NCBI GenBank assembly: GCA_044222185.1
Contig: JBGANV010000003.1
Coordinates: forward strand, 288,001 to 352,000
Source: Planctomycetota bacterium
GTDB taxonomy: Bacteria > Planctomycetota > GCA-002687715 > CAIWVZ01
Direction: 5' to 3'
Length of the DNA stretch: 64,000 nt
Positions 1-64,000 of the stretch are shown here, piece by piece (position 1 is the stretch's first letter; the number at the start of each line of letters is the position of its first letter). Below the pieces are notes generated by a model. That model was given only the letters and a program-made list of their open reading frames with translations. It was not told where the DNA came from and did no database searches. The translations under genes were made by a program, and so were the position numbers.

Positions 1-1
1 G

Positions 2-412
2 ACGGACGGGCGATGGCGATACGAGCCCGGCCTGATCAACGAAGGCCGCGTCAAGGAGCTCGCCGAGGCCAAGTCCGGCGGGTACCTGTTCAAGCTCGAA
101 GACCTTCTCGTGTACAAGCGGTCCGACTACGAGCGCGACAAGAACATGCCCAACGACCCGCGGCCGCGCACCGCGTACGCGGAAGGGTGGGGCCTGGTGT
201 ACTACCTGGCGAATTGGAACGACGGAAAACTCCGTCCCAAGTTCGAGGAGTACGTCAAGCTCGAGATGAGCGGGCGGTCGGGGCGCGACGCGTTCCTCAC
301 CGTCTTCGGCAACGATCTCGCGGCGATCGAGAAGGACTTCCACGCGATGATCGATGCACTCGGTCAAGCAGCGAAGGACAAGAAGATCGTCAACGGCCGG
401 CTGCAGAAGTGA
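2..412 (+). CDS. Partial (5'-truncated) DUF1570-like protein
   Basis: Frame open from the window edge; C-terminal AYAEGWGLVYYL and 'AFLTVFGNDLAAIEKDF' resemble DUF1570-type proteins of planctomycetes. Confidence 0.5.
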   Translation, partial: TDGRWRYEPGLINEGRVKELAEAKSGGYLFKLEDLLVYKRSDYERDKNMPNDPRPRTAYAEGWGLVYYLANWNDGKLRPKFEEYVKLEMSGRSGRDAFLTVFGNDLAAIEKDFHAMIDALGQAAKDKKIVNGRLQK

Positions 413-449
413 CGGCGGCCATCCCCCGTCGAGTACCGACCACGCACCC

Positions 450-1889
450 GTGAAGACCGTCGCGCGCTACCTGCTGTTCGCCGTGGCGGTCGTCGCCACC
501 TTCAGCATCCCCGCGTTGAACCTCGAACAGGTTCTCGGCGGTGGGCATCGTCTGATCACGGTCGGCGGATCGGCGGCCTTCTGTGTCGGCGCCATCCTGC
601 TTGCGAGGCGGTCCGGAGCCTACTGGCTCGACGCTTCGGGACGCGTGGCGACGCGCCTCGCCGCGATCCCTCGCACGCGGTGGATTCTCGGGTGCATCGC
701 CGTCGGCGTCGCACTCCGCGCGGCGTGGATCGCCGCCTTCCCGTTCGAGCAGCAGTCGGACTCGATGACCTACGGGTATCTCGCCCATCGCCTCGCGACG
801 GGCGCGGGCTACGAGGTCGCGGGGATGAAGTCGAACTGGCCTCCCGGCTTCCCCCTGCTGCTCAGCGTCCTCTACCGCGTGCTTGGCGAGGGACGCTGGG
901 TGCACTCGGGGCTGAACCTCGCGCTGTTCGCCGCCGCAGTTCCGCTCGTCGACGGTCTCGCCCGCCGGGTGGCTCGCGAGGAAGGCGCGCGAATCGCGAC
1001 GGGCATCCTCACCGTCTGGCCCAACGCCGTCATGACGAGCGGCGTGGCGAGCAAGGAACTGCTCGTGTTGACGCTCCTGCCGATGGCGATCGCGCTCTTC
1101 TGTCGCGCCGATGCCAGGCTGTCGCTCGGGCGCCAGGTTCCGGCACTGGCGGGCTGCGGGATCGTGCTCGGTGCCACGTGCCTCGTTCAGCCAGGCCTCC
1201 TTGCACTGCCGGCAGCCCTCCTCGTAGGCGAGGTGCGCGAACGACGGCCGGTCGCGCAGGCGGTCGTGCGGATAACGGTCGTTGCAGTCTGCATGCTGCT
1301 GCCGATCTTCCCGTGGACGCTGCGCAACCAGGGGGCCCTCGGTGAGTGGGTCCTCATCTCGACCAATGGCGGCGACGTCTTCTATCGCGCCAACAATCCG
1401 CTCGCGACGGGTGGCTACACCCCTCGCGGAGAGCGCGATCTCGACGGCCTCGGGGAACTCGATCGATCGCGCAAGGGCATGGAGTGGGGCAAGGAGTGGA
1501 TCCGCTCCAATCCCACGGCCTTCGCAGGTCTGTGCGCGCGCAAACAGATGCTCTTCCTCGGCGACGACTCCACGGGTGCATTCGAAACGCTTCAGCGCGG
1601 TGGAGCCGCGAGTCGGCACGCATTCGTGGCGGCAAAGGGGATCGCCAACGCGTTCTGGCTCGCGATGTGGCTCGTGATCCTCGCGGCATGTTTCGAGACG
1701 CGACTCTTCGGCGGTGACGGCGACGCACCGCTATGGATTTGCACCGCGGCGTTCATCCTGCTGCTCGCCACGCACACGGTGTTCGAGAGCAACGGCAAGT
1801 ACCACGTTCCGGCACTGGCGATCCTGTCGGTGATCGTGGGCGGAGCTGCGGCGATCCGCGCCCGCCCCTCGACGTCTTCCCCGTCATGA
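450..1889 (+). CDS. GT-C fold membrane glycosyltransferase (ArnT/PMT-like)
   Basis: Many hydrophobic helices; 'SDSMTY', 'WPPGFPLLL', 'PWTLRN...ISTNGG' motifs; GTG start at 450; ATGA overlap with next gene. Confidence 0.75.
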   Translation: MKTVARYLLFAVAVVATFSIPALNLEQVLGGGHRLITVGGSAAFCVGAILLARRSGAYWLDASGRVATRLAAIPRTRWILGCIAVGVALRAAWIAAFPFEQQSDSMTYGYLAHRLATGAGYEVAGMKSNWPPGFPLLLSVLYRVLGEGRWVHSGLNLALFAAAVPLVDGLARRVAREEGARIATGILTVWPNAVMTSGVASKELLVLTLLPMAIALFCRADARLSLGRQVPALAGCGIVLGATCLVQPGLLALPAALLVGEVRERRPVAQAVVRITVVAVCMLLPIFPWTLRNQGALGEWVLISTNGGDVFYRANNPLATGGYTPRGERDLDGLGELDRSRKGMEWGKEWIRSNPTAFAGLCARKQMLFLGDDSTGAFETLQRGGAASRHAFVAAKGIANAFWLAMWLVILAACFETRLFGGDGDAPLWICTAAFILLLATHTVFESNGKYHVPALAILSVIVGGAAAIRARPSTSSPS

Positions 1890-2980
1890 CGAACTCGACT
1901 CGTCGGCGGATCGCGATCCTGTGGCCGAAACCACGCGCCCGGCGAATCGCTGCCGCCGACCCTGCCGAGACTCCCGACCAGAGCGACGGCCTGTCGGCGC
2001 TCGGCTCGCGAGGTTTCGACATCACGATCGAGGACCCGCTGCCGTTCCCGTGGAATCCTCTGGCGAACCGTCACGAGGTGTACTGCGCGCTGGACCCGCT
2101 CCGCGCACTACGGCTCGCACTCTTCAGGCGTCGGTACGACGCGATCGTGTCGGTCGGCTCGTCCTCTGCATTCTTGACCCACCGCGCTCTTGCGGCGACG
2201 CTCAAGCCCACGCCCATCGTGATGATCGATCCGGCCATGTCGTACGACTGGCCGCTGCGCAAGAGGCTTCAGGATCGGATCCTCCCGAAGGTCTCGCACG
2301 TGATCGTGTACGGACGAGTGCAACTCGACTACCTCGCGCGCGAGTACGGAGAATCGCCCACCGGGGTCTTCATCCCACACCGCGCCGACACGCGGTTCTA
2401 CGATCCCGCGGCCCCGCCGCAGACGCCGCCTCCATCCAAGCCATACCTGCTCGCCATCGGAGATGACGTCTCACGAGACTTTCAGGCACTCGCGGACGCG
2501 TTCGAACGGTCCAGGGCATTGGCGAACTGCGACATCCGATGCGTGATCCACACGAGGCTGCCCGTGACGGCACGGGATCCGCGGGTGGAGTTGAGCCGCG
2601 CATTCCTCTCGCACGTCGCGCTGCGCGACCTCTATCGCTACGCGACGGCCGTCGTCCTCCCATTGAAGGACACGATTCACGCGGGCGGAATCAACAGCCT
2701 CGTCGAAGCGATGAGCATGCGACGGCCCGTGATCGTGTCGCGATCGGCCGGCCTCGCCGATTACTCATCGGACGGAGTGACGGCGCTCACCGTGCCGCCA
2801 GGAGACGTCGAGGCGCTCGGCACGGCGATCAGGCGTCTACACGACGACACGGCGTTGGCGAGGCGAATCGGAGACGCGGGCCGGGAGTGGGTCGTCCGCG
2901 AGTGCGGACACTCGGCCTACGCCGAGCGCGTCGCTGCCGTACTTTCGGCGGCGATCTCGCGGCGCGGTCGCACGGCGTAA
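1886..2980 (+). CDS. Glycosyltransferase family 4 (GT-B)
   Basis: 'GGINSLVEAMSMRRPVI' and 'VPPGDVEAL' GT4 signatures; ATG overlaps the upstream stop. Confidence 0.85.
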   Translation: MTNSTRRRIAILWPKPRARRIAAADPAETPDQSDGLSALGSRGFDITIEDPLPFPWNPLANRHEVYCALDPLRALRLALFRRRYDAIVSVGSSSAFLTHRALAATLKPTPIVMIDPAMSYDWPLRKRLQDRILPKVSHVIVYGRVQLDYLAREYGESPTGVFIPHRADTRFYDPAAPPQTPPPSKPYLLAIGDDVSRDFQALADAFERSRALANCDIRCVIHTRLPVTARDPRVELSRAFLSHVALRDLYRYATAVVLPLKDTIHAGGINSLVEAMSMRRPVIVSRSAGLADYSSDGVTALTVPPGDVEALGTAIRRLHDDTALARRIGDAGREWVVRECGHSAYAERVAAVLSAAISRRGRTA

Positions 2981-3696
2981 CCGCCGACGACGCGCGTGAA
3001 CCGGATCTTCACGAGGTCCCGCAGCATCTGCAGGGAATGGCGGACCGGCTGCACCCGGCTGTCCGCGTCGTTTCGCCAGGTGACGGGAATGTCGCCGATC
3101 GCATATCCGAAGGATTGAGCCACGTAGATCACCTCGGCGTCGAACGCGAAGCCGTTCACGCGCGTCGCACGAAAGATCTCGCGGGCCACGTTCCCATCGA
3201 ACCCCTTGAAGCCGCACTGCGTATCCAGGAAGCGCAGCGGCAGGATCCTGCGGAGGATCCAGTTGAACGTGCGCCCCATGCGCTCGCGATACCAGGGCTG
3301 GTGCACTTCGACGTTGGAGGTGTCCAGTCCGCGTGAGCCGATGACGATGTCGAGCCCGCCGTCGAGCGCCGCTTCGAAGCGCGTCCACTCGTCGATCGGC
3401 GTCGACATGTCGGCGTCCGTGAAGAGCACACGGCGACCGCGGGAGGCGAGCACGCCCGTCCGCACGGCAGCGCCCTTCCCGCTGTTCTTCTCGAGGACGA
3501 TCACGCGAACCGCGCCACCCTTCGACCGCGCGAGCTCGGCCGTTTGGTCCTTCGATCCGTCGTCGACCACGATGACCTCGTACGGCTTGCCGAGAACGTC
3601 GAGGAACGAGACGACCCGATCGAGCGTCGGCGACAGCCGTCGGGCCTCGTTGTAGGCGGGGATCACGACGGAAAGTTCGAGGGGCTCGCTCATCAT
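2917..3696 (-). CDS. GT2 polyprenol/dolichyl-phosphate glycosyltransferase
   Basis: 'SVVIPAYNE', 'VVDDGSKD', 'NSGKGAAV', 'FTDAD', 'DTQCGFK', 'GFAFDAE'. Confidence 0.9.
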   Translation of the reverse strand: MMSEPLELSVVIPAYNEARRLSPTLDRVVSFLDVLGKPYEVIVVDDGSKDQTAELARSKGGAVRVIVLEKNSGKGAAVRTGVLASRGRRVLFTDADMSTPIDEWTRFEAALDGGLDIVIGSRGLDTSNVEVHQPWYRERMGRTFNWILRRILPLRFLDTQCGFKGFDGNVAREIFRATRVNGFAFDAEVIYVAQSFGYAIGDIPVTWRNDADSRVQPVRHSLQMLRDLVKIRFTRVVGGYAVRPRREIAAESTAATRSA

Positions 3697-3849
3697 CAGG
3701 GGCCGATTGTCGATCTGCGGGGAACGACTTTCAACGAACGACGCGCCTCCGGGATCCGGCCCGACGACCGAATGGCGCGACTCCCATCCGCACAGCGAAC
3801 GCGCATTGCAAACCGACGTGCCGAGCCCGCAACGCCGCCGTTCGCGCGG

Positions 3850-5040
3850 TCATCGATCGAGGTAATAGACGAGATTGCAGAAGACGAGGTCCGGATACGG
3901 ATTCTGGGACGTCGCCATCAGGGTCCCCGCGCCGCCAGCGAACAACACGCCGATCGGCGCGCCAATCGTCTGAGCCGTGGCATCACTGGGGTTGAAGAGC
4001 ATCCCGAAGACCATGGGGCCGATCTGGCTTTGCCCGGAAATCCACGGCGTCCCGACAGCGGCAAACCCCGGAGGCCCGAAATTGCCGCCCTCGGACGTGA
4101 CTTCGAACGGCAGGCCGGCCACTGAGATCGGGCTGTAGAGGTAGTTCGGGTCCGCACCCGTGTCGACCGTTTCGACGGACGAGGCGCTGAGGTTGCCCCC
4201 GGTCGCCACGACGACGCTGATGCCGAGCGTGGTGTTCAAGAAGTTGTTCACCCAGAGTGCCCGTTCCTGGCCGGCGGGCGAACCGACGGACGGGCCCACG
4301 ACGAATGCCACTCCCCCACTCTGCCTGAGGAACTGGAGGAAGCGAGCGGCTTCCAGCGGTGAAGGCGGAACCGTGAAGCGGCAATCCAGGATCACGTCGT
4401 ACGACGTCAGCGCGGCTGGAAGCACGTCGTCCGCGACCACGACGTGATTGCCCAGCAGGGTGAGCGACCCGGCGAGGGCCGTCGCCTGCGCGCTCGGATT
4501 TCCGATGGCCGACGTGCTCGCGGTCTGGCGCAGCAGCAGAACGTGCTTCCCCGTGGCCAGGAACGGCGAGACCTTCAGATGAACGCTGTTCGACATGCGG
4601 ATGTCGGCCACCTGGGGATCCGCGACGGCGCACTGCACGGCGAACTCCAAGCCAGCGAGGCCGGGGTCCATCGGCACGGAAACCACGTGCTCGAGCATGC
4701 TGCCGCCGCCCAGGAGCGTCAGGTCGCGCAGGACGAACCAATCCGCCCCCAGGTCGGTGAAGTAAGGCCCGATCCAGGACGGCCCGGTTTCGGACGACGC
4801 CAGGATCCACACGCCCGCCTGCGGCACCGTGTGGAGGACGAGGTGAAGGTCGTCGCCGAGTTTCAGGTTGTTGCTGACGAGCTTGTGCGGCGCCGCGGGG
4901 ACGACGCTGTTGCCGCCACCCGGTCCGGCGCCGGGCACGCCAGCGAGTTGGAGGATGACGAACATCAAGAACAGGGCTGCTGCGGCGGCGATCAGGACCT
5001 GAGTCGAGCTGGCCTTCCCGCGCGAGACGTCGGTTGACAT
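3850..5040 (-). CDS. Hypothetical membrane-anchored/exported protein with CTD-like module near N-terminus
   Basis: N-terminal hydrophobic helix (VLIAAAAALFLMFVILQL); beta-rich module ending 'VQCAVADP...MSNSVHLKV'; then an alpha/beta domain. Confidence 0.7.
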   Translation of the reverse strand: MSTDVSRGKASSTQVLIAAAAALFLMFVILQLAGVPGAGPGGGNSVVPAAPHKLVSNNLKLGDDLHLVLHTVPQAGVWILASSETGPSWIGPYFTDLGADWFVLRDLTLLGGGSMLEHVVSVPMDPGLAGLEFAVQCAVADPQVADIRMSNSVHLKVSPFLATGKHVLLLRQTASTSAIGNPSAQATALAGSLTLLGNHVVVADDVLPAALTSYDVILDCRFTVPPSPLEAARFLQFLRQSGGVAFVVGPSVGSPAGQERALWVNNFLNTTLGISVVVATGGNLSASSVETVDTGADPNYLYSPISVAGLPFEVTSEGGNFGPPGFAAVGTPWISGQSQIGPMVFGMLFNPSDATAQTIGAPIGVLFAGGAGTLMATSQNPYPDLVFCNLVYYLDR

Positions 5041-5142
5041 GGTCGGGCGCAGACCGGTTGTTGTGGTCCGCTGAGCCTCCTTTTCGACCGTCGGCGTGTG
5101 CGGGCTTCATCCCCCGCAGGAAGAAGACGCTTCGAGGGGCTC

Positions 5143-5667
5143 TCAGGCGTGGCTGCGATCGGCAGCGTCGATGGGCTGCGGCCCGGCACCGGAACCGCGC
5201 CACGTGCGCACGTCCTCGACGATCTCCTGGGAGCCCGCGCACAGGATCTGCGTTCCGAAGCGCATGTTCGGGCCGTGGCCGCACTGCCCCAGGCAGTGCA
5301 CATCGGTGAACTGGAGCGCCGGGTTCGCGGTCGCGAGTGCAGCCCGCAGGCGTTGGTTGAGCGCCGCGGCGCCGGTCAGCCGGCACGTGACTCCAAGACA
5401 GAAGCGGAACTCGTCGGCCGGCGTGGCCGACACCAGTTGCGCGTGGAACCGCCTGGTGTCGTCCAGTTGAGCCGGCGTGACGCCGAGGTCGGCCGCGACT
5501 GCGCAGTGGACCTCGGGGTCCTCGATGCCGCATCGCCAGAGCGCGTGGGCGGCAAGGATCAACGCGCCGTCAAGCGGTCTGCCTGACGAGTCGGTCCAGT
5601 CGCGCTTGATGTCATCAATGGACACGACGCCCTCCGGAGTTCCGGCGACGACCCGCTCCGTGATCAT
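5143..5667 (-). CDS. NuoE/thioredoxin-like [2Fe-2S] protein
   Basis: Cx4C (CLGVTC) and Cx3C (CLGQC...GPNM) as in NuoE; N-terminal helical part; start 5667 or 5691. Confidence 0.75.
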   Translation of the reverse strand: MITERVVAGTPEGVVSIDDIKRDWTDSSGRPLDGALILAAHALWRCGIEDPEVHCAVAADLGVTPAQLDDTRRFHAQLVSATPADEFRFCLGVTCRLTGAAALNQRLRAALATANPALQFTDVHCLGQCGHGPNMRFGTQILCAGSQEIVEDVRTWRGSGAGPQPIDAADRSHA

Positions 5668-5740
5668 CCGAAAACCGGCGCGAGTATACACCTATCGAAA
5701 GTCGCCGACCAGAGAGCCCGGGCCCCCAGGTCGGCGTCGA

Positions 5741-6250
5741 TCACTTCGGGAAGAGCGAGTCCAGCCGGTCTTTCGCCGTCTGGTCGTAGTCGGCCGCGAG
5801 TTCGACCGCCGGGCGCGTTCCCTTGCGTGTGCGGATCGACTCGAACAGCTCGCTGAGCTTCCGCGCCGCCTCGTTCGTGTAGAGGCGGACCATCCCGATC
5901 GTCGTCTGGTCATCGAAAATCACGGTCAGGATCGTTCGCTCGCTGATCAGGGTCAACTGGATGTTGTCCCGCTGCCCCTGATGGAACACGACCGAGAATT
6001 CGTCCTCGCCGAGGATCCGCGCCATCTCGCGGGTCGCAGCGAACGACCCGGCAATCAGGGCTGCGATCGTATCGATGTCGAAGTCCCGAACGACTCCGGT
6101 CTTCGCCACCATGTGGCCGTCCTTGTCGATGAGCAACGCGCACTTCGAACCAGAGAGGTTCGTGAGCTCCTTGAGGACGGCGTCGATCTTCGCCATCTCC
6201 TCGCGATAGAAGACCAGCCGTTCTTCCCGCAGTCGGTCGGTGTCATTCAT
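5741..6250 (-). CDS. mglB: MglB roadblock/LC7 GTPase regulator
   Basis: 'LLIDKDG', 'IAALIAGSFAA', 'EFSVVFHQG', 'VIFDDQTTIGMVRL' and C-terminal 'LDSLF' helix, as in Myxococcus MglB. Confidence 0.9.
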   Translation of the reverse strand: MNDTDRLREERLVFYREEMAKIDAVLKELTNLSGSKCALLIDKDGHMVAKTGVVRDFDIDTIAALIAGSFAATREMARILGEDEFSVVFHQGQRDNIQLTLISERTILTVIFDDQTTIGMVRLYTNEAARKLSELFESIRTRKGTRPAVELAADYDQTAKDRLDSLFPK

Positions 6251-6359
6251 GACGGTTCACTTTCGTCTATTTCCGGGCCGCGCCTTTCGGACGCGTTCTC
6301 CGCCCACGGCAATCCGCTGCGCGAGGACCCGGTTCCCAACTCACTCGTGGTTGATGGGT

Positions 6360-7397
6360 TCATTTCCGGAAAAAGAAGAGGACGGCAACGGCCACCGCAG
6401 CGCCGAGCAGCACGGCGCCGCCCCAAACGAGAGCCGGCGATACCGACCGCCTCGGGCGCGACGACGAAATGATCACGCGCTGCCGCGACGTGGACTGGCT
6501 TGCAGGCGAAGCCGTCCGCTTGGCTCCCGGACGCGTGGCAGGGCGCGGCACTGCGGGCACCGGCATGCCGCCCGTCGCCCCTGCCGAAGCCGGATCGGGG
6601 TGCGTTTGGGCACGAGGCATTTCGACGGTCGCAACGCTCCGCGCGCTGGCGACCGGCCCGGTTGCGGCGGTTCCGGCCGTGCCGTGGCCATGCGCGGGAG
6701 CCGGAGCCGTGGGCGCGGCATGCACTCGCGGAGTCGGCGGAGCCATGGCTGGCCGGGGCGCACCGGCCGTCGCAGGTGCGGAAACCGCCGCTTTCGCCGC
6801 CGGCTTCTCGTCTGCGAGCATCTTCACCTTCTGGAGCACGAGCATCGAAAGGCCCTTGAACGTCTCGACGACGCCCGTGCCTTTCGCCGCGACCGCCTCG
6901 AATGTCGGGACGTTGAAGCGGTTGAGCGTTCGGTTCATCTCGTCGAGCGTGAGCGCGTTCGGCAGGTCGCGCTTGTTGAACTGGATGACGTGCGGCATCT
7001 CGCACAGGGACCGGCCTTGTTCGCGCAGGCAGTCCTCCAGGTTCTGGAGCGACTCGACGTTCTCGGCCATCTTCTCCGGGTTGCTGTCGGCGACGAACAC
7101 GACGCCGTCGGCGCCCCGCAGGACGAGCTTGCGAGTGGAGTTGTAATAGACCTGCCCAGGAACCGTGTAGAGCTGGAACTTCGTCTTCATCCCGCCGACG
7201 GTGCCGAGGTGGAGGGGCATGAAATCGAAGAACAGCGTCCGGTCCGACTCGGTCGCGATCGACGAAAGAACGCCACGACTCTCGTCCGGCGCCTTCTGGT
7301 GAACGACCTCGAGATTGGTCGTCTTTCCGGAAAGGCCAGGTCCGAAATACACGACCTTGCAGTTGATCTCTCGAAGGGCCAGGTTGAACTGCACCAC
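6360..7397 (-). CDS. mglA: MglA-family small GTPase with Pro/Ala linker and C-terminal TM helix
   Basis: G1 GPGLSGKTTN, G2 DRTLFFDF, G3 TVPGQ, G4 NKRD, G5 EAVA; C-terminus LVWGGAVLLGAAVAVAVLFFFRK. Confidence 0.92.
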   Translation of the reverse strand: MVQFNLALREINCKVVYFGPGLSGKTTNLEVVHQKAPDESRGVLSSIATESDRTLFFDFMPLHLGTVGGMKTKFQLYTVPGQVYYNSTRKLVLRGADGVVFVADSNPEKMAENVESLQNLEDCLREQGRSLCEMPHVIQFNKRDLPNALTLDEMNRTLNRFNVPTFEAVAAKGTGVVETFKGLSMLVLQKVKMLADEKPAAKAAVSAPATAGAPRPAMAPPTPRVHAAPTAPAPAHGHGTAGTAATGPVASARSVATVEMPRAQTHPDPASAGATGGMPVPAVPRPATRPGAKRTASPASQSTSRQRVIISSSRPRRSVSPALVWGGAVLLGAAVAVAVLFFFRK

Positions 7398-7412
7398 GAC
7401 AACTACCCCCCG

Positions 7413-7766
7413 TCAGACGGTGATTTGACCGAGCTTCCGCAACGTCTTCGCGGCGCTCTCGATGTCCAGGAGACCTTGATCGAGGTCGATGTGACGATCG
7501 GTCACGACGACCAGGTACGCGTTTCCGAGATCGGTGACGATCACTTTGCCGCGGGTCGCCACCATGACGAGCCGTGACATTCCGCCGTCGCCGCATTGGC
7601 GTACGACGCTTTGAGCTCCCGCGAGCAATGATGAGACGAGGGCTGCCGCCGTGTCAGGGTCGAGTGAACCTCGAAGCCGTGACGCGACGACGATCCCGTC
7701 GGGTGTCGCCACCAGGCTGCCGGAGATTCCCGGCAGCGAATTCAATTCGTCGAGGACCTCGATCAT
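7413..7766 (-). CDS. Roadblock/LC7 domain protein
   Basis: 117 aa; 'LNSLPGISGSLVATPDGIVVAS', 'AAALVSSL', 'GLLDIE' roadblock pattern. Confidence 0.85.
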   Translation of the reverse strand: MIEVLDELNSLPGISGSLVATPDGIVVASRLRGSLDPDTAAALVSSLLAGAQSVVRQCGDGGMSRLVMVATRGKVIVTDLGNAYLVVVTDRHIDLDQGLLDIESAAKTLRKLGQITV

Positions 7767-7775
7767 GAACGTTTC

Positions 7776-8885
7776 CTATCGGGAGCGATCCACCGCAGCC
7801 GCCACGTCTCGGGCAGCCTCGCGGACCGCATCCAAGTGACTCGATGTGATGGCGACGACGAGCACGAGGGCGCTCCAGCCACCGACGACGACGATCGTCT
7901 TGCGCCCCGAGACGATCTCCGTCTCCTGGAAGGCGCCGATTCCGATCCGCCGCGCGCACACGGAGACCGTGCGCCGCATCATCCCTGCGAGGGCGAGGAA
8001 TGGGTCGGGCTCGGATGAATCCGCCTCGCGAACCTGCCCCTGCATCGCGACGAGTTCGTGCGCCGGATGAACGAAGGCCACGCGCTCGACGCCGCCCAAT
8101 TCGGAGAGGCCTCGCAGCGCGCGCGACAGCTTGGGCTTCAGCCCGGGCGCCGCGCCGAGACGGCGGCGATCGCGCGGACGCCATGCGTCGAACGGACGGT
8201 CCCGGTCTTCGACGGTCTGGATGAGCACGTCGATCGTCGAGGTCTCCAGGGGTAGTCCCGTGAGGCAGTCCTTCAGACATTCGCCGTCCGGGTCGTTCGC
8301 CCGGAGATCGAGCAGCGCGTAGACGTGGTGGAGCGCGCTCGCGACGGCGCCGACGTAGTAGTAGGCCTCCGCGAGCGCGAGGTGAGCGTCAGAGTCGTTG
8401 GGCTTTCGTTCCACGACGAGGAGCCATGACCGCACCGCGGCAAGGCCGTCCGCAGCGACATGGTCCCGGGTGAAGCGTCGCCACAGGATCCGCGCGCGCG
8501 CCGCGACCGCGTCCGGCGAGTCCGGATTCGCCGCGCAGAAGCGGTCGGCAACCCCCAGGGCCAGGTCGAGTTCCTCTGCCTGACCGTAGTGATCGATGAG
8601 CGCCGAGAAGTCGCCGCCGTCGCCGCGGCCGTCGACGCGCCCGACGAGCTCGAGTTCGCGTCCCCGTCCGACCTGCCGCCAGATCAGACGCAGCTGATCT
8701 GCCATCTCTCGCGAGCGCGGGAACCTCTCGACCCCGGCCCGGGCGGCGTCCATGGCGCGGTCCCAGCGGCCCTGTCGCACCAGGGCGCGGCACTCTGCCA
8801 GGATGGCCCGAGGACCGTCGGTCGGCGGCGCCCGTCGGGACGCCTCCACCCGCGGTTTGGTTGTGCGTTTGAGAAAGCCCAGCAT
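7776..8885 (-). CDS. TPR-repeat protein with C-terminal roadblock-like domain
   Basis: TPR-like helices ('AHLALAEAYYYVG'); C-terminus 'LSELGGVERVAFV...RRIGIGAFQETEIVSG' is roadblock-like; GGAG upstream of ATG 8885. Confidence 0.7.
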   Translation of the reverse strand: MLGFLKRTTKPRVEASRRAPPTDGPRAILAECRALVRQGRWDRAMDAARAGVERFPRSREMADQLRLIWRQVGRGRELELVGRVDGRGDGGDFSALIDHYGQAEELDLALGVADRFCAANPDSPDAVAARARILWRRFTRDHVAADGLAAVRSWLLVVERKPNDSDAHLALAEAYYYVGAVASALHHVYALLDLRANDPDGECLKDCLTGLPLETSTIDVLIQTVEDRDRPFDAWRPRDRRRLGAAPGLKPKLSRALRGLSELGGVERVAFVHPAHELVAMQGQVREADSSEPDPFLALAGMMRRTVSVCARRIGIGAFQETEIVSGRKTIVVVGGWSALVLVVAITSSHLDAVREAARDVAAAVDRSR

Positions 8886-9317
8886 CACTCCACAGCCTGA
8901 CGCGTGTTCGAGCCCGGTGCCGGCACGCAAAAACGCGGGCGCGGCGGAGGACCTTCCCGTTTATCGGTAGGACAGAGGCAGTTCGTTGACGGCAGCCCGC
9001 GCGATCCACGGAACCCGGTCCGCCCGCGTAGAAATGGGTCGCGCGGCTGCGCGACCTCACGCCTCCGCCGACGTGATCGCACGCAAAGGCGCGCCGGCGC
9101 GCCTGCTCGGAGCGTCCGGGACCCGCCGACGCTGCTGATAGTTGCAGTTCCCGGCTGGAACGGCCGGCCCCGGACGCGCCCCGAGCTTCTCGATCCGTCG
9201 TCGAGAACCGCGGAGGAAACCCGGCGAAGCATCTTCCTGCGCGCGTCCGACGATCAGGCCGGCCCTCGCGACGATGCGTCACCTCCCCGTTGCCGCCTCT
9301 CCGCGGCGACCAGTCTC

Positions 9318-9346
9318 TTGCCCAGCCACCGGTCGACGGATAGACT
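9318..9346 (+). promoter_or_regulatory. Putative sigma70 promoter of the candidate ncRNA
   Basis: TTGCCC (9318-9323), 17-nt spacer, TAGACT (9341-9346). Confidence 0.55.
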
Positions 9347-9352
9347 CGCCGC

Positions 9353-9598
9353 GTCGTAGGGGATCCCGCGCGGACCCCGTGGCGCGAGTGGGCGATCAGG
9401 TGGCTCTGAGCCCCTCGCATCAAACAGACAACGTCGGCCCGACCGGCCGGCATGACAATGGAAAGCGGATGGGGTTGTGTGTCTCAATACACGTAAAACT
9501 CCCTCCTTCCTCTCTACGCCTGAAATCTAGCTCCTCGTCTGCTTTCCACTTTCAAACGAGACAGTTCCGATCAGATGCTGATCGGAACTGTTTTTTTT
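9353..9598 (+). ncRNA. Candidate novel structured small RNA (~245 nt)
   Basis: Bounded by a promoter and an intrinsic terminator; hand-folded hairpins at 9359-9378, 9384-9418 and 9433-9451; 16-bp stem 9459-9474/9533-9548 enclosing a CU-rich loop; no credible ORF. Confidence 0.6.
9561..9598 (+). terminator. Rho-independent terminator
   Basis: ACAGTTCCGATCAG-atg-CTGATCGGAACTGT perfect stem running into a T8 tract (9591-9598). Confidence 0.85.
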
Positions 9599-9629
9599 GA
9601 CGGAGCACGTTGCCGCAGCGCCCGTTTGC

Positions 9630-9657
9630 TTGAGCAAGCGTTCGCCGCTGATAACAT
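9630..9657 (+). promoter_or_regulatory. Putative sigma70 promoter (extended -10) for the chaperone operon
   Basis: TTGAGC, 16-nt spacer, TAACAT with TGn extension, about 80 nt upstream of ATG 9739. Confidence 0.45.
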
Positions 9658-9738
9658 CGCGGCCCGTCAAGCATTAACTGAGCGAAGCCAACGACTTACG
9701 TTCAGCATCCTTCACGCCGAGTGCGCGGAGAGCCATCG

Positions 9739-11634
9739 ATGAAGGCGTGTGCCCATTTCCTGCCGTTCGTTCTGATCGCGACATTCTGCGCAGCTCCGCT
9801 CGCCGCGCAGGAACACCCCAAGCCCAGCGCGGAGGTCGACGCGACGGTGCCCGTCAAGCCGGCCACGCCGGTGCCGCAGCCGCCCACGCAGCCGAACGTC
9901 CTGCAGCCGCAGGGCGTCGAGAAGCCCGCCGATCCGAGCAAGGTGCGCGCGACCTTCGAGCTGCAGGGCGCCACGGTCCCGATCACCGAAGGCGAGTTCT
10001 ACGACGCGTACCGGCGCCTCGAGAAGTTCGACACCAAGCAGGGCATGAAGATCACCGTCGAGCGCGCGTACGAGCACCTGCTCTCCTACGCAGAGGCCAA
10101 GGCCCTCGGACTCGAGGCGACGGCAGAAGAGGTCGCGCTCTACGACCCGCTCGCCTCCAATCCCGAGCTCGCCAAGCAGACGCGTGAGCGCTGGGAGAAG
10201 GATGGCATCACGCAGGCGATGTACGACGCCTTCCAGCGGGAATCCCGCACGATCCAGAAGGCGAAGGACCTCTTCGCGAACTCGGTCCGCGTCTCGTCGA
10301 GCGAGATCTTCGACATGTACCGCCGAGACCACTACACCTACCGACTCGAGTACGTCGAGTTCCTCGCGTCCGCCTACGCGGCCGAACTCCGGCAGGCGAA
10401 ACCGACGGATGCGGACCTGAAGAAGTTCTGGGACGAGAACACGATGGTGCAGAACAAGCACCGGATGCAGGCGACGGTCACGGCGGACTTCGTCTACTTC
10501 GACCCGGCGATGTCATCGGGGAACGCCGTCGAGACACGAACGGTCCCCCGCGAAGAGGCCATCGCCTACTACCAGAAGCACAAGGCGCGGCTCGACTCGC
10601 AGATCCCGTCCGAGCGCCGCAAAGAGCTCTACCCCACCGGCCAGGCGGACCTGACGTCGCTCGTCACGCCGTTCTCCATACTCCGCCCGATCATCGAGCG
10701 GGAGATCCTGCTGTCGGGTCGGGTCGCGACGGCATTCCAGGAGGCCAAGGCGGGTGCAACCGATCTGAAGGCGCTCGCCGCGAAGCACGGTCTCGGTTTC
10801 GTACACATCGAAAAGGCGAACCGGGACGTGATGGCCCAGCAGCACCTGCGGTTCGGCGCGCAGGCGTTCCCGGTGCTTTCGAACCTGAACCCGAACACGC
10901 TGTCGGACGAAGTGAAGATGGAGGGGCAGCTCCACTTCTTCTATCGCCTCCTCGACAAGGAGCAGAGCCGCCTCCCAGACTTCGCCAGCGTCCGCGAGCA
11001 GATCCTCGGCGACTACATCGAGACGACCTCGCTCCAGCGCGCGCAGAACGCCGCCCAGGAGTTCCGCAACTCGATCGACAAGAAGGTGGATCAAGAAATC
11101 GCGGCCGAGCAGGAAACCCAACTCGGCAAGGCCGAAGCGGATGCCAACGCCGAGATCAAGCGTGACAACGTCACGGACGGTCGCCAGATCGAGGGAATCA
11201 AGGCGCGGTATCGACTCCAGGCCGAAGCCAAGATCCGCCAGATGAAGGACGGGATGGCTCCGAAGTACTTCGCTCAAGCGGTCACGGACGCAAAGCTGAA
11301 GCTTCTCGATACGGGCCCGTTCGAAGTCGGCATCCCGCGCGGTGACCGCGGCGCGAACCCCGAGGATGCACAGGCTCGCATCGACTTCCTGAAGACGGCC
11401 TACCAGGTCCGCACGATGGAGGTCGGTCAGATCAGCACGGTCCTGAGCGACGCCGTGACGAAGTCCCACTTCGTCGTTCGCGTGGTCGAGAAGGCCGAGC
11501 CCGACTTCACGAAGATGACCGACAGCGAGATCCTGTCGTTCCGCTCGTCGATCGAGCGCAACAAGTCGTTCCAGGCCGTGTACCGCTGGACCTACTACGA
11601 GATCTCGCGGCGCTGCAACCTCGTCGTCAAGTGA
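9739..11634 (+). CDS. Exported SurA/PpiD-like chaperone
   Basis: Signal peptide (AAPLAAQE); 'VRVSSSEIFDMYRR...YRLEYVEF', 'PTDADLKKFWDEN', 'PDFASVREQI', 'GQISTVL...HFVVRV' PpiD/rotamase-like pattern. Confidence 0.65.
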   Translation: MKACAHFLPFVLIATFCAAPLAAQEHPKPSAEVDATVPVKPATPVPQPPTQPNVLQPQGVEKPADPSKVRATFELQGATVPITEGEFYDAYRRLEKFDTKQGMKITVERAYEHLLSYAEAKALGLEATAEEVALYDPLASNPELAKQTRERWEKDGITQAMYDAFQRESRTIQKAKDLFANSVRVSSSEIFDMYRRDHYTYRLEYVEFLASAYAAELRQAKPTDADLKKFWDENTMVQNKHRMQATVTADFVYFDPAMSSGNAVETRTVPREEAIAYYQKHKARLDSQIPSERRKELYPTGQADLTSLVTPFSILRPIIEREILLSGRVATAFQEAKAGATDLKALAAKHGLGFVHIEKANRDVMAQQHLRFGAQAFPVLSNLNPNTLSDEVKMEGQLHFFYRLLDKEQSRLPDFASVREQILGDYIETTSLQRAQNAAQEFRNSIDKKVDQEIAAEQETQLGKAEADANAEIKRDNVTDGRQIEGIKARYRLQAEAKIRQMKDGMAPKYFAQAVTDAKLKLLDTGPFEVGIPRGDRGANPEDAQARIDFLKTAYQVRTMEVGQISTVLSDAVTKSHFVVRVVEKAEPDFTKMTDSEILSFRSSIERNKSFQAVYRWTYYEISRRCNLVVK

Positions 11635-11663
11635 CCGAAGCCACGGTGAACGGAGTTCGAGAC

Positions 11664-12629
11664 ATGATTCGCATGAAGACCATCACCCAGCTCGCGGCCA
11701 TCGTCGTGTTGACGGCGGCTCACGTCGTCGCTCAGGAGAGCGCGGCGGCAATCTGGAAGGATCTCGAGGCAGCCCTTCCCCGCCACGGGACATCGACGTT
11801 CCAGGCGACGCCCCCGACGCCCAGTGCCGCCATCGACTGGCAGTCCGTCATGGAGAAGACGGAAGGTCTGATGGTGCGCGGCGCAGATTCGGCAGTCGAG
11901 CCCTTCGCCATGTTCTACGTGGCGAACTTCCAGTTCGAGACGGGCCGGCTCGACGAAGCCATGGCGCTCTACGACACGATCCGACAGAAGTTCCCGAAGC
12001 ACGCACTCGTCACTGCATCCCTGACCAAGGACACGAAGCCGCTCCTCGTTCAGGCGATCGAGGACTGCGCCTCCGAGATCGCGTGGCGCAAGAAGTACGC
12101 GCGCCCGCCGATGCAGGTCCCGGTTCTCAACGAGAAGCACACGGCGACGCTGCACCTTTCGGCCGGCGACGTCACGATCGCCTTCTTCGACAACGTGGCC
12201 CCGAACCACACGAAGAATTTCGACGAGCAGGTCGCCGCCGGGCGATTCGACGGCACCAAGGTCGGGCGGATCATGGCTGAAACCGTCGTGAACCTGGGAG
12301 ACCAGGCGACCAAGGCGGATCCGACCGCGCAACCGACTGGCCGCGCTCCGCAATCGCAGTTGCCGTCGATCGCACCAGAGTATTCGAACCTCTCGCACAC
12401 GCGCGGGATGGTCGCGATGTCGCGCAACATGGGCGCAAATGAAAGCTCGGCGACGCAGTTCCAGATCATCTTGAAGGACCAACCGCACCTCGATTTCCAG
12501 CAGACGATCTTCGGCAAGGTGATCTCCGGCCTCGAAGTCGTCGATCAGATCTCGAAGGCGATGAAGAACCAGTTCGAGGTCCCGGCCGCCGACGTGATGC
12601 TGAAGGGCATCACGATGAAGAAGCCGTGA
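11664..12629 (+). CDS. Exported TPR + cyclophilin-type PPIase domain protein (divergent active site)
   Basis: Signal peptide; TPR segment; 'APNHTKNF', 'HTRGMVAMSR', 'HLD...TIFGKVISGLEVVDQI'. Confidence 0.8.
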   Translation: MIRMKTITQLAAIVVLTAAHVVAQESAAAIWKDLEAALPRHGTSTFQATPPTPSAAIDWQSVMEKTEGLMVRGADSAVEPFAMFYVANFQFETGRLDEAMALYDTIRQKFPKHALVTASLTKDTKPLLVQAIEDCASEIAWRKKYARPPMQVPVLNEKHTATLHLSAGDVTIAFFDNVAPNHTKNFDEQVAAGRFDGTKVGRIMAETVVNLGDQATKADPTAQPTGRAPQSQLPSIAPEYSNLSHTRGMVAMSRNMGANESSATQFQIILKDQPHLDFQQTIFGKVISGLEVVDQISKAMKNQFEVPAADVMLKGITMKKP

Positions 12630-12671
12630 TCTGACCTCTCCACGCCCGGAGCCGCACGCTCCCGGGCGACG

Positions 12672-12710
12672 GCGGCCGCCATGGCACCAACGGTGCTGGC
12701 GGCCGTTTTC
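12672..12710 (+). terminator. Probable intrinsic terminator between convergent genes
   Basis: GCGGCCGCCA..GCACC-aac-GGTGC-TGGCGGCCGT followed by TTT. Confidence 0.45.
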
Positions 12711-12754
12711 ATTGGCGACGACCCAGCGCGGCCGCGCGACCAGCGGCCGATCAC

Positions 12755-13984
12755 TCAGCGCGACGCCAGCAGGTCAGCGTGCTGAGAGAGCCACGCGTCG
12801 CGCACCGCGACCAGCCATCGCTCGCCGACCGCGACCTGCGTGCTCGTCAGCCCTCGGACCCATTCGACGTAGGTCGTGGGGCGCGTGACCCCGGCGAGCA
12901 GGGTCGACGTCGCATTGGCCGTGACGCTGATCTCCGGGACCCTCCCGAGCGTCGCGCGCGCCGTCTCCAGGCGGCCCCGAAACCCGCGCTGGAACGCCAC
13001 GTCACCGTCGTCACCAAGGTCGTGTTCAGCGCCGCTGAGGATCTCGGCCGACACGACCAGGTCGTCAGCAAGCCGCGCAAGCTGCTTCGTGCGCTCGTCC
13101 ACGGCCGCCGCGAGGAGAAGGTCCGCCGCCTCGATCGCGGACGTCGCGAATGCATCCCCACGGACGAGGTCGCGCCGGATCTGACGATAGAAGCTCCGTA
13201 ACGCGATCAGTTCGCTGATGTACGCGAGGTTTCGTTGCACCTTCCCGCGAGCCTTCGTGAAGATCCGTGGATCGAACGAACGCTCGCGGGCCGGCAACTG
13301 CTCGGCGTAGACGATGACGCCATCGCCCCTGTCGCGCCGGTACACCGAGCCCGCCGCGAGCACGCTGCCGTAACCCACCGCCATCGGGCCGACGACGCCA
13401 CAATTGCCCCCGAGGAAGATCCGTCGACCCCGGAGGAACACGCCCCGCACGACGTCACCGAACATCGACGGCGTCGCCTTGTCGCCGTGTTTGCCGTTCG
13501 GCGTGAAATTGAAGTGAATGAAGCCGCTCCCGACCTCGCTGTGATCCTCGGCGCTGCTGCCGCCAGCCAGAAGGCAGTCACAGAAGTTGATGAGGCTCCC
13601 CAGGGTCGCGAACGGAAGGAGGATGGTCTGTTTCGTTCCGACACCGTGGCCCGCGCGCGCGCCTTCCTCGAAAAGCGTGCCCGGGCGTGCATATCCCGCG
13701 GGACCGAATTGCGCACCATCGAGGAACACGGCGCCCTCGAACGTCCCGGCCGACAACTCGACGTCGCGACCGATGACGGAGTCACGAACGCACACGGGCC
13801 CGCCCGTGCCCAGGCGCGCCCCTCGGCCGACGGCGGTTTTCTCGCCGTGCAACCGCACCCAAGGCATCAGCGTCGCGCCCGCTTCGATGCGGTCGACGAC
13901 GACCTCCGGCGCGATGAAGACATGCTCCGGCGCCGGAATCTGGACGCCGCGAGCGATCAATTCCAACGTGACCTTTCCCGTCAT
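12755..13984 (-). CDS. GlmU-like left-handed beta-helix (hexapeptide repeat) protein
   Basis: 'LIARGVQIPAPEHVFI', hexapeptide repeats, 'RPGT', 'SLINFCD', 'GSGFIHFNF...DK'; no N-terminal uridyltransferase domain. Confidence 0.65.
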   Translation of the reverse strand: MTGKVTLELIARGVQIPAPEHVFIAPEVVVDRIEAGATLMPWVRLHGEKTAVGRGARLGTGGPVCVRDSVIGRDVELSAGTFEGAVFLDGAQFGPAGYARPGTLFEEGARAGHGVGTKQTILLPFATLGSLINFCDCLLAGGSSAEDHSEVGSGFIHFNFTPNGKHGDKATPSMFGDVVRGVFLRGRRIFLGGNCGVVGPMAVGYGSVLAAGSVYRRDRGDGVIVYAEQLPARERSFDPRIFTKARGKVQRNLAYISELIALRSFYRQIRRDLVRGDAFATSAIEAADLLLAAAVDERTKQLARLADDLVVSAEILSGAEHDLGDDGDVAFQRGFRGRLETARATLGRVPEISVTANATSTLLAGVTRPTTYVEWVRGLTSTQVAVGERWLVAVRDAWLSQHADLLASR

Positions 13985-14108
13985 GGACCCATGCTAATGT
14001 GCGCCCCTCCTCTCCGTCCACCGCCCCGGTCGATAGCGATGAGTGGTCGCACGCAGGTGGAAGCTCGAAGAGCCAGTGGATCCCCTGTCGGTTGGCCTGC
14101 AGAACGCC

Positions 14109-14777
14109 ATGCCCGATCAGCCGCTGATACCCGACGAACAAGTCGCAACCCTGATCGACCCGGACCTCCGCCGTGAGATCGGGGACCCGGTGCCGGTCAA
14201 GTTCGCCGCGACCGTGGTCTACCTGCCGCTGCTCCTGCTCGGGGTCGGCACGTCTGCGTTCTGGTTGAAGACGGTCCCGGGCCCGAACCTGAACCTCCGC
14301 ACGATCGCAATCGATCTCAGCGCGGGAACCGGCACGGCCCTCGTGCTCGTGATCGTCACCTACTTGCTTGCGAAGTACGTGAAGCCCTTCCACGAACTGG
14401 GGCGGGAATTCAGCAACGTACTCGGGACCATGTCGACGCGGGAGGTCCTGCAGATCGGTGCGCTGTCCGGCGCGGCGGAGGAACTCGTCTTCCGCGGGAC
14501 GATGCAACCATGGCTCGCAGGGCACATGGGAACCGGTTCAGCGATCGCCGTCACGAGCGTCGTGTTCGGGCTGTTGCATTTCGTTCCCTACCGGGTGTTT
14601 TTCCCGTTGACCGGGTTCGCCACGGTCGTGGGGCTCATCTGCGGCGCGCTGTTCGAGATGAACCACACGATCGTCGCTCCGATGGTGGCCCACGTGCTGT
14701 TGAACGCGATCAACCTGTGGCTGCTCGTCAGCACGCGCACGCCGGATCGCACGACGCCACGCCCCTCCGCCGGCTGA
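14109..14777 (+). CDS. CPBP (CAAX/Abi) family intramembrane metalloprotease
   Basis: EExxxR (AEELVFRG), FxxxH (FGLLH), HxxxN (AHVLLN); multiple TM helices. Confidence 0.88.
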   Translation: MPDQPLIPDEQVATLIDPDLRREIGDPVPVKFAATVVYLPLLLLGVGTSAFWLKTVPGPNLNLRTIAIDLSAGTGTALVLVIVTYLLAKYVKPFHELGREFSNVLGTMSTREVLQIGALSGAAEELVFRGTMQPWLAGHMGTGSAIAVTSVVFGLLHFVPYRVFFPLTGFATVVGLICGALFEMNHTIVAPMVAHVLLNAINLWLLVSTRTPDRTTPRPSAG

Positions 14778-14786
14778 CCGCGCGGG

Positions 14787-15968
14787 TCACTTCGCCGTCT
14801 TCAGGGCTCGCTCGACGGCCTCACCGAGCGCCGTCGCGCTGCGGCGATCCGTCCGGCTCGACCCGATCTTGACGTGCGCGATCGTTCCATCCGGGGCGAT
14901 CACGACGGTGTGCGGGATCCCCTTCACGGAAAGCGCCTTCAGCATGCGGAAGTCGGAAATCACGGCAACCGGGAATGCAACCTTCTCCGCATCGAGAAAC
15001 TCGCGCAGCAGCTTGTCCTCTTCGTCCGCCGAGCGGGTCTTCTTTCGGTAGTAGGTCGTGAGACCGAGAAACTCGACGGGGCGCCCGGCGAACCGCGTGG
15101 AGAGGTCGCGCATCAACGCCAGCTCGGCCTTGCACGAATCGTAGAAGCTCGCGAAGAACGTCATGACGACGACGCGCCCCTTGCGCTCCGCAAGTGTCCG
15201 TCCCGCGCCGTTCAGCCAGGTACGGACCCCATCCAGCTCGGGCGCGGGCTTGCCGAGCCAGTCGAGCTGTTCGCGTTGCGCGACGAGCGCCGGAGCGTCG
15301 GGGTGCGCCTTCAAGAGCTCGTCGAGTCTCGCACGCGCCTCGGTGACTCGTCCCGATTCCGTGAGCGTCGACACGATCTTCAGGCTCGCGTCCGCCGCGA
15401 GCGGGTGCTCGGCGCCCGTCTTGACGACCTCCTCAAGACGAGCCAGGCCCGTATCGATCCGACCGGCCTGGAGCTGTGCGATCGCGAGGTAATACAGAGC
15501 AGGGATTCGCTGATCGCTCTTCGGACGGTTCTTCAGGAAGTCGTCGTAGACGGCGATCGCCTGGTCCGTGCGCTCCGTGTCCAGGTAGCCGGCAGCGAGG
15601 CTCAAGAGCGCGTCCTCGATGTCCTCGGATTGCGGGAACTCGCGGGTGAACACCTCGAGGTGCGGCACTGCGTCCGCCGGCCGACCGGAGAGCAGCAGGG
15701 CGCGTCCCAAGGGGAATCGCCCCCTGTGGAGATCCGCCGCGCGCGCGGACCAGCCGGTGACGAAGCGCCCGATCGCGGCCTTGAACGATTCGGCGGCCGC
15801 GCGCCTGTGGTCCTCGTCGGCATCCTTCGGCGGCGACGCCAGCTGAAGAACCGACTCGAATTCCTTCTCGATCTCGACGTCGGGGTTCTGCGCCCGCGCC
15901 GCGATGCAGTTCATGGCGAGGAAGAGCACCAGGGCCATCCGATGCACGACGTTTCTCCGCGGCTCCAT
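14787..15968 (-). CDS. Exported TPR + TlpA/redoxin-fold protein
   Basis: Signal peptide; TPR repeats; 'GKPAPEL..WLN', 'GRVVVMTFFASFYDSC', 'GIPHTVVI'. Confidence 0.8.
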   Translation of the reverse strand: MEPRRNVVHRMALVLFLAMNCIAARAQNPDVEIEKEFESVLQLASPPKDADEDHRRAAAESFKAAIGRFVTGWSARAADLHRGRFPLGRALLLSGRPADAVPHLEVFTREFPQSEDIEDALLSLAAGYLDTERTDQAIAVYDDFLKNRPKSDQRIPALYYLAIAQLQAGRIDTGLARLEEVVKTGAEHPLAADASLKIVSTLTESGRVTEARARLDELLKAHPDAPALVAQREQLDWLGKPAPELDGVRTWLNGAGRTLAERKGRVVVMTFFASFYDSCKAELALMRDLSTRFAGRPVEFLGLTTYYRKKTRSADEEDKLLREFLDAEKVAFPVAVISDFRMLKALSVKGIPHTVVIAPDGTIAHVKIGSSRTDRRSATALGEAVERALKTAK

Positions 15969-16000
15969 CGGTGCGAGTCTACTCGGAGAACCGTCGCCAC

Positions 16001-17278
16001 TCACGACGGGCGGCGGGGCATGGGGCCCGGACGGCTCTCCGTCTGCGGGTCGCCCAAAGGCCGCCCGCCGCCGCGCCGACGATCGGGGCCGGGCGGCCCG
16101 GGGCGACCACCGTCCGGCCCGGGCGGCGGCCCCTGTCGAGGCGGCGGATCACGTCGTCCTCCTCGTTTGGGGCCGAGTTCCGGGAGGGCGTCATGGAGCC
16201 GGCGCTGCATCTCAGGCGGCGGTCCTTGGAGGATCTTGGCGCGCACGTCCTCCGGCAGCGCGAGAAATCGCTCGCGGACCGGACGCGGCATCATCCGCAA
16301 GAAGTCCGCGCGACCGGCTTCTTCGAGGCGCTCCGCGCCAAACCGGCGCAGGCTGAAGGGCAGTCGAAGGCGTGCGGGCAACTCCTGGAACGTGCGCTGC
16401 TCCTCGCGACTCAATTCGTCGAACAACGATGGCGGAAGTGGGAAGTCCGACGGCTCCTGTCCGCGCGCGCCGCGAAGCTCGCGCGCGAAGTGGATCCGCC
16501 TCATGTCCCGGGCGAGGCGTTTCATGACGTCCGAGGGCAGCTCCACGAGGGCCGCACGCCGCTGGGGGCTGAAGACCGCTTCGGCGACCTCGGATGAAAC
16601 TCGGCCGCGCTCGAGGTCGGCAGTGAAGGCCTCGAGCAGGTCCGGGTCGACGGACCGGAGCCGCTGAATCTCCGACGGAGTGAGGAACGCGAACGTCCGA
16701 TAGTCGCGAAGGGCCGGGTGCTCGAAGAACTCTCGAGCCGGTAGTGCCTGGAGTTCGGCCCGCAGACGCTCGGGCATCTCGGACCAGTCCTGTCCGTGAG
16801 TCACGACGAAGAGCTGCTTCTGCAGTCCGAGCGTCGCCTCGGCCTTGTCGCGGAGCGTCAGCCGGCTGATGCGATCGATCTCTTCGTCCGCGACCGCGCC
16901 GCGGTTGCGAGCTTCCTCGGCGACGCGTGCAAACCGCCGTTCCACGCGGAGCGTGATGAGTTTCTCGCGCCTCTTCTCCGGTTGACCGGCGAGGGCTTCG
17001 AGCGATGCGCGCTCCTCGTCCGTGAGCGTTTCGATGAACGCCTTCTCGTCAGCGGCCTGCCGGGCCTCCATCAGACGAAGGATGGCTCGCTCGCGGTCGG
17101 GGCCGCGGAGCTGACGCAGCGCCGAACGCTGCTCCTCGGTGAGGTCGAGGAGACGACCGAGTCCCGGACGACCACCCGGCCCGTCCGGCCGCCGATCGGG
17201 ACGGGCCGGCGGCCGATCCTGCGCGGCCAGAAGCGCCGCCAGCGTCAGAAAGGCGAGGATGGTCAACTCCCGTTTCAT
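16001..17278 (-). CDS. Exported helical accessory protein (Spy/CpxP- or DUF3106-like) of the ECF module
   Basis: Signal peptide; 'LDLTEEQRSAL' motif; repeated 'F..LP...R' helices; directly follows the anti-sigma gene. Confidence 0.6.
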   Translation of the reverse strand: MKRELTILAFLTLAALLAAQDRPPARPDRRPDGPGGRPGLGRLLDLTEEQRSALRQLRGPDRERAILRLMEARQAADEKAFIETLTDEERASLEALAGQPEKRREKLITLRVERRFARVAEEARNRGAVADEEIDRISRLTLRDKAEATLGLQKQLFVVTHGQDWSEMPERLRAELQALPAREFFEHPALRDYRTFAFLTPSEIQRLRSVDPDLLEAFTADLERGRVSSEVAEAVFSPQRRAALVELPSDVMKRLARDMRRIHFARELRGARGQEPSDFPLPPSLFDELSREEQRTFQELPARLRLPFSLRRFGAERLEEAGRADFLRMMPRPVRERFLALPEDVRAKILQGPPPEMQRRLHDALPELGPKRGGRRDPPPRQGPPPGPDGGRPGPPGPDRRRGGGRPLGDPQTESRPGPMPRRPS

Positions 17279-17281
17279 GGC

Positions 17282-17767
17282 TCAGTCCGATCCGAAGAAG
17301 TTGGATTGGATCGCATCGATCTCGTCGAGGGTCGCCGCGACCTCGCGCAGGGCCTCCGGTGTCGTCGATTCACGACCGGCGACGACGCGCGCGACCGACG
17401 ATTCGAGCGGCTCGTCCTCGGAGCCCGGCCCCGCGGCTGGCGTTCCATGGGTCGCGTGCGCCAGGTAGCCCCACGCTCCGATCGCAACGACCAGGACCGC
17501 GGCCGCCACCGCACGCCATCGCGGCGGGAACGGCAGCCTCCAGGAGCGCGCCCTTGCGGCCTTCATCGCACGCGACGCCACGAGGTCCGCGTGAAGTGCG
17601 GACGGCAACACGCCGAGGAGTCGATCCACGGCTTCGAGCTCGCGTACGCGCTGCAGCGCCGATGGGTCGGCATCGATCCGCCGCCGCACCTCGGCGGCAG
17701 CGGTCGCGTCGAGCGCGCCGTCCACGAACTCCATCAGGCGATCGTCGCCCAAGTCGTCGTTCGTCAT
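17282..17767 (-). CDS. Membrane anti-sigma factor
   Basis: 'LMEFVDGAL....AEVRRRI' anti-sigma domain (no ZAS cysteines), one TM helix; ATGA overlap with the sigma gene. Confidence 0.8.
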   Translation of the reverse strand: MTNDDLGDDRLMEFVDGALDATAAAEVRRRIDADPSALQRVRELEAVDRLLGVLPSALHADLVASRAMKAARARSWRLPFPPRWRAVAAAVLVVAIGAWGYLAHATHGTPAAGPGSEDEPLESSVARVVAGRESTTPEALREVAATLDEIDAIQSNFFGSD

Positions 17768-18399
17768 ACGTTCAGTCCTTTCGGCGCCGACGCCTCGGTC
17801 GCGAGCACATCGCCGATCTGTGGGGCAAGGGCACGTCGCAGCGCTTCCTTCGCGCGATTGAGCAGGCTCTTCGTCGCTTGCAGGGACAGGTCCAGGGCCT
17901 CCGCGATCTCCTGGTACGAGAGTTCCTCGAAACGGAGGAGCAGCACGGCCGCACGCTGATTCGCAGGCAGCGCCATCACGGCGTTGCGGACCGCGTCGCA
18001 CACCTCACCGCGCTCGAGCCGGCCGCTGGGCGCTTCCATCCGCTCGTCGGCCGGATCCAGTGGCCGCACGCCGCGCCCCGTGTCGACGGGAGCGTCGAGC
18101 GAAGCGGCCGCGCGGTATTCCTCGTAGCGAAGCCGGTTCAGGCCGAGGTTCGTAGCGATCCGGTACAGCCACGTGCGGAACCGCGCCGCTGGGACGTAGG
18201 CATGACGCGCCTTGTACATCCGCATCAGGACCTCCTGGGTGAGATCCTCGGCAAGTTGCTGATCACCGGTCTGGCGGTACATGAAGTTCAGGAGCGGTGG
18301 GGTGATGATCGAGACCAGCTCCTCGTAGGCCCCGGGCTCGTCCGCCTGCACGCGGAGCATGAGGCGGACCTCGGGATCGGAGGCAAAGCTGCTCCCCAT
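17764..18399 (-). CDS. ECF sigma-70 factor (RpoE/SigW-like)
   Basis: 'AEDLTQEV', 'FRTWLYRIATN', 'LP.NQRAAVLL...LSYQEIAEAL...KSLLNRAK'. Confidence 0.92.
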   Translation of the reverse strand: MGSSFASDPEVRLMLRVQADEPGAYEELVSIITPPLLNFMYRQTGDQQLAEDLTQEVLMRMYKARHAYVPAARFRTWLYRIATNLGLNRLRYEEYRAAASLDAPVDTGRGVRPLDPADERMEAPSGRLERGEVCDAVRNAVMALPANQRAAVLLLRFEELSYQEIAEALDLSLQATKSLLNRAKEALRRALAPQIGDVLATEASAPKGLNV

Positions 18400-18492
18400 C
18401 ACCTACCTGAAACCCCGGCGGCGCCATCCGGTTCCGGCGCGGCCGCGGAAAACGGCGTCCGAGGCCTGACTCGCCGGATCACACCCGCTCCC

Positions 18493-19611
18493 TCACGCTT
18501 TTTCCTGCCGGTCGAGGAGCGTCAGGATGAGCAGCACCCGGAACGTAACGTCCGTGTACTTCTTGTGTTTGCCGCGCCAGGAGTCCTCCAGCGGGAAGTA
18601 GTGATATTGCGACGGCGTGACGGCCTTTTCGATCTCAGCGTCGGGCCGGAAGACGCCATCTGGCTGCTGGAGGCTCAGGACCCAGTCGAGCAACTCGACG
18701 GCCCGCGGCTGGGTCAACAGCGTCCCGGTCCGCGCGAGAAGCTCGAGGTCATGAAGGAGGAACCCCAGCTTCTGGGCGGCGAAGTCCTCCCGGGTCATAT
18801 CCCCGATACGTGGCTGCCGCAGCCTCAGGACTCGCTTGCCCTCGACCTCGAGGATCATCTTGGGCTCGCCGGTGCGCGTGAAGAGGTGGTCTACGAAGCG
18901 ATCCACGACGCGTTGCCCGCGCGGGGTCGAGCGGATCTGGGGCAGGAACGCCATCAGGTAGAGAGCGAACATCTCCACTGGGATCGCATCGGGCTTCAGA
19001 CGCGCGTAGCGGCCGTCCTCCGGAATCTCGAGATCGCCGTCGTAGATGTCGGGAGCATCCGTCTTGCCGTACTGTTCCTCGACCTCGTCGAGGAACCGCG
19101 TGGCGTAGCTCGTGATGCGGGGATCGTCGTACGATCCAGCACGAACGAGGAGCGCCGCCGATGCGCGCATGAGCCAGCGACGCACGACGTGGTCGAGGAC
19201 CTTGTTCTTCCCCACGTAGCCGTTCAGCTCGTACAGCTCTGCCGTGGTGTCCTCCGAGAGGTACCGGAAGAGCAACTCCCCCGAGCAGTGCAGGATCGGG
19301 TGGGACATGTCCCATCCGTACTCGACGAGTGCGAGGAACTGGTTCACGAGGCCGGGGCCGCGCTTTCGGCTGGGGTTCGGCGGCTCGAACTCGAGCACCT
19401 TGTCGAGCCACGTGCCGGCCTGTTGCTGCAAGCGGGAGATCGTCACCGCCGGCTCGTAGTTGTAGGCGCGCTCCTTCGCCCGCTGCAGGTCCCAGTCACC
19501 CGGCTTCGTCTGGAGGATCTCCGTGTGGGTGCGGTACTGGATCGGCGGACACGCCTTCTCGAGCAACCACGGCACAGGCGAGCTATTCAACCGATCCGTC
19601 CACCGCCCCAT
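18493..19611 (-). CDS. Hypothetical protein, probable prenyltransferase-like alpha/alpha toroid
   Basis: 'WLLE...P.IQYR', QxxxGxW/F-like motifs ('QQQAGTW', 'QQPDGVF'); strong coding-like composition. Confidence 0.55.
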   Translation of the reverse strand: MGRWTDRLNSSPVPWLLEKACPPIQYRTHTEILQTKPGDWDLQRAKERAYNYEPAVTISRLQQQAGTWLDKVLEFEPPNPSRKRGPGLVNQFLALVEYGWDMSHPILHCSGELLFRYLSEDTTAELYELNGYVGKNKVLDHVVRRWLMRASAALLVRAGSYDDPRITSYATRFLDEVEEQYGKTDAPDIYDGDLEIPEDGRYARLKPDAIPVEMFALYLMAFLPQIRSTPRGQRVVDRFVDHLFTRTGEPKMILEVEGKRVLRLRQPRIGDMTREDFAAQKLGFLLHDLELLARTGTLLTQPRAVELLDWVLSLQQPDGVFRPDAEIEKAVTPSQYHYFPLEDSWRGKHKKYTDVTFRVLLILTLLDRQEKA

Positions 19612-19639
19612 GAATCAACCTCCCCGCGACCGGACGACG

Positions 19640-20827
19640 TCACCGGATTCGGCGCACACGCTCGAACGGCCGAACCACGGCACGCACGAATCCGACGACG
19701 GATGACAGCGGAATCGGCCCGAAGGCCGCGTCACGGCTGTCGATGCTGACTGGAACGTTGTCGCCCACGAGAAACAGCTTCCCCGACGGGACGACGACCG
19801 CTCCACTCACATTCTCCGAGGCCCAACCGTAGTGGACGTCCCGAAGCACCTCAAGCGCCCGCATGGTGATCGCACCGCCACGGGCCTGAATTCGAAGGCC
19901 GGAGAAGCTGCCGTAGGTGGCCGTGTCCCGAGGCTCGGAGAAGAGCTCACGCCACCCGGTACCCTCCCGACGGCTCACGCGGAACACTCCGTCGACGGTC
20001 TCGATCCGGATGCCCGTTCCCACGCACGCACCTGGGAAAAAGCCCCGGCGGGTCTCGCTCTCCGGAGTGCCCCCGAGAATGGCGATCCCGGTCGGGTCGA
20101 TTTCGACCCGTCGCACCTCACCGCCCTCGAGTTCGTGGGAGATGCGCAGGCCACCGCCCCCCAACTCGACCCCTCCGAGGTCGACTCGGATGTCGGGGAC
20201 CACGTTCCTCCCCGGGACGATCCTGCCGTCGGGTCCCATGTGGTCGTCGCGAAAGCACCGCCGGTCGACACCGCCACCGGGGAGCAGGTCGACCGTCGCC
20301 ATCCCGCCAGGCTCCGGCTGGATGGAGAGGGCGCCTGCCTCCCCGCGCGCCGACCCGCCCGCGACGCGAAGCATCGACAGCCATGCCCCGTCAGGCGGAA
20401 AGACGCGGAACATCTGGGCATCGACGAGGTCCGGCGGTCGCTGAACGATCGACATGCCCCCGTGCCCATCCTCGAGCACGATGTCACCGCCCCGAAAATC
20501 CATGCGGTCGCCGGAGACGCCGATGACACGCTTCACGTACAGGTGGGAGTTTCCGTCGCCGTCCGAATGGGCGAATACGCAGACGTCGAAGCGCGCAGGA
20601 GCGGAGAATCGTGCGCTCAACCGATCCACGATCACGTAGTCGGCCCCGCCCTGGAGCGCCGGCCACATGCTCTGCTCCCGCACCGGATACACGTCGACGA
20701 CGAAGAGCTTTCCGAGCAAGGGCACGACGGCCACGATCGCGAGCTTCCACGTCAATCCGAGGCGCGGCTTGCGCCGTCGTGGCGTACTCACAGTCGCCGG
20801 CTCGACGGCATCCGGACGGTCACTCAC
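19640..20827 (-). CDS. lepB: Signal peptidase I with large insertion
   Basis: TM helix; box B 'QSMWPAL', box D 'YVKRVIG', box E 'GDN...SIDSR...FGPIP'. Confidence 0.88.
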   Translation of the reverse strand: MSDRPDAVEPATVSTPRRRKPRLGLTWKLAIVAVVPLLGKLFVVDVYPVREQSMWPALQGGADYVIVDRLSARFSAPARFDVCVFAHSDGDGNSHLYVKRVIGVSGDRMDFRGGDIVLEDGHGGMSIVQRPPDLVDAQMFRVFPPDGAWLSMLRVAGGSARGEAGALSIQPEPGGMATVDLLPGGGVDRRCFRDDHMGPDGRIVPGRNVVPDIRVDLGGVELGGGGLRISHELEGGEVRRVEIDPTGIAILGGTPESETRRGFFPGACVGTGIRIETVDGVFRVSRREGTGWRELFSEPRDTATYGSFSGLRIQARGGAITMRALEVLRDVHYGWASENVSGAVVVPSGKLFLVGDNVPVSIDSRDAAFGPIPLSSVVGFVRAVVRPFERVRRIR

Positions 20828-22098
20828 GCCTCGCCTCGCCGGTAGTGCTGCATTCCACCGATGTGGACCGCCTCGACGTCCTCCGGGCCGCAGGTGAAGA
20901 CGATGGTCGCGAGCGGATCTCGAATGGGCGCATGGCGCGTGGTCGAGACGTCGAGGATGACGAAGTCAGCCGACTTGCCCACCTCCAGCGTTCCGGTGAG
21001 GTTCTCGAAGCCGAGTGCGCGCGCACCGTTGATCGTTGCCATCCGGAGCAGTGTAGCGGCATCCATCGCGCCGACGCGACGCGCGAGCCCACGCTGGCAC
21101 AGAAGCGCGGTTCGCATTTCTTCGAACATGTCCAGGCGGGAGTTCGACGCAGCCGAGTCCACGCCAAGCGCGACGTTGACGCCGGCTTCGATCATCGCGC
21201 CCACCGGGGCGACGCCCTCGGCGAGCTTCAGATTCGAGCGCGGACAGTGAGCCACGTGCGTACCGGTGCGTGCCAGGATCGCGATGTCGTCGGAAGTCAC
21301 CTGCACGGCGTGCGCGACGACGGTCTGGGGACCGAGCGCGCCAAGCTCTGCCATCAAGGCCGTCGGGGTCACGCCGAAGCGGTAGCGATCCAGCGTGCCG
21401 CGCTCCGCGCACATGCGCTCGAGGGGGCCACTGCGCGCGGAGATGAACTCGTGCTCCTCCAGGCTCTCGTCCAGGTGGAACGAAAGTCTGCGTCCCTCGT
21501 TTCGCGCTCGGTCGACGACGGCGGCGAAGACGCGAGGAGGGCAGGTCCAGGGCGTGTGCGGCGAATAGCCGACCGGTGACGTAAGACCCTGCGCCCGGAT
21601 TCGCTCGACGATCGCATCGACCTCCGCGATGTATCCTGACTCGTCCGGGGCCATGCTCCCGAAAAACTCCTGGAAGTAGATGCCGTGTTGGCCCGTCTCC
21701 TCGAGCACCGCCATGGCATCCGATCGGAAGAAGTTCTCCCCGACCAGCGTCACGCCGCTCGCAAGGAGCTCGCGAGCGCTCCGTCGCGCGCCCTCCGTCC
21801 AGATGCCGGCATCCGCGCCGCGCTCCTGGATCGCAGGAAGAAGCGCGTTGGAGATCCAATCGAGGAAGGGGCGGTCATCGCCGCAGCCTCGGAAGGAGCC
21901 CAGTGCGAGATGGCAGTGCGCCGACACGAGCCCCGGCATGATCAGGCGTCCGCGCGGAAGGCTCACGGGGCTCACGCCGGTCGGGGGCTCGCCGCGGCCA
22001 ACGGCCGCGATTCTGGTGCCCTCGATGACGATCCACCCTGGCGAGAAGACGGCGCCCGAACCCGTGACGAGGTGATCAGCGAAGAAAGCGGTTGGCAT
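20824..22098 (-). CDS. Metal-dependent amidohydrolase (MtaD/SAH- or aminofutalosine-deaminase-like)
   Basis: 'PGLVSAHCH', 'HLDES', 'AHAV', 'HCPRSN', 'GVDS', 'GTLEVGKSAD'. Confidence 0.85.
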   Translation of the reverse strand: MPTAFFADHLVTGSGAVFSPGWIVIEGTRIAAVGRGEPPTGVSPVSLPRGRLIMPGLVSAHCHLALGSFRGCGDDRPFLDWISNALLPAIQERGADAGIWTEGARRSARELLASGVTLVGENFFRSDAMAVLEETGQHGIYFQEFFGSMAPDESGYIAEVDAIVERIRAQGLTSPVGYSPHTPWTCPPRVFAAVVDRARNEGRRLSFHLDESLEEHEFISARSGPLERMCAERGTLDRYRFGVTPTALMAELGALGPQTVVAHAVQVTSDDIAILARTGTHVAHCPRSNLKLAEGVAPVGAMIEAGVNVALGVDSAASNSRLDMFEEMRTALLCQRGLARRVGAMDAATLLRMATINGARALGFENLTGTLEVGKSADFVILDVSTTRHAPIRDPLATIVFTCGPEDVEAVHIGGMQHYRRGEA

Positions 22099-22104
22099 GC
22101 GATC

Positions 22105-23400
22105 TCAGAGCCCGGCGCGGACGAGGCTCCGCAGCAGCTCTTCCGAATCGGCGTGGCGCGAACGGAACCGCGCGAGCATGCGGGAGAACCCTTCGTCGGC
22201 CCCGATGGCCGCAGCCAGTCGTCCCGCGTGCGCGAGGATCTGCGCGACCTCCTCTGCGCGAGGCCCACCGGGCGCGTCGGCAACTCGATGAGCGGCGACG
22301 ATCATCCAGCCTGCGGCAAGCTCCGCTCGCGTGCCCTCGATGGAGCGCGCTGCTTCCATCAAGACCGCGGCGTCGATCGGCTGCGTGACCACGAGGCCAT
22401 CGGCGTCCGTGAACATTCCCTCGTCCACGTACAACCGAAACACCAGCTCGGGGCAACGCTGATGCTTCTGGAGATGCCCGAGCACCCGGCCACGCACACG
22501 CGGCCAATGCTCGGCGGTCGTCGCTCGGCGGAGTTCCTCGAAACGCGGGCTGTCTGGTTCGGCGAGGAAGCGCGCCTCGCACGCGACTCGAATTCGCCGG
22601 GCCGGCGCCTCCGCGCGCGGCTCCTGCAGGCCTCCGGCAGCCGCTCGAACCGGCTCCGCGCTCGGCGCCGCTGACAGCCGGCGGGACAACTCCATGGCTT
22701 CGCTTGAACGACCGGCGCGAACGAGCGCTGCAATCATCTCGCGAGCGTCACCCGTCATCCGCGCGCGCTGTCGGGCAGCCGCAATGCCGTACTCATGACC
22801 GCCGCTGCCTGCGAGGATCTCTCCCGCGAGGCGATCGAGTGCCCAACGGCGCGCGGCGAGATCCAAACGACGCGGGTCGAGCGATTCGAGACTCGTCCCC
22901 GGGAAAGGAACGGGGAGGTCAGCCAACGCGTCCGCCGTCAACTGCAGGAGCTCTCGTCGATCCGCCGGTTGCTCCGCGAGTCGGAGGAGTCGATCCCCGA
23001 GGCGCCCGAGGACTCGCCCTCCGTCGTCCTGCCACACGGAGAACAAGCGGACGAGTCCGCCCCCTCGATCGAAATGGTGCCGCTGGCTTCGCGCATCGCG
23101 ATGGTAGATCCGATCGAGGATCCGCAGTGCGTGCTCGAGCACTGCCGCGAGGTCCGCCGCAGCACCCGCCGGAGCCGCCGCCCAGTCGACGTCGCAGGTG
23201 GCGACGACGCCGAGAAGGTTGACGACGGCGTCATGAGTGTCGAGAGGTTCCTGTACAACGAAACGGCGCAGCTGGGAAACCAGCCGCGCCGCAAGCTCCT
23301 GGACCTTCGCGTGGTCAGCCGCGGTTCTCGCCGCGGCCAACTGTTTGCGAATCGTCAGGATCGATCGTCGACAACCATCGAGGGTGTCACTTGGCTCCAC
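22105..23400 (-). CDS. Hypothetical alpha-helical protein
   Basis: 431-aa ORF tightly packed between neighbours (14-bp overlap, 6-bp gap) in a minus-strand operon. Confidence 0.6.
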   Translation of the reverse strand: MEPSDTLDGCRRSILTIRKQLAAARTAADHAKVQELAARLVSQLRRFVVQEPLDTHDAVVNLLGVVATCDVDWAAAPAGAAADLAAVLEHALRILDRIYHRDARSQRHHFDRGGGLVRLFSVWQDDGGRVLGRLGDRLLRLAEQPADRRELLQLTADALADLPVPFPGTSLESLDPRRLDLAARRWALDRLAGEILAGSGGHEYGIAAARQRARMTGDAREMIAALVRAGRSSEAMELSRRLSAAPSAEPVRAAAGGLQEPRAEAPARRIRVACEARFLAEPDSPRFEELRRATTAEHWPRVRGRVLGHLQKHQRCPELVFRLYVDEGMFTDADGLVVTQPIDAAVLMEAARSIEGTRAELAAGWMIVAAHRVADAPGGPRAEEVAQILAHAGRLAAAIGADEGFSRMLARFRSRHADSEELLRSLVRAGL

Positions 23401-24448
23401 TCGCCACCTCGGAGCCCGAGGCCTTCGACGGCTCGAAGACGTCCGCCTTCAGGCCCGTGTTGATCTGCGCATCCTTGACGTCGATCGTTGCGACCGGCTC
23501 GAGGGACGCGCCGAGAACCGACACGCGCGATGGCGTCGTGATGCCGGAGGCGAAGCGCCAGCCGGTGTAGTCATATCCGCGAGTGCGGACGCCACCGCGG
23601 CTCCACTCCGTGTGGGTCGGCACGCGGAGGTCCGAGCGGAACGTCGCAGAACCGCTGACGCCGTTGTCGGCTGACGGCTTGACGGTGTACGTCTCCTGCG
23701 TGACGAAGTCGACTTCCGCCGCCTTCGTGAACGTGAAGGAGTACGCGGTCGCGTCGAACGGAACGACGTCCGCGAGCGTGACCGGCGTGCCGTTCAGGCG
23801 GATCTCGGAGGCGAGCGACGACGCCGACGCCGTGCCGCCATCCTTGGTCCAACGAGTGATCTTCGTCATCGCACCCGACTCGCGCATGAAGAACACTTCG
23901 CGGGTCACGTAGTCGGCGCCGGACTTCTCCTGCACCTCGATGCGACGCTTGATGTCACTGCCCCGGAGCTCGGCGACCTTCACGCGGAACTCGACCTTGC
24001 GCAGAGCCGCGTCGAGGCACGAGACGTCGAGCGACACCGAGCGATCCTTGACGCGGCCCATGTCGGCCGTGATCGCGGTCTTGAACGCGGTGCCGAGAGC
24101 CGTCGCTTCGGCCGCGGTCTCGGGTGCGCCACTGTCACCACCACCTTCGGCGCCGTTGCGATCGCGACGTGCCGTGGCCGCGCCCGCGCGAGGCGCCATT
24201 CCGCCGCCGCGCGATCCGCCGGTCGTCCCACCTTCGCGAGCCGTCGTGCCTGGCGTGAAGCCGGCCGGCGCCGGGCGCGCGCCCGTGTTCGTGTTCGGCG
24301 TGTTCGACGACGTCGGGTTGCCACCGCCGGTGAGTCCGCGTCCAACGCCCGGGGGCGACGGCGGCGGCGAGAAGCCGTGAGCCAGGGCCTCCGAACTGGC
24401 GAATCCGAGAACGGTCACCACACCCAACACGATTGACGCTTTCCGCAT
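23387..24448 (-). CDS. Exported protein with Gly/Pro-rich N-terminus and LolA-like (lipoprotein-sorting) domain
   Basis: Signal peptide (ALAH); AGGAG RBS; C-terminal 'INTGLKADVF' typical of LolA-like folds. Confidence 0.6.
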   Translation of the reverse strand: MRKASIVLGVVTVLGFASSEALAHGFSPPPSPPGVGRGLTGGGNPTSSNTPNTNTGARPAPAGFTPGTTAREGGTTGGSRGGGMAPRAGAATARRDRNGAEGGGDSGAPETAAEATALGTAFKTAITADMGRVKDRSVSLDVSCLDAALRKVEFRVKVAELRGSDIKRRIEVQEKSGADYVTREVFFMRESGAMTKITRWTKDGGTASASSLASEIRLNGTPVTLADVVPFDATAYSFTFTKAAEVDFVTQETYTVKPSADNGVSGSATFRSDLRVPTHTEWSRGGVRTRGYDYTGWRFASGITTPSRVSVLGASLEPVATIDVKDAQINTGLKADVFEPSKASGSEVASGAK

Positions 24449-24569
24449 CTGCATTCTCCTTCAGATCACGAGGCACACCGGGCTGGTCGAGTGAGCCCCA
24501 TCGAACGCGTGTGGAACGGGACGGCCGGGATCATACATCGGTCGCGGCTGGGAGTGAAACTTCAGCTCA

Positions 24570-26609
24570 TCATTCTCGCGAAACCGATTCGGGGAACGGA
24601 CGGCAGGCCGCGTCCTCACACAGCAGCGCCCCGGTGGGTGAACCGCTCGCCCCCGCGATCCCGACCCCGATCGCGGCGAGGGCGGGACGACCCGCGTGAG
24701 TCACCGGGCACACCGAGCGGCCAGGGGACTGGGCTCGGTGTGCCGCCTGCAGCAGCTGCCGGAACCGGGCATCGGACCCGTCACCCCAGACCGTCAGTTT
24801 CCTCGGCGGTTCACGCAGCTCCACCCAGGCGCTCAGCATCAACGGGAATCCCTGAGGAACGCGCGCGACCTCACCTCCGAACGCCCGGACGGTCTGCCGG
24901 CCCTTCTCGCGTAGCGCCTCGTCATCGAACAGCGCGCCCAGCCGCGCCCACAGGAGAGCCAGCACCGAGTTGGCGGAAGGAAGGGCCCCATCATGGGAGT
25001 CCTTCATGCGAGCGATGAGCTCGGACGACGGTTGCGAGAAGAAATACCCGCCGCCAGGGGCGGCAAAGAGCTCGTCGCACCGGGTCGCCAGTTCCCGGGC
25101 CCGGCTGACCCAGCGCGCCTCCCCCGTCGCCTCGAACAGCCCCAGGTATCCAAAGGCCAGGTAGGCGTGGTCGTCGAGCGACCCGGGGAACCGGGCATCG
25201 GCATCTCGGTAACGGCGAAGGAGCGTCCCGGTACCGGGTTCGACGAGGCGGCTCTCCACGAACTCCGCCGCGCGCCGCGCCAGACCGACCCAGCGGTCGG
25301 AGCCGGTGACGGCACCCAGGCGGGCAAGTGCATGGATCGCCAGGCCGTTCCAGGAGGTCAGGACCTTGTCGTCGAGCCCGGGCCGAGGCCGGCGCTCACG
25401 TGCGTCATACAGCTTGCGGCGAACGGCCGCGTACCAGTCGAGGAACGCGTCCTCCGTGAGGCCTTCGGCCGCCGCGATCTCGGAGACGCTCGCCGTCAGG
25501 TGCAGCACGTTCGCACCCTCGAAGTTCCCGGTGGGCTCCACGCCGAAGACCCGGAGCACCCGCGGAGCATCCGCCCCGAGCATGGACTCGAGCTCTTCCT
25601 TCGTGAAGACGTAGAAGCGCCCCTCCTCGCCCTCGCTGTCCGCATCTTGCGCCGAATAGAACCCGCCGGCGTCGTGCGTCATCTCCCGCTCGATGAACGC
25701 GGCGACGTCAGCGGCGATTCGAAGCAGGTCGTCACGTCCCAGGAGCAACGCGCCGTCGACGTAGGCCTCCAGCAGGAGGGCGTTGTCGTACAGCATCTTC
25801 TCGAAGTGTGGGACCAGCCACCGCTCGTCCGTGGAGTATCTCGCGAACCCGCCCCCCACGTGATCGTAGATCCCGCCGCGCCACATCATCTCGAGCGTGT
25901 GCCCGATGGCGTGCCGGCGACGCGTGTCCGGCTCCCGCGCCTCCCGGCGAACGAGCAGGTCGAGAATCGAGGTTCGGGGGAACTTCGGCGCGCCCCCGAA
26001 TCCACCGAACCTCTCATCGAATTCGGCGACCAACGCCCGGTCAGCCTTCTCGACGGCGTCATCCAACGCGGCGTCGCCGACGGCCACGCCTGCGGGCCCG
26101 CGCGCCAGCATCTCGACCATCCGCCGACCGTTCTCGTCGACCTCGGCCCTGCGACGGCGATACACGTCCGCCAAGGTCTTCAGGATGTCCGCGAAGCCCG
26201 GTCGCCCCCACCGTGCATCCGGCGGAAAGTACGTGCCGCCGTAGAACGGCTCGAGGTTCGGGGTCAACCAGACGGAGAGCGGCCACCCGCCCTGGCCCTG
26301 CATCGCCATGACGGCATGCATGTAGACCTGATCCAGATCCGGGCGCTCCTCCCGGTCGACCTTCACGTTCACGTAGTTCTCGTTCATGATCCCGGCGATG
26401 GCCGGGTTCTCGAACGATTCACGCTCCATGACGTGGCACCAGTGGCACGTGCTGTATCCGATCGACAGGAAGATCGGTTTGTCTTCCAGGCGCGCCCGCC
26501 CGATCGCCTCCTCGCCGAAGGGGTACCAGTCGACGGGGTTCGCGGCGTGCTGGCGCAGGTAGGGACTCTTCTCGTTCGCCAGTCGATTGCGGTGCGGTTG
26601 GGGGTGCAT
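24570..26609 (-). CDS. YyaL/DUF255 (SPATA20-like) thioredoxin domain protein
   Basis: '[21 protein letters not shown]', '[18 protein letters not shown]', '[10 protein letters not shown]', '[11 protein letters not shown]', '[11 protein letters not shown]'. Confidence 0.92.
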
Positions 26610-26942
26610 GAAGCTTCTCGGCTCCGGAGGAAAAGGGAGACCAGAGGGTACCGAAGTGGTTCTCTTTGCCACGATCCTCGCCGGCCGGGGAGCCGGGGCG
26701 TCGTTCCTTCGCGTGCCCCGACAGGCGTTTGCACCGTCAGGCGCGCCATCTTTGGGCCAGCAGCTCCGCTCCAATCCTTTCACTCGTTGAGGATTAGAGC
26801 GAATCCGGCAGCGTTTCGTCCGCAGGCCGGACCACGCCCGTCGACGACGCGGGTATCCTCGTATCACTCTGTAGTCGGCCCCATGTTCGCCACCGCTGAG
26901 CGCCAGTCGACGGTGACCGAGCGAGGGGAAGGAGTCGTCGCC

Positions 26943-28070
26943 ATGTCGTCCCGCGGACCCCGAGGTGGATCCAAGGTTCTTTTGTCGCTCTGCCACCAGG
27001 TCGACGTTCTGTCCGAGCGCATCCGCGCGTCGGTCCCGAAAGGGCCACGGCTGCTGGAAAGTCGCCGGCGGAACGCCGTGCATCGGCTCAGGGCGGCGCT
27101 CCACCGACCGGGCCGGGACCGATTCCGCAACGCCCTCCGCCTCGTCCGGCGCGAGCACGGGTTGGACGAGACGTCCATGCTCGTTGTCCTCCTGCTCTTC
27201 AACCGACGGATCCGCCGAACGAACCCGGCCATGTCGGGTCGGGAACTGCTTGAGAGCGTGTCTCGAAGCGGCTCGGCCATGATCGAATCGTCGAACGTCC
27301 TGCACCCCGATGCGGCGCTGCTCAGGACGGGGCTGATCTCGGGGTCCGCGGCGACGCCCGAGGACGTGTTCGATGCCGAATACCGCATCAGCGTCCCGGC
27401 GTTTCGCTCCCTCTATCGGGCGTACCACGGGGTCCCGGCGGCCGGCGGCGCGGAGACCGACCTCGCGGTCCCCTACCGGAACGTCCTCGAACACCTGTCC
27501 GACATGCGGCTGCGGGTCGAGATGGCCCGTCGTCGGGCGGCGCGCCTGTTCCCCCAGAGCTACTGGGCCGAGGTTCACTCGGACGAGGAACGGCCCGCCG
27601 ACGAGCTTCATGACCTCGTCCGCCGCGTCGAAAGCGCGATCGCCCAACGGGAGGAGTGCACGGCGAACCAACCGGCCCTGCCGCTCGTCCGGCTGAGGAC
27701 CGAATTCAAGCTCACGCCGGACGAAGAACTGATCCTCTCGGCGCTCCTCGTGCAGGAGCTGTTCACGGCGCGCCAGACACTCGAGCTCGGCGAACTGCTA
27801 CGGCTCGTCGCCACGTCCGAGACGGAGGTGATCACCAAGCGCCACGTGATCGCCGCCGACTCCACGCTGCGTCGTGACGGGCTCATCACGGTCGAGTCCG
27901 AGAGCGACGGCAAGGACCTGATGGCAACGGCCTGGCTCGCGCCCGCCACGACGGAGCGGCTGCTCGGAGATGCCCGACTTCAAGGAACGATCGGCGAGGA
28001 CGAGCGGAGGAAGTTCCACGATTTCCTCGAGAAGCTCCGAGGTAGTGATGACTTTTTTCAACAGCTCTGA
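26943..28070 (+). CDS. Hypothetical protein with two tandem winged-helix-like repeats
   Basis: GAAGGAG RBS; internal repeat 'L.......L....LV.LL...ELL..V...VL..D..L.R.GLI' occurs twice; no Walker A motif. Confidence 0.65.
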
Positions 28071-28143
28071 ACAATGATGACGATCCGCGCCGGCCGAGTC
28101 GCCCCCCTATCGACGGGGCGGATCATCGAGTAGAAGGAACCGC

Positions 28144-28821
28144 ATGAAGCTATCACCCGCTTCGGACCCGAAGCTTCGGGAACAGTTTCAGCGTTATCGC
28201 GAGATGTTCCCGCACGAGTACGAGGACCGGTGCTGGGTCGCCGTCGCCGAGTACTTCGACCTCCAGAACGATGAGAAGCGGACGATCTCGGCGTTCAAGC
28301 AAGCGATCCTCTTGAACCCGGAATGGGGCAAGTGGCACCTCGACCTCGCCAAGGCGTACATGCGCGCCAAGAAGCTCCCGGAGGCCATCCATCACCTGGA
28401 GCGCTGCGCTGAGCTCAGCTCGTCGGGCTGCCAGAACGCGTACTTCGCCGAGAACGTCCTCTACTACCTCGGTTACGCGCTGTTCATGTTGAAGCGATAC
28501 AAGGAGGCCGCGGAAGCCTGGCGTGGCGCCGAAACGACGATCACGAGCTGGCGGCATCCAGAGCCGCTGAAGGATTTCCACCTCCATCGAGGCTGGGCCT
28601 ATCACCTCGAGCGTCAACTCCTCGACGCGCTCGAAGCGTACCGCAGAGGCATGGTGGCGCCGGGCCCGGGTGACTGCTCTGAAGACGACCCGATGGATCC
28701 CGACGAGGTCGAGTCCGTCCAGGACGCCATGAACGACAACATCATGAAGTTCCACCAGATGGCGAAGGAAGGCGAGATCCCGGACGCGGACACGTTGAAG
28801 GCCACCCCTTACACCAGCTGA
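28144..28821 (+). CDS. Tetratricopeptide repeat protein
   Basis: AAGGA RBS; 'AFKQAILLNPE', 'YYLGYALF' TPR patterns. Confidence 0.8.
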   Translation: MKLSPASDPKLREQFQRYREMFPHEYEDRCWVAVAEYFDLQNDEKRTISAFKQAILLNPEWGKWHLDLAKAYMRAKKLPEAIHHLERCAELSSSGCQNAYFAENVLYYLGYALFMLKRYKEAAEAWRGAETTITSWRHPEPLKDFHLHRGWAYHLERQLLDALEAYRRGMVAPGPGDCSEDDPMDPDEVESVQDAMNDNIMKFHQMAKEGEIPDADTLKATPYTS

Positions 28822-28841
28822 ACGCGCCCCCGCACCCGCCC

Positions 28842-30080
28842 ATGCACGAGCTCATCTTCGACTGGAACACCGTCGGCGACTCGGATCGCAGGCCTCGCTC
28901 CGTCACGTTCGACGACGAGACCCTGCGCGACGGTCTCCAATCCCCGTCGGTTCGCGACCCGCACATCTCGAAGAAACTCGAGCTCCTCGACGTCATGGAG
29001 GAGCTCCGCATCGAGACCGCGAACCTCGGGTTGCCCGGCGCCGGAGAGAACCAACGGCGCGACATCCTCGAGATGTGCCGCCATCTCGCGAAGAGCAAGG
29101 CGCGCCTGCGACCGAACGTCGCGTGCAGGACGCTGATCTCCGACATCGAGCCCGTCCGCGCGATCATGGATCAGACGGGGCTTTCGGTCCTCGCGTGCTG
29201 CTTCATCGGGTCGTCGCCGATCCGTCAATACACGGAAGACTGGAAGGTCGACACGATCCTCGGGCACATCGAGAAATCACTCACCTTCGCGCGCGACCAG
29301 AAGATCCCCGTCATGTTCGTGACGGAGGACACGACCCGCGCCCATCCCGACGACCTGAAGAAGATGTACGACCTCGCCATCGGCCTCGGCGCCGAGCGGA
29401 TCTGCGTCTGCGACACCGTCGGGCACGCGACGCCCCACGGGGTGACGAAACTCATCGCCTTCATCCGCGATCTCGTCGCGGCCGCCGGTCGACCGGTGAA
29501 GATCGACTGGCACGGTCACCGCGATCGGAACCTGGACATCGCGAATTGCATCGCGGCGGTCGAAGCCGGAGTGGATCAGGTCCACGGCGCCGCCCTCGGT
29601 GTGGGCGAGCGCGCCGGCAACGCACCGATGGACCTGCTGCTGGCGAACTTCGCCCTGCTCGGCTGGATCGATCGCGACCTGCGGGCGCTCGACCGCTACG
29701 TCCGACTGGCGTCCGAGGCCTTGGCCGTCCCCGTACCGCACAACTACCCGATCTTCGGCAACGACGCGTTCCTGACGGGAACCGGCGTCCACGCGGCCGC
29801 GGTGGTGAAGGCCCTTCGCAAGAACGACGTCTGGCTCGCCGACCGCGTCTACTCGGGAGTCCCCGCGACGTCCTTCGGCCGCGAGCAACGCATCTCGGTC
29901 GGGTACATGTCCGGCAAGTCGAATGCCGCCTATTGGCTCGAGCGGCACGGCTACACGCCTACGGATGAGCTCGTCGCCCACGTCCTCGGCGCGGCGAAGG
30001 CGGGAAACCACCTTTTCACGGACGACGAGATCCACGCGATCTGCAAGCGCTTCGGCGCGAGCACCGCCGCGCGCGCGTGA
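28842..30080 (+). CDS. leuA: LeuA-family DRE-TIM synthase (2-isopropylmalate/homocitrate synthase-like), no regulatory domain
   Basis: 'DETLRDGLQ', 'CDTVG', 'HGH', 'GVGERAGNAP', 'GVHA', 'MSGKSN'. Confidence 0.8.
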   Translation: MHELIFDWNTVGDSDRRPRSVTFDDETLRDGLQSPSVRDPHISKKLELLDVMEELRIETANLGLPGAGENQRRDILEMCRHLAKSKARLRPNVACRTLISDIEPVRAIMDQTGLSVLACCFIGSSPIRQYTEDWKVDTILGHIEKSLTFARDQKIPVMFVTEDTTRAHPDDLKKMYDLAIGLGAERICVCDTVGHATPHGVTKLIAFIRDLVAAAGRPVKIDWHGHRDRNLDIANCIAAVEAGVDQVHGAALGVGERAGNAPMDLLLANFALLGWIDRDLRALDRYVRLASEALAVPVPHNYPIFGNDAFLTGTGVHAAAVVKALRKNDVWLADRVYSGVPATSFGREQRISVGYMSGKSNAAYWLERHGYTPTDELVAHVLGAAKAGNHLFTDDEIHAICKRFGASTAARA

Positions 30081-30311
30081 TGGCGCCCGCCCCGGGCGCG
30101 CGAGTGCGCGCCACGAACCAGCTCCAAGCTGGCACGTCCCGCAACTCCGCACGCACGGGTCGGTCACCGACGACGCACGACCTCGACGTCCGGATCATGC
30201 AGGTATCTCAGACCGCGCGTCGCCAGGAAGCAAGACGCGCGCGGCGACGGCCCGTTCGACGCTCGCACGCAAGCCCGATGCGCCCACCGCGGTTCTTCGT
30301 GCGCCGCAAGC

Positions 30312-31625
30312 TCAGATGAAGAGCGGCATCAACAGGCCGATGAGCAGCCCGAGGACGCCGCCGAGGACTTCCACCGCCGCCAGCTCATTTCGCGTCGCCT
30401 CGTGGATCAGCCGCTCGAGCTCACCTTCGTCGAGCTCCGAAAGCTGCTTTTCGACGAGCGCGCGGATGTCGATCCGGCGCAGGCCGGTGACGATCTGCTC
30501 GGAGACGACGGCCTCGAGCTCCGGCAGACTCTGCGTGAGCGTCCCCCCGAACCCGTCGAGCCAGCGGTCGAGGCGCGACACGAGGTCGTCGACGATCTCG
30601 TCCCCGTGCCGTTGGAAGCCGCGGTTGATCTCGGCCTTGATCCGGTCGAGGACCGGCGTTTCCACGAGATCGACGACCCACGTCCACAGCTTCTCGCGGA
30701 AAAAGCTCCTCGCCGCCGCCGTCACGCGCTCCGTCAGGACGCTGCGGAATGCATCGTCCGACAGATAGAGCCTGCCGGTCTCCGAAAGCCTCCGCTTCAG
30801 GTCAACTCGAAACTCGCCGGACTCGAGCAGGCCGGAGAAGCCGCGATGCCATCCGCGGATCGCGTCGGCCACGACGCCCTTCTCTCGCAGCCAGCTCGCG
30901 AGCACGTCGGGATTCACGAGGTGGGTCTCGATGGCGGATGCAAGCCTTCGGATGAGCTTGCCCCGGTTCGCGGGGATCACTCCGAAGCCGAACCGCGGTC
31001 GGGTCGGCTTGAAGAGGAGGCGGATCGCGACCCAGTTCGTCCAGTAGCCGACGAGCCCCGACATGGCGCCGAGAAATGCGTAGCTGCGCACGGTCGAGCC
31101 GCGCTCGAAGCACAACGCACCGAGCACCATGGCGAGAAGCGCCCACGGGGTGACGATCGTCATCGCGACGAACGGCCCGGCCGGCCCCTCCCGCGGGGGA
31201 GCCGCCGGCACGTCTGCAGACGGCAGCTCGTCGTCCTTGGCTCCGATGACCTCGGCGAACTGGCGCCCGAAGCCTGCCCAGATCGGCAGCAACTTTTGCG
31301 CGGCGGGCCCGCTCAAGAGTGAATCGGGCGACTCGCCTCCGCCGGCGTCATCCTGAACGCGACGACGGAACCGTCGGAAGACCCGGAGGGCTCCGAACAG
31401 GGAAACCACGAGCATCATGAACCATCGCCCCATGTTGCCGGGACGGATTATCACTCGCCGGGTCGTGGCATTCACCTGCGCGCGCCCCTGCGCCCGAAGC
31501 CTCCGTACCAGTCGAGCCTCGACAGCTGCCCGTGAACCTTCTACGATTCCGGCTCGACCCGCGGAGGTCGTGACGCGAACCAGGACCGCAGACTCATCGG
31601 ATGCCTCGTGGCGGTCCGGTGACAC
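30312..31625 (-). CDS. DUF445 family membrane protein
   Basis: 'GLVGYWTNWVAIRLLFKP', 'GVIP', 'ELAAVEVLGGVLGLLIG'; start uncertain. Confidence 0.85.
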   Translation of the reverse strand: MSPDRHEASDESAVLVRVTTSAGRAGIVEGSRAAVEARLVRRLRAQGRAQVNATTRRVIIRPGNMGRWFMMLVVSLFGALRVFRRFRRRVQDDAGGGESPDSLLSGPAAQKLLPIWAGFGRQFAEVIGAKDDELPSADVPAAPPREGPAGPFVAMTIVTPWALLAMVLGALCFERGSTVRSYAFLGAMSGLVGYWTNWVAIRLLFKPTRPRFGFGVIPANRGKLIRRLASAIETHLVNPDVLASWLREKGVVADAIRGWHRGFSGLLESGEFRVDLKRRLSETGRLYLSDDAFRSVLTERVTAAARSFFREKLWTWVVDLVETPVLDRIKAEINRGFQRHGDEIVDDLVSRLDRWLDGFGGTLTQSLPELEAVVSEQIVTGLRRIDIRALVEKQLSELDEGELERLIHEATRNELAAVEVLGGVLGLLIGLLMPLFI

Positions 31626-31692
31626 GCTCGGAGCTGTCGGCGCTTTCCTGTTTCACGCACGTCGTCCTGCAACTTCATGAGCCGGAGCCACC

Positions 31693-33936
31693 ATGGCCAA
31701 GGTGCTGATCACCGTAGTCGATGCGCCCGCCCCTCCCCGCAAGCACGAGCACGCCCATGCCCACGCCGACGGCGATCCGAACGGCATGCGATGGCCGACG
31801 CTCGACCGCGCGCGCCGCGGTGAATACGAGCGGGTGATCATCGTCGGTTCGATCCGCTTCCATTGGGAGCAGTTGATCGGACTTACGGCCGAAACGACGT
31901 CGGACGACCCCCAGGGCCACGAGGAAGCACACCCCCAGGAAGGCGACGCCAGCCACGAGGGTCACGGCGACGGCGACGCGTCATCCGAGGAGACGTCTGA
32001 ATTCGCGCCGGCGCCCGAGGTTCCAGCGGCACCCGAGGGACTCTCTTCCCCCTCTCCGATTGCGGCCGAGGAATCCGAGCACCATGACGTGCGCGAGGAG
32101 GTCCCCCAGCCAACCGAACCCGCGACGACGGACGCGCCACAAGCGGACACCGAACAGCCGGCGGCCGCGCCGTCGGAGGTGCACCCGGACGCGACTTCTG
32201 GCGAGGTCACCGCCGGCCCGCCGACGCAAACGGCGCAGCCCGAACGCAAGGAGCGCCGCCACAAGGAACACCGCCCGCCGCCGCAGACCGAGGACGAACT
32301 CGTCGTCCGCCTCCGCATGATGCAGCGCACGAGCCGCATCGACCGCGCCGCCCTCGACAAGCTCGCCGAGATGGTCGGCCAGCGCTACGGGCTCCCCGAA
32401 GTCACGTGCCAGATCGCACCGCCGTTGATCCGCGAGCGCGATCAGGTCGCCTTCGTCCGAGGCGTGCTGAATTGGCCACACGCGGGCGACCGTGTGCTCG
32501 TCGATCTCGCTGACGGCCCGCGCGCCTTCGCGGCTCTCGGCGTGGCCATCGCCCACGCGTTCCCGTGCCTCCGCCCGGAAGTGCAGGTCGAAGACGTCAT
32601 CGTCGAGCGCGGACATGGGCTGCCGGTGAGCACGCGACACCTCGTCGCCATGCTGCACTCGCACGAACTCTGGCAGGAGCTGCGCGAGGGCGTCGCTCCG
32701 CTCGAACTCACCGAGCAGATGCGACGTGAGCCCCGGCTCCACGCCATCGCCGAGCCCTATCACCGCTTCGTTCGCGCGCTCGACTTCGGCAACCCCGCCG
32801 AGACGGCGCGCTGGGCACGCGTGCTCGACGAGCGCCGGGAGCACCTCCGCAAGTTCGGCGGAGACGGGACGCAGCACCCCTACGTCGGCGCGTTGTCGGC
32901 GGCCATCTCTCCGTTCGGTCCAGACGAGCCGTGGAGCCATCGCCAGCTCGCGATGGCGTCCAACGCCGTGAAGCGCGGAAACCTCCACCTGGGTGCGCTC
33001 CACGTGCGTGAAGCACTCGTTTCCGGCCTGATCGAAGCCTACGGGCAGAACCCGACGAAGGGCTGGGTCGCGGCGACGCCCGAGGGCGGAGCGCACGACC
33101 GCGTCCGGATGCGGGACGTCATGGCGTGGGTCCTCGGCACCGAGAACGCGGGTGAGTTGGTGCCCGATCTCGCGAAGCTGTGGGAGTGGGTCGAGAACCC
33201 CCGGATGCGGTTCCTGATGTCGTCGCCGGTCACGCTGGATCCGAACCTGCTTCGTGAAGGCGCAACGGCCATCGAACAGATCCCCCGCGTCGCCGGATCG
33301 ATCCTCACCGAGGGCCGCTTCAAGGCCATCGTGGACGCGTTGCCGCTGGAGCGTGCCGTCCAGATCGCCCTCGAGCACGACGCCGTCCGCGCTCAGGCCC
33401 CCCGCGGGCGTCGCGGCTCGCAGTCGGAGGCGCGCGGCGAGCCGAGCGACGGCGGAGCCGACGGCGCGAGCCATGCCGGCCCGCAACAGCCGCGCCCCAC
33501 GCGGAATCGCCCGCCGAGGGACGCTGGCGATCGGCCGCCCCGCCAGGACACGCGCGGACCGCGTGAGGTTTCCGTGCGGCCGCCGGCCGGCCCCGGGCCG
33601 CGTGACGACCACGAACAACGCCACTCGAGCGTGCCTGTCGGCGGTGTGATCAAGGTGGAGCGCGCCCGCTCCGGCCTCGGAAACCTGGGGCTCGCGCTCA
33701 TGAACGCCGGACTCGCACCGGCCCAGAAGCCTGATCGGAACAAGGACCGGGGCAGCAGGAAGGACGATCGGGCCGCGGGGCCACCGTCCGACGCGGACGC
33801 GAAGTCGGCCGACGCGCACCCCTCGGAGCCATCGTCCGAATCGTCGCCACCGCCGCCGGAGCCTGCAGCCGAACCGCCTCCGCCGGCACCCTCGTTCGAT
33901 GTCGCCGGCCCCATCGGCACCGAGCCGGCGGTCTGA
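31693..33936 (+). CDS. Degenerate Csx1/TM1812 (TIGR02221-like) CARF-HEPN protein with disordered insertions
   Basis: 'MAKVLITVV', 'RVIIVGS...WEQL', 'GDRVLVDLADGPRAF' (cf. DxTHGFR), 'RQLAMA......N...AL..REALVS'; no RxxxxH at the expected HEPN site. Confidence 0.6.
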   Translation: MAKVLITVVDAPAPPRKHEHAHAHADGDPNGMRWPTLDRARRGEYERVIIVGSIRFHWEQLIGLTAETTSDDPQGHEEAHPQEGDASHEGHGDGDASSEETSEFAPAPEVPAAPEGLSSPSPIAAEESEHHDVREEVPQPTEPATTDAPQADTEQPAAAPSEVHPDATSGEVTAGPPTQTAQPERKERRHKEHRPPPQTEDELVVRLRMMQRTSRIDRAALDKLAEMVGQRYGLPEVTCQIAPPLIRERDQVAFVRGVLNWPHAGDRVLVDLADGPRAFAALGVAIAHAFPCLRPEVQVEDVIVERGHGLPVSTRHLVAMLHSHELWQELREGVAPLELTEQMRREPRLHAIAEPYHRFVRALDFGNPAETARWARVLDERREHLRKFGGDGTQHPYVGALSAAISPFGPDEPWSHRQLAMASNAVKRGNLHLGALHVREALVSGLIEAYGQNPTKGWVAATPEGGAHDRVRMRDVMAWVLGTENAGELVPDLAKLWEWVENPRMRFLMSSPVTLDPNLLREGATAIEQIPRVAGSILTEGRFKAIVDALPLERAVQIALEHDAVRAQAPRGRRGSQSEARGEPSDGGADGASHAGPQQPRPTRNRPPRDAGDRPPRQDTRGPREVSVRPPAGPGPRDDHEQRHSSVPVGGVIKVERARSGLGNLGLALMNAGLAPAQKPDRNKDRGSRKDDRAAGPPSDADAKSADAHPSEPSSESSPPPPEPAAEPPPPAPSFDVAGPIGTEPAV

Positions 33937-33948
33937 GCGGCGCCGACC

Positions 33949-36900
33949 GTGACGGAGACGCTCCGGCCGGAAGACTTCCCATTCCCATTCCGTGACGACC
34001 AGCGCGCGATCGCCGCGCGCTTCGTCGAGAACGGCCAGGCCGAGCTGAAGGCCACGGGGTCCATGGCCCTGTGGCGAGTGCGCATCAAGATCTTCAAGCG
34101 AACGCTGGAGGCGTGGGCCGAGCGCGACCAGAAGACCGGCAAGCTGCGCTTCGCGTGTGAATGCCCGCACATCGAGAACACCGGCGAGGGCTGCGCTCAC
34201 CTCTTCACGCTTTGCCTCCTGATCGAGCAGCAGCTCTCGCTGTCGGCCGCGGGCGACGAGCCGACGGATCCCATCGCGCTCTGGTGGCTCCTCGAACGAG
34301 ATCGTTCCATGGGGCGTCGCAGCGCGTCGTTTCAGCCGGCCTTGCGCGGCGACGACGGAACCTTCGCGCCCGTTCGCATCACGTCGGAGGTTCTGTCGCG
34401 CGCATTCGGTGACGAAGACCGGCTCCTCAAGCTCTTCGCGCCTTCCGGTGGCGGCCGGCTCCCGCTCGATCGCGGTGGCGGATTCGCGAAGCCCGATGGC
34501 CCATTCCCTCTCGAGGACGACGCGCTCGCCGCCGCGATCGACCTGCTGCTCCGGTCGGGGCGTCTCTTCCTGCGTCGCGCTGACGGCACGACCAACGGAC
34601 CGATCACGGCGGAGTCTCCGTTGCCGTTCCAGCTCGTCATGTCCATCGAACGGCCCGCCGCCGACGAACCGCCTGAAGCCCACCCGCTGCGCGGCGTGCT
34701 CGTCCGCGGATCCGAGCGCGTGCGAACGCGCGACGCAGATCTCGTGGTCGTCGGCCGGCGACCATTCGTCGTTCACCAGGGGCGGTTCGGATGGCTCGAG
34801 ACCTTCGACGCGAGCGACTGGCTCGGCTATCTCCTGAAGAAGGACGGACCGCCGGTCCCGGTGAACGACGTCACCGCCTTCCTCGAGCGGATCGCGGCCG
34901 GCGGGGCGCTGCCGCGCCTGCAACTGCCGGGCGACCCGGAGCCCATCCCCGTCGAGACCGGCATCCCCGAGCCCGTTCTCGCGGTGACGAGAGATCGCCA
35001 GGACGTCGTGGCGACGCTCGCATTCCGCTACGCGGGCCAACTCCTGCGCACGATCGGAAGCCAGTCACTCATCCTCGACGCGCCGAACAAGCGCCAGCTC
35101 ACGAGGGACCTGAAGGCGGAGGAAGCGGCGTTCGCAGCCGTTCGCGACGCGGGAGCCGTCGAGGATCCGGACCAATACGGCCGCCTGCTGCCCCCGACGG
35201 ACAAGCTCGACGTCTTCGCGGCGACGCTCATCGGCAAGGGATTCACCGTTCTCGTCGACGGCAAGCCGCGACGAACGGCCACGTCGAAGACCGTGAACCT
35301 GAAGTCCGGCATGGATTGGTTCGAGGTCGGAGGGGCGGTGACGTTCGGAACGGAGGTCGTGCCGCTCACGGTCGTGTTCGACGCGCTCCGGCGCGGCAAG
35401 CGCTTCGTCGAGCTGAAGGACGGATCAGAGGGGATGCTGCCCGAACAGTGGGCGAATCGCTGGAGAATCCTCGACGATCTGGGAGAGCGCCGGCAAAACA
35501 CACTCCGATTCAATCGATCGCACGCTCTCTTCCTGGAAGCCGTCATCGGTGACGGCGATGACGGCGTGGAAGCAAGCCCTGAGGCGTTGGAGAAACTCCA
35601 CGGCACGCTGCGGTCGCTGACCGATCGACCCCGCACAGCCGCACCGAAGACGTTCACCGGCGAGCTCCGGACGTATCAGCAGGAGGGTGTGGACTGGATC
35701 GCCGCACTCGCCAAGGCCGGATTCGGGGGATGCCTCGCGGACGACATGGGACTCGGGAAGACCGTGCAGGTGATCGCGTGGCTGAGCCTGCGGGCTGCGC
35801 AGAAGCCCGGCGCGCCGACGCTGATCGTCGTCCCGCGGTCGCTCGTGTTCAACTGGCAACGCGAGTTCCAGCGGTTCGCGCCCAAGCTGCGAGTCCTCGA
35901 CTACTCGGGCATCGAACGCGCTGGCGACCGATCCACCTTCGATTCCGTCGACGTCGTGATCACGACGTATGGCATCCTCCGTCGAGACATCGACGTGCTG
36001 GAGAAGGTCCGCTTCGACTGGGCGATCCTCGACGAATCGCAGGCGATCAAGAACAGCGCCTCGCAGAATGCCAAGGCCGCATGCAGGCTCGTCGCGGCGA
36101 ACCGCCTGGCGATGACGGGCACGCCCATCGAGAACCGCGCCGAGGAACTCTGGTCCCAGTTCCGGTTCCTGAACCCCGGGCTCCTGGGCACGGAGGCGGA
36201 TTTCGGTCGCCTCGCCCGCTCGACGGAAACCCGCCCGGTCCTCGCGCGGATCGTGCGACCTCTGATCCTCCGCCGGACGAAGGAACAAGTCGCGACCGAG
36301 CTTCCGCCGCGGATCGAGCAGGTGATCTACTGCGAGCTCTCGCCCGAGCAGGCGACGCTCTATCGCACCATCGCGGATGCGGCACGATCGAACCTGGGCC
36401 CCAAACTGGCAGCCGACGCTGGCGGTGCCGTGAAGCTCCAGGTGTTGGAAGCCCTGCTCCGCCTCCGACAGGTCGCCTGCCATGCGGGCCTCGTCGACAA
36501 GGCGAACGAACAGGCGCCCTCCGGCAAGCTCGAGGTTCTCGTCGACGAGATCGAGGAGGTCGTATCGAGCGGCCACAAGGCCCTGATCTTCAGTCAGTTC
36601 GTGAGTCTCCTGACACACGTGCGGCGCTTCCTCGATGCGACGAAGGTGCCCTACGCCTACCTGGACGGCCAGACACGCGACCGCGAAGCGCAGGTGCAGC
36701 GCTTCCAGCAGGACCCCGAAACACAGCTCTTCCTCGTGAGCCTCATGGCCGGCGGTCACGGACTCAACATCACCGCTGCCGACTACGTCTTCATCCTGGA
36801 TCCGTGGTGGAATCCGGCCGTGGAAGCGCAGGCCATCGCGCGCGCGCACCGGATCGGGCGGAAGGAGACGGTCGTCGCCATTCGATTGGTCGCTCGCGGC

Positions 36901-37026
36901 ACGGTCGAAGAACGGATCCTCGAGCTTCAGGAGCGCAAGCGATCACTCGCCGACGCGCTGCTCGAACAGGGCGACGCAGCGTTCCGAGACCTCAGCGTCG
37001 AGGACCTCATGCTCCTGTTCGCGTAG
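33949..37026 (+). CDS. SWIM zinc finger + SNF2-family helicase
   Basis: SWIM 'CECP...CAH'; 'LADDMGLGKT', 'LDESQAIKN', 'MTGTPIEN', 'LIFSQF', 'GLNITAAD', 'DPWWNPAVEAQAIARAHRIG'. Confidence 0.93.
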   Translation: MTETLRPEDFPFPFRDDQRAIAARFVENGQAELKATGSMALWRVRIKIFKRTLEAWAERDQKTGKLRFACECPHIENTGEGCAHLFTLCLLIEQQLSLSAAGDEPTDPIALWWLLERDRSMGRRSASFQPALRGDDGTFAPVRITSEVLSRAFGDEDRLLKLFAPSGGGRLPLDRGGGFAKPDGPFPLEDDALAAAIDLLLRSGRLFLRRADGTTNGPITAESPLPFQLVMSIERPAADEPPEAHPLRGVLVRGSERVRTRDADLVVVGRRPFVVHQGRFGWLETFDASDWLGYLLKKDGPPVPVNDVTAFLERIAAGGALPRLQLPGDPEPIPVETGIPEPVLAVTRDRQDVVATLAFRYAGQLLRTIGSQSLILDAPNKRQLTRDLKAEEAAFAAVRDAGAVEDPDQYGRLLPPTDKLDVFAATLIGKGFTVLVDGKPRRTATSKTVNLKSGMDWFEVGGAVTFGTEVVPLTVVFDALRRGKRFVELKDGSEGMLPEQWANRWRILDDLGERRQNTLRFNRSHALFLEAVIGDGDDGVEASPEALEKLHGTLRSLTDRPRTAAPKTFTGELRTYQQEGVDWIAALAKAGFGGCLADDMGLGKTVQVIAWLSLRAAQKPGAPTLIVVPRSLVFNWQREFQRFAPKLRVLDYSGIERAGDRSTFDSVDVVITTYGILRRDIDVLEKVRFDWAILDESQAIKNSASQNAKAACRLVAANRLAMTGTPIENRAEELWSQFRFLNPGLLGTEADFGRLARSTETRPVLARIVRPLILRRTKEQVATELPPRIEQVIYCELSPEQATLYRTIADAARSNLGPKLAADAGGAVKLQVLEALLRLRQVACHAGLVDKANEQAPSGKLEVLVDEIEEVVSSGHKALIFSQFVSLLTHVRRFLDATKVPYAYLDGQTRDREAQVQRFQQDPETQLFLVSLMAGGHGLNITAADYVFILDPWWNPAVEAQAIARAHRIGRKETVVAIRLVARGTVEERILELQERKRSLADALLEQGDAAFRDLSVEDLMLLFA

Positions 37027-37052
37027 TGCACGCCGGCGCCGACGCGGTCACG

Positions 37053-37415
37053 TCACTTCGCCGCCTGCTGAGCCACTCGCGTCTTCACGAGCTTGCGCAC
37101 GAGTGTCGCTGGGATCGGCTTCTCCGCAGAGAAACGGATCGCCCCCTTGGAGAGCCCGTACCCCTCGAGCTCCCCACCGTGGACCTCGATCGGCAGTGCT
37201 CCCGGGTAGAACGCACAATGGCTCTTTCCCGCTCCGAACGAGAGGAGGTACCGGCCGTTCAGCTTGAACGATGGGACGCCGTAGCTGATGCACTCCTCGG
37301 CCTTCGGGACGGCCGCGTGGATCGCCGCGCGCAGCTTCTGAAGTGCCGCACGCTTGACGGGGTCGAGCGTCGCGAGGAACGCGTCGATGTCCCTTGGTTT
37401 CTTCGCAGCCATCAT
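37053..37415 (-). CDS. DUF1801 (YdhG-like) protein
   Basis: 'IDAFLA', 'EECISYGVPSF', 'HCAFYP', 'SKGAIRF...PIP..LV.KLV'. Confidence 0.85.
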   Translation of the reverse strand: MMAAKKPRDIDAFLATLDPVKRAALQKLRAAIHAAVPKAEECISYGVPSFKLNGRYLLSFGAGKSHCAFYPGALPIEVHGGELEGYGLSKGAIRFSAEKPIPATLVRKLVKTRVAQQAAK

Positions 37416-37457
37416 CGTTCTCCGGTACGAGGGATTGGGCGGAACCGCGACGGGCGA

Positions 37458-38657
37458 TCACGCACGCAGGAACCGATCGATCACCAATGCCGCGAGCTGC
37501 GCGCGCTCGCGAAGCGACCTGAGCGACACCCACTCGCGGTCCGAGTGAATCTCGCCGCCCACGGCGCCGAGGCCGCACACCGCCGGGCAACCGGCATCGA
37601 ACGCGAGCACGGCGTCGCTGCTCCCTCCGCGCGACTCCTCGACGAGTTTGAGCCCCAGATCGTTGCCAGCGAGGATCACCGCTTCGGCCGCCGCGGCGAC
37701 GGCCTCCGTCCGCTCGAGCGCTGGCCGGATCAAGTGCTCCTTGCAAACGGTGCGGATGAGCGGTCGCCCCGTCGGTCCGCGTTGATGCGCGTCGGATGCG
37801 ATCTCGATGATGGCGTCGCCCAGGTCGTCCCCCGTCTGCTTGTCCGGGAATCGGTAGTCGACGGTCATCTCGGCCTCGGCGGCGAGGACGTTGGCGGCGC
37901 TCCCGCCGTGGAACGTACCCACGTTCACACTGACCCTCCGGTCGGGGTCGTGGAGCGCGGCGATCTCCACCGCCTTCTGAGCAAGTTCGAGGACCGCGCT
38001 GCCGGCGCGGGGCCCCTCCAGCCCGGCGTGCCCCCCGGGACCCGTCGCGCGAAGGACCATCCGGCCGACACCACGCCGTGCCGTGACGATGGTGCTCGCC
38101 CCCTCCTCACGCGCGAACCCGCATTCGAAAACGAGAGCGAGCTTCGCCTCCTCAGCCTCCAACCGGATGATCTCCGTGGAATCCGGCGAGCCCTTCTCCT
38201 CGTCCGCGTTGAGGACGACGGAGATGCAGGCGTCCTCGAGCCGCCCGGAGGCCTGCAGCGCCTCGAGTGCGGCCAGCAGGACCACGAGGCCTCCCTTCAT
38301 GTCGGCGACCCCGGGTCCGACGGCGCGGTCCGGATCGCCATCCGCGCGCAGGAACTTCTGGAATGCGCTGTCTTGGGGATAGACCGTGTCCAGGTGCCCG
38401 ATGAGAAGGAGTTTCCTGGACCCGCCGCCGGGCCGGCGGGCGATCAGGTGGCGGCCCCCAACGCCGGTGACCATCACCCCGACGCGGAACCCTGCGCCCT
38501 CCAAGGCGGCCTCGCACCAGGCGCCCACCTTGTCGACCCCCGCCTTGTTGTCGGTGAAGGAGTTCTGCTCCACGAGCGCCGCCAGCCGATCCATGAGCTG
38601 GGACTGGGGCGGAACACGCTCGATGATCGACTGTTCAGTAGGACTGACGGGCATCAT
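37458..38657 (-). CDS. M20 family metallopeptidase (carboxypeptidase G2-like)
   Basis: 'GHLDTV', 'GPGVADMKGG', 'DEEKGS', 'GGHAG', 'GGSSD', 'HSDRE'. Confidence 0.9.
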   Translation of the reverse strand: MMPVSPTEQSIIERVPPQSQLMDRLAALVEQNSFTDNKAGVDKVGAWCEAALEGAGFRVGVMVTGVGGRHLIARRPGGGSRKLLLIGHLDTVYPQDSAFQKFLRADGDPDRAVGPGVADMKGGLVVLLAALEALQASGRLEDACISVVLNADEEKGSPDSTEIIRLEAEEAKLALVFECGFAREEGASTIVTARRGVGRMVLRATGPGGHAGLEGPRAGSAVLELAQKAVEIAALHDPDRRVSVNVGTFHGGSAANVLAAEAEMTVDYRFPDKQTGDDLGDAIIEIASDAHQRGPTGRPLIRTVCKEHLIRPALERTEAVAAAAEAVILAGNDLGLKLVEESRGGSSDAVLAFDAGCPAVCGLGAVGGEIHSDREWVSLRSLRERAQLAALVIDRFLRA

Positions 38658-38822
38658 CCACTCCCCGACCGTGTGGTTTGGGGCGAGAATGTAGCACCCG
38701 CCGACGGAGCGTCCGTCCGTCGGACCCGTAACCGAACTCGGCACCCGGGAGACGAGCGCGCCGGCTCACCCGCGTCGCCAACCACGGATGGAAGTCGGAC
38801 CAGGCCGGCGCAGGAGCGAAAC

Positions 38823-40043
38823 ATGAGACTCTCAGTGGACGCGATGCTGTGCTCGGTGGTGATCCTGGGCCTGGGATTCGCGACGGCAAGCGCCAGCGCG
38901 CAAAGCGCGCCCGAACCGGCAAAGAAGTCTTCGCGCGCCATCGTCGTGATGCCGGAGGGTGTGTCCGAGGGAGTTCCCGTCGCACCGCTCCCCCCGAAAC
39001 CGCCGGCGCCACCCAAGGCACCGAAAGCCCCCAAGGCACCTGCGGCTCCGCAAGCACCGAAGGTCTCACAGGGTCTCACGTGGGACTTCGGCGGCAAGCA
39101 CGCCACGGTCGTCGTCGGAGGCGACGATATGCCGATACACGGCCTCAAGGTCCAGGTCGCCGGCTCGGACGACGAGGACGAGTGCGACGACTGTGAAGGC
39201 GACGACGATGGGGCCGCATGCGAGAGCTGCGACGCCGACGACGACGATTCGGACGAGGCCGACGAGGCTGGATTGTTCGAGGTCGTGATGTCGAAGACGG
39301 ACGGCGAGGACGGGTGCTGCTGCTGCTGCGGTGGTTGCGGGAAAGGCGGCAAGGCCAACCCGAAGATGATGATCATGCGCGGCAAGCACGACGGCGCGAA
39401 GGCCACGAAGAAGGCCGACGGCCACGAAGGCAAGCGCGTCATCAAGCGCACGATCAAGCTGGGCGGCGGCAAGACGGCGACCGTCACGATCGAGACCGAG
39501 GGTGACGGCAAGATCTCCATGGGCGGGATGCCCGGACGGCTCCGCGAGGTCATCGGCCACCCGCTGACGGATCACACGTTCAACATCGAGATCCCCAAGC
39601 TCGACCTGGGCGAGATGAAGATCGCCCGCACGGGCCCCACGGGCGAGTTCCACCTCGGCGGCGAGCTGGCCGAGCTCAAGGGACTGGGACCGATGATCCG
39701 CGCCCACGTCCAGGACGCGATGAAGGAAGCGCACAAGACGATCGAACCGAAGGTCCGGGGAATCCTGCGTGATTTCCACGCCGCACACGGGGGCGACGCT
39801 CCGCCGCCTGCCGCCGTCGAGCGACTCAGGGAGCCGCTGGTCGAACGCCTCCAGCTTCGGCGCGGGAACCCTGGCGAAAACGCGTCAGGTGCGCCGCCCG
39901 TCCCAGGCCGCGCGACCCCGCCGGCCATGGCCGACGGTCTGCGCAAGGACGTCGACGAACTCCGCAAGCAGATTCGAGAACTCGAGCGGATGGTCCGAGA
40001 GCTGAAGAGCCGGTTCAACCAGGATCGTCCGAGCAACCGCTGA
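38823..40043 (+). CDS. Exported low-complexity protein with Cys/Asp-rich segment and C-terminal coiled coil
   Basis: AGGAG RBS; signal peptide; PKAP repeats; CxxC pairs in acidic tract; CCCCC; terminal heptad helix. Confidence 0.7.
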   Translation: MRLSVDAMLCSVVILGLGFATASASAQSAPEPAKKSSRAIVVMPEGVSEGVPVAPLPPKPPAPPKAPKAPKAPAAPQAPKVSQGLTWDFGGKHATVVVGGDDMPIHGLKVQVAGSDDEDECDDCEGDDDGAACESCDADDDDSDEADEAGLFEVVMSKTDGEDGCCCCCGGCGKGGKANPKMMIMRGKHDGAKATKKADGHEGKRVIKRTIKLGGGKTATVTIETEGDGKISMGGMPGRLREVIGHPLTDHTFNIEIPKLDLGEMKIARTGPTGEFHLGGELAELKGLGPMIRAHVQDAMKEAHKTIEPKVRGILRDFHAAHGGDAPPPAAVERLREPLVERLQLRRGNPGENASGAPPVPGRATPPAMADGLRKDVDELRKQIRELERMVRELKSRFNQDRPSNR

Positions 40044-40144
40044 TCGGCGGACTCGGCGTGCCGGCCGGCCGGCATGCACTCGACCGGAGACGGCCGCTTC
40101 GCACGACGTGCGAGCGGCCGTTTCGCTAGGCGCCGAGGTCGCGT

Positions 40145-41716
40145 TCAAGCGCACGCAGCGGCTTCCGCCGCGGGAATCGGCAGCCGCACCGTGAACGTCG
40201 ACCCGCGCCCGGGGATCGACTCGACGGAGATCGTGCCGCCGCTGGCGTCCAGTTCCTTGCGGCACGTTCGCAGGCCGATGCCGATCCCTTCGAGCGGAGG
40301 CTTCGTCGTGAAGAACGGCTCGAACAGGTGTTCACGCACCTCGGCCGTCATGCCGCAGCCCGTGTCGACGACGTCGATCACGACCTGATCATCCTCCATC
40401 CGCGCCGCCACCGTGAGCTTGCGGATCTCCGCCGCCTTCATGGCCGCGATGGCGTTGTTCAGGAGGTTCAGCAGGACGAGTTGCAGCCGCTGCCGGTCGA
40501 TCTCGGGCGTCGGCAGTTCCTCCGGAACGACCATCTCGACCTCGATGTCCGCGGCACGAAGGTCGTACGTCTTCAACGAGAGCGTCTCCGCGATCACGCA
40601 CGAGACGGAGCTCGAACCACGCGGGCCAGCGGAGCGTCGCGCGAATCCCAACAGGTTCTGGATGATCACGCTGCAGCGCTGACCTTCGCGGAGGATGTCG
40701 TTGACCCAGCTCTTCTCCGGCTCGCGCTGAACGGCATCGCTGAGCGTCAGCACCTGCGCGAACCCGAGGAGTGCCGTGAGCGGGTTGTTCAGCTCGTGGG
40801 CGACTCCGGACACGAGCTCACCGACGGCGCGCTGCTTCTGTGTCTGGATGAGCTTGGCTTCGGCGCGGTCGCGCTCGAGGATCGAACGCCGCAGCTTCTT
40901 GTTCTTCGCGCGGATCGCCTGGTTCGAGCTGCGCAGGAGCACCATGTGGCTCGCGATCCCCGCGAGAAGCCCCACCGCCTGCAACGCCTCGGCGTCGAAC
41001 GGAGTGGCCGCGGCGATGCGACGCATGACGAAGACGAGCCCGATGGGATGGCCGTTCGCCACGAGCGGAACTTCAAGGACGGCGCCATAGCGGTCGCCGA
41101 GCGGGCCATGGCCACAGTGATCGACGATCGCCCCTTGCCCGGCGGCAAGCATGGGCAGGCCGCCGTCGTCGAGGAACCCGTTCCAGTTCTGGCACTGCGC
41201 GTCGAGCTGCGGGTCCTTGCGGTCCGCGCTTTCGGTGGCGGCGGCGATCATCAATCCGTCCGGACTGCGGAGGACGACGAGCGCAGCATCCGCGGCCGCG
41301 AGCGCCTCGGCCTCGGTGGCGAGGGCCATGTAGAGGTCTTCGAGAAGGTCCACGGATTCGAGCCGGCGACCCGCCTCGAGCACGGCGCTCAGTTCGCCCA
41401 CCTGGCGGATCAGGCGGATCCGCTCGGTCTGGTGCTCGATCGCAGCCGGCCGCGGGCCGCGGCCTTTGAGCGCGGCTCGCGTCGCCCACCACGCTAGCCC
41501 GATCATCACCGTCGCGATGCCGAGTCCCGTCACGAGGATCGCAGCGTCGTCGAGCCTGATCGCGACGACGACGGCGAGCGCGCCGACGGTGAAGGCCGTG
41601 AGCAATTGAATGGCGACGGGCGCGACGACTCGGGGCATACGCTTGGACGGAGGCGGCGAAAACGGCCCCGTCCTGCGCCGTGCACTCGATGGCGAAGGCT
41701 CAATGCTGGTCGGCAT
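40145..41716 (-). CDS. Membrane sensor histidine kinase with GAF domain
   Basis: Two TM helices; GAF; H-box 'VAHELNNPL', N-box 'NLLNNA', G1 'DTGCGM', F 'FEPFFTTK', G2 'GIGIGL'; start 41716 or 41638. Confidence 0.9.
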   Translation of the reverse strand: MPTSIEPSPSSARRRTGPFSPPPSKRMPRVVAPVAIQLLTAFTVGALAVVVAIRLDDAAILVTGLGIATVMIGLAWWATRAALKGRGPRPAAIEHQTERIRLIRQVGELSAVLEAGRRLESVDLLEDLYMALATEAEALAAADAALVVLRSPDGLMIAAATESADRKDPQLDAQCQNWNGFLDDGGLPMLAAGQGAIVDHCGHGPLGDRYGAVLEVPLVANGHPIGLVFVMRRIAAATPFDAEALQAVGLLAGIASHMVLLRSSNQAIRAKNKKLRRSILERDRAEAKLIQTQKQRAVGELVSGVAHELNNPLTALLGFAQVLTLSDAVQREPEKSWVNDILREGQRCSVIIQNLLGFARRSAGPRGSSSVSCVIAETLSLKTYDLRAADIEVEMVVPEELPTPEIDRQRLQLVLLNLLNNAIAAMKAAEIRKLTVAARMEDDQVVIDVVDTGCGMTAEVREHLFEPFFTTKPPLEGIGIGLRTCRKELDASGGTISVESIPGRGSTFTVRLPIPAAEAAACA

Positions 41717-43580
41717 GGACGCGGTTTCGTCCTTTCTCTTTCGCCCGGTAGAGCGCATGGTCCGCACGGAACACGAGCGCGTCGACTTCGCACGGGTAGG
41801 TCGTCGTCGAGGCCACGCCCACGGACACCGACAGCGAGAAGTCGTAGCACGACTCCCGCATGATCGATCCCAAGCTCTCCACTTGCGATCGAACGCGCTC
41901 TGCGAACGTGACGGCCTGTTCGGCATTGCACCCTGGCAACGCGACGATGAACTCGTCACCGCCGTAGCGGCCGATGAGGTCGCCTTGGCGGGCGCAGTCG
42001 CGGATCACCTTCGAGACGTCGCGCAGCATGCGATCGCCGACCTGGTGGCCGTAGGTGTCGTTCCACGACTTGAACCGGTCCACGTCCAGCATCACGAGCG
42101 ACAGCGGCCTGCGATAGCGATTGGCGGCACGGACCTCGGCCGCGAGACGTTCGAAGAAGTGACTGCGGTTCAACAGGCCCGTGAGGCCATCGACTGCGAT
42201 CCGTTCGGCGACGAGGAACGATCTTCTGCCGAGCTGAAGCGACTCCAGCGCCTCGCCGAACACGCCAGCGACGAGGCCGAGCGTGGACGCTGCAGCCGGC
42301 GTGAGCACGGGGCCGGGCTCGGGCACGATCACGAGCCCGACGGGCTTCTTCGCCACCTGCAGGGGCACCGCGAGCAAGCGCGTCGCCTTGAAGATCGAGA
42401 ACAGCCCCTGGTCCGGGGGCTGCGGATCGTAGATCGCCGCACGCCCCTCGCCGTGGACGCGCTTCCAGAACTCGTCCACTCCGGCGGTCGTCCGAGCCGC
42501 CTCCCCCAAGCGGAGGAAGAACGGTCGGTTCGTGGGATGTCCTTCGAGCATGCTCTCGCCGGGCTCGTCCAGAAGGAGGATCAGGGATCCGACTCCCGGC
42601 AGGTCGCGCACGGCTCGAACGAGGAGCCTGACGGCCTCGGGTTCGTTCGTCGCCTGGCGGATCGTCTGCAAGGCGTGCAACGTCGCCGGGGCAAGTCCCA
42701 CGGGCGGTAATTCGGGTGGAACGCGGTCGACGCTGACCCGTGCAAAGTCGCGATCGAGCGTCTCCAGGCTCAGTGACGGTACACCCAGGAGGATGCCGAG
42801 GATGAGGAGACCGTCGGCGACTTCGCGCGTGGCGCGATCGTGCGCCAGGTCGGCGAGGACCTTCACGCGCTCGGGCACGGACTCATCCGCCCCGGCGGCA
42901 TGGACGTCGTCAGGGTCGAGCGGCGCGAGAAGCGTCGCGATCCGATCCGCCATGACCAGGACGGATGCCAGTTCGACGACGGCCTCGGACTCCAGGGCCT
43001 CGATGGCCCCGTGATGGAGCGCGACGGCGCGCACGATGGAATCGGGAAGTCCGGCTCGGTGCAGGAGGCGCGCAGCGCGCAGCGCATGCCGGCCCTCCAC
43101 GTCGTGGCCGACACCGGGGATCCAAGCGGCGATGTCGTGGAGGACGCCCGCCGTGCGCGCCATGCTGACGTCGACCGTCTCGAGGACGCGAGCGAGCGTC
43201 CCGGCGATCAACGACGTCATCAGCGCGTGTTGGAAGAGGCGCATCGGCGAGCCGCCGCCCCGAATCGAAGCCGTCGACAAGAGGTCGCTGATGCCCGTGC
43301 GGAGCGTGTCCCGTCCCAAGACCTGGAGCGCCGCGGGAACGGCGCCGATCGTGACACCCGTCGGGGCGACGGCGCGGTTTGCGTCCTGCAGGAGCCTGTA
43401 GGTGAGCCCGGCGTCGGCCTGAACGAGGTCGGCGATCTCCGCGCTGCGGTCGCTCGTCTCCTCCAGAAGTGCGAGCACGCAGCGAGCGATGACGGGCATG
43501 CAGGGTACGGGCCAGCTCACCGCCTCCGAGTCGGTGAGGAGCGTGGACCACGAAACTGGAATCCCTCTGCTTTGGGTCAC
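41700..43580 (-). CDS. HDOD-GAF-GGDEF diguanylate cyclase
   Basis: HDOD ('DAGLTYRLL..AN', 'GVLHDI', 'HH'); 'DGLTGLLNR', 'DVDRFK..ND.YGH..GD', I-site RQGD, 'RYGGDEF'; start uncertain (43499-43658). Confidence 0.9.
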   Translation of the reverse strand: MTQSRGIPVSWSTLLTDSEAVSWPVPCMPVIARCVLALLEETSDRSAEIADLVQADAGLTYRLLQDANRAVAPTGVTIGAVPAALQVLGRDTLRTGISDLLSTASIRGGGSPMRLFQHALMTSLIAGTLARVLETVDVSMARTAGVLHDIAAWIPGVGHDVEGRHALRAARLLHRAGLPDSIVRAVALHHGAIEALESEAVVELASVLVMADRIATLLAPLDPDDVHAAGADESVPERVKVLADLAHDRATREVADGLLILGILLGVPSLSLETLDRDFARVSVDRVPPELPPVGLAPATLHALQTIRQATNEPEAVRLLVRAVRDLPGVGSLILLLDEPGESMLEGHPTNRPFFLRLGEAARTTAGVDEFWKRVHGEGRAAIYDPQPPDQGLFSIFKATRLLAVPLQVAKKPVGLVIVPEPGPVLTPAAASTLGLVAGVFGEALESLQLGRRSFLVAERIAVDGLTGLLNRSHFFERLAAEVRAANRYRRPLSLVMLDVDRFKSWNDTYGHQVGDRMLRDVSKVIRDCARQGDLIGRYGGDEFIVALPGCNAEQAVTFAERVRSQVESLGSIMRESCYDFSLSVSVGVASTTTYPCEVDALVFRADHALYRAKEKGRNRVHADQH

Positions 43581-43707
43581 GAAGCGCGGCTGCCCTTTCG
43601 GCGTTTCCGTCAGTATCGGAACGAACCCCGGCGCGCTTGACGTGGTGGAACACGCCATCTCGCGGAGGAATCACGGGCGGACGGCGTGTGCACTCGCAGC
43701 GCGATCC

Positions 43708-44730
43708 TTGGCCGAAACGGGGCTTTTTGGCACGCTCGCCCGCTCATTTGCGCCGACCGAAGACCCCACGAGCCACCCCCTGAAAGGACGCTTCACAACC
43801 CGCCTCGCCCCCTCGCCGACCGGCGCCATCCACCTGGGGAACGCGCGGACGTTCGGGATCACCTGGTGGTGGGCCCGCGCGTGCGAAGGTCGGCTCGTGC
43901 TTCGAATCGAAGACATCGATTCACCGCGCAAGAAGCCCGGTGCCATCGAAGAGCTGCGAGCCGACCTCGCCTGGCTCGGACTGGACTGGGACGCGGAGCT
44001 GCCGATCCAGTCATCGAGGCAATCCCGTCACGCGGCGATCCTGCGCGACCTGCTCGCCCGCGACCTCGTCTACCCCTGCGCGTGCACGCGGCGCGACGTG
44101 GAGGAAGCGCAGAGCGCTCCCCACGAGGCGCCCGGTGATCTCGTGTATCCGGGGACGTGCGCCCTCACGCCGCGTTCGCTCGATGAGGCACTCTCGCTCG
44201 GAGACCGCCCGGTCGCTCTGCGCTTTCGATCCCCGCGTGAACCGATCACGTTCCGCGATGCGATCCATGGGGACGTCACGATCGACCTGGCGTCTCGCAG
44301 CGGAGATTTCGTCGTCGGCCGGGCGTGCCGGGGCGGCGCGCTCGAGCCGGGTTACCAACTCGCCGTGGTCGTCGACGATGCGGATGACGCCGTCACGTCG
44401 GTCATCCGGGGTGACGATCTGCTGATCTCCGCTGCACGCCAGATGGCGATCCAGCGAGCGTTGGGGCTGCCTCCCGTCACCTACGCCCACGTCCCGTTGG
44501 TGGTCGGCGCCGATGGCCGCCGGCTGGCCAAGCGCCACGGCGACACGCGCCTTTCGACGCTTCGCGCGTCCGGCGTTTCCGCCGAACGGGTTTGGCGGTG
44601 GATCGCCGGCACGCTTGGCCGTCCGTTCCAGAGCGTGCAGGAGCTTGTCCACGGAGGGTTCGATCCGGCGTGGGTCCCGCGCGCTGCGGTCGTCACCCCG
44701 GCGCGGAGTGACGGCACGATCGCGATCTGA
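43708..44730 (+). CDS. gluQ: tRNA glutamyl-Q(34) synthetase
   Basis: 'RLAPSPTG.IHLGN', 'LRIEDID', 'YPCACTR', 'YQLAVVVDD', 'IRGDDL', 'RLAKRH'; no anticodon-binding domain; start uncertain. Confidence 0.88.
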   Translation: MAETGLFGTLARSFAPTEDPTSHPLKGRFTTRLAPSPTGAIHLGNARTFGITWWWARACEGRLVLRIEDIDSPRKKPGAIEELRADLAWLGLDWDAELPIQSSRQSRHAAILRDLLARDLVYPCACTRRDVEEAQSAPHEAPGDLVYPGTCALTPRSLDEALSLGDRPVALRFRSPREPITFRDAIHGDVTIDLASRSGDFVVGRACRGGALEPGYQLAVVVDDADDAVTSVIRGDDLLISAARQMAIQRALGLPPVTYAHVPLVVGADGRRLAKRHGDTRLSTLRASGVSAERVWRWIAGTLGRPFQSVQELVHGGFDPAWVPRAAVVTPARSDGTIAI

Positions 44731-44747
44731 CGGATCGCGGCTCCGAC

Positions 44748-45746
44748 TCACCGCCCGCGATAATTTCGGGAGCTGGCCAGTGCCGACTCGAGCTCGATGC
44801 GCTGGCGGGTCCTGCGAGCCATGGCGTCGGCGGGATCGACGGCGATCGCGCGATCGACCCAGGACAGCGCCTGCACGTACGAGTTGCGGCCCGAGTACAG
44901 GCTCGCCAGCTGGAGATGCGCACGCACCAGGTCGGCCCGGAACTCGGAGCGCACGGCCTCGACGTCGCGCGTCTCGTCCTGCGTCAGCGAGGCACCCCGA
45001 ACCGCCGCATCGACGCTGGAGAGGGCGGCGCCCAGGTCCGCGATCGCCTCTTCGTATTCGGCGACGGCCACCCGGAGGCTCTTCGCGGACTCGAGGCCGC
45101 GCGTCACGTGTTCGTGGCTCTCGGCGTGCTTCTTCTCAGCCGACGCGAGTGCGCGGCGGAGGTTCGTGCTCGCCGCGGTCATGGTGCGCGGCGGTGCCGT
45201 CGCGGCACGGCGTGCGCTCGCGAGCCTCGGCGAAGCCTCGGCCGCGGCGGGAGTCTCGGGGAACTCGGTCACGATGGACGTGAGCAGCCTCTCGAACTCC
45301 GGGAGATCCCCTCCACGGGACGCGGCCTCCGCTCGCGCCGCGAGACTCCGCGCGGCGGCCTCGTCGACGGACCGCATGGCCGACGTCACGCGGTCCGCGA
45401 GACGGGGATCGGCCTTGAGCGCGAGATCGTAGTGCTTGCGAGCCGCCGCGAAGATCTCGGCGCGCAGGGCAGCGTCACCGACGGCGAGCTGTGCCGGCGC
45501 GTCGCCTGCGGCCGCCTTGCCCGCCATCAGCCGGTACAACGTGCGTGGATGAAGCTCGGAGTACCGCACCGTTCGGCGGGCCTCGCCGCCGGTCCCCGAG
45601 AGTCTCACGACGACGGACGCGCCGTCATCCTTCACGAGACGCCCGGAGATCGCGGAGCCATCCGCGAGGAGGATCATGTCCTGGCTGAGCGCGAGCGGCG
45701 TCGCCAGAAGCACGAGCCCAATGGCGAAGGATCTGGGGTGACTCAT
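44748..45746 (-). CDS. Exported TPR-like helical protein
   Basis: Signal peptide; 'DMILLADGSAISGRLV' small beta domain; TPR helices; ATGA overlap with upstream gene. Confidence 0.7.
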   Translation of the reverse strand: MSHPRSFAIGLVLLATPLALSQDMILLADGSAISGRLVKDDGASVVVRLSGTGGEARRTVRYSELHPRTLYRLMAGKAAAGDAPAQLAVGDAALRAEIFAAARKHYDLALKADPRLADRVTSAMRSVDEAAARSLAARAEAASRGGDLPEFERLLTSIVTEFPETPAAAEASPRLASARRAATAPPRTMTAASTNLRRALASAEKKHAESHEHVTRGLESAKSLRVAVAEYEEAIADLGAALSSVDAAVRGASLTQDETRDVEAVRSEFRADLVRAHLQLASLYSGRNSYVQALSWVDRAIAVDPADAMARRTRQRIELESALASSRNYRGR

Positions 45747-45997
45747 TGCGCGCCCTCCTCCGGATGGACTTCGAGCGTACGGCAGACGCAGGTCTCGTGA
45801 CCGCAGTCGCGGCCGGTCCTGGCGCAGCAGTCGGGCGACGTGCAGCCGTAAAGGTCGGAGTCCGGGCTTCCGCAGCAGTTGGCCGAAGCGGTGGCGTGAG
45901 TCGCCCGGTCCGCGCGGTTCGCGGACCCGTCGTTCCCGGCGCACCCGGCCGCCACGAACAGGGCGGACAGGAACACCATTCGCGCGAGTGATCTCAT
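45743..45997 (-). CDS. Small Cys-rich lipoprotein
   Basis: Lipobox AAGC; 8 further Cys; ATGA overlaps at both ends (45994-45997, 45743-45746). Confidence 0.7.
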   Translation of the reverse strand: MRSLARMVFLSALFVAAGCAGNDGSANRADRATHATASANCCGSPDSDLYGCTSPDCCARTGRDCGHETCVCRTLEVHPEEGAQ

Positions 45998-48900
45998 GGG
46001 TTCTTTCTCGTCTCTGCCGCTCCGAGTGCCGCGCGGAGCCGTGTCGCCAGGTCCGTCCGCCCTGCCGTCTCGCAGGCGCGAACGAGCTGATCGACGGGCC
46101 TCCGCACGATCTCCATCGGGCGGCTGTCGAGCCCTTCGATGCCGCGGATCACCGAAGGGAACACGTCGCGCGCCTCGTCCTCAGGTCCACGCGCGAGCAG
46201 CGACTCACACAGCAGCGCACGGAGTTCCAGGACGGACGTCTCGCTGACCGGCGTCCGGACCTCGGCCACGCGGAGCGCCTCACGTGCCGAGACGATCGCG
46301 TCGCCGTGGCGCGAGCCCTGCACGAGCACGCGCGTGCGGATCACGAGGAGCGCAACGCGCTCGGCCTCATTCTGCGGAGCCACCTCGCCGTGGATCCGGA
46401 GCGCCGTCGTGATCTCGCGCAACGCTTCGTCGGTCGCGTTGCGTCTGCCGAGGACGGACGCCAGGTTCCCGTGGAACGTCGCCGCATGTGCGCTCGCGGG
46501 ACCGGCGACGGCATCGGCAATGCGGACGGCCTCGCGGAACGCACGCTCCGCGACGTCGTCTTTCTGCCGCCGGCGTGCGACGGCGCCGACGTTGTTCCAC
46601 GCGAGCGCTGCATCCACCGTGCTCTCGCCGATGCCTCGGCGCACGATCTCGAGTGCCTCCTGGGCCGCGCTCTCGGCCTCCTCGAGCGCGCCCACGGCGA
46701 GGCATGCAGCCGTCAAGTTCTGCAGCGGTCCGGGGAGACGAAGCCGATCGTCACTGGGGGCGCGTCGCAGCAGGTCGACGGCGCGGCGCGCGTGGGTCAT
46801 CGCTTCAGCGTAGGCCCCGCGTCCATGGCGCAGCGCACCGAGCGTGCTGACGGCCTCCGCGAGCCGCGGGTGGTCGCGGCCGTAGGTGGCCTCCAGCGCC
46901 GCGATCGCCTCTCGTATGAGCGACTCGGCCTCCGTTTCCCTCCCCAGGGCCATCAGCAGCCCGGCGAGGTTCGTCATGTCGCCGGCCAGAACCGGGTTCG
47001 TCGACTCGAGTGTCCGGCGGTGGATCTCGAGAGCGCGACGATACTCACGTTCGGCGTCCGCGAGCTTTCCGCGTGCGCGCAGGATCGCGGCAAACGTGGA
47101 GCTCGCCGACGCGAGGACGGGATCGTCAGGTCCACAGAGCGCCGCCAGGATTCCCATCTCTTCGCGCGCAGCGGCCTCGGCGTCGTCGAGTCGTCCGCGC
47201 ACACGGCAAAGAGTGGCGAGAAGCCCGCACGCCTGGGCCCGAAGCCGGCGCCCGTCGCCGGGCAGTCGGCGGGATGCCTCGATGGCGTCGCGAAGGCGGC
47301 GCTCCGAGTCATCCCATGCGCCGGTCCGTTGATCGACGGACGCCAGGTGGATCCTGACCAGGATGGAGCGCTCGCCATCCTCGCCATCCAGATCCCGGAA
47401 GATCGCGCCCGCACGCTCCAGCAGCCGTCGCGCCTCTTCGTAGTTTCCGTCCGCATCCTCCACCAGGGCGAGCGTGTGCAAGACCTCGGCGAGCTGCTGA
47501 CGATCCATCGCGGGCAGCTCGTCCATGATCTCGAGAGCCTTCTGCAACTCTCGACGGGCGCGATCGCCGTGCCCCAGGCTGCGATAGGCCATCCCGAGCG
47601 TGGCACGAAGGGTCGCCTCGGCCTCACGGTCGACCATGACGTCGCGGTCGAATCGCCGCGCGAACGAATCGAGAAGCTCGATGACGGTGAGGTTCTTGCC
47701 GAAGCCCCGGTCCGGCGTGCCATCCTTGAGGAGGCTGACCAGCAACGCGAGGACACTCTTCGCGCGCGCCGCATCGCGCCGCGCGGCGGTCGCGCTCGCG
47801 ATCGCCGCTGCCTTCTGCTCGTCCGCCTCGCGCCGCGCCTCGCCCTCGAGCTCGCGGAAGTGTTTTTCGTTCTTCTCACACGTCCGTGCGAACTCCATCT
47901 CGCGCCGCGCCGTGGCTTCCGCTTCCATGGCGCGATCACGCTGGTGATTGGCCTCGATCAAGCTGACGGCGGCGATTGCCAGTCCGCCGACGAGCGCGGC
48001 GAAGGTGATGAGCCCGGCCGCGATGAGCATGCGATGACGGCGCGCGAACTTCCCGATCCTGTACCAGGCTCCCGGCGCTCCGGCCTCCACTGGCTCGTTG
48101 CGCAGATGACGGGAGATGTCGTCGGCGAGGGCATCGGCGGTCTGATACCGGCGGACGCGATCCTTCTCGAGACACCGCATCACGATCCAGTCGAGTTCGC
48201 CCAGGAGCGCGCGCCGCAGCCCGGCCGGATCGACGCGCCGATTGTGCGCCACGGCCTCGGAGGTCGTCCGGTCCTCATGGCGGCCCGCCGTCGAAGGCAT
48301 GGCCAACGTCGCGATTCGGCGGCTCGGCGTCGGTGGGTCGACCTCGCGAATGAGCCGCTGCATTTCGGAGAACACGAGGCTCTCCAGCTCGGCTTGACGC
48401 AGCGGCGTCGTGCCCGTGAGGAGCTCGTACAGCAGCACGCCGAGCGAGTACACATCCGTCCGTGTATCGATGTCGAGCCCGGACATCTCGGCCTGTTCGG
48501 GACTCATGTACGCCGGTGTCCCCAGCAGCTGGTGGAAACCGGTCAAGTGGGGCTGGACCGCCGTCCCGTGGTTCACCGCCTTGGCGATTCCGAAGTCGAT
48601 CACCTTGGGCACGGGAACGCCATCGTGGATCGCGACGAGGACGTTGCTCGGCTTCAGGTCGCGATGGACGATCCCCTTCATGTGCGCGTGTTGGACGGCC
48701 TGGCAGACCGGGAGGAAGATCTCGAGACGCTCGCGCGCAGTCAGCCTCGCCTGGTCGCAGTACTGGGTGATCGGCAGCCCGCGAACGAGTTCCATGACGA
48801 AGTACGGGCGGCCGTCGGGAGTCTCTCCGGCATCGAGCACGCGAGTGATGTTCGGGTGATCGAGGAGCGCGAGCGCCTGCTTCTCGACTTCGAATCGCGC

Positions 48901-49278
48901 CGTGACCTCCTTCGAGTTCATGCCGGACTTCAGGATCTTCAACGCCACGGCGCGACGCAGGGGAACGGTCTGCTCGGCGAGGTACACGGTGCCGAAGCCG
49001 CCTTCGCCGATGACTTCGACCAGGCGGTACGGCCCGATGACGTCCGGGTCGCCCGGGTGAGACCGCGGCGTTCCCGCCCCCCGAAGGTCGGCGATGTCGC
49101 GAAGGACGGGCTCGAAGTCCACGGGTTTCTCGGCCCCGGCAAGGAGGCGCCGGACCTCGCGCGCGAGCTCCAGATCGCCGCCGCACCTCAGCTGCACGAG
49201 CGCCGTCCGCTCGGATGCTGGGACGTCTCGGAGTTCGAGAAAGAGGCGGGCCGCTTGCTCGAAGCGCGGATCGCTCAC
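45994..49278 (-). CDS. Hanks-type Ser/Thr kinase with TM helix and extracytoplasmic TPR repeats
   Basis: 'GEGGFGTVY', 'VALKILK', 'HRDLKPSN', 'DFGIAK', 'GTPAYMSPEQ'; TM; kinesin-light-chain-type TPRs. Confidence 0.93.
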   Translation of the reverse strand: MSDPRFEQAARLFLELRDVPASERTALVQLRCGGDLELAREVRRLLAGAEKPVDFEPVLRDIADLRGAGTPRSHPGDPDVIGPYRLVEVIGEGGFGTVYLAEQTVPLRRAVALKILKSGMNSKEVTARFEVEKQALALLDHPNITRVLDAGETPDGRPYFVMELVRGLPITQYCDQARLTARERLEIFLPVCQAVQHAHMKGIVHRDLKPSNVLVAIHDGVPVPKVIDFGIAKAVNHGTAVQPHLTGFHQLLGTPAYMSPEQAEMSGLDIDTRTDVYSLGVLLYELLTGTTPLRQAELESLVFSEMQRLIREVDPPTPSRRIATLAMPSTAGRHEDRTTSEAVAHNRRVDPAGLRRALLGELDWIVMRCLEKDRVRRYQTADALADDISRHLRNEPVEAGAPGAWYRIGKFARRHRMLIAAGLITFAALVGGLAIAAVSLIEANHQRDRAMEAEATARREMEFARTCEKNEKHFRELEGEARREADEQKAAAIASATAARRDAARAKSVLALLVSLLKDGTPDRGFGKNLTVIELLDSFARRFDRDVMVDREAEATLRATLGMAYRSLGHGDRARRELQKALEIMDELPAMDRQQLAEVLHTLALVEDADGNYEEARRLLERAGAIFRDLDGEDGERSILVRIHLASVDQRTGAWDDSERRLRDAIEASRRLPGDGRRLRAQACGLLATLCRVRGRLDDAEAAAREEMGILAALCGPDDPVLASASSTFAAILRARGKLADAEREYRRALEIHRRTLESTNPVLAGDMTNLAGLLMALGRETEAESLIREAIAALEATYGRDHPRLAEAVSTLGALRHGRGAYAEAMTHARRAVDLLRRAPSDDRLRLPGPLQNLTAACLAVGALEEAESAAQEALEIVRRGIGESTVDAALAWNNVGAVARRRQKDDVAERAFREAVRIADAVAGPASAHAATFHGNLASVLGRRNATDEALREITTALRIHGEVAPQNEAERVALLVIRTRVLVQGSRHGDAIVSAREALRVAEVRTPVSETSVLELRALLCESLLARGPEDEARDVFPSVIRGIEGLDSRPMEIVRRPVDQLVRACETAGRTDLATRLRAALGAAETRKNP

Positions 49279-49856
49279 GTGGCGCGCTCGGGCATCAACC
49301 GCGAAGCGAGCCACGCGCGCGCGATGGCCCAGTCGTCCGCGACCGTCGACCGAGCGACCTCGAGGACCTCGGCGACTTCGTCCACCGTCATGCCTGCGAA
49401 GACACGGAGCTCCACCACGCGCGCGCGGCGCTCGTCGATCGCGGCGAACTGCCTCAGGAGTTCGTCGAGCTCCAGCACGTCGAAAGGCTCGTGGCCGATC
49501 TCCGGGTCACTCGTCGTGATCCCGCGACGGGGCTTGACGCTCCCCCGCTTCAGCGCGCCGCGGCGGCGCGCCGAGTCCACGAGGATGCGCCGCATGGCGA
49601 CGGCAGCCGCCGCCATGAAGTGCGCCTTGCCCTTCCACGCCTGACCCGACGGGGCAAGCCTCAACCAGGCTTCGTGCACGAGGGCCGTCGGCTGGAGCGT
49701 ATGCCAGGCGCGTTCCCGCATGAGATAGCGCGCCGCCAGGTCCCGCAGGTCCTGGTAGACCTCGTTCACCAGCGCCGCGCCGTGGGGAGCCGGGCTCGCG
49801 CACGCCTCCGGGCCGATTCTCACGGTCGTGAGATGTTTGATGCTGTGGGGCTGCAT
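49275..49856 (-). CDS. ECF sigma factor, kinase-associated (TIGR02999-like)
   Basis: 'YQDLRDLA', 'HTLQPTALVHEAWLRL', 'AMRRILVD.ARRR...KRG', 'VELRVFAGMT..EVA', 'DW..ARAWL'; start uncertain. Confidence 0.88.
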   Translation of the reverse strand: MQPHSIKHLTTVRIGPEACASPAPHGAALVNEVYQDLRDLAARYLMRERAWHTLQPTALVHEAWLRLAPSGQAWKGKAHFMAAAAVAMRRILVDSARRRGALKRGSVKPRRGITTSDPEIGHEPFDVLELDELLRQFAAIDERRARVVELRVFAGMTVDEVAEVLEVARSTVADDWAIARAWLASRLMPERAT

Positions 49857-50163
49857 GGTGGCGCCGAGGCGGACTTGCACCTTGGATGCACGAGCCGGCC
49901 GGGGGGTTACAGGTCGCCGCCGCATTCCGGCGGGGCCGGATCCGGGAATGACGATGCCGCCCCAAGCCGCGGGGCGGCCCGGTTGGACCGCGGCCGATTG
50001 CGGCACCCCACCGTCGGAGTCGCTACCGGCGGGTAACCCCCGTCGGCGGATCGGCGCGGGTGGACTCGGCCTCGTCGACGCGAGTCCGCGTCTGAACCCG
50101 CAGGGCTGGGCAAATGGCTCGCGGATTGCTTTCCCGGCGGCCGGCACACGGAAGGGATCCATC

Positions 50164-52737
50164 ATGTCGCACCGGTCGGTCTTGATCTGTCTCGCTCAGC
50201 TCGTCGCCCTCGCACTCCCCGCTCGATCCCAGGGGCCGCTGTTTCGCGCCCTCGAGCTCCCGATCCCGCCGGATGCGGGCAGCGTGGTCGCCACCGCCGA
50301 CTTCGACGGCGACGGCGACGTGGACATCATCACGGAGGGCGTGCCGCCGAGCCTGTTCCGGAACGATGGATCGGGACGATTCACTCGGGGCCCGACGTTC
50401 GCGGGCACGCCGTTCTCCGCGAACCTCAACTCCGTGGTCGCCACCGGCGACTTCACGGGAGACGGACGACCGGACGTGATGTTCGTCGGCAATCCGCCGG
50501 CGTCGTTGATCCTCACCGTTGCGGTCAACGGCGTCATGACGACCATCACCCCGACGACCCCGGCTACACCGCCACCGGGCGGGACGCTCGGAGCCTTCCC
50601 CACCGAGGCGACGGCCGCGGACGTCGACGGCGATGGAGACCAGGACCTGGCCGTCGCGTTCGCTGTGTCGCAGGTCAACCATCACACCGGTCCGGCCCAG
50701 GTGCGCCTATGGATCAACGTCGGCGGCAACGTCTTCGTCGACGCGACGGCGACGAACATGCCCGCGCTGGTCCTCACGAACTCGCTGGGGCTGTTCACGC
50801 TCGCCGACGTCGACCTGGACGGCGACGCGGACCTCGTCGCCTCCGATACCTATCCGGGCTTCGTCTTCTCGACGCGCGTGGCCCGAAACAACGGCTCGGG
50901 CGTCTTCACGTTGGCTCCCGCGATTCCCGGCGCAGCCCCGGGTTCCCAGGCTGGTGCCATGGCGATGACGGACCTGGACGGCGACGGCCTGCCCGACCTC
51001 ATCGGAGTCGCGGCGACCGGCTCGAGCCAGGAGGCGATCTGGAGGAACCTCGGGAACGCGACCTTCGCGGCCCCGCTCGTGACGCCGATCGCGTCCCCCC
51101 CGATCGCCTACTCCGCGGGAGACCTGGACGGCCTCCCGGGAAGCGAGGTGCTGAGATTCCGCGTCGGCACGACGGAGGTCGCGAGGTTCGTCCCCGGGTC
51201 GGGACTCGCGGCCCCGACCCAGTCGTTCCCCATGGGCATCAGTGCATACTCCCGAGTGACGGGCCTCCGGGATCTCGATGGCGACAACGACCCCGACGCG
51301 TTGGTTCGCGGCACCACCGGGTTCCGCGTCCTCTTCGACACGGCGGGCGGCGTTCTCGTGCCGACGCCCACTCCGCGGGCCGGCACGGCCGGGTACGCAG
51401 GTCTGCAGCTCGGCGACGTCAACGCCGACGGTCGCATGGACGTCCTCGCGCTGGAACTCGGAGCGACGGGCTACCGCCTCGCCGTCGAGCTGAACGACGG
51501 CACCGGTGCGTTCGCCGCGGGTGCGGCGGCGACGACGCCTTTCGGGCTCGGCACGTTCGGCGCCGGGCAGGTGGCGTTCCACGTCTTCGATGCGGACGGC
51601 GACGGAGACGCGGATGCCTTCGTGGCGCCGGGCCTCTACTCTGCCGGCACGGGTGCGACCTCGACCGGGCTCCTTCTCCGGAACATCGCCGGCACGTTCA
51701 CGGCTGCGGGAACGGTCGTCCTCCCGCCCGCGTGTCGCGCGGTCGCGAGTGGCGACCTCGACGGGGATGGCGACCTGGACCTCGTCGTCGGCGCCACGAG
51801 CCCGCCCGCGAGCGGCGGGGGAACCGGCCCGAGTTACGTGGTGTTCAATCTCGGCGGCGGCGCGTTGTCCGCGGCCGTCGCGCTCCCCGCATCGCACTTC
51901 ACGTCCGCGATCTCGGTCTTCGACGCTGACGGCGACGGAGACCTCGACATCGTGGAGGCGAACGGTGGCGGATTCCTCCCACCGACCGACGCGTCCGCAC
52001 TGTTCCTCAACAACGGCGCCGGGGTGTTCACCGCGAGTGCGAACCTTCCCGCCATTCCCGCGATCACGACCCTCGCCGCCGACATCGATGGCGACGGCGA
52101 TCGCGACCTGATCCTCGACGGCGTGATCCTCAGCAACGACGGCGCCGGGGTCTTCACGCAAGTGGCCCAGCTCCCGACGCCCTTGCTGGGCTACTTCGGG
52201 TCCACGGTCGCCGCGTTCGACGTCGATCTCGACGGTGACCTCGACATCGTCGAGTCGGGCGGATCGCTGTACGTGAACGCCGGGCTGGGAGCCTTCGCGA
52301 CTCCGGTCCCCGCGGCCAACGGGCAGTTCGGCATCGACGCGCGCGCGGTCGCCGACCTCGACGGGGACGGCGACCTCGACATCGCCGGCCCGGAGATCTA
52401 CTTCAACACGACCCGCCAACTCGCCCGAGGCGCGCTCGCTCGGCCGGGACGGGTGGCGTCTCTCGACGTACACGGCCCCGCGGGCGCCGCCTGGTTGTTG
52501 TTCGCCTCCCTGGGTCCGGCGTCCGTCGCCGCTCCACCCTATGGGACGATCCTCATCGATCCGGCGACGACCGTTCTCGTGACGTCGGGCATCTTCTCGC
52601 CGTCGGGTACGGCCACGTTCAGCGCGCTGGCGCCTGCCGGTCCCGGCGCCGTCGGCGTGAGCCTCACATGGCAGGCGTTCATCGTGGGACCGAACCGGCT
52701 CACGGGACGCAAGGTGACGACGGTGACGGCGTACTGA
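50164..52737 (+). CDS. Secreted FG-GAP/VCBS repeat protein with C-terminal module
   Basis: Signal peptide; more than 10 DxDGDGDxD repeats; ~100-aa terminal domain. Confidence 0.88.
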   Translation: MSHRSVLICLAQLVALALPARSQGPLFRALELPIPPDAGSVVATADFDGDGDVDIITEGVPPSLFRNDGSGRFTRGPTFAGTPFSANLNSVVATGDFTGDGRPDVMFVGNPPASLILTVAVNGVMTTITPTTPATPPPGGTLGAFPTEATAADVDGDGDQDLAVAFAVSQVNHHTGPAQVRLWINVGGNVFVDATATNMPALVLTNSLGLFTLADVDLDGDADLVASDTYPGFVFSTRVARNNGSGVFTLAPAIPGAAPGSQAGAMAMTDLDGDGLPDLIGVAATGSSQEAIWRNLGNATFAAPLVTPIASPPIAYSAGDLDGLPGSEVLRFRVGTTEVARFVPGSGLAAPTQSFPMGISAYSRVTGLRDLDGDNDPDALVRGTTGFRVLFDTAGGVLVPTPTPRAGTAGYAGLQLGDVNADGRMDVLALELGATGYRLAVELNDGTGAFAAGAAATTPFGLGTFGAGQVAFHVFDADGDGDADAFVAPGLYSAGTGATSTGLLLRNIAGTFTAAGTVVLPPACRAVASGDLDGDGDLDLVVGATSPPASGGGTGPSYVVFNLGGGALSAAVALPASHFTSAISVFDADGDGDLDIVEANGGGFLPPTDASALFLNNGAGVFTASANLPAIPAITTLAADIDGDGDRDLILDGVILSNDGAGVFTQVAQLPTPLLGYFGSTVAAFDVDLDGDLDIVESGGSLYVNAGLGAFATPVPAANGQFGIDARAVADLDGDGDLDIAGPEIYFNTTRQLARGALARPGRVASLDVHGPAGAAWLLFASLGPASVAAPPYGTILIDPATTVLVTSGIFSPSGTATFSALAPAGPGAVGVSLTWQAFIVGPNRLTGRKVTTVTAY

Positions 52738-52749
52738 CGGCGAGCGCGG

Positions 52750-55749
52750 TCACTTCATCTCGAGCCGTCGCGGTTTCGCTTCCCGCGACGGACCGTCGAC
52801 CGTGATGACGTCGGTCGCACCGAGGCCCGAATCCGTCTTCGCCTCCAGCGTGAAGCGCCCCTTCGGGAGCGAGAGGCCGTAGAGCTGAATGCGGCCCCGA
52901 TCGAGCGCAGGTCGCGTGAGGCGACCGACCTCCCACACGACGGCACCCGACTCGTCGCGCGCCACACACGTCACCACCGTCCACTTCGTGTCCGACTCCG
53001 GAAGCACGAGGTACGCATCGACCTCGAAAGCCGCCTCGCTGTGGATCTCCACGCGCCGGGTTTCACCGGCGACGAGTTGGATGTCCTGCGCGCGAATGAA
53101 GCGGGATCCCGGTGCTGCGCCGAGCCTCCACGTGCCGGGCGCCAGGTCCGCGCTCCGGAAGATGGATCCGTCGCGTTCGAAGCTCACGGTTCCGTGTCCG
53201 TCGCGATTCAGCCACGGGCGGAAGTCCTCGGGGGCGACGCCGCCGACGAGCACGACCTCGATCCGACCGGGCTTCTCGATGGACAGCGTTCCCGCATCGA
53301 CGGTCGCACCTGCAGGAACCTCGATGACCGGACTCGTCAGGAGGGTCATGCCGCCGCGGATGACCTGCAGCGTGTAACGACCGGCCGAGACGTCGCCGTG
53401 GTCGAAGGCTCCCGTGGCCTCCTCCATGTCGACGAAGAGTCCCTGGTTGCCGCCCACGGGGCGGATCGTGAGCTGCACGTCTTTCGGCGGCCGCCCGGCT
53501 TCGTCGACGACGCGACCTCGGACGCGGCCGTCGGCGAGCGCGGTGTCGGTGACGACCAGCACGAGGTCGCGTGTTCGCGGCCGCAGGCTCTTTCGCTCGG
53601 CGCGCGGGGGGATCGGCACGGAGCGCGGCGCCGCGACCGTCACGTTGTAGCGGTACTGCTCGTCGAGGTTCGCGAGGACGAACCCGCCGTCCTCGCGAGT
53701 CTCCGCCTGGCGCGGGTAGGTCATGCCATAGGGATCGGGGTCGGCGTAGACCTTCCAGCCACGCAACGGGTGCCCGTCCTTGTCCTGCACTCGCCCTTCG
53801 ATCGTCGCACCCGGGTCGAGCTTCAGCGTGACTTCCGTCGTGCGACCTGCGGCGCATTCGGCCTTCACGGTCGCGCGGCCGAGATCGGGGCGCTTTCCGA
53901 CGCGGCCGTTGAGCTCGCGGAGGCCTGGCGGGACCCAGCGAAGCGTGAAGCCTCCGTCGGCATCGGTCACCGCACGTGGCGCCGGGAACGCGTCGAAGTG
54001 CCAGCCTCCCTGATGCTCCACGGATTCGACGACGTTCGCGCCTGGCACCGCCGCGCCCGAGGCATCGACGACGCGCCCCACGATCGTCGCCGGCGTCTCC
54101 AGGGCGATCTCCATCGTCGCCGTCTCGCCTTCCTTCACGGCGACCGAGCCACTCCAGTTGGGCCAGCCGCGCGCCGTGACGGAGACCGGCTGGTCGCCCG
54201 GCGGCAGCGCACCCGGGTAGGTGAACCGACCGTCGGCATCGGTGATCACGGCGACCGGTTGTGGCGCCGTGCCCCGCACGCCGCTCGGCAGATCGATGAT
54301 GTGCCCGCCGCGTGGTCCGACCTTCACCTGGGCCCCGGCGACGGGCGCGCCAGCGGGATCGACGACGCGCCCCGCGACGGCGCCGCCTGGAGGCCCGAGC
54401 GTCAGGGTCACCGTCCGGACGCCCGCTGTATCGACGGGCATCTCGCCCACCTGGAACAGGGTCGACGGCTGGAACCCCGCGGCCCGTGCGCCGATCGAGC
54501 GGCGCGCGTTCACGTCCCGGATGAAGAATGAGCCATCGGCACCGGTCCGGCCTCGGATCGGGCTGACGTCCGCGACGAGCGTGTCGGAGACGAAGATCGA
54601 CGCGTCGGCGACGGGTCGGCCATCGGAGTCGACGACCTTCCCCGCGACGCCCTCCGCCTTCGGCAGCGTCAGTTCGACGGTGCGGGTTTCGCCCGCCTTC
54701 ACGTCCGCTTCGAAGCGCGGGCCACGGTCCGAATCGATGCTCACCGCACCGGCGAACAACGTGTCGAAGTGAGCCTCGCCGGCGTCATCCGTCCGGGCGT
54801 GGAAGCGCTCGTCTCGGGGTGCCGGGTCGCCCACACACTGAACCACGAGCGCGATCGCGCCGGCAGCACTCCCGTCCGACCACTTCAACTTCACGGTCAA
54901 CGCCCCCGTCGCGGGCTGGGTGTCGGCACGCGACTCCGCGGCGTCGCCCGGGTGGAACGGCTTCGGCACGACGGCGTTGCCCCCAGTCGACGGCGATGCG
55001 CGCTCCGCGGTGGGCGTCGGAACCGCATGGGGAGCGGAGGGAGTGGCCACGGGAGCGGGCGTGAGCAAGCCGCGCCACCAGACGAGGGCACCGACCGCCA
55101 GCACGACGAGGACAGCGACGACCTGTTTCATGACGAGTGCTCCTCCCACCAACCCGGCGCCCGATGCCGCACCCGACGCGCTTGCGACGCTGACCGCTGC
55201 ATCCCGACCGAGGGCGAGCGGGAGCAGCGACGCGAACCACGCCTCTCGACGGCCGCCGAAGCCCGCATCCAGCGCGACGCGCAGCCGCGCAAGTCCACGG
55301 GCGAGACGGGTCTTCACCGTCTTCACGGGAACGCCGCACCTCACCGCGATCTCCGTGGGCTCGAGTCCCTCCCAGTGACGCAGGTAGATGACGCTCCGGT
55401 AGGGCTCGGGAAGCGCGAGGACGCACGCGACGAGTCGCTGGCCCACCTCCATCTGCTCGACCCCGCCGTCCTGGGGAGCCACACCTTCGGGACGAGATGT
55501 CGTCCGCTCACGCGCGACGCGACGTCCCGACGCACGGCGTCCATCGCTGGCCAGGCGCCGCATCACGGTCGCGAACCAGCCCCGCACGGCGCCGGCAACG
55601 CGCGGCGGCCTCACCAGGTACCGGGCACAGGCATCCTGAAGCAGGTCGTCGGCGTCGTGCTCGCTCCCCACCAGGTGCCGCGCGAGGCTGCGCAACGACA
55701 CGAGGTGCCGCGAGAGTTCCACGAAGGTCGGGGCGTCGGAGCTGGACAT
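52750..55749 (-). CDS. ECF sigma factor fused via TM helix to carboxypeptidase-regulatory-like repeats
   Basis: sigma2 'DADDLLQD', sigma4 'LPEPYRSVIYLRH..GL...EIA...TVKTRLARG'; TM; repeated 'GRVVD..G.PV.GA.V...TD.DG.F'. Confidence 0.88.
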   Translation of the reverse strand: MSSSDAPTFVELSRHLVSLRSLARHLVGSEHDADDLLQDACARYLVRPPRVAGAVRGWFATVMRRLASDGRRASGRRVARERTTSRPEGVAPQDGGVEQMEVGQRLVACVLALPEPYRSVIYLRHWEGLEPTEIAVRCGVPVKTVKTRLARGLARLRVALDAGFGGRREAWFASLLPLALGRDAAVSVASASGAASGAGLVGGALVMKQVVAVLVVLAVGALVWWRGLLTPAPVATPSAPHAVPTPTAERASPSTGGNAVVPKPFHPGDAAESRADTQPATGALTVKLKWSDGSAAGAIALVVQCVGDPAPRDERFHARTDDAGEAHFDTLFAGAVSIDSDRGPRFEADVKAGETRTVELTLPKAEGVAGKVVDSDGRPVADASIFVSDTLVADVSPIRGRTGADGSFFIRDVNARRSIGARAAGFQPSTLFQVGEMPVDTAGVRTVTLTLGPPGGAVAGRVVDPAGAPVAGAQVKVGPRGGHIIDLPSGVRGTAPQPVAVITDADGRFTYPGALPPGDQPVSVTARGWPNWSGSVAVKEGETATMEIALETPATIVGRVVDASGAAVPGANVVESVEHQGGWHFDAFPAPRAVTDADGGFTLRWVPPGLRELNGRVGKRPDLGRATVKAECAAGRTTEVTLKLDPGATIEGRVQDKDGHPLRGWKVYADPDPYGMTYPRQAETREDGGFVLANLDEQYRYNVTVAAPRSVPIPPRAERKSLRPRTRDLVLVVTDTALADGRVRGRVVDEAGRPPKDVQLTIRPVGGNQGLFVDMEEATGAFDHGDVSAGRYTLQVIRGGMTLLTSPVIEVPAGATVDAGTLSIEKPGRIEVVLVGGVAPEDFRPWLNRDGHGTVSFERDGSIFRSADLAPGTWRLGAAPGSRFIRAQDIQLVAGETRRVEIHSEAAFEVDAYLVLPESDTKWTVVTCVARDESGAVVWEVGRLTRPALDRGRIQLYGLSLPKGRFTLEAKTDSGLGATDVITVDGPSREAKPRRLEMK

Positions 55750-55873
55750 GATCCGTCGGAGGAGCTTGGCCCTCCGCAGCAGAAGACGCCGCCGGTGGCC
55801 GTGCGACCTCATTCTGCCTGGGAAAACCCTCGCGGGAGCTGGACGCCCCGAAACCCGAGGCCGTTGGGGATGC

Positions 55874-57028
55874 ATGACCCTCGCAGCCTGCACCCGATCG
55901 CGTGCCCCCATCCGTCTCGCGATCCTCACCCTGTCGGTCGCTTTCGCCTGCGGTTCGCACGCCCAGTCACCGAAGCCCGCACCGAAACCGGGCATGGGAA
56001 AGTCCGTCGCCCAAGGCGTCATCGAGGGCGACGTGGGGCGCGCGCTGGACGCATCCGTCATGCGTTTCGACTCGGATGCCGGCGGGTTCTGTGGCACGGT
56101 GCTCGTCGCCGCCGGAGGCAAGGTCCTCCTCGAGAAGGGATATGGGATGGCCGACGCGGCCGCGAAGAAGGCCATGCCGTCGGATGCGCTGTTCGACTGG
56201 GCCTCGGTGACCAAGCAGTTCACGGCCGCCGCCGTGCTCCGCCTCCAGGACAAGAAGAAGCTGAAGCTGGACGACACGCTGGCCAGGCACTGGAAGGACG
56301 CCCCGAAGAACAAAGCGGGGGTCACGCTCCGCCAGCTCCTCAATCACACCTCGGGGATCGAAGCGGGGTTCAAGAAGGAGTGGTCCTTCGACGCGCGGAG
56401 TCGGGAGTCGTTCGAGAAGCTCGCGATCGGACTCCCCATGACGTCGAAGCCGGGCGAGGCATTCGAGTACTCGAACTCGGGTTACGCACTGGCCGCCGCC
56501 ATCGTCGAGCGTGTGAGCGGAAAGACCTGGGAGGAGTTCCTCGTCGACGACCTCTTCAAACCGGCGGGCATGAAGGACGCCTGCTGCATCGGCTGGAAGA
56601 CGCTCGATCGCGCGCGTGTACCGAAGATCGACCGTGGGATGGGCTTCACCGATCGCCCCGCGGACTTCTCCTTCGCCTACGGGAACGAGCTGACCTGGGG
56701 CTACCGGGGATGTGGCGGCGTCGTCGCGACGGCCCACGACATGTTCCTGTGGGATCGCGCGCTTCGCGGCGAGAAGATCCTGTCGAAGGCCGCAAGAGAG
56801 GAGTACTACCGCGTGGGCCTGAAGGACTACGCGCTCGGCTGGGAGGTACGGAAGTCCGACCTCGGCGACCGCGTCGAGCACTCGGGCGGCGTCCTCGGCG
56901 TCGTCACCTACTACCTGCGGCTGCTCGAGAAGGACGTCGTGGTCGCGATCGCGTGCTCGTACTCGCCCAAGGACCACCCGGGAACGTTGGCGGAGGGCCT
57001 GGCGCGCAAGGCGATCGCCGGAGGGTGA
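55874..57028 (+). CDS. Serine hydrolase, beta-lactamase class C-like family
   Basis: SxxK 'ASVTK', 'LLNHTSG', YxN 'FEYSN', 'HSGG'; export signal. Confidence 0.88.
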   Translation: MTLAACTRSRAPIRLAILTLSVAFACGSHAQSPKPAPKPGMGKSVAQGVIEGDVGRALDASVMRFDSDAGGFCGTVLVAAGGKVLLEKGYGMADAAAKKAMPSDALFDWASVTKQFTAAAVLRLQDKKKLKLDDTLARHWKDAPKNKAGVTLRQLLNHTSGIEAGFKKEWSFDARSRESFEKLAIGLPMTSKPGEAFEYSNSGYALAAAIVERVSGKTWEEFLVDDLFKPAGMKDACCIGWKTLDRARVPKIDRGMGFTDRPADFSFAYGNELTWGYRGCGGVVATAHDMFLWDRALRGEKILSKAAREEYYRVGLKDYALGWEVRKSDLGDRVEHSGGVLGVVTYYLRLLEKDVVVAIACSYSPKDHPGTLAEGLARKAIAGG

Positions 57029-57115
57029 GCGCAACACCGCGCGGCACACCCGGCGAAAGAGGGAGCCCGACCGCTCGCAGTCCCGTATGATCCGCGGCAC
57101 GTCGCCGGAGGATCC

Positions 57116-58210
57116 ATGCGTTTCACGTCTTTCGCACTCGCCGCGCTCGTCACGCTGACATCGTCGATCGCCACGGGTCTTGCGGGCGCGCAAGGCGGAA
57201 CGCTCGTGGTCCTCAACAAGTCCGACGGGACGGCGTCGCTGATCGACCGGGCGTCCGGGCGGGTTCGCGCCACGCTTCCCGTGGGCGAAGGTCCCCACGA
57301 GGTCGCCACCTCACCGGACGGGCGTCGTGCATTCGCGTGCAACTACGGCACGCAGACGGCACCGGGGAACTCCATCACCGTTCTCGATCTGGTTGCCGAC
57401 GAGGTCGAGGCGACGTGGACGTTCGACGGTTGGACGCGGCCGCATGGGATCGCGGTCTCACCCGGCGGCACCCGCGTGTTCGTGACGTCGGAGGCGACGC
57501 AGACGCTGCGCGTCCTCGACGCCGAGAGCGGCAAGGAGATCGCCGCGATGCCGACGAAGGCGCGGCTCTCGCACATGGTGACGCTCGCGCCGGCGCAGGG
57601 TCGCGCGTTCGTAGCCAACATCGGATCCAACACGATCACCGCCGTGGATCTCGAACGTCTCACGCCGATCCAAAACGTCGCCACCGGCGCCGGGCCCGAG
57701 GGGATCGCCGTCACGCCCGACGGTCGTGAGGTCTGGGTCGGCAACCGCACGGGTGACACGATCTCGGTGATCGATGCCCGCACGCTCGCGCCGATCACGA
57801 CGATCGAGGCCAGCGGTTTCCCGATCCGCGTACAGATCTCGCCCGATGGTCGATTCGCTCTCGCGTCGCTTGCGAAAGCTGGAGCCGTCGCCGTCTACTC
57901 GGTGAAGGACAAGAAGGAGCTGCGGCGCATCCCGGTGGGCGGTGAGGCGAAGAACGCCGAGAGCCGCTTCTTCGGCTCGCAGTTCGGGTCGAGCCCCGTG
58001 CCCGTCGGGCTCGTGATCACTCCCGACGGCAAGGAAGCCTTCGTAGCGTGCGGTCAGACGGACCAGATCCTCGCCATCGATCTGGACACATGGTCCGTGT
58101 CCCGCGAGATCCGCGCGGGAAAGGAGCCCGACGGGATGGCGTTCGCGCCGTCGCCCGCGGCCGGTTCCCGTTCCGAGTCTCGCGCCACGAGCCGACCGAC
58201 CGGCCGTTGA
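57116..58210 (+). CDS. Exported YncE/YVTN beta-propeller protein
   Basis: Signal peptide; repeats 'VG.GP...A.SPDG', 'ISVID'; GGAGG RBS. Confidence 0.88.
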   Translation: MRFTSFALAALVTLTSSIATGLAGAQGGTLVVLNKSDGTASLIDRASGRVRATLPVGEGPHEVATSPDGRRAFACNYGTQTAPGNSITVLDLVADEVEATWTFDGWTRPHGIAVSPGGTRVFVTSEATQTLRVLDAESGKEIAAMPTKARLSHMVTLAPAQGRAFVANIGSNTITAVDLERLTPIQNVATGAGPEGIAVTPDGREVWVGNRTGDTISVIDARTLAPITTIEASGFPIRVQISPDGRFALASLAKAGAVAVYSVKDKKELRRIPVGGEAKNAESRFFGSQFGSSPVPVGLVITPDGKEAFVACGQTDQILAIDLDTWSVSREIRAGKEPDGMAFAPSPAAGSRSESRATSRPTGR

Positions 58211-58400
58211 CTCCGATAACCGGCGAGGCCCGAGGGCGTTACGGATCGGAAACGACCGGCGCGATCCACCGCTTGCGTTTCACGTGCGTTCCGCACTCGG
58301 CACAGCCGTTGCGAACACGCGCCCGCATCGCCGGCGTCCCGTCGCGACGCACCACCGTGTGCGTCCTTCGGGTCTCCGGCCGTGTCACGGAGAAAGCGAC

Positions 58401-60905
58401 ATGCGTGCCACCGTCGTGCTGCTCTCGAGTTGGATCCTCGTCGGGATCTTCGCCACGTCCGGATCCCCCGGTCAGGGCCCCAGGCTCTCGTCGCTCGGCG
58501 AGGCCGGCGCGCTGCCGAAGCAGGGTGTCTACGGGCCGACGGCGCTCGCGGACTTCAACGGCGACGGCGCCCCGGACCTGCTGCGCACCGACGGGGTCGT
58601 CTTCAACGACGGGCACGGACGGTTCTCGGTCGCGGGCAACGCTCCCGGCGGGCTCTTCTCGACGGCTTATTTCACCGCGGTTGCGGACTTCGACGGAGAT
58701 GGCGACCTGGACGTCTTCGCGCCGTCGAGCGCGAGCGGGGTCGCGCTCCTCCTGAACGGCGGAGCCGGTGTGTTCACGGCGGCACCGATCGCGCCGCCGG
58801 TGCCAGGCGGCGCATCGCTCGCAACGATCTACCGCCTGGTCGCAGCAGACCTGAACGGCGACGGAGCGATGGACGTCGTCGGCGAATACAGCGCTGGACC
58901 TACGTTCGGCCTTTGCGCGTGGTTGAACTCCGGCGGCGGGACGTTCTCGGTGCTCCCGTTCAATCGGCCGCTCTCGTGCTACCTCGTCGACGTCGGCGAC
59001 GTCGATGCCGACGGCCGAGCGGACGTGGTGTTTGCCGAGGGCAATCTCGGGGGACCGGGGAATGTCGTGCGATCCGCAGCGCTCGCGAGCGGGAGCCTCG
59101 TCGTCAGCGGTTTCCTCACCTCCGTCGGGCCGAACGGTGCGATCTACGGAGCCGTCGCCGACTGGAACGGCGATGGATACGCGGACTTGATGGCGACCAC
59201 GCCGGTTTCGACGTCGAGTTCCAACGCGCTGTACACGTTCCTGCCGGGCGGAGCCAGCGGACTCGGCGCCGCGACGACATCCGCGATCACGACGACTTTC
59301 GCCTCGCGCATCCTGCCTTTCGACCTCGACGCCGCGACGCCGGCCGAGGTGCTGTGGGAGACGCCACTCGGAATCCAGATCCACGCCGTCAACCCCGCTG
59401 GTGGAACGGTCGTCGTCGCCACGCTCCCCCACACGTCGTACGGCAGCAGCCCGATCCTGACGGGCGACGTCGATTCCGACGGCGACATCGACGTGATCGG
59501 ACTGACCCCAGCGTTGCGCTCGCGCGTCTGGTTCAACGCCGGCGGCGTACTCGTCGACCCGTCGCCCGGTCTCGACGCTGCACTCCGCTCCGTCGTCTGC
59601 GCCGCCGACATCGACGGTGACGGCGATCTGGACCTCGTCGGTGACGCGCTCACGTCCCTCGAGATCAACGACGGCATCGGACATTTCGCGCACACCGCGA
59701 CGCAGCCGCCCGTGCCATTCCTCTCGCTGCCTGCGGGGTGCGTCGCAGACTTCACGGGCGATGGCCGCGCGGACCTCTTCGTCGGCGCAACGCAGGCGAC
59801 GGGCAACCATCTCGTCGCCTACGTGCCGGCGGGGACGAATTGGGCGACGTCGACGACGGCGACGAGTCCCCTTTTCTATTGCAAGCGTGCCGTCCCAGCG
59901 GACATCGAATTCGACGGCGACGCGGACGTGGTGGTCGTCGGGGACGTCGGCCCCGCGATCACGTCGCCCGGTGCAACGCCCGTTTCGCGCATCGACGTCC
60001 TGAACAACAACGGGGCCGGATCCCTGTCGCAGACCGCCTCGTTCGTCGGCCATCACTTCACCGACGTCGCCGTGATGGACTTCGACGGAGACCTGGATCT
60101 CGACATCGTGGCTTCGTGTCTGCGGGCGACATCGGTGCCAGATCCCTCGGTCGTCGCATTGAACGTGGGAGGGACGTTCGTCGTGACGCCGCTCCCGTTC
60201 ACTGTCGAGGCAGCCACGGTCGCGGCCGCGGACCTGGATGCCGACGGCGACGTCGACCTGGTCTTCGACGGTGTGGCCTACATCCGGACCGGATCGAACT
60301 GGACCGTGTCCCCCAACGTGGCGCAGGCTCCTCTCGTCGGCGGCTTCAGTCCGCACGACCTCGCCGATCTCGACGGCGATGGACGACCCGAACTCCTCAC
60401 CCACCATGGCTGGCACATAGGCCTGGGGCCTGCAGGTTTCGGCCCGGTCACCCCTTGGGAGTACGAGGCGTCCTTCCCCGGCGCCTATCCGTTCGGGCTC
60501 ACCGTCGGAGACTTCGACCGCGACGGAGACCTCGACGTTCTCACCAGCTGGTCCGTGATTCACTGGAACCTGCGCCGCCACCTCGCACAGCAGGCTCCCG
60601 TACGTCCAGGCCGCCCCGGGTCTCTATCCATGTTCGGCGCACCCGGGGCGCCATACCAGCTCGTCTACTCGTCGGCCGCAGCCCAAGCGCCAATCCCCGT
60701 TGCCGGTTGGGGGACGATCTTCATCGACCCGGCGAGCGCTGTCCTGGTCTCCCCGGCTTTCATGGATCTCGCGGGCAACGCAACTCTCACTCTCCCCTGC
60801 CCGAACAACCCGGCGTTGGTCGGACAGACGATCTGGTGGCAGGCGGCAACGCTCAACGAACTGAAACTCACCGGCGCAGTGAGGATGCAGATACTCGGGC
60901 TTTGA
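58401..60905 (+). CDS. Secreted FG-GAP/VCBS repeat protein with C-terminal module (paralog of 50164-52737)
   Basis: Signal peptide; many DxxGDGxxD repeats; terminal domain similar to the first FG-GAP protein. Confidence 0.88.
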   Translation: MRATVVLLSSWILVGIFATSGSPGQGPRLSSLGEAGALPKQGVYGPTALADFNGDGAPDLLRTDGVVFNDGHGRFSVAGNAPGGLFSTAYFTAVADFDGDGDLDVFAPSSASGVALLLNGGAGVFTAAPIAPPVPGGASLATIYRLVAADLNGDGAMDVVGEYSAGPTFGLCAWLNSGGGTFSVLPFNRPLSCYLVDVGDVDADGRADVVFAEGNLGGPGNVVRSAALASGSLVVSGFLTSVGPNGAIYGAVADWNGDGYADLMATTPVSTSSSNALYTFLPGGASGLGAATTSAITTTFASRILPFDLDAATPAEVLWETPLGIQIHAVNPAGGTVVVATLPHTSYGSSPILTGDVDSDGDIDVIGLTPALRSRVWFNAGGVLVDPSPGLDAALRSVVCAADIDGDGDLDLVGDALTSLEINDGIGHFAHTATQPPVPFLSLPAGCVADFTGDGRADLFVGATQATGNHLVAYVPAGTNWATSTTATSPLFYCKRAVPADIEFDGDADVVVVGDVGPAITSPGATPVSRIDVLNNNGAGSLSQTASFVGHHFTDVAVMDFDGDLDLDIVASCLRATSVPDPSVVALNVGGTFVVTPLPFTVEAATVAAADLDADGDVDLVFDGVAYIRTGSNWTVSPNVAQAPLVGGFSPHDLADLDGDGRPELLTHHGWHIGLGPAGFGPVTPWEYEASFPGAYPFGLTVGDFDRDGDLDVLTSWSVIHWNLRRHLAQQAPVRPGRPGSLSMFGAPGAPYQLVYSSAAAQAPIPVAGWGTIFIDPASAVLVSPAFMDLAGNATLTLPCPNNPALVGQTIWWQAATLNELKLTGAVRMQILGL

Positions 60906-61000
60906 GGCGGGAGACTCCCGAGGGCTCCGAGCCAACAGGGTCAGGACCGATCGCGTCAGCACGCCCGTTGCGTAGGATCGTCGCCTTCGCGCAGGCCACG

Positions 61001-61474
61001 ATGATCGCACCGAATGCTGCACCCGAGAGACCGGTCCACGCGGGCATCGCTCACGCGGCGGATGCGTGGCTGCCGTGGGTCCTGCGTTCGCCGTGGCGCG
61101 ACGCGATCCTGCTCGTCGTGATGGCCGGCGCCTGGTGGATTCCCGAGACGGCGATCGACGCGGGCCCCGCGTTGTGCAACTTCCGCCGCTGGACGGGACT
61201 CCCGTGTCCGGGTTGCGGCTTCACGCGCGCGTTCGTTCACATGGCACACGGACACGTCGTCGACGCATTCGCGGCGAACGCGTTCGGGCCGCTGTTGTTC
61301 GTCGTGGCCGTGGGCGTCGTGGGCGCAGACGCGATCGCGTGGGCGCTCGGGCGACGGGTCTCACTCACCGTCGTCGCGCGGCGCGTGAGGAAGCCAGCGC
61401 TGGTCGCCGCCGTCGCCTGGGTCGTCTGGGGAGTCGCGCGTGCGGTCGCCGTGGCGATCGGACGCGCAGGCTGA
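61001..61474 (+). CDS. DUF2752 family membrane protein
   Basis: 'C.FRRWTGLPCPGCGFTRAF....HG....A...N' signature; TM helices. Confidence 0.85.
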   Translation: MIAPNAAPERPVHAGIAHAADAWLPWVLRSPWRDAILLVVMAGAWWIPETAIDAGPALCNFRRWTGLPCPGCGFTRAFVHMAHGHVVDAFAANAFGPLLFVVAVGVVGADAIAWALGRRVSLTVVARRVRKPALVAAVAWVVWGVARAVAVAIGRAG

Positions 61475-61478
61475 TCAC

Positions 61479-63101
61479 TCAGGGCAGGAAGTTGATGCGC
61501 AGCGCGTTGGAGAACCCGACGCCGGACGTCGCACCGGGGTCCAGGATCGCGCACTGCGCGTAGAGCGAAAACGGGCCGCCGCCGCCCGTCACCGGCGTGG
61601 TGAACCCACCGGCGGCGTTGGTCGCGAACGGCCCGATCAGCGTCGTCGGGTTCGGAAGAACCGTCCCACCGAAGAGGATCCCGAAGGACTGCGTGAACGA
61701 GATCCCGCAGAAGAACGTGGCGTTCGGCGGCGCCGAGACGAGCGCGAGTGTGCCGGTGTTTCCGCTGGCGAGCAATCCGCAGACGGTGAACCGTGGGAAG
61801 ACGCCCCCGGTACCGAGCTTGCCGAAGCCGAGATCGACGGCGGCCGTGTTGCATCCGAGTGGCCCCGGAAGGATGAAGTCCGCGACCACCGGGTGGTGAT
61901 CCGAGGCCGTCGAGCCGGCCGTGGACGGCGTCGGGTAGCCCACGAGCTCCGGCGGAAGCGCCGTCGCAGGCGCGATCGTCGAGGGATCGAACACGAACGC
62001 ACGCCTCAGGGCGACGATGCTGTCCTGCCACGCCACGTGATCGAACTTCACGTTGCCGATGGTGATTCGGCTTCCCGTGAACGGGTCGGTCGCGGCGTCA
62101 TAGGTCATGTCGGTGCGGTTTCGATCCGTTCCGTCGGTGCCGCCCGACGTCTCCGGTGAGAGAGCCTTCGTCAGCCACTGCGCGGGCCCGACGGTGGCGC
62201 CGTTCGTGAGTTCGTCCTCGTTCCAATCGCCGCCGATGATCACGGGTGTCTCGGGGCCGAGGATCGAGGTTGCAACGGGGTTGTCCGCGACGAGCCCGCC
62301 CGGGTCAGGCATCGTCGTCCCGAGGCCGTTGAACATCGCGTCGATGTAATAGGCGACGTTCGCAGCGGCCGTGACCCGCTGCGTGTGGTCCGCGCCCGCA
62401 GACCCGGCCTTCAAGTGCGCCGTTCCGATGACGAGGTCGCCGGCGTAGGTCGCGTTCGGCAACGCGATCTCCGCGAACGCGAATCCGCGGATGCCACCGT
62501 TGCCACCGGGCGCGTAGCCGCTCGCCGTCACGTTCGGGATGTCGTTCAGCGTCGAGCGCGTGTCGCCGTTCAGATCCGCGAACGGGAAACGGCTCAAGAT
62601 GCAGTTGCGGTTGAAGCCGTCGCTCACCGAACTCACGAGCATGTACGGGAAAGTGAAGCCCGGAGCATAGAGCTGCACGTAGGCCGTGACGGGCGGGTTG
62701 CCGGCCTTGAACGTGTCGTTGCCGCCGTTCAGGAAATAGCCGAGAGTCGTCGTGAGGTTCGCGACGCTGTCGACCCCGGATCCGGTCCCGTTCCCCGAAT
62801 TGTCCGCCGTCTCCTGCAACATCAGGATGTCCGGCTTCATCGACGCGACGATCCGCGCACACGCCGCCCAGTTGTTCGCGCCGGCGACCTTGTTGTTCGA
62901 CGTGCAGAGCGTGTCACGCACGTTCCAGGTCATGACGCGGATGTCGTTCGGGCTCGTCTTCCCCCACTGCCCGACCGCCGGGTTCCACTGAGCCGCGACC
63001 GGATGCGACAGCAGGAGCAGGCAAGATAAACCGCCGACGCTTCCAAATAACGACTGGCGCAGCGCCGCACGGCGCGCGTTCACTGTGGGTGTGGATGTCA
63101 T
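61479..63101 (-). CDS. Secreted endonuclease/exonuclease/phosphatase (EEP) family protein with C-terminal module
   Basis: Signal peptide; 'VMTWNV', 'PDILMLQE', 'HLKAG', 'GGDWN', 'FDHV', 'ASDHHPV'. Confidence 0.85.
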   Translation of the reverse strand: MTSTPTVNARRAALRQSLFGSVGGLSCLLLLSHPVAAQWNPAVGQWGKTSPNDIRVMTWNVRDTLCTSNNKVAGANNWAACARIVASMKPDILMLQETADNSGNGTGSGVDSVANLTTTLGYFLNGGNDTFKAGNPPVTAYVQLYAPGFTFPYMLVSSVSDGFNRNCILSRFPFADLNGDTRSTLNDIPNVTASGYAPGGNGGIRGFAFAEIALPNATYAGDLVIGTAHLKAGSAGADHTQRVTAAANVAYYIDAMFNGLGTTMPDPGGLVADNPVATSILGPETPVIIGGDWNEDELTNGATVGPAQWLTKALSPETSGGTDGTDRNRTDMTYDAATDPFTGSRITIGNVKFDHVAWQDSIVALRRAFVFDPSTIAPATALPPELVGYPTPSTAGSTASDHHPVVADFILPGPLGCNTAAVDLGFGKLGTGGVFPRFTVCGLLASGNTGTLALVSAPPNATFFCGISFTQSFGILFGGTVLPNPTTLIGPFATNAAGGFTTPVTGGGGPFSLYAQCAILDPGATSGVGFSNALRINFLP

Positions 63102-63269
63102 GGGTGCTCGCAGCAAAACGGCGGGCCCAGCATAGCGCAGGGTCCGCCGTCGGCGAGCAAGAAAGAGTGCTTGTCTGCGGCGCGATCAAGGCGCGCGCGG
63201 ATCGCGCGAGACGACTCGCGCACCCCCGCGCATCAGCGCACGCCGCGTCTTCAGACGCTCGGAATCAGC

Positions 63270-63998
63270 TCACCAGGCAAGCTGACGGGCAGCCGTGACG
63301 CCGATCACCTGCCCGGCGCCGTTCAACGCGACGCCCGCGACTTCCCAGACCTGTCCGGCGAACACGGACAACGCGCCTGGCGGAAGCGCAAACGGCACCG
63401 ACGGATAAAACCCCGGAGTCGGGTAGGTCCACGCGACCGGGTTGCCCGGCGACGGCGCCGTCGTCACGACGGAGAACACGAGCGGAGTGAGTGCCAGCCC
63501 GAACACGGGGCCACGACCGAGGATCGGCGCGGGCAACGTGCTGATGACCGTGAAGCCGAGCGAGGTCGCCGCCGGGACGTTCGCCATGGCGAGGACGAGG
63601 TCACCCTGGCCACCGCCGCCGGTGAACGCCGCGAGATCGAACTTGGTGCTCGCTCCGAGGGTGTACGTCAGGTTGATCACCGGCGCGGCATCCGAGTTCG
63701 CCGTGTTGCCCGCGGTCGCGGTCGCGCTCGACGCGTGGCCGTTGCGTGCGCCCCACGCCGTCGGGAACTGGCCATCGACGATGAAGCCCGCGGCCGGATT
63801 CGGACCCGGCAGCGTCAGCTCGACGAGGATGTCCAGCTTCTGGACCGGGTCGAACTCGAACGGCGTCTGGAACGGGATGTGGATGTGCCACGGAGCCGGC
63901 TGCCCCGGCGAAAGCGTGGTTCCGGCGAACGGAAGGATCGTGATCGGCCCCGTGTACACAACGGTGTAATCGGGTCCCCGATTGTTGGCGAAGATGCC
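63270..63998 (-). CDS. Partial (5'-truncated) probable secreted protein
   Basis: Frame open to the window edge; beta-rich domain 'IPFQTPFEFDP...DILVEL' followed by a ~120-aa terminal domain. Confidence 0.7.
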   Translation of the reverse strand, partial: GIFANNRGPDYTVVYTGPITILPFAGTTLSPGQPAPWHIHIPFQTPFEFDPVQKLDILVELTLPGPNPAAGFIVDGQFPTAWGARNGHASSATATAGNTANSDAAPVINLTYTLGASTKFDLAAFTGGGGQGDLVLAMANVPAATSLGFTVISTLPAPILGRGPVFGLALTPLVFSVVTTAPSPGNPVAWTYPTPGFYPSVPFALPPGALSVFAGQVWEVAGVALNGAGQVIGVTAARQLAW

Positions 63999-64000
63999 CG

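Follow-up and report, generated by a model that had tools for sequence, protein, structure and literature searches.

RsaE/RoxS of the Firmicutes and the 6C RNA of the Actinobacteria are Hfq-independent small RNAs that offer C-rich unpaired motifs to G-rich or Shine–Dalgarno (SD) regions. The Y RNAs are ~100 nt long, and the stem made by their 5′ and 3′ ends closes off an internal loop rich in pyrimidines. CsrB/RsmZ sponges and 6S RNA are abundant, conserved and sometimes multi-copy, with single-stranded parts for their ligands. In the Alphaproteobacteria, the Cuckoo or CcsR (RSs0680) RNAs are multi-copy siblings built from two to four adjacent hairpins, each loop of which carries CCUCCUCCC; their stems drift via compensatory changes, the exposed pyrimidine-rich, partly anti-SD motif is fixed and pairing with ribosome-binding sites is proposed (PMC4615179).

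Positions 9318–9598 (+ strand) of the window, by which we mean the whole 64-kb stretch of planctomycete DNA that was analysed, are the gene for an undescribed, strongly conserved planctomycete small RNA, and the locus is one of three strong paralogues in its genome. The RNA is apparently expressed, and its long unpaired pyrimidine-rich stretch probably pairs with other RNAs. It and the Cuckoo family are alike in being multi-copy, with drifting stems and one fixed, exposed pyrimidine-rich motif that is partly anti-SD. Unlike Cuckoo, the window RNA has a single closing stem around a mini-hairpin and a 35–50-nt strand (an internal multiloop), and CCUCCUCCC is absent from 9350–9600; we do not count it as a Cuckoo RNA. 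The phylum is different too, and there is no Rfam match. The motifs of RsaE/RoxS and 6C are short C-runs in several loops, whereas the window RNA presents a single, long C/U tract, half of which (CUACGCCUGAA) is non-pyrimidine, and matches neither in sequence or structure in Rfam. With CsrB/RsmZ and 6S it shares conservation, copy number, a single-stranded ligand-like part and apparent abundance. A CsrB/Rsm-type sponge was nevertheless set aside, as the tract has two G residues and no GGA, and searching the genome, which is 93.8% complete, for CsrA (PF02599) gave nothing. So was 6S RNA: the sole RF00013 candidate lies elsewhere (C1:77549–77724, 42.1 bits against a cut-off of 46.4), and the window RNA does not have the 6S architecture of a rod interrupted by a central bubble. 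A Y RNA, similar in size and in the pairing of its ends, was rejected on the lack of an Rfam match and of a TROVE/Ro gene (PF05731) in the same 93.8%-complete genome. Hfq (PF17209) was not found in this assembly either, although at 93.8% completeness absence is not proof.

Searches with Rfam 15 at gathering thresholds returned no match in the whole window. In E-value mode, the region 8800–9800 gave seven matches, all with E ≥ 0.79 and none in 9440–9539; two, to mir-4773, fall on the terminator palindrome (9540–9607) and the remainder lie outside 9355–9587. A tRNA/tmRNA scan found nothing. A literature search outside supplementary files found no matching Planctomycetota small RNA and no occurrence of the core sequence, and the passages searched in 10.64898/2026.10.21.760802 and PMC5737381 contain no planctomycete match. 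The novelty claimed in the first-pass annotation, which had put Rfam forward as the check, is borne out; its picture of an RNA at one locus is not, the family being multi-copy.

Structure, strand and extent of the RNA

Direct reading, folding and covariance modelling give the following features in and beside the gene:

9318–9346, + strand: putative promoter of the small RNA, TTGCCC-N17-TAGACT, with the −35 at 9318–9323 and the −10 at 9341–9346 (direct reading)
9353–9451, + strand: variable 5′ leader with helices predicted in the MFE fold; P1 9359–9378, P2 9384–9418, A/C-rich linker 9419–9432, P3 9433–9451
9452–9552, + strand: conserved RNA domain of ~95 nt (covariance model R1, 93.6 bits)
9459–9474 with 9533–9548, + strand: closing stem, 16 bp here and 12 modelled (direct reading and fold)
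9477–9492, + strand: mini-hairpin with a near-invariant GGUUG just 5′ (fold; changes on both sides in four of five pairs)
9493–9532, + strand: tract GUAAAA-CUCCCUCCUUCCUCUCUACGCCUGAAAUCUAGC, unpaired in the MFE and centroid structures
9561–9598, + strand: intrinsic terminator with a 13–14 bp stem, AUG loop and U8 (direct reading and fold)
9630–9657, + strand: putative promoter of the downstream gene, TTGAGC-N16-TAACAT (direct reading)
9739–11634, + strand: downstream syntenic gene of 631 aa, given for context only, with an N-terminal signal-like segment and the SD GGAGAG at 9727–9732

The MFE fold of 9350–9600 (+) recovers helices P1–P3, the long stem with its mini-hairpin and unpaired tract, and the terminator. 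Together with direct reading, it upholds the positions given in the first-pass annotation for all helices, for the pyrimidine tract and for the hairpin and U8 of the terminator, as well as the three G–U pairs in the closing stem, which lie at 9467–9540, 9470–9537 and 9472–9535. Its energy is −110.2 kcal/mol, compared with −81.9 ± 5.0 for 200 shuffles (z −5.69), none of which was as good. The fold alone is silent on strand, as the opposite strand gives a good fold too (z −4.47). What fixes the + strand is the occurrence of G–U or U–G at many stem pairs (two positions, for example, each have it in 13 of the 45 sequences), since these would be A–C mismatches on the opposite strand.

It is conservation and covariation, rather than the fold, that place the feature beyond chance. 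Two alignments were used, A1 with 29 aligned sequences and A2 with 45 distinct sequences. Compensatory changes, proposed at the outset as a check on the structure, were found both by RNAalifold (in nine of 19 pairs) and in the covariance-model alignment, where double changes affect 15 of 17 modelled pairs, a result reached by none of 500 shuffles. The proportion of paired cells in the model alignment is 96.2%, against 33–58% for slid controls. Covariation is seen in 11 of the 12 modelled pairs of the closing stem, and GGTTG is present in 39 of the 45 distinct sequences.

Conservation is limited to the 3′ domain, 9452–9552. P1–P3 had initially been taken as parts of one ~245-nt unit; the 3′ domain stands as conserved, whereas P1–P3 make up a variable leader that cannot be aligned between relatives. 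BLAST matches in relatives begin only at ~9440–9457, and MAFFT/RNAalifold found no consensus structure in the leaders of 13 syntenic loci. By eye, a hairpin immediately 5′ of the domain is seen in most relatives, along with a ACGAACAA-like linker, and other copies of the RNA have short leaders.

The putative promoter is weak, matching the E. coli consensus at eight of 12 positions. In L076, the closest relative, TTGCCT-N17-TAAACT stands at a comparable distance and, under looser rules, a −35/−10 pair lies upstream of 20 of 32 class loci versus 133 of 640 shuffled upstream regions (21%). At the other end, the terminator arms (9562–9574 and 9578–9590) can be extended by A9561–U9591, the U8 occupies 9591–9598 and GC content across 9450–9600 drops from 0.72 to 0.47–0.50. 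A hairpin and then a U-run are found within 110 nt downstream in 20 of the 32 class loci, and the other 12 are, by eye, mostly pyrimidine- or U-rich right after the closing stem. A simple consensus scan for promoters and terminators returned no site of either kind, missing even the obvious terminator as well as the site at 9630–9657. We infer that transcription probably starts just 3′ of the weak promoter and would pass through a ~100-nt lineage-variable leader to end at the hairpin and U8, giving a transcript of ~245 nt. Where the leader is short, the transcript would be ~115–130 nt.

Distribution, genomic setting and expression

Every one of the 23 genomes of the window's Planctomycetota class has a covariance-model match, with one to five matches per genome. 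With a broader model, diverged relatives that share this architecture came up in another 13 genomes out of a phylum sample of 151; these out-of-class relatives keep the architecture and the G-poor, C/U-rich composition, though not the sequence. The three copies in the window's genome have neighbours unrelated to one another, and three syntenic settings are seen across families. In 13 loci (families f1, f3 and f4) the RNA lies upstream of a homologue of the 631-aa gene, in seven (f2) it lies upstream of an LpxA-type gene and in four it is downstream of an EamA gene. At the one locus of the LpxA type that was scanned (L081), genes for an ECF sigma factor and a kinase lie upstream of the RNA.

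The 631-aa protein belongs to no Pfam family, and all 13 homologues of its gene have, by eye, GGAG within ~15 nt of the ATG. Between the terminator and the gene in the window lies the promoter-like site at 9630–9657, and TTGA(C/G/A)-N16–18-TA(C/G)GAT follows the terminator in the same way at L060, L068, L070, L077 and L080 (also by eye), in line with the earlier claim that the next operon has a promoter of its own. The divergent mgl neighbours were likewise recognised, as MglA-like (Arf/Ras), MglB-like (Roadblock) and TPR genes. Covariation, conserved synteny, the RNA's own terminator and the separate promoter-like site downstream support the first-pass view of 9318–9598 as a structured, self-contained, non-coding RNA gene on the + strand.

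Part of the small RNA stretch is present in 24 sequencing runs from 17 studies, 15 of the runs being recorded as RNA. Four contigs from RNA libraries, of 154–204 nt, lie across the domain, and one of them is identical to the window over 9375–9528, although such contigs give neither strand nor ends nor proof of transcription. The family is new to a phylum whose small RNAs have been little studied. An RNA that is class-wide, multi-copy and apparently abundant, with textbook covariation and an unusually long invariant single strand, in an organism whose genome yielded no Hfq or CsrA gene, therefore offers a clean entry to post-transcriptional control in this lineage, and the covariance model is ready for use in annotating metagenomes and metatranscriptomes.

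The unpaired tract and its possible partners

The pyrimidine tract at 9499–9515 reads CUCCCUCCUUCCUCUCU. The first-pass description of an anti-SD loop holds for this locus, where the tract is exposed and contains CCUCCUU, and does not hold for the family, as CCUCC/CCUCCUU occurs in 15 of 29 sequences in A1 and 20 of 45 in A2. The invariant part is instead CCUUCCUCUCUACGCCUGAA, half of which is not anti-SD-like. A single-stranded core 20-mer (9505–9524) is exact in 22 of the 23 class genomes, and a collection of 185,579 species contains it in only 31 stretches, assigned by record title to planctomycetes (29), an ‘uncultured bacterium’ and the Deltaproteobacteria (one each). All listed sequences are G-poor here, with 0–3 G in the 30 nt after UAAAA. 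Between 20 and 30 nt are invariant across four families while the stems drift. The same core is found within different scaffolds at L026 and L054 and in a sibling adjoining tRNA-Met in three f3 genomes, and the tract is tandemly duplicated in G008 and G018. Variants of the tract include an f2 form and the form GCUUCCACUCAACGCGUGAAAUCU in G021.

We give an even chance to the reading that the window RNA is a trans-acting, Hfq-independent base-pairing sRNA whose exposed strand pairs with purine-rich mRNA segments. The functional part would be the conserved 3′ domain, in which the covarying stem and small hairpin would hold open a G-poor, pyrimidine-rich strand of ~40 nt with its core frozen across the class. 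Ribosome-binding sites and intercistronic regions are examples of the purine-rich segments with which it might pair, and Hfq would not be needed. Separate targets may use separate sub-windows of the tract, which is our proposed reason for the whole of it being frozen. A conserved, unpaired seed of the sort expected of trans-encoded base-pairing sRNAs is present, but ~30 invariant nt exceeds the usual seed and this counts against base pairing. The 16S tail of the organism is canonical (GGAUCACCUCCUUUCU) and GGAG SD sites are in use, and CUCC/CCUCUC words are therefore able to pair with its ribosome-binding sites; GGAG/GAGG lies upstream of 28% of putative starts compared with a background of 15%, a noisy figure from the crude, GC3-based gene map that was used for target tests.

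The first-pass proposal that the RNA occludes ribosome-binding sites in trans found no support in these genome-wide tests. Over ~4,000 5′ regions, duplex energies (duplexfold) did not set the tract apart from its reverse (means of −21.95 and −22.22, respectively), and 9-mer seeds adjoining likely starts numbered 14 for the real tract and 5–20 in five controls. There are 35 genome-wide 11-mer complements, as against 34.6 ± 29.9 in shuffles, and a genome-wide duplex search with 8-mer seeds singled out only the antisense strands of the three sRNA genes. The 5′ UTR of the downstream syntenic gene shows no excess of complementarity (z −0.67 to +1.30 in the nine of 12 loci scored), and the rRNA operon is no more complementary to the tract than to shuffles. 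A 14-nt complement at C13:71002 and a long match in C6, the latter inside a signal-peptide ORF, look like chance.

What remains of the proposal is a lead in one operon, the head operon of a resident prophage, identified with PHROGs and encoding terminase, portal, scaffold and major head protein. On the sense strand, three consecutive intercistronic regions of this operon are perfectly complementary to the tract over 11 nt, and in one of them the pairing lengthens to 13 bp over the SD of the scaffold gene. A fourth region has a 10-bp match that includes G–U pairs. Genome-wide, four of 300 shuffled tracts reach a cluster of three matches within 2.5 kb, a comparison made for a lead that was chosen post hoc. 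The complements are known from one genome only: the other 22 class genomes yielded no relative of the prophage's major head protein, and its IMG/VR relatives are only 26–42% identical, with eight of low GC and none with clustered boxes. Searching IMG/VR for the 16-mer complement gave two matches, each in the coding sequence of an unrelated phage. Should the prophage boxes prove to be real targets, they would be an example of a phage late operon wired to a host sRNA.

A broader idea, and one that we consider doubtful, is that the RNA is a global Planctomycetota regulator whose frozen 20–30-nt strand is the dedicated ligand of a conserved partner, either a protein or a set of mRNAs, and is exploited by the prophage. 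Were this true, the RNA would fill the role of Hfq- and CsrA-linked RNAs in a lineage in which searches detected neither gene, and the head-gene boxes would couple late-gene expression of the phage to the host sRNA.

Other readings of the locus

The tract is flanked by GUAAAA and GAAAU and could be a high-affinity site for a conserved factor that binds single-stranded pyrimidines, in which case an RNA that sequesters or scaffolds protein, being abundant and multi-copy, would act by titrating the factor or by delivering it. Candidates include ribosomal protein S1, Rho, proteins of the cold-shock or KH-domain type and whichever factor normally deals with the 16S 3′ tail. This has something to be said for it, though we think it unlikely: the invariance of 20–30 nt across four families despite stem drift, the presence of the box in unrelated scaffolds and its tandem duplication in G008 and G018, the retention of composition and architecture rather than sequence outside the class, the null target statistics and an abundance suggested by the many small RNA libraries that contain the RNA are all points in its favour. 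No gene for a candidate protein is linked to any copy, however, GGA motifs are lacking, neither CsrA, Hfq nor Ro was found and the prophage intercistronic complements are more easily explained by RNA pairing.

Base pairing in trans has also to be set against a cis-acting leader, attenuator or 5′-UTR-derived RNA belonging to the gene downstream, which encodes the 631-aa envelope-like protein in f1, f3 and f4 and is lpxA in f2. In 13 loci the RNA does directly precede the same gene, in the same orientation, and in seven it precedes an LpxA-type gene in this way; the seven lpxA-linked loci are mostly without a separate terminator hairpin. We judge a cis role very improbable all the same, given the terminator and then promoter-like site between RNA and gene in the window and at syntenic loci, the other neighbours or orientations of copies 2 and 3 in the window's genome and of the EamA group, the lack of any evident alternative pairing between domain and terminator in the fold and the absence of excess complementarity to the downstream 5′ UTR. 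That there is no RNA gene here at all, the locus being either repetitive DNA (an element of REP/MITE type, or a DNA site bound by protein) or the gene for a small protein, is scarcely credible. Such a reading could draw on the multiple copies, on a 152-aa open frame across 9142–9600 and on the good fold of the opposite strand. As for a small protein, the overlapping ORFs, whose upstream parts are unconserved, match no Pfam family. No reading frame survives the 1–2-nt indels in the A-run and the hairpin loop, and invariance extends to all three codon positions. The reading is further countered by the compensatory changes and strand-specific G–U pairs, and by the one to five matches per genome with synteny conserved across families.

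The sRNA locus and its fold

The sRNA gene lies in a 790-nt intergenic gap, with a divergent TPR / MglB-like / MglA-like gene set on one side and a co-oriented gene for a 631-aa protein on the other. Its elements, read from the sequence and, for all but the promoter-like pair, from the fold, are as follows.

9318-9346 (+): promoter-like pair TTGCCC-N17-TAGACT, weak
3' of this pair (+): three GC-rich hairpins (P1-P3)
9459-9474/9533-9548 (+): closing stem, 16 bp, three G-U pairs
9477-9492 (+): mini-hairpin inside the closing stem
9499-9515 (+): unpaired pyrimidine tract CUCCCUCCUUCCUCUCU inside the closing stem
9561-9598 (+): terminator, a 13-14-bp hairpin followed by U8

The helices, tract, promoter-like pair and terminator described in the first-pass annotation are all present on direct reading, and the helices, tract and terminator also in both MFE and centroid folds. 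The MFE fold has an energy of -110.2 kcal/mol (z -5.69), equalled by none of 200 shuffles. Folding alone decides nothing, however, since the opposite strand folds well too (z -4.47) and a consensus promoter/terminator scan flagged neither element at the locus. A simple terminator scan returned 0 sites despite the plain hairpin and U8 at 9561-9598, making its negatives untrustworthy for long stems.

The ~390 nt that separate the sRNA promoter from the TPR gene (8931-9317; 66-74% GC) match nothing conserved in relatives, and none of the overlapping ORFs has a Pfam family; the promoter and 5' UTR of the divergent operon may lie here. The MglA-like GTPase (6360-7397, -) has Arf/Ras matches in residues about 14-184 and a ~150-aa Ala/Pro-rich C-terminal extension with a hydrophobic segment at its end.

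Conservation, covariation and strand

With 9300-9620 as query, BLAST on the organism's own assembly (7.08 Mb, 16 contigs) returned two more copies, C1:811000-811078 and C6:918561-918631, at 88-89% identity. When 40 relatives and the own genome were searched, matches came from 22 of the 41, all in one order (families f1 4/4, f2 9/9, f3 7/8, f4 1/1), with no match in any of the 18 other families sampled; matches in relatives were always confined to about 9440-9552. R1, the covariance model of this conserved domain, matched all 23 genomes of the order, which is the whole class in the sample searched, with 1-5 matches per genome and three strong copies in the own genome (96.3, 93.6 and 86.5 bits). 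A weak fourth member (C1:492711-492827, +; L058 1501-1617) scored 28.1 bits with R1 and 39.9 with the broader model R2; it has the same stem/GUAAAG plan, and its tract is G-poor, different, ~49 nt longer and without the CUACGCCUGAA box.

In a 151-genome sample of the phylum, R1 matched six genomes outside the class, whilst R2 matched 20 in total, 13 of them outside it (f63 4, f25, f36, f37 and f46 2 each, f53 1); under Infernal's stricter filters, the remaining 131 gave no match. Alignments of the out-of-class relatives reveal a shared plan: closing stem, GGUUG, small hairpin and GUAAAA, then a G-poor C/U-rich strand of 30-50 nt, often GAAA, and a stem-closing UCCYYGG. Their tract sequence differs. 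An exact scan for the 20-mer CCTTCCTCTCTACGCCTGAA (one genome per species, 185,579 species) gave 31 stretches, 29 of them in planctomycete-titled MAG records (Planctomycetota, Planctomycetia, Isosphaeraceae, Singulisphaera, Ca. Kuenenia), the others in one record titled 'uncultured bacterium' and one Deltaproteobacteria.

Among the 29 distinct copies of alignment A1, the tract and GGUUG are invariant and the closing stem is fully changed, as in GGAAAGCGGAUGGGG/CUCCUCGUCUGCUUUCC versus CAUGGCCGAGG/CCUUGGUCAUG; RNAalifold found 19 pairs here, nine with compensatory changes. The covariance-model alignment of 51 matches (45 distinct) has 96.2% of its cells paired and 15 of 17 pairs changed on both sides; being model-fitted, it is biased towards structure, but the independent MAFFT/RNAalifold result agrees. 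None of 500 shuffles reached the observed pairing values, and a partner shift of 1-3 columns lowered pairing to 33-58%. Frequent G-U and U-G pairs, together with terminators downstream in 20 of 32 class loci, fix the sRNA on the + strand. The conserved part of the RNA described in the first-pass annotation is this domain; the leader that holds its P1-P3 does not align among the 13 syntenic loci. By eye, most relatives retain a hairpin and A/C-rich linker directly 5' of the domain.

Neighbours, transcription and identity

At 13 loci (f1, f3, f4) the RNA lies upstream of a homologue of the 631-aa gene (9739-11634, +), whose product has a signal-like N-terminus and no Pfam family; in the window, a TPR-cyclophilin isomerase gene (11631-12629, +) lies 3' of it, with overlapping stop and start codons. 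Seven f2 loci place the RNA upstream of an LpxA-type gene (Hexapep + Acetyltransf_11), the only one of these scanned (L081) having an ECF sigma factor + kinase gene upstream of the RNA, and four f2 loci place it downstream of an EamA gene. Promoter-like pairs occur upstream in 20 of 32 loci, against 21% of shuffled upstream regions. The end of the -10 lies 70-134 nt from the domain in the syntenic f1/f3/f4 group and 11-41 nt in other loci with a nearby call, so both a long and a short form exist in the family. In the own genome, copies 2 and 3 have common promoters, TTGAC(A/G)-N17-GAGAAT, and their neighbours differ from those of the window copy. In the syntenic loci a second promoter-like site follows the terminator (TTGAGC-N16-TAACAT, 9630-9657, in the window), which supports the earlier argument against an attenuator.

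Parts of the sRNA stretch occur in 24 public runs (word share 0.26-0.40, the conserved part), 15 of them listed as RNA; the 17 studies behind the runs sampled sludge, soil, rhizosphere, wastewater and sediment. Four RNA-library runs were mapped to the stretch.

Contigs from RNA libraries, one per run
X1: 154 nt; window 9375-9528, non-conserved leader included; 0 differences
X13: 175 nt; window 9447-9549; 0 differences
X4: 185 nt; window 9446-9552; 3 differences
X7: 204 nt; window 9446-9546; 0 differences

The contigs of X13, X4 and X7 begin with 55-77 nt unlike the window sequence, and those of X13 and X4 end at 9549 and 9552. Because such contigs give neither strand, ends nor RNA level, they are good but indirect evidence for a small, abundant transcript.

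We are highly confident that these structured sRNAs form a genuine family that is expressed and independently transcribed. Its proposed novelty is supported: Rfam 15 lacks the family, and no prior description was found in the literature searched. In design it is nearest, among known RNAs, to the cuckoo/CcsR family, whose defining features it lacks. The genome's best 6S RNA candidate lies elsewhere (C1:77549-77724, +; L095), scoring 42.1 bits against RF00013, just below the gathering score of 46.4 (E 1.1e-6).

The exposed tract and its possible targets

Of the 23 class genomes, 22 have the exact 20-mer; in the other, G021, a diverged tract occupies the syntenic place. The anti-SD word CCUCC, highlighted in the first-pass annotation, does not hold as a family feature, being found in only 15 of 29 A1 sequences and, in A2, in 20 of the 45 distinct ones; in f2 the tract is UCCUUCCUUCCUCUCU. 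Both halves of the tract are equally frozen, the non-pyrimidine one being CUACGCCUGAA.

Trans base-pairing via the exposed tract has, in our judgement, about an even chance of being how the sRNA works. With a canonical 16S tail in this organism and GGAG upstream of 13/13 syntenic downstream genes (by eye), the exposed CUCC / CCUCUC words can pair with RBSs. Target statistics were null for duplex energies, seeds near starts, 11-mer totals, the rRNA operon and the syntenic downstream 5' UTR. We consider it rather unlikely that the tract serves chiefly as a protein ligand. Genes for Hfq, CsrA and Ro were not found in the own genome (93.8% complete). Cis-regulation, or an artefact, retains little probability.

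For trans-pairing, the leading candidate targets lie in a prophage head operon (large terminase, portal, scaffold and major head protein by PHROGs), where consecutive intercistronic regions carry three perfect 11-nt tract complements on the sense strand, all inside 2 kb. The head module lies outside the window (C1 about 1095200-1100900, -; L109 13257-18829) and its scaffold gene is scaffold/protease-like. Four consecutive intercistronic regions carry complements of 10-13 bp.

Tract complements in the prophage head operon
GCGUAGAGAGG(GA): over the scaffold gene's SD; 13 bp, one G-U
AGAUUUCAGGC: ~20 nt 5' of the start codon of the head-protein gene; perfect 11-nt complement
UUCAGGCGUAG: directly 3' of the head gene; perfect 11-nt complement
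Fourth box: 5' of the portal gene; 10-bp match including G-U pairs

Genome-wide, 4 of 300 shuffled tracts reached the three-complement cluster. In post hoc comparisons, summed duplex energy over five prophage junctions was -140.6 kcal/mol versus -101.0 +/- 8.5 for shuffles, and a Watson-Crick run of at least 10 occurs at three junctions with the real tract but at no more than one with any shuffle. The prophage is private to this genome, and close relatives are absent from IMG/VR. Its boxes match different sub-windows of the tract, the non-SD half included, as a multi-target pairing strand predicts; the tract would then pair in trans with several targets through different sub-windows, which would explain why all of it is frozen.

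The CUACGCCUGAA box is tandemly duplicated in G008 and G018; in these and matching MAG records (L078, L079, L024, L031) the duplicated box CUCUCUACGCCUGAAAUCUACGCCUGAAUA lies within the loop. The box recurs in other scaffolds, namely L026, L054 and a sibling near tRNA-Met in three f3 genomes. There (L145, G015:C35; L146, G009:C4; L147, G019:C65), on the strand opposite to the pattern match, a conserved element comprises CCCUUCCCCACUACGCCUGAAC and, 3' of it, a U-run preceded by a strong hairpin; it is apparently a sibling sRNA on a different scaffold, and at two of the three loci (L145, L146) a tRNA with a CAU anticodon lies downstream of it.
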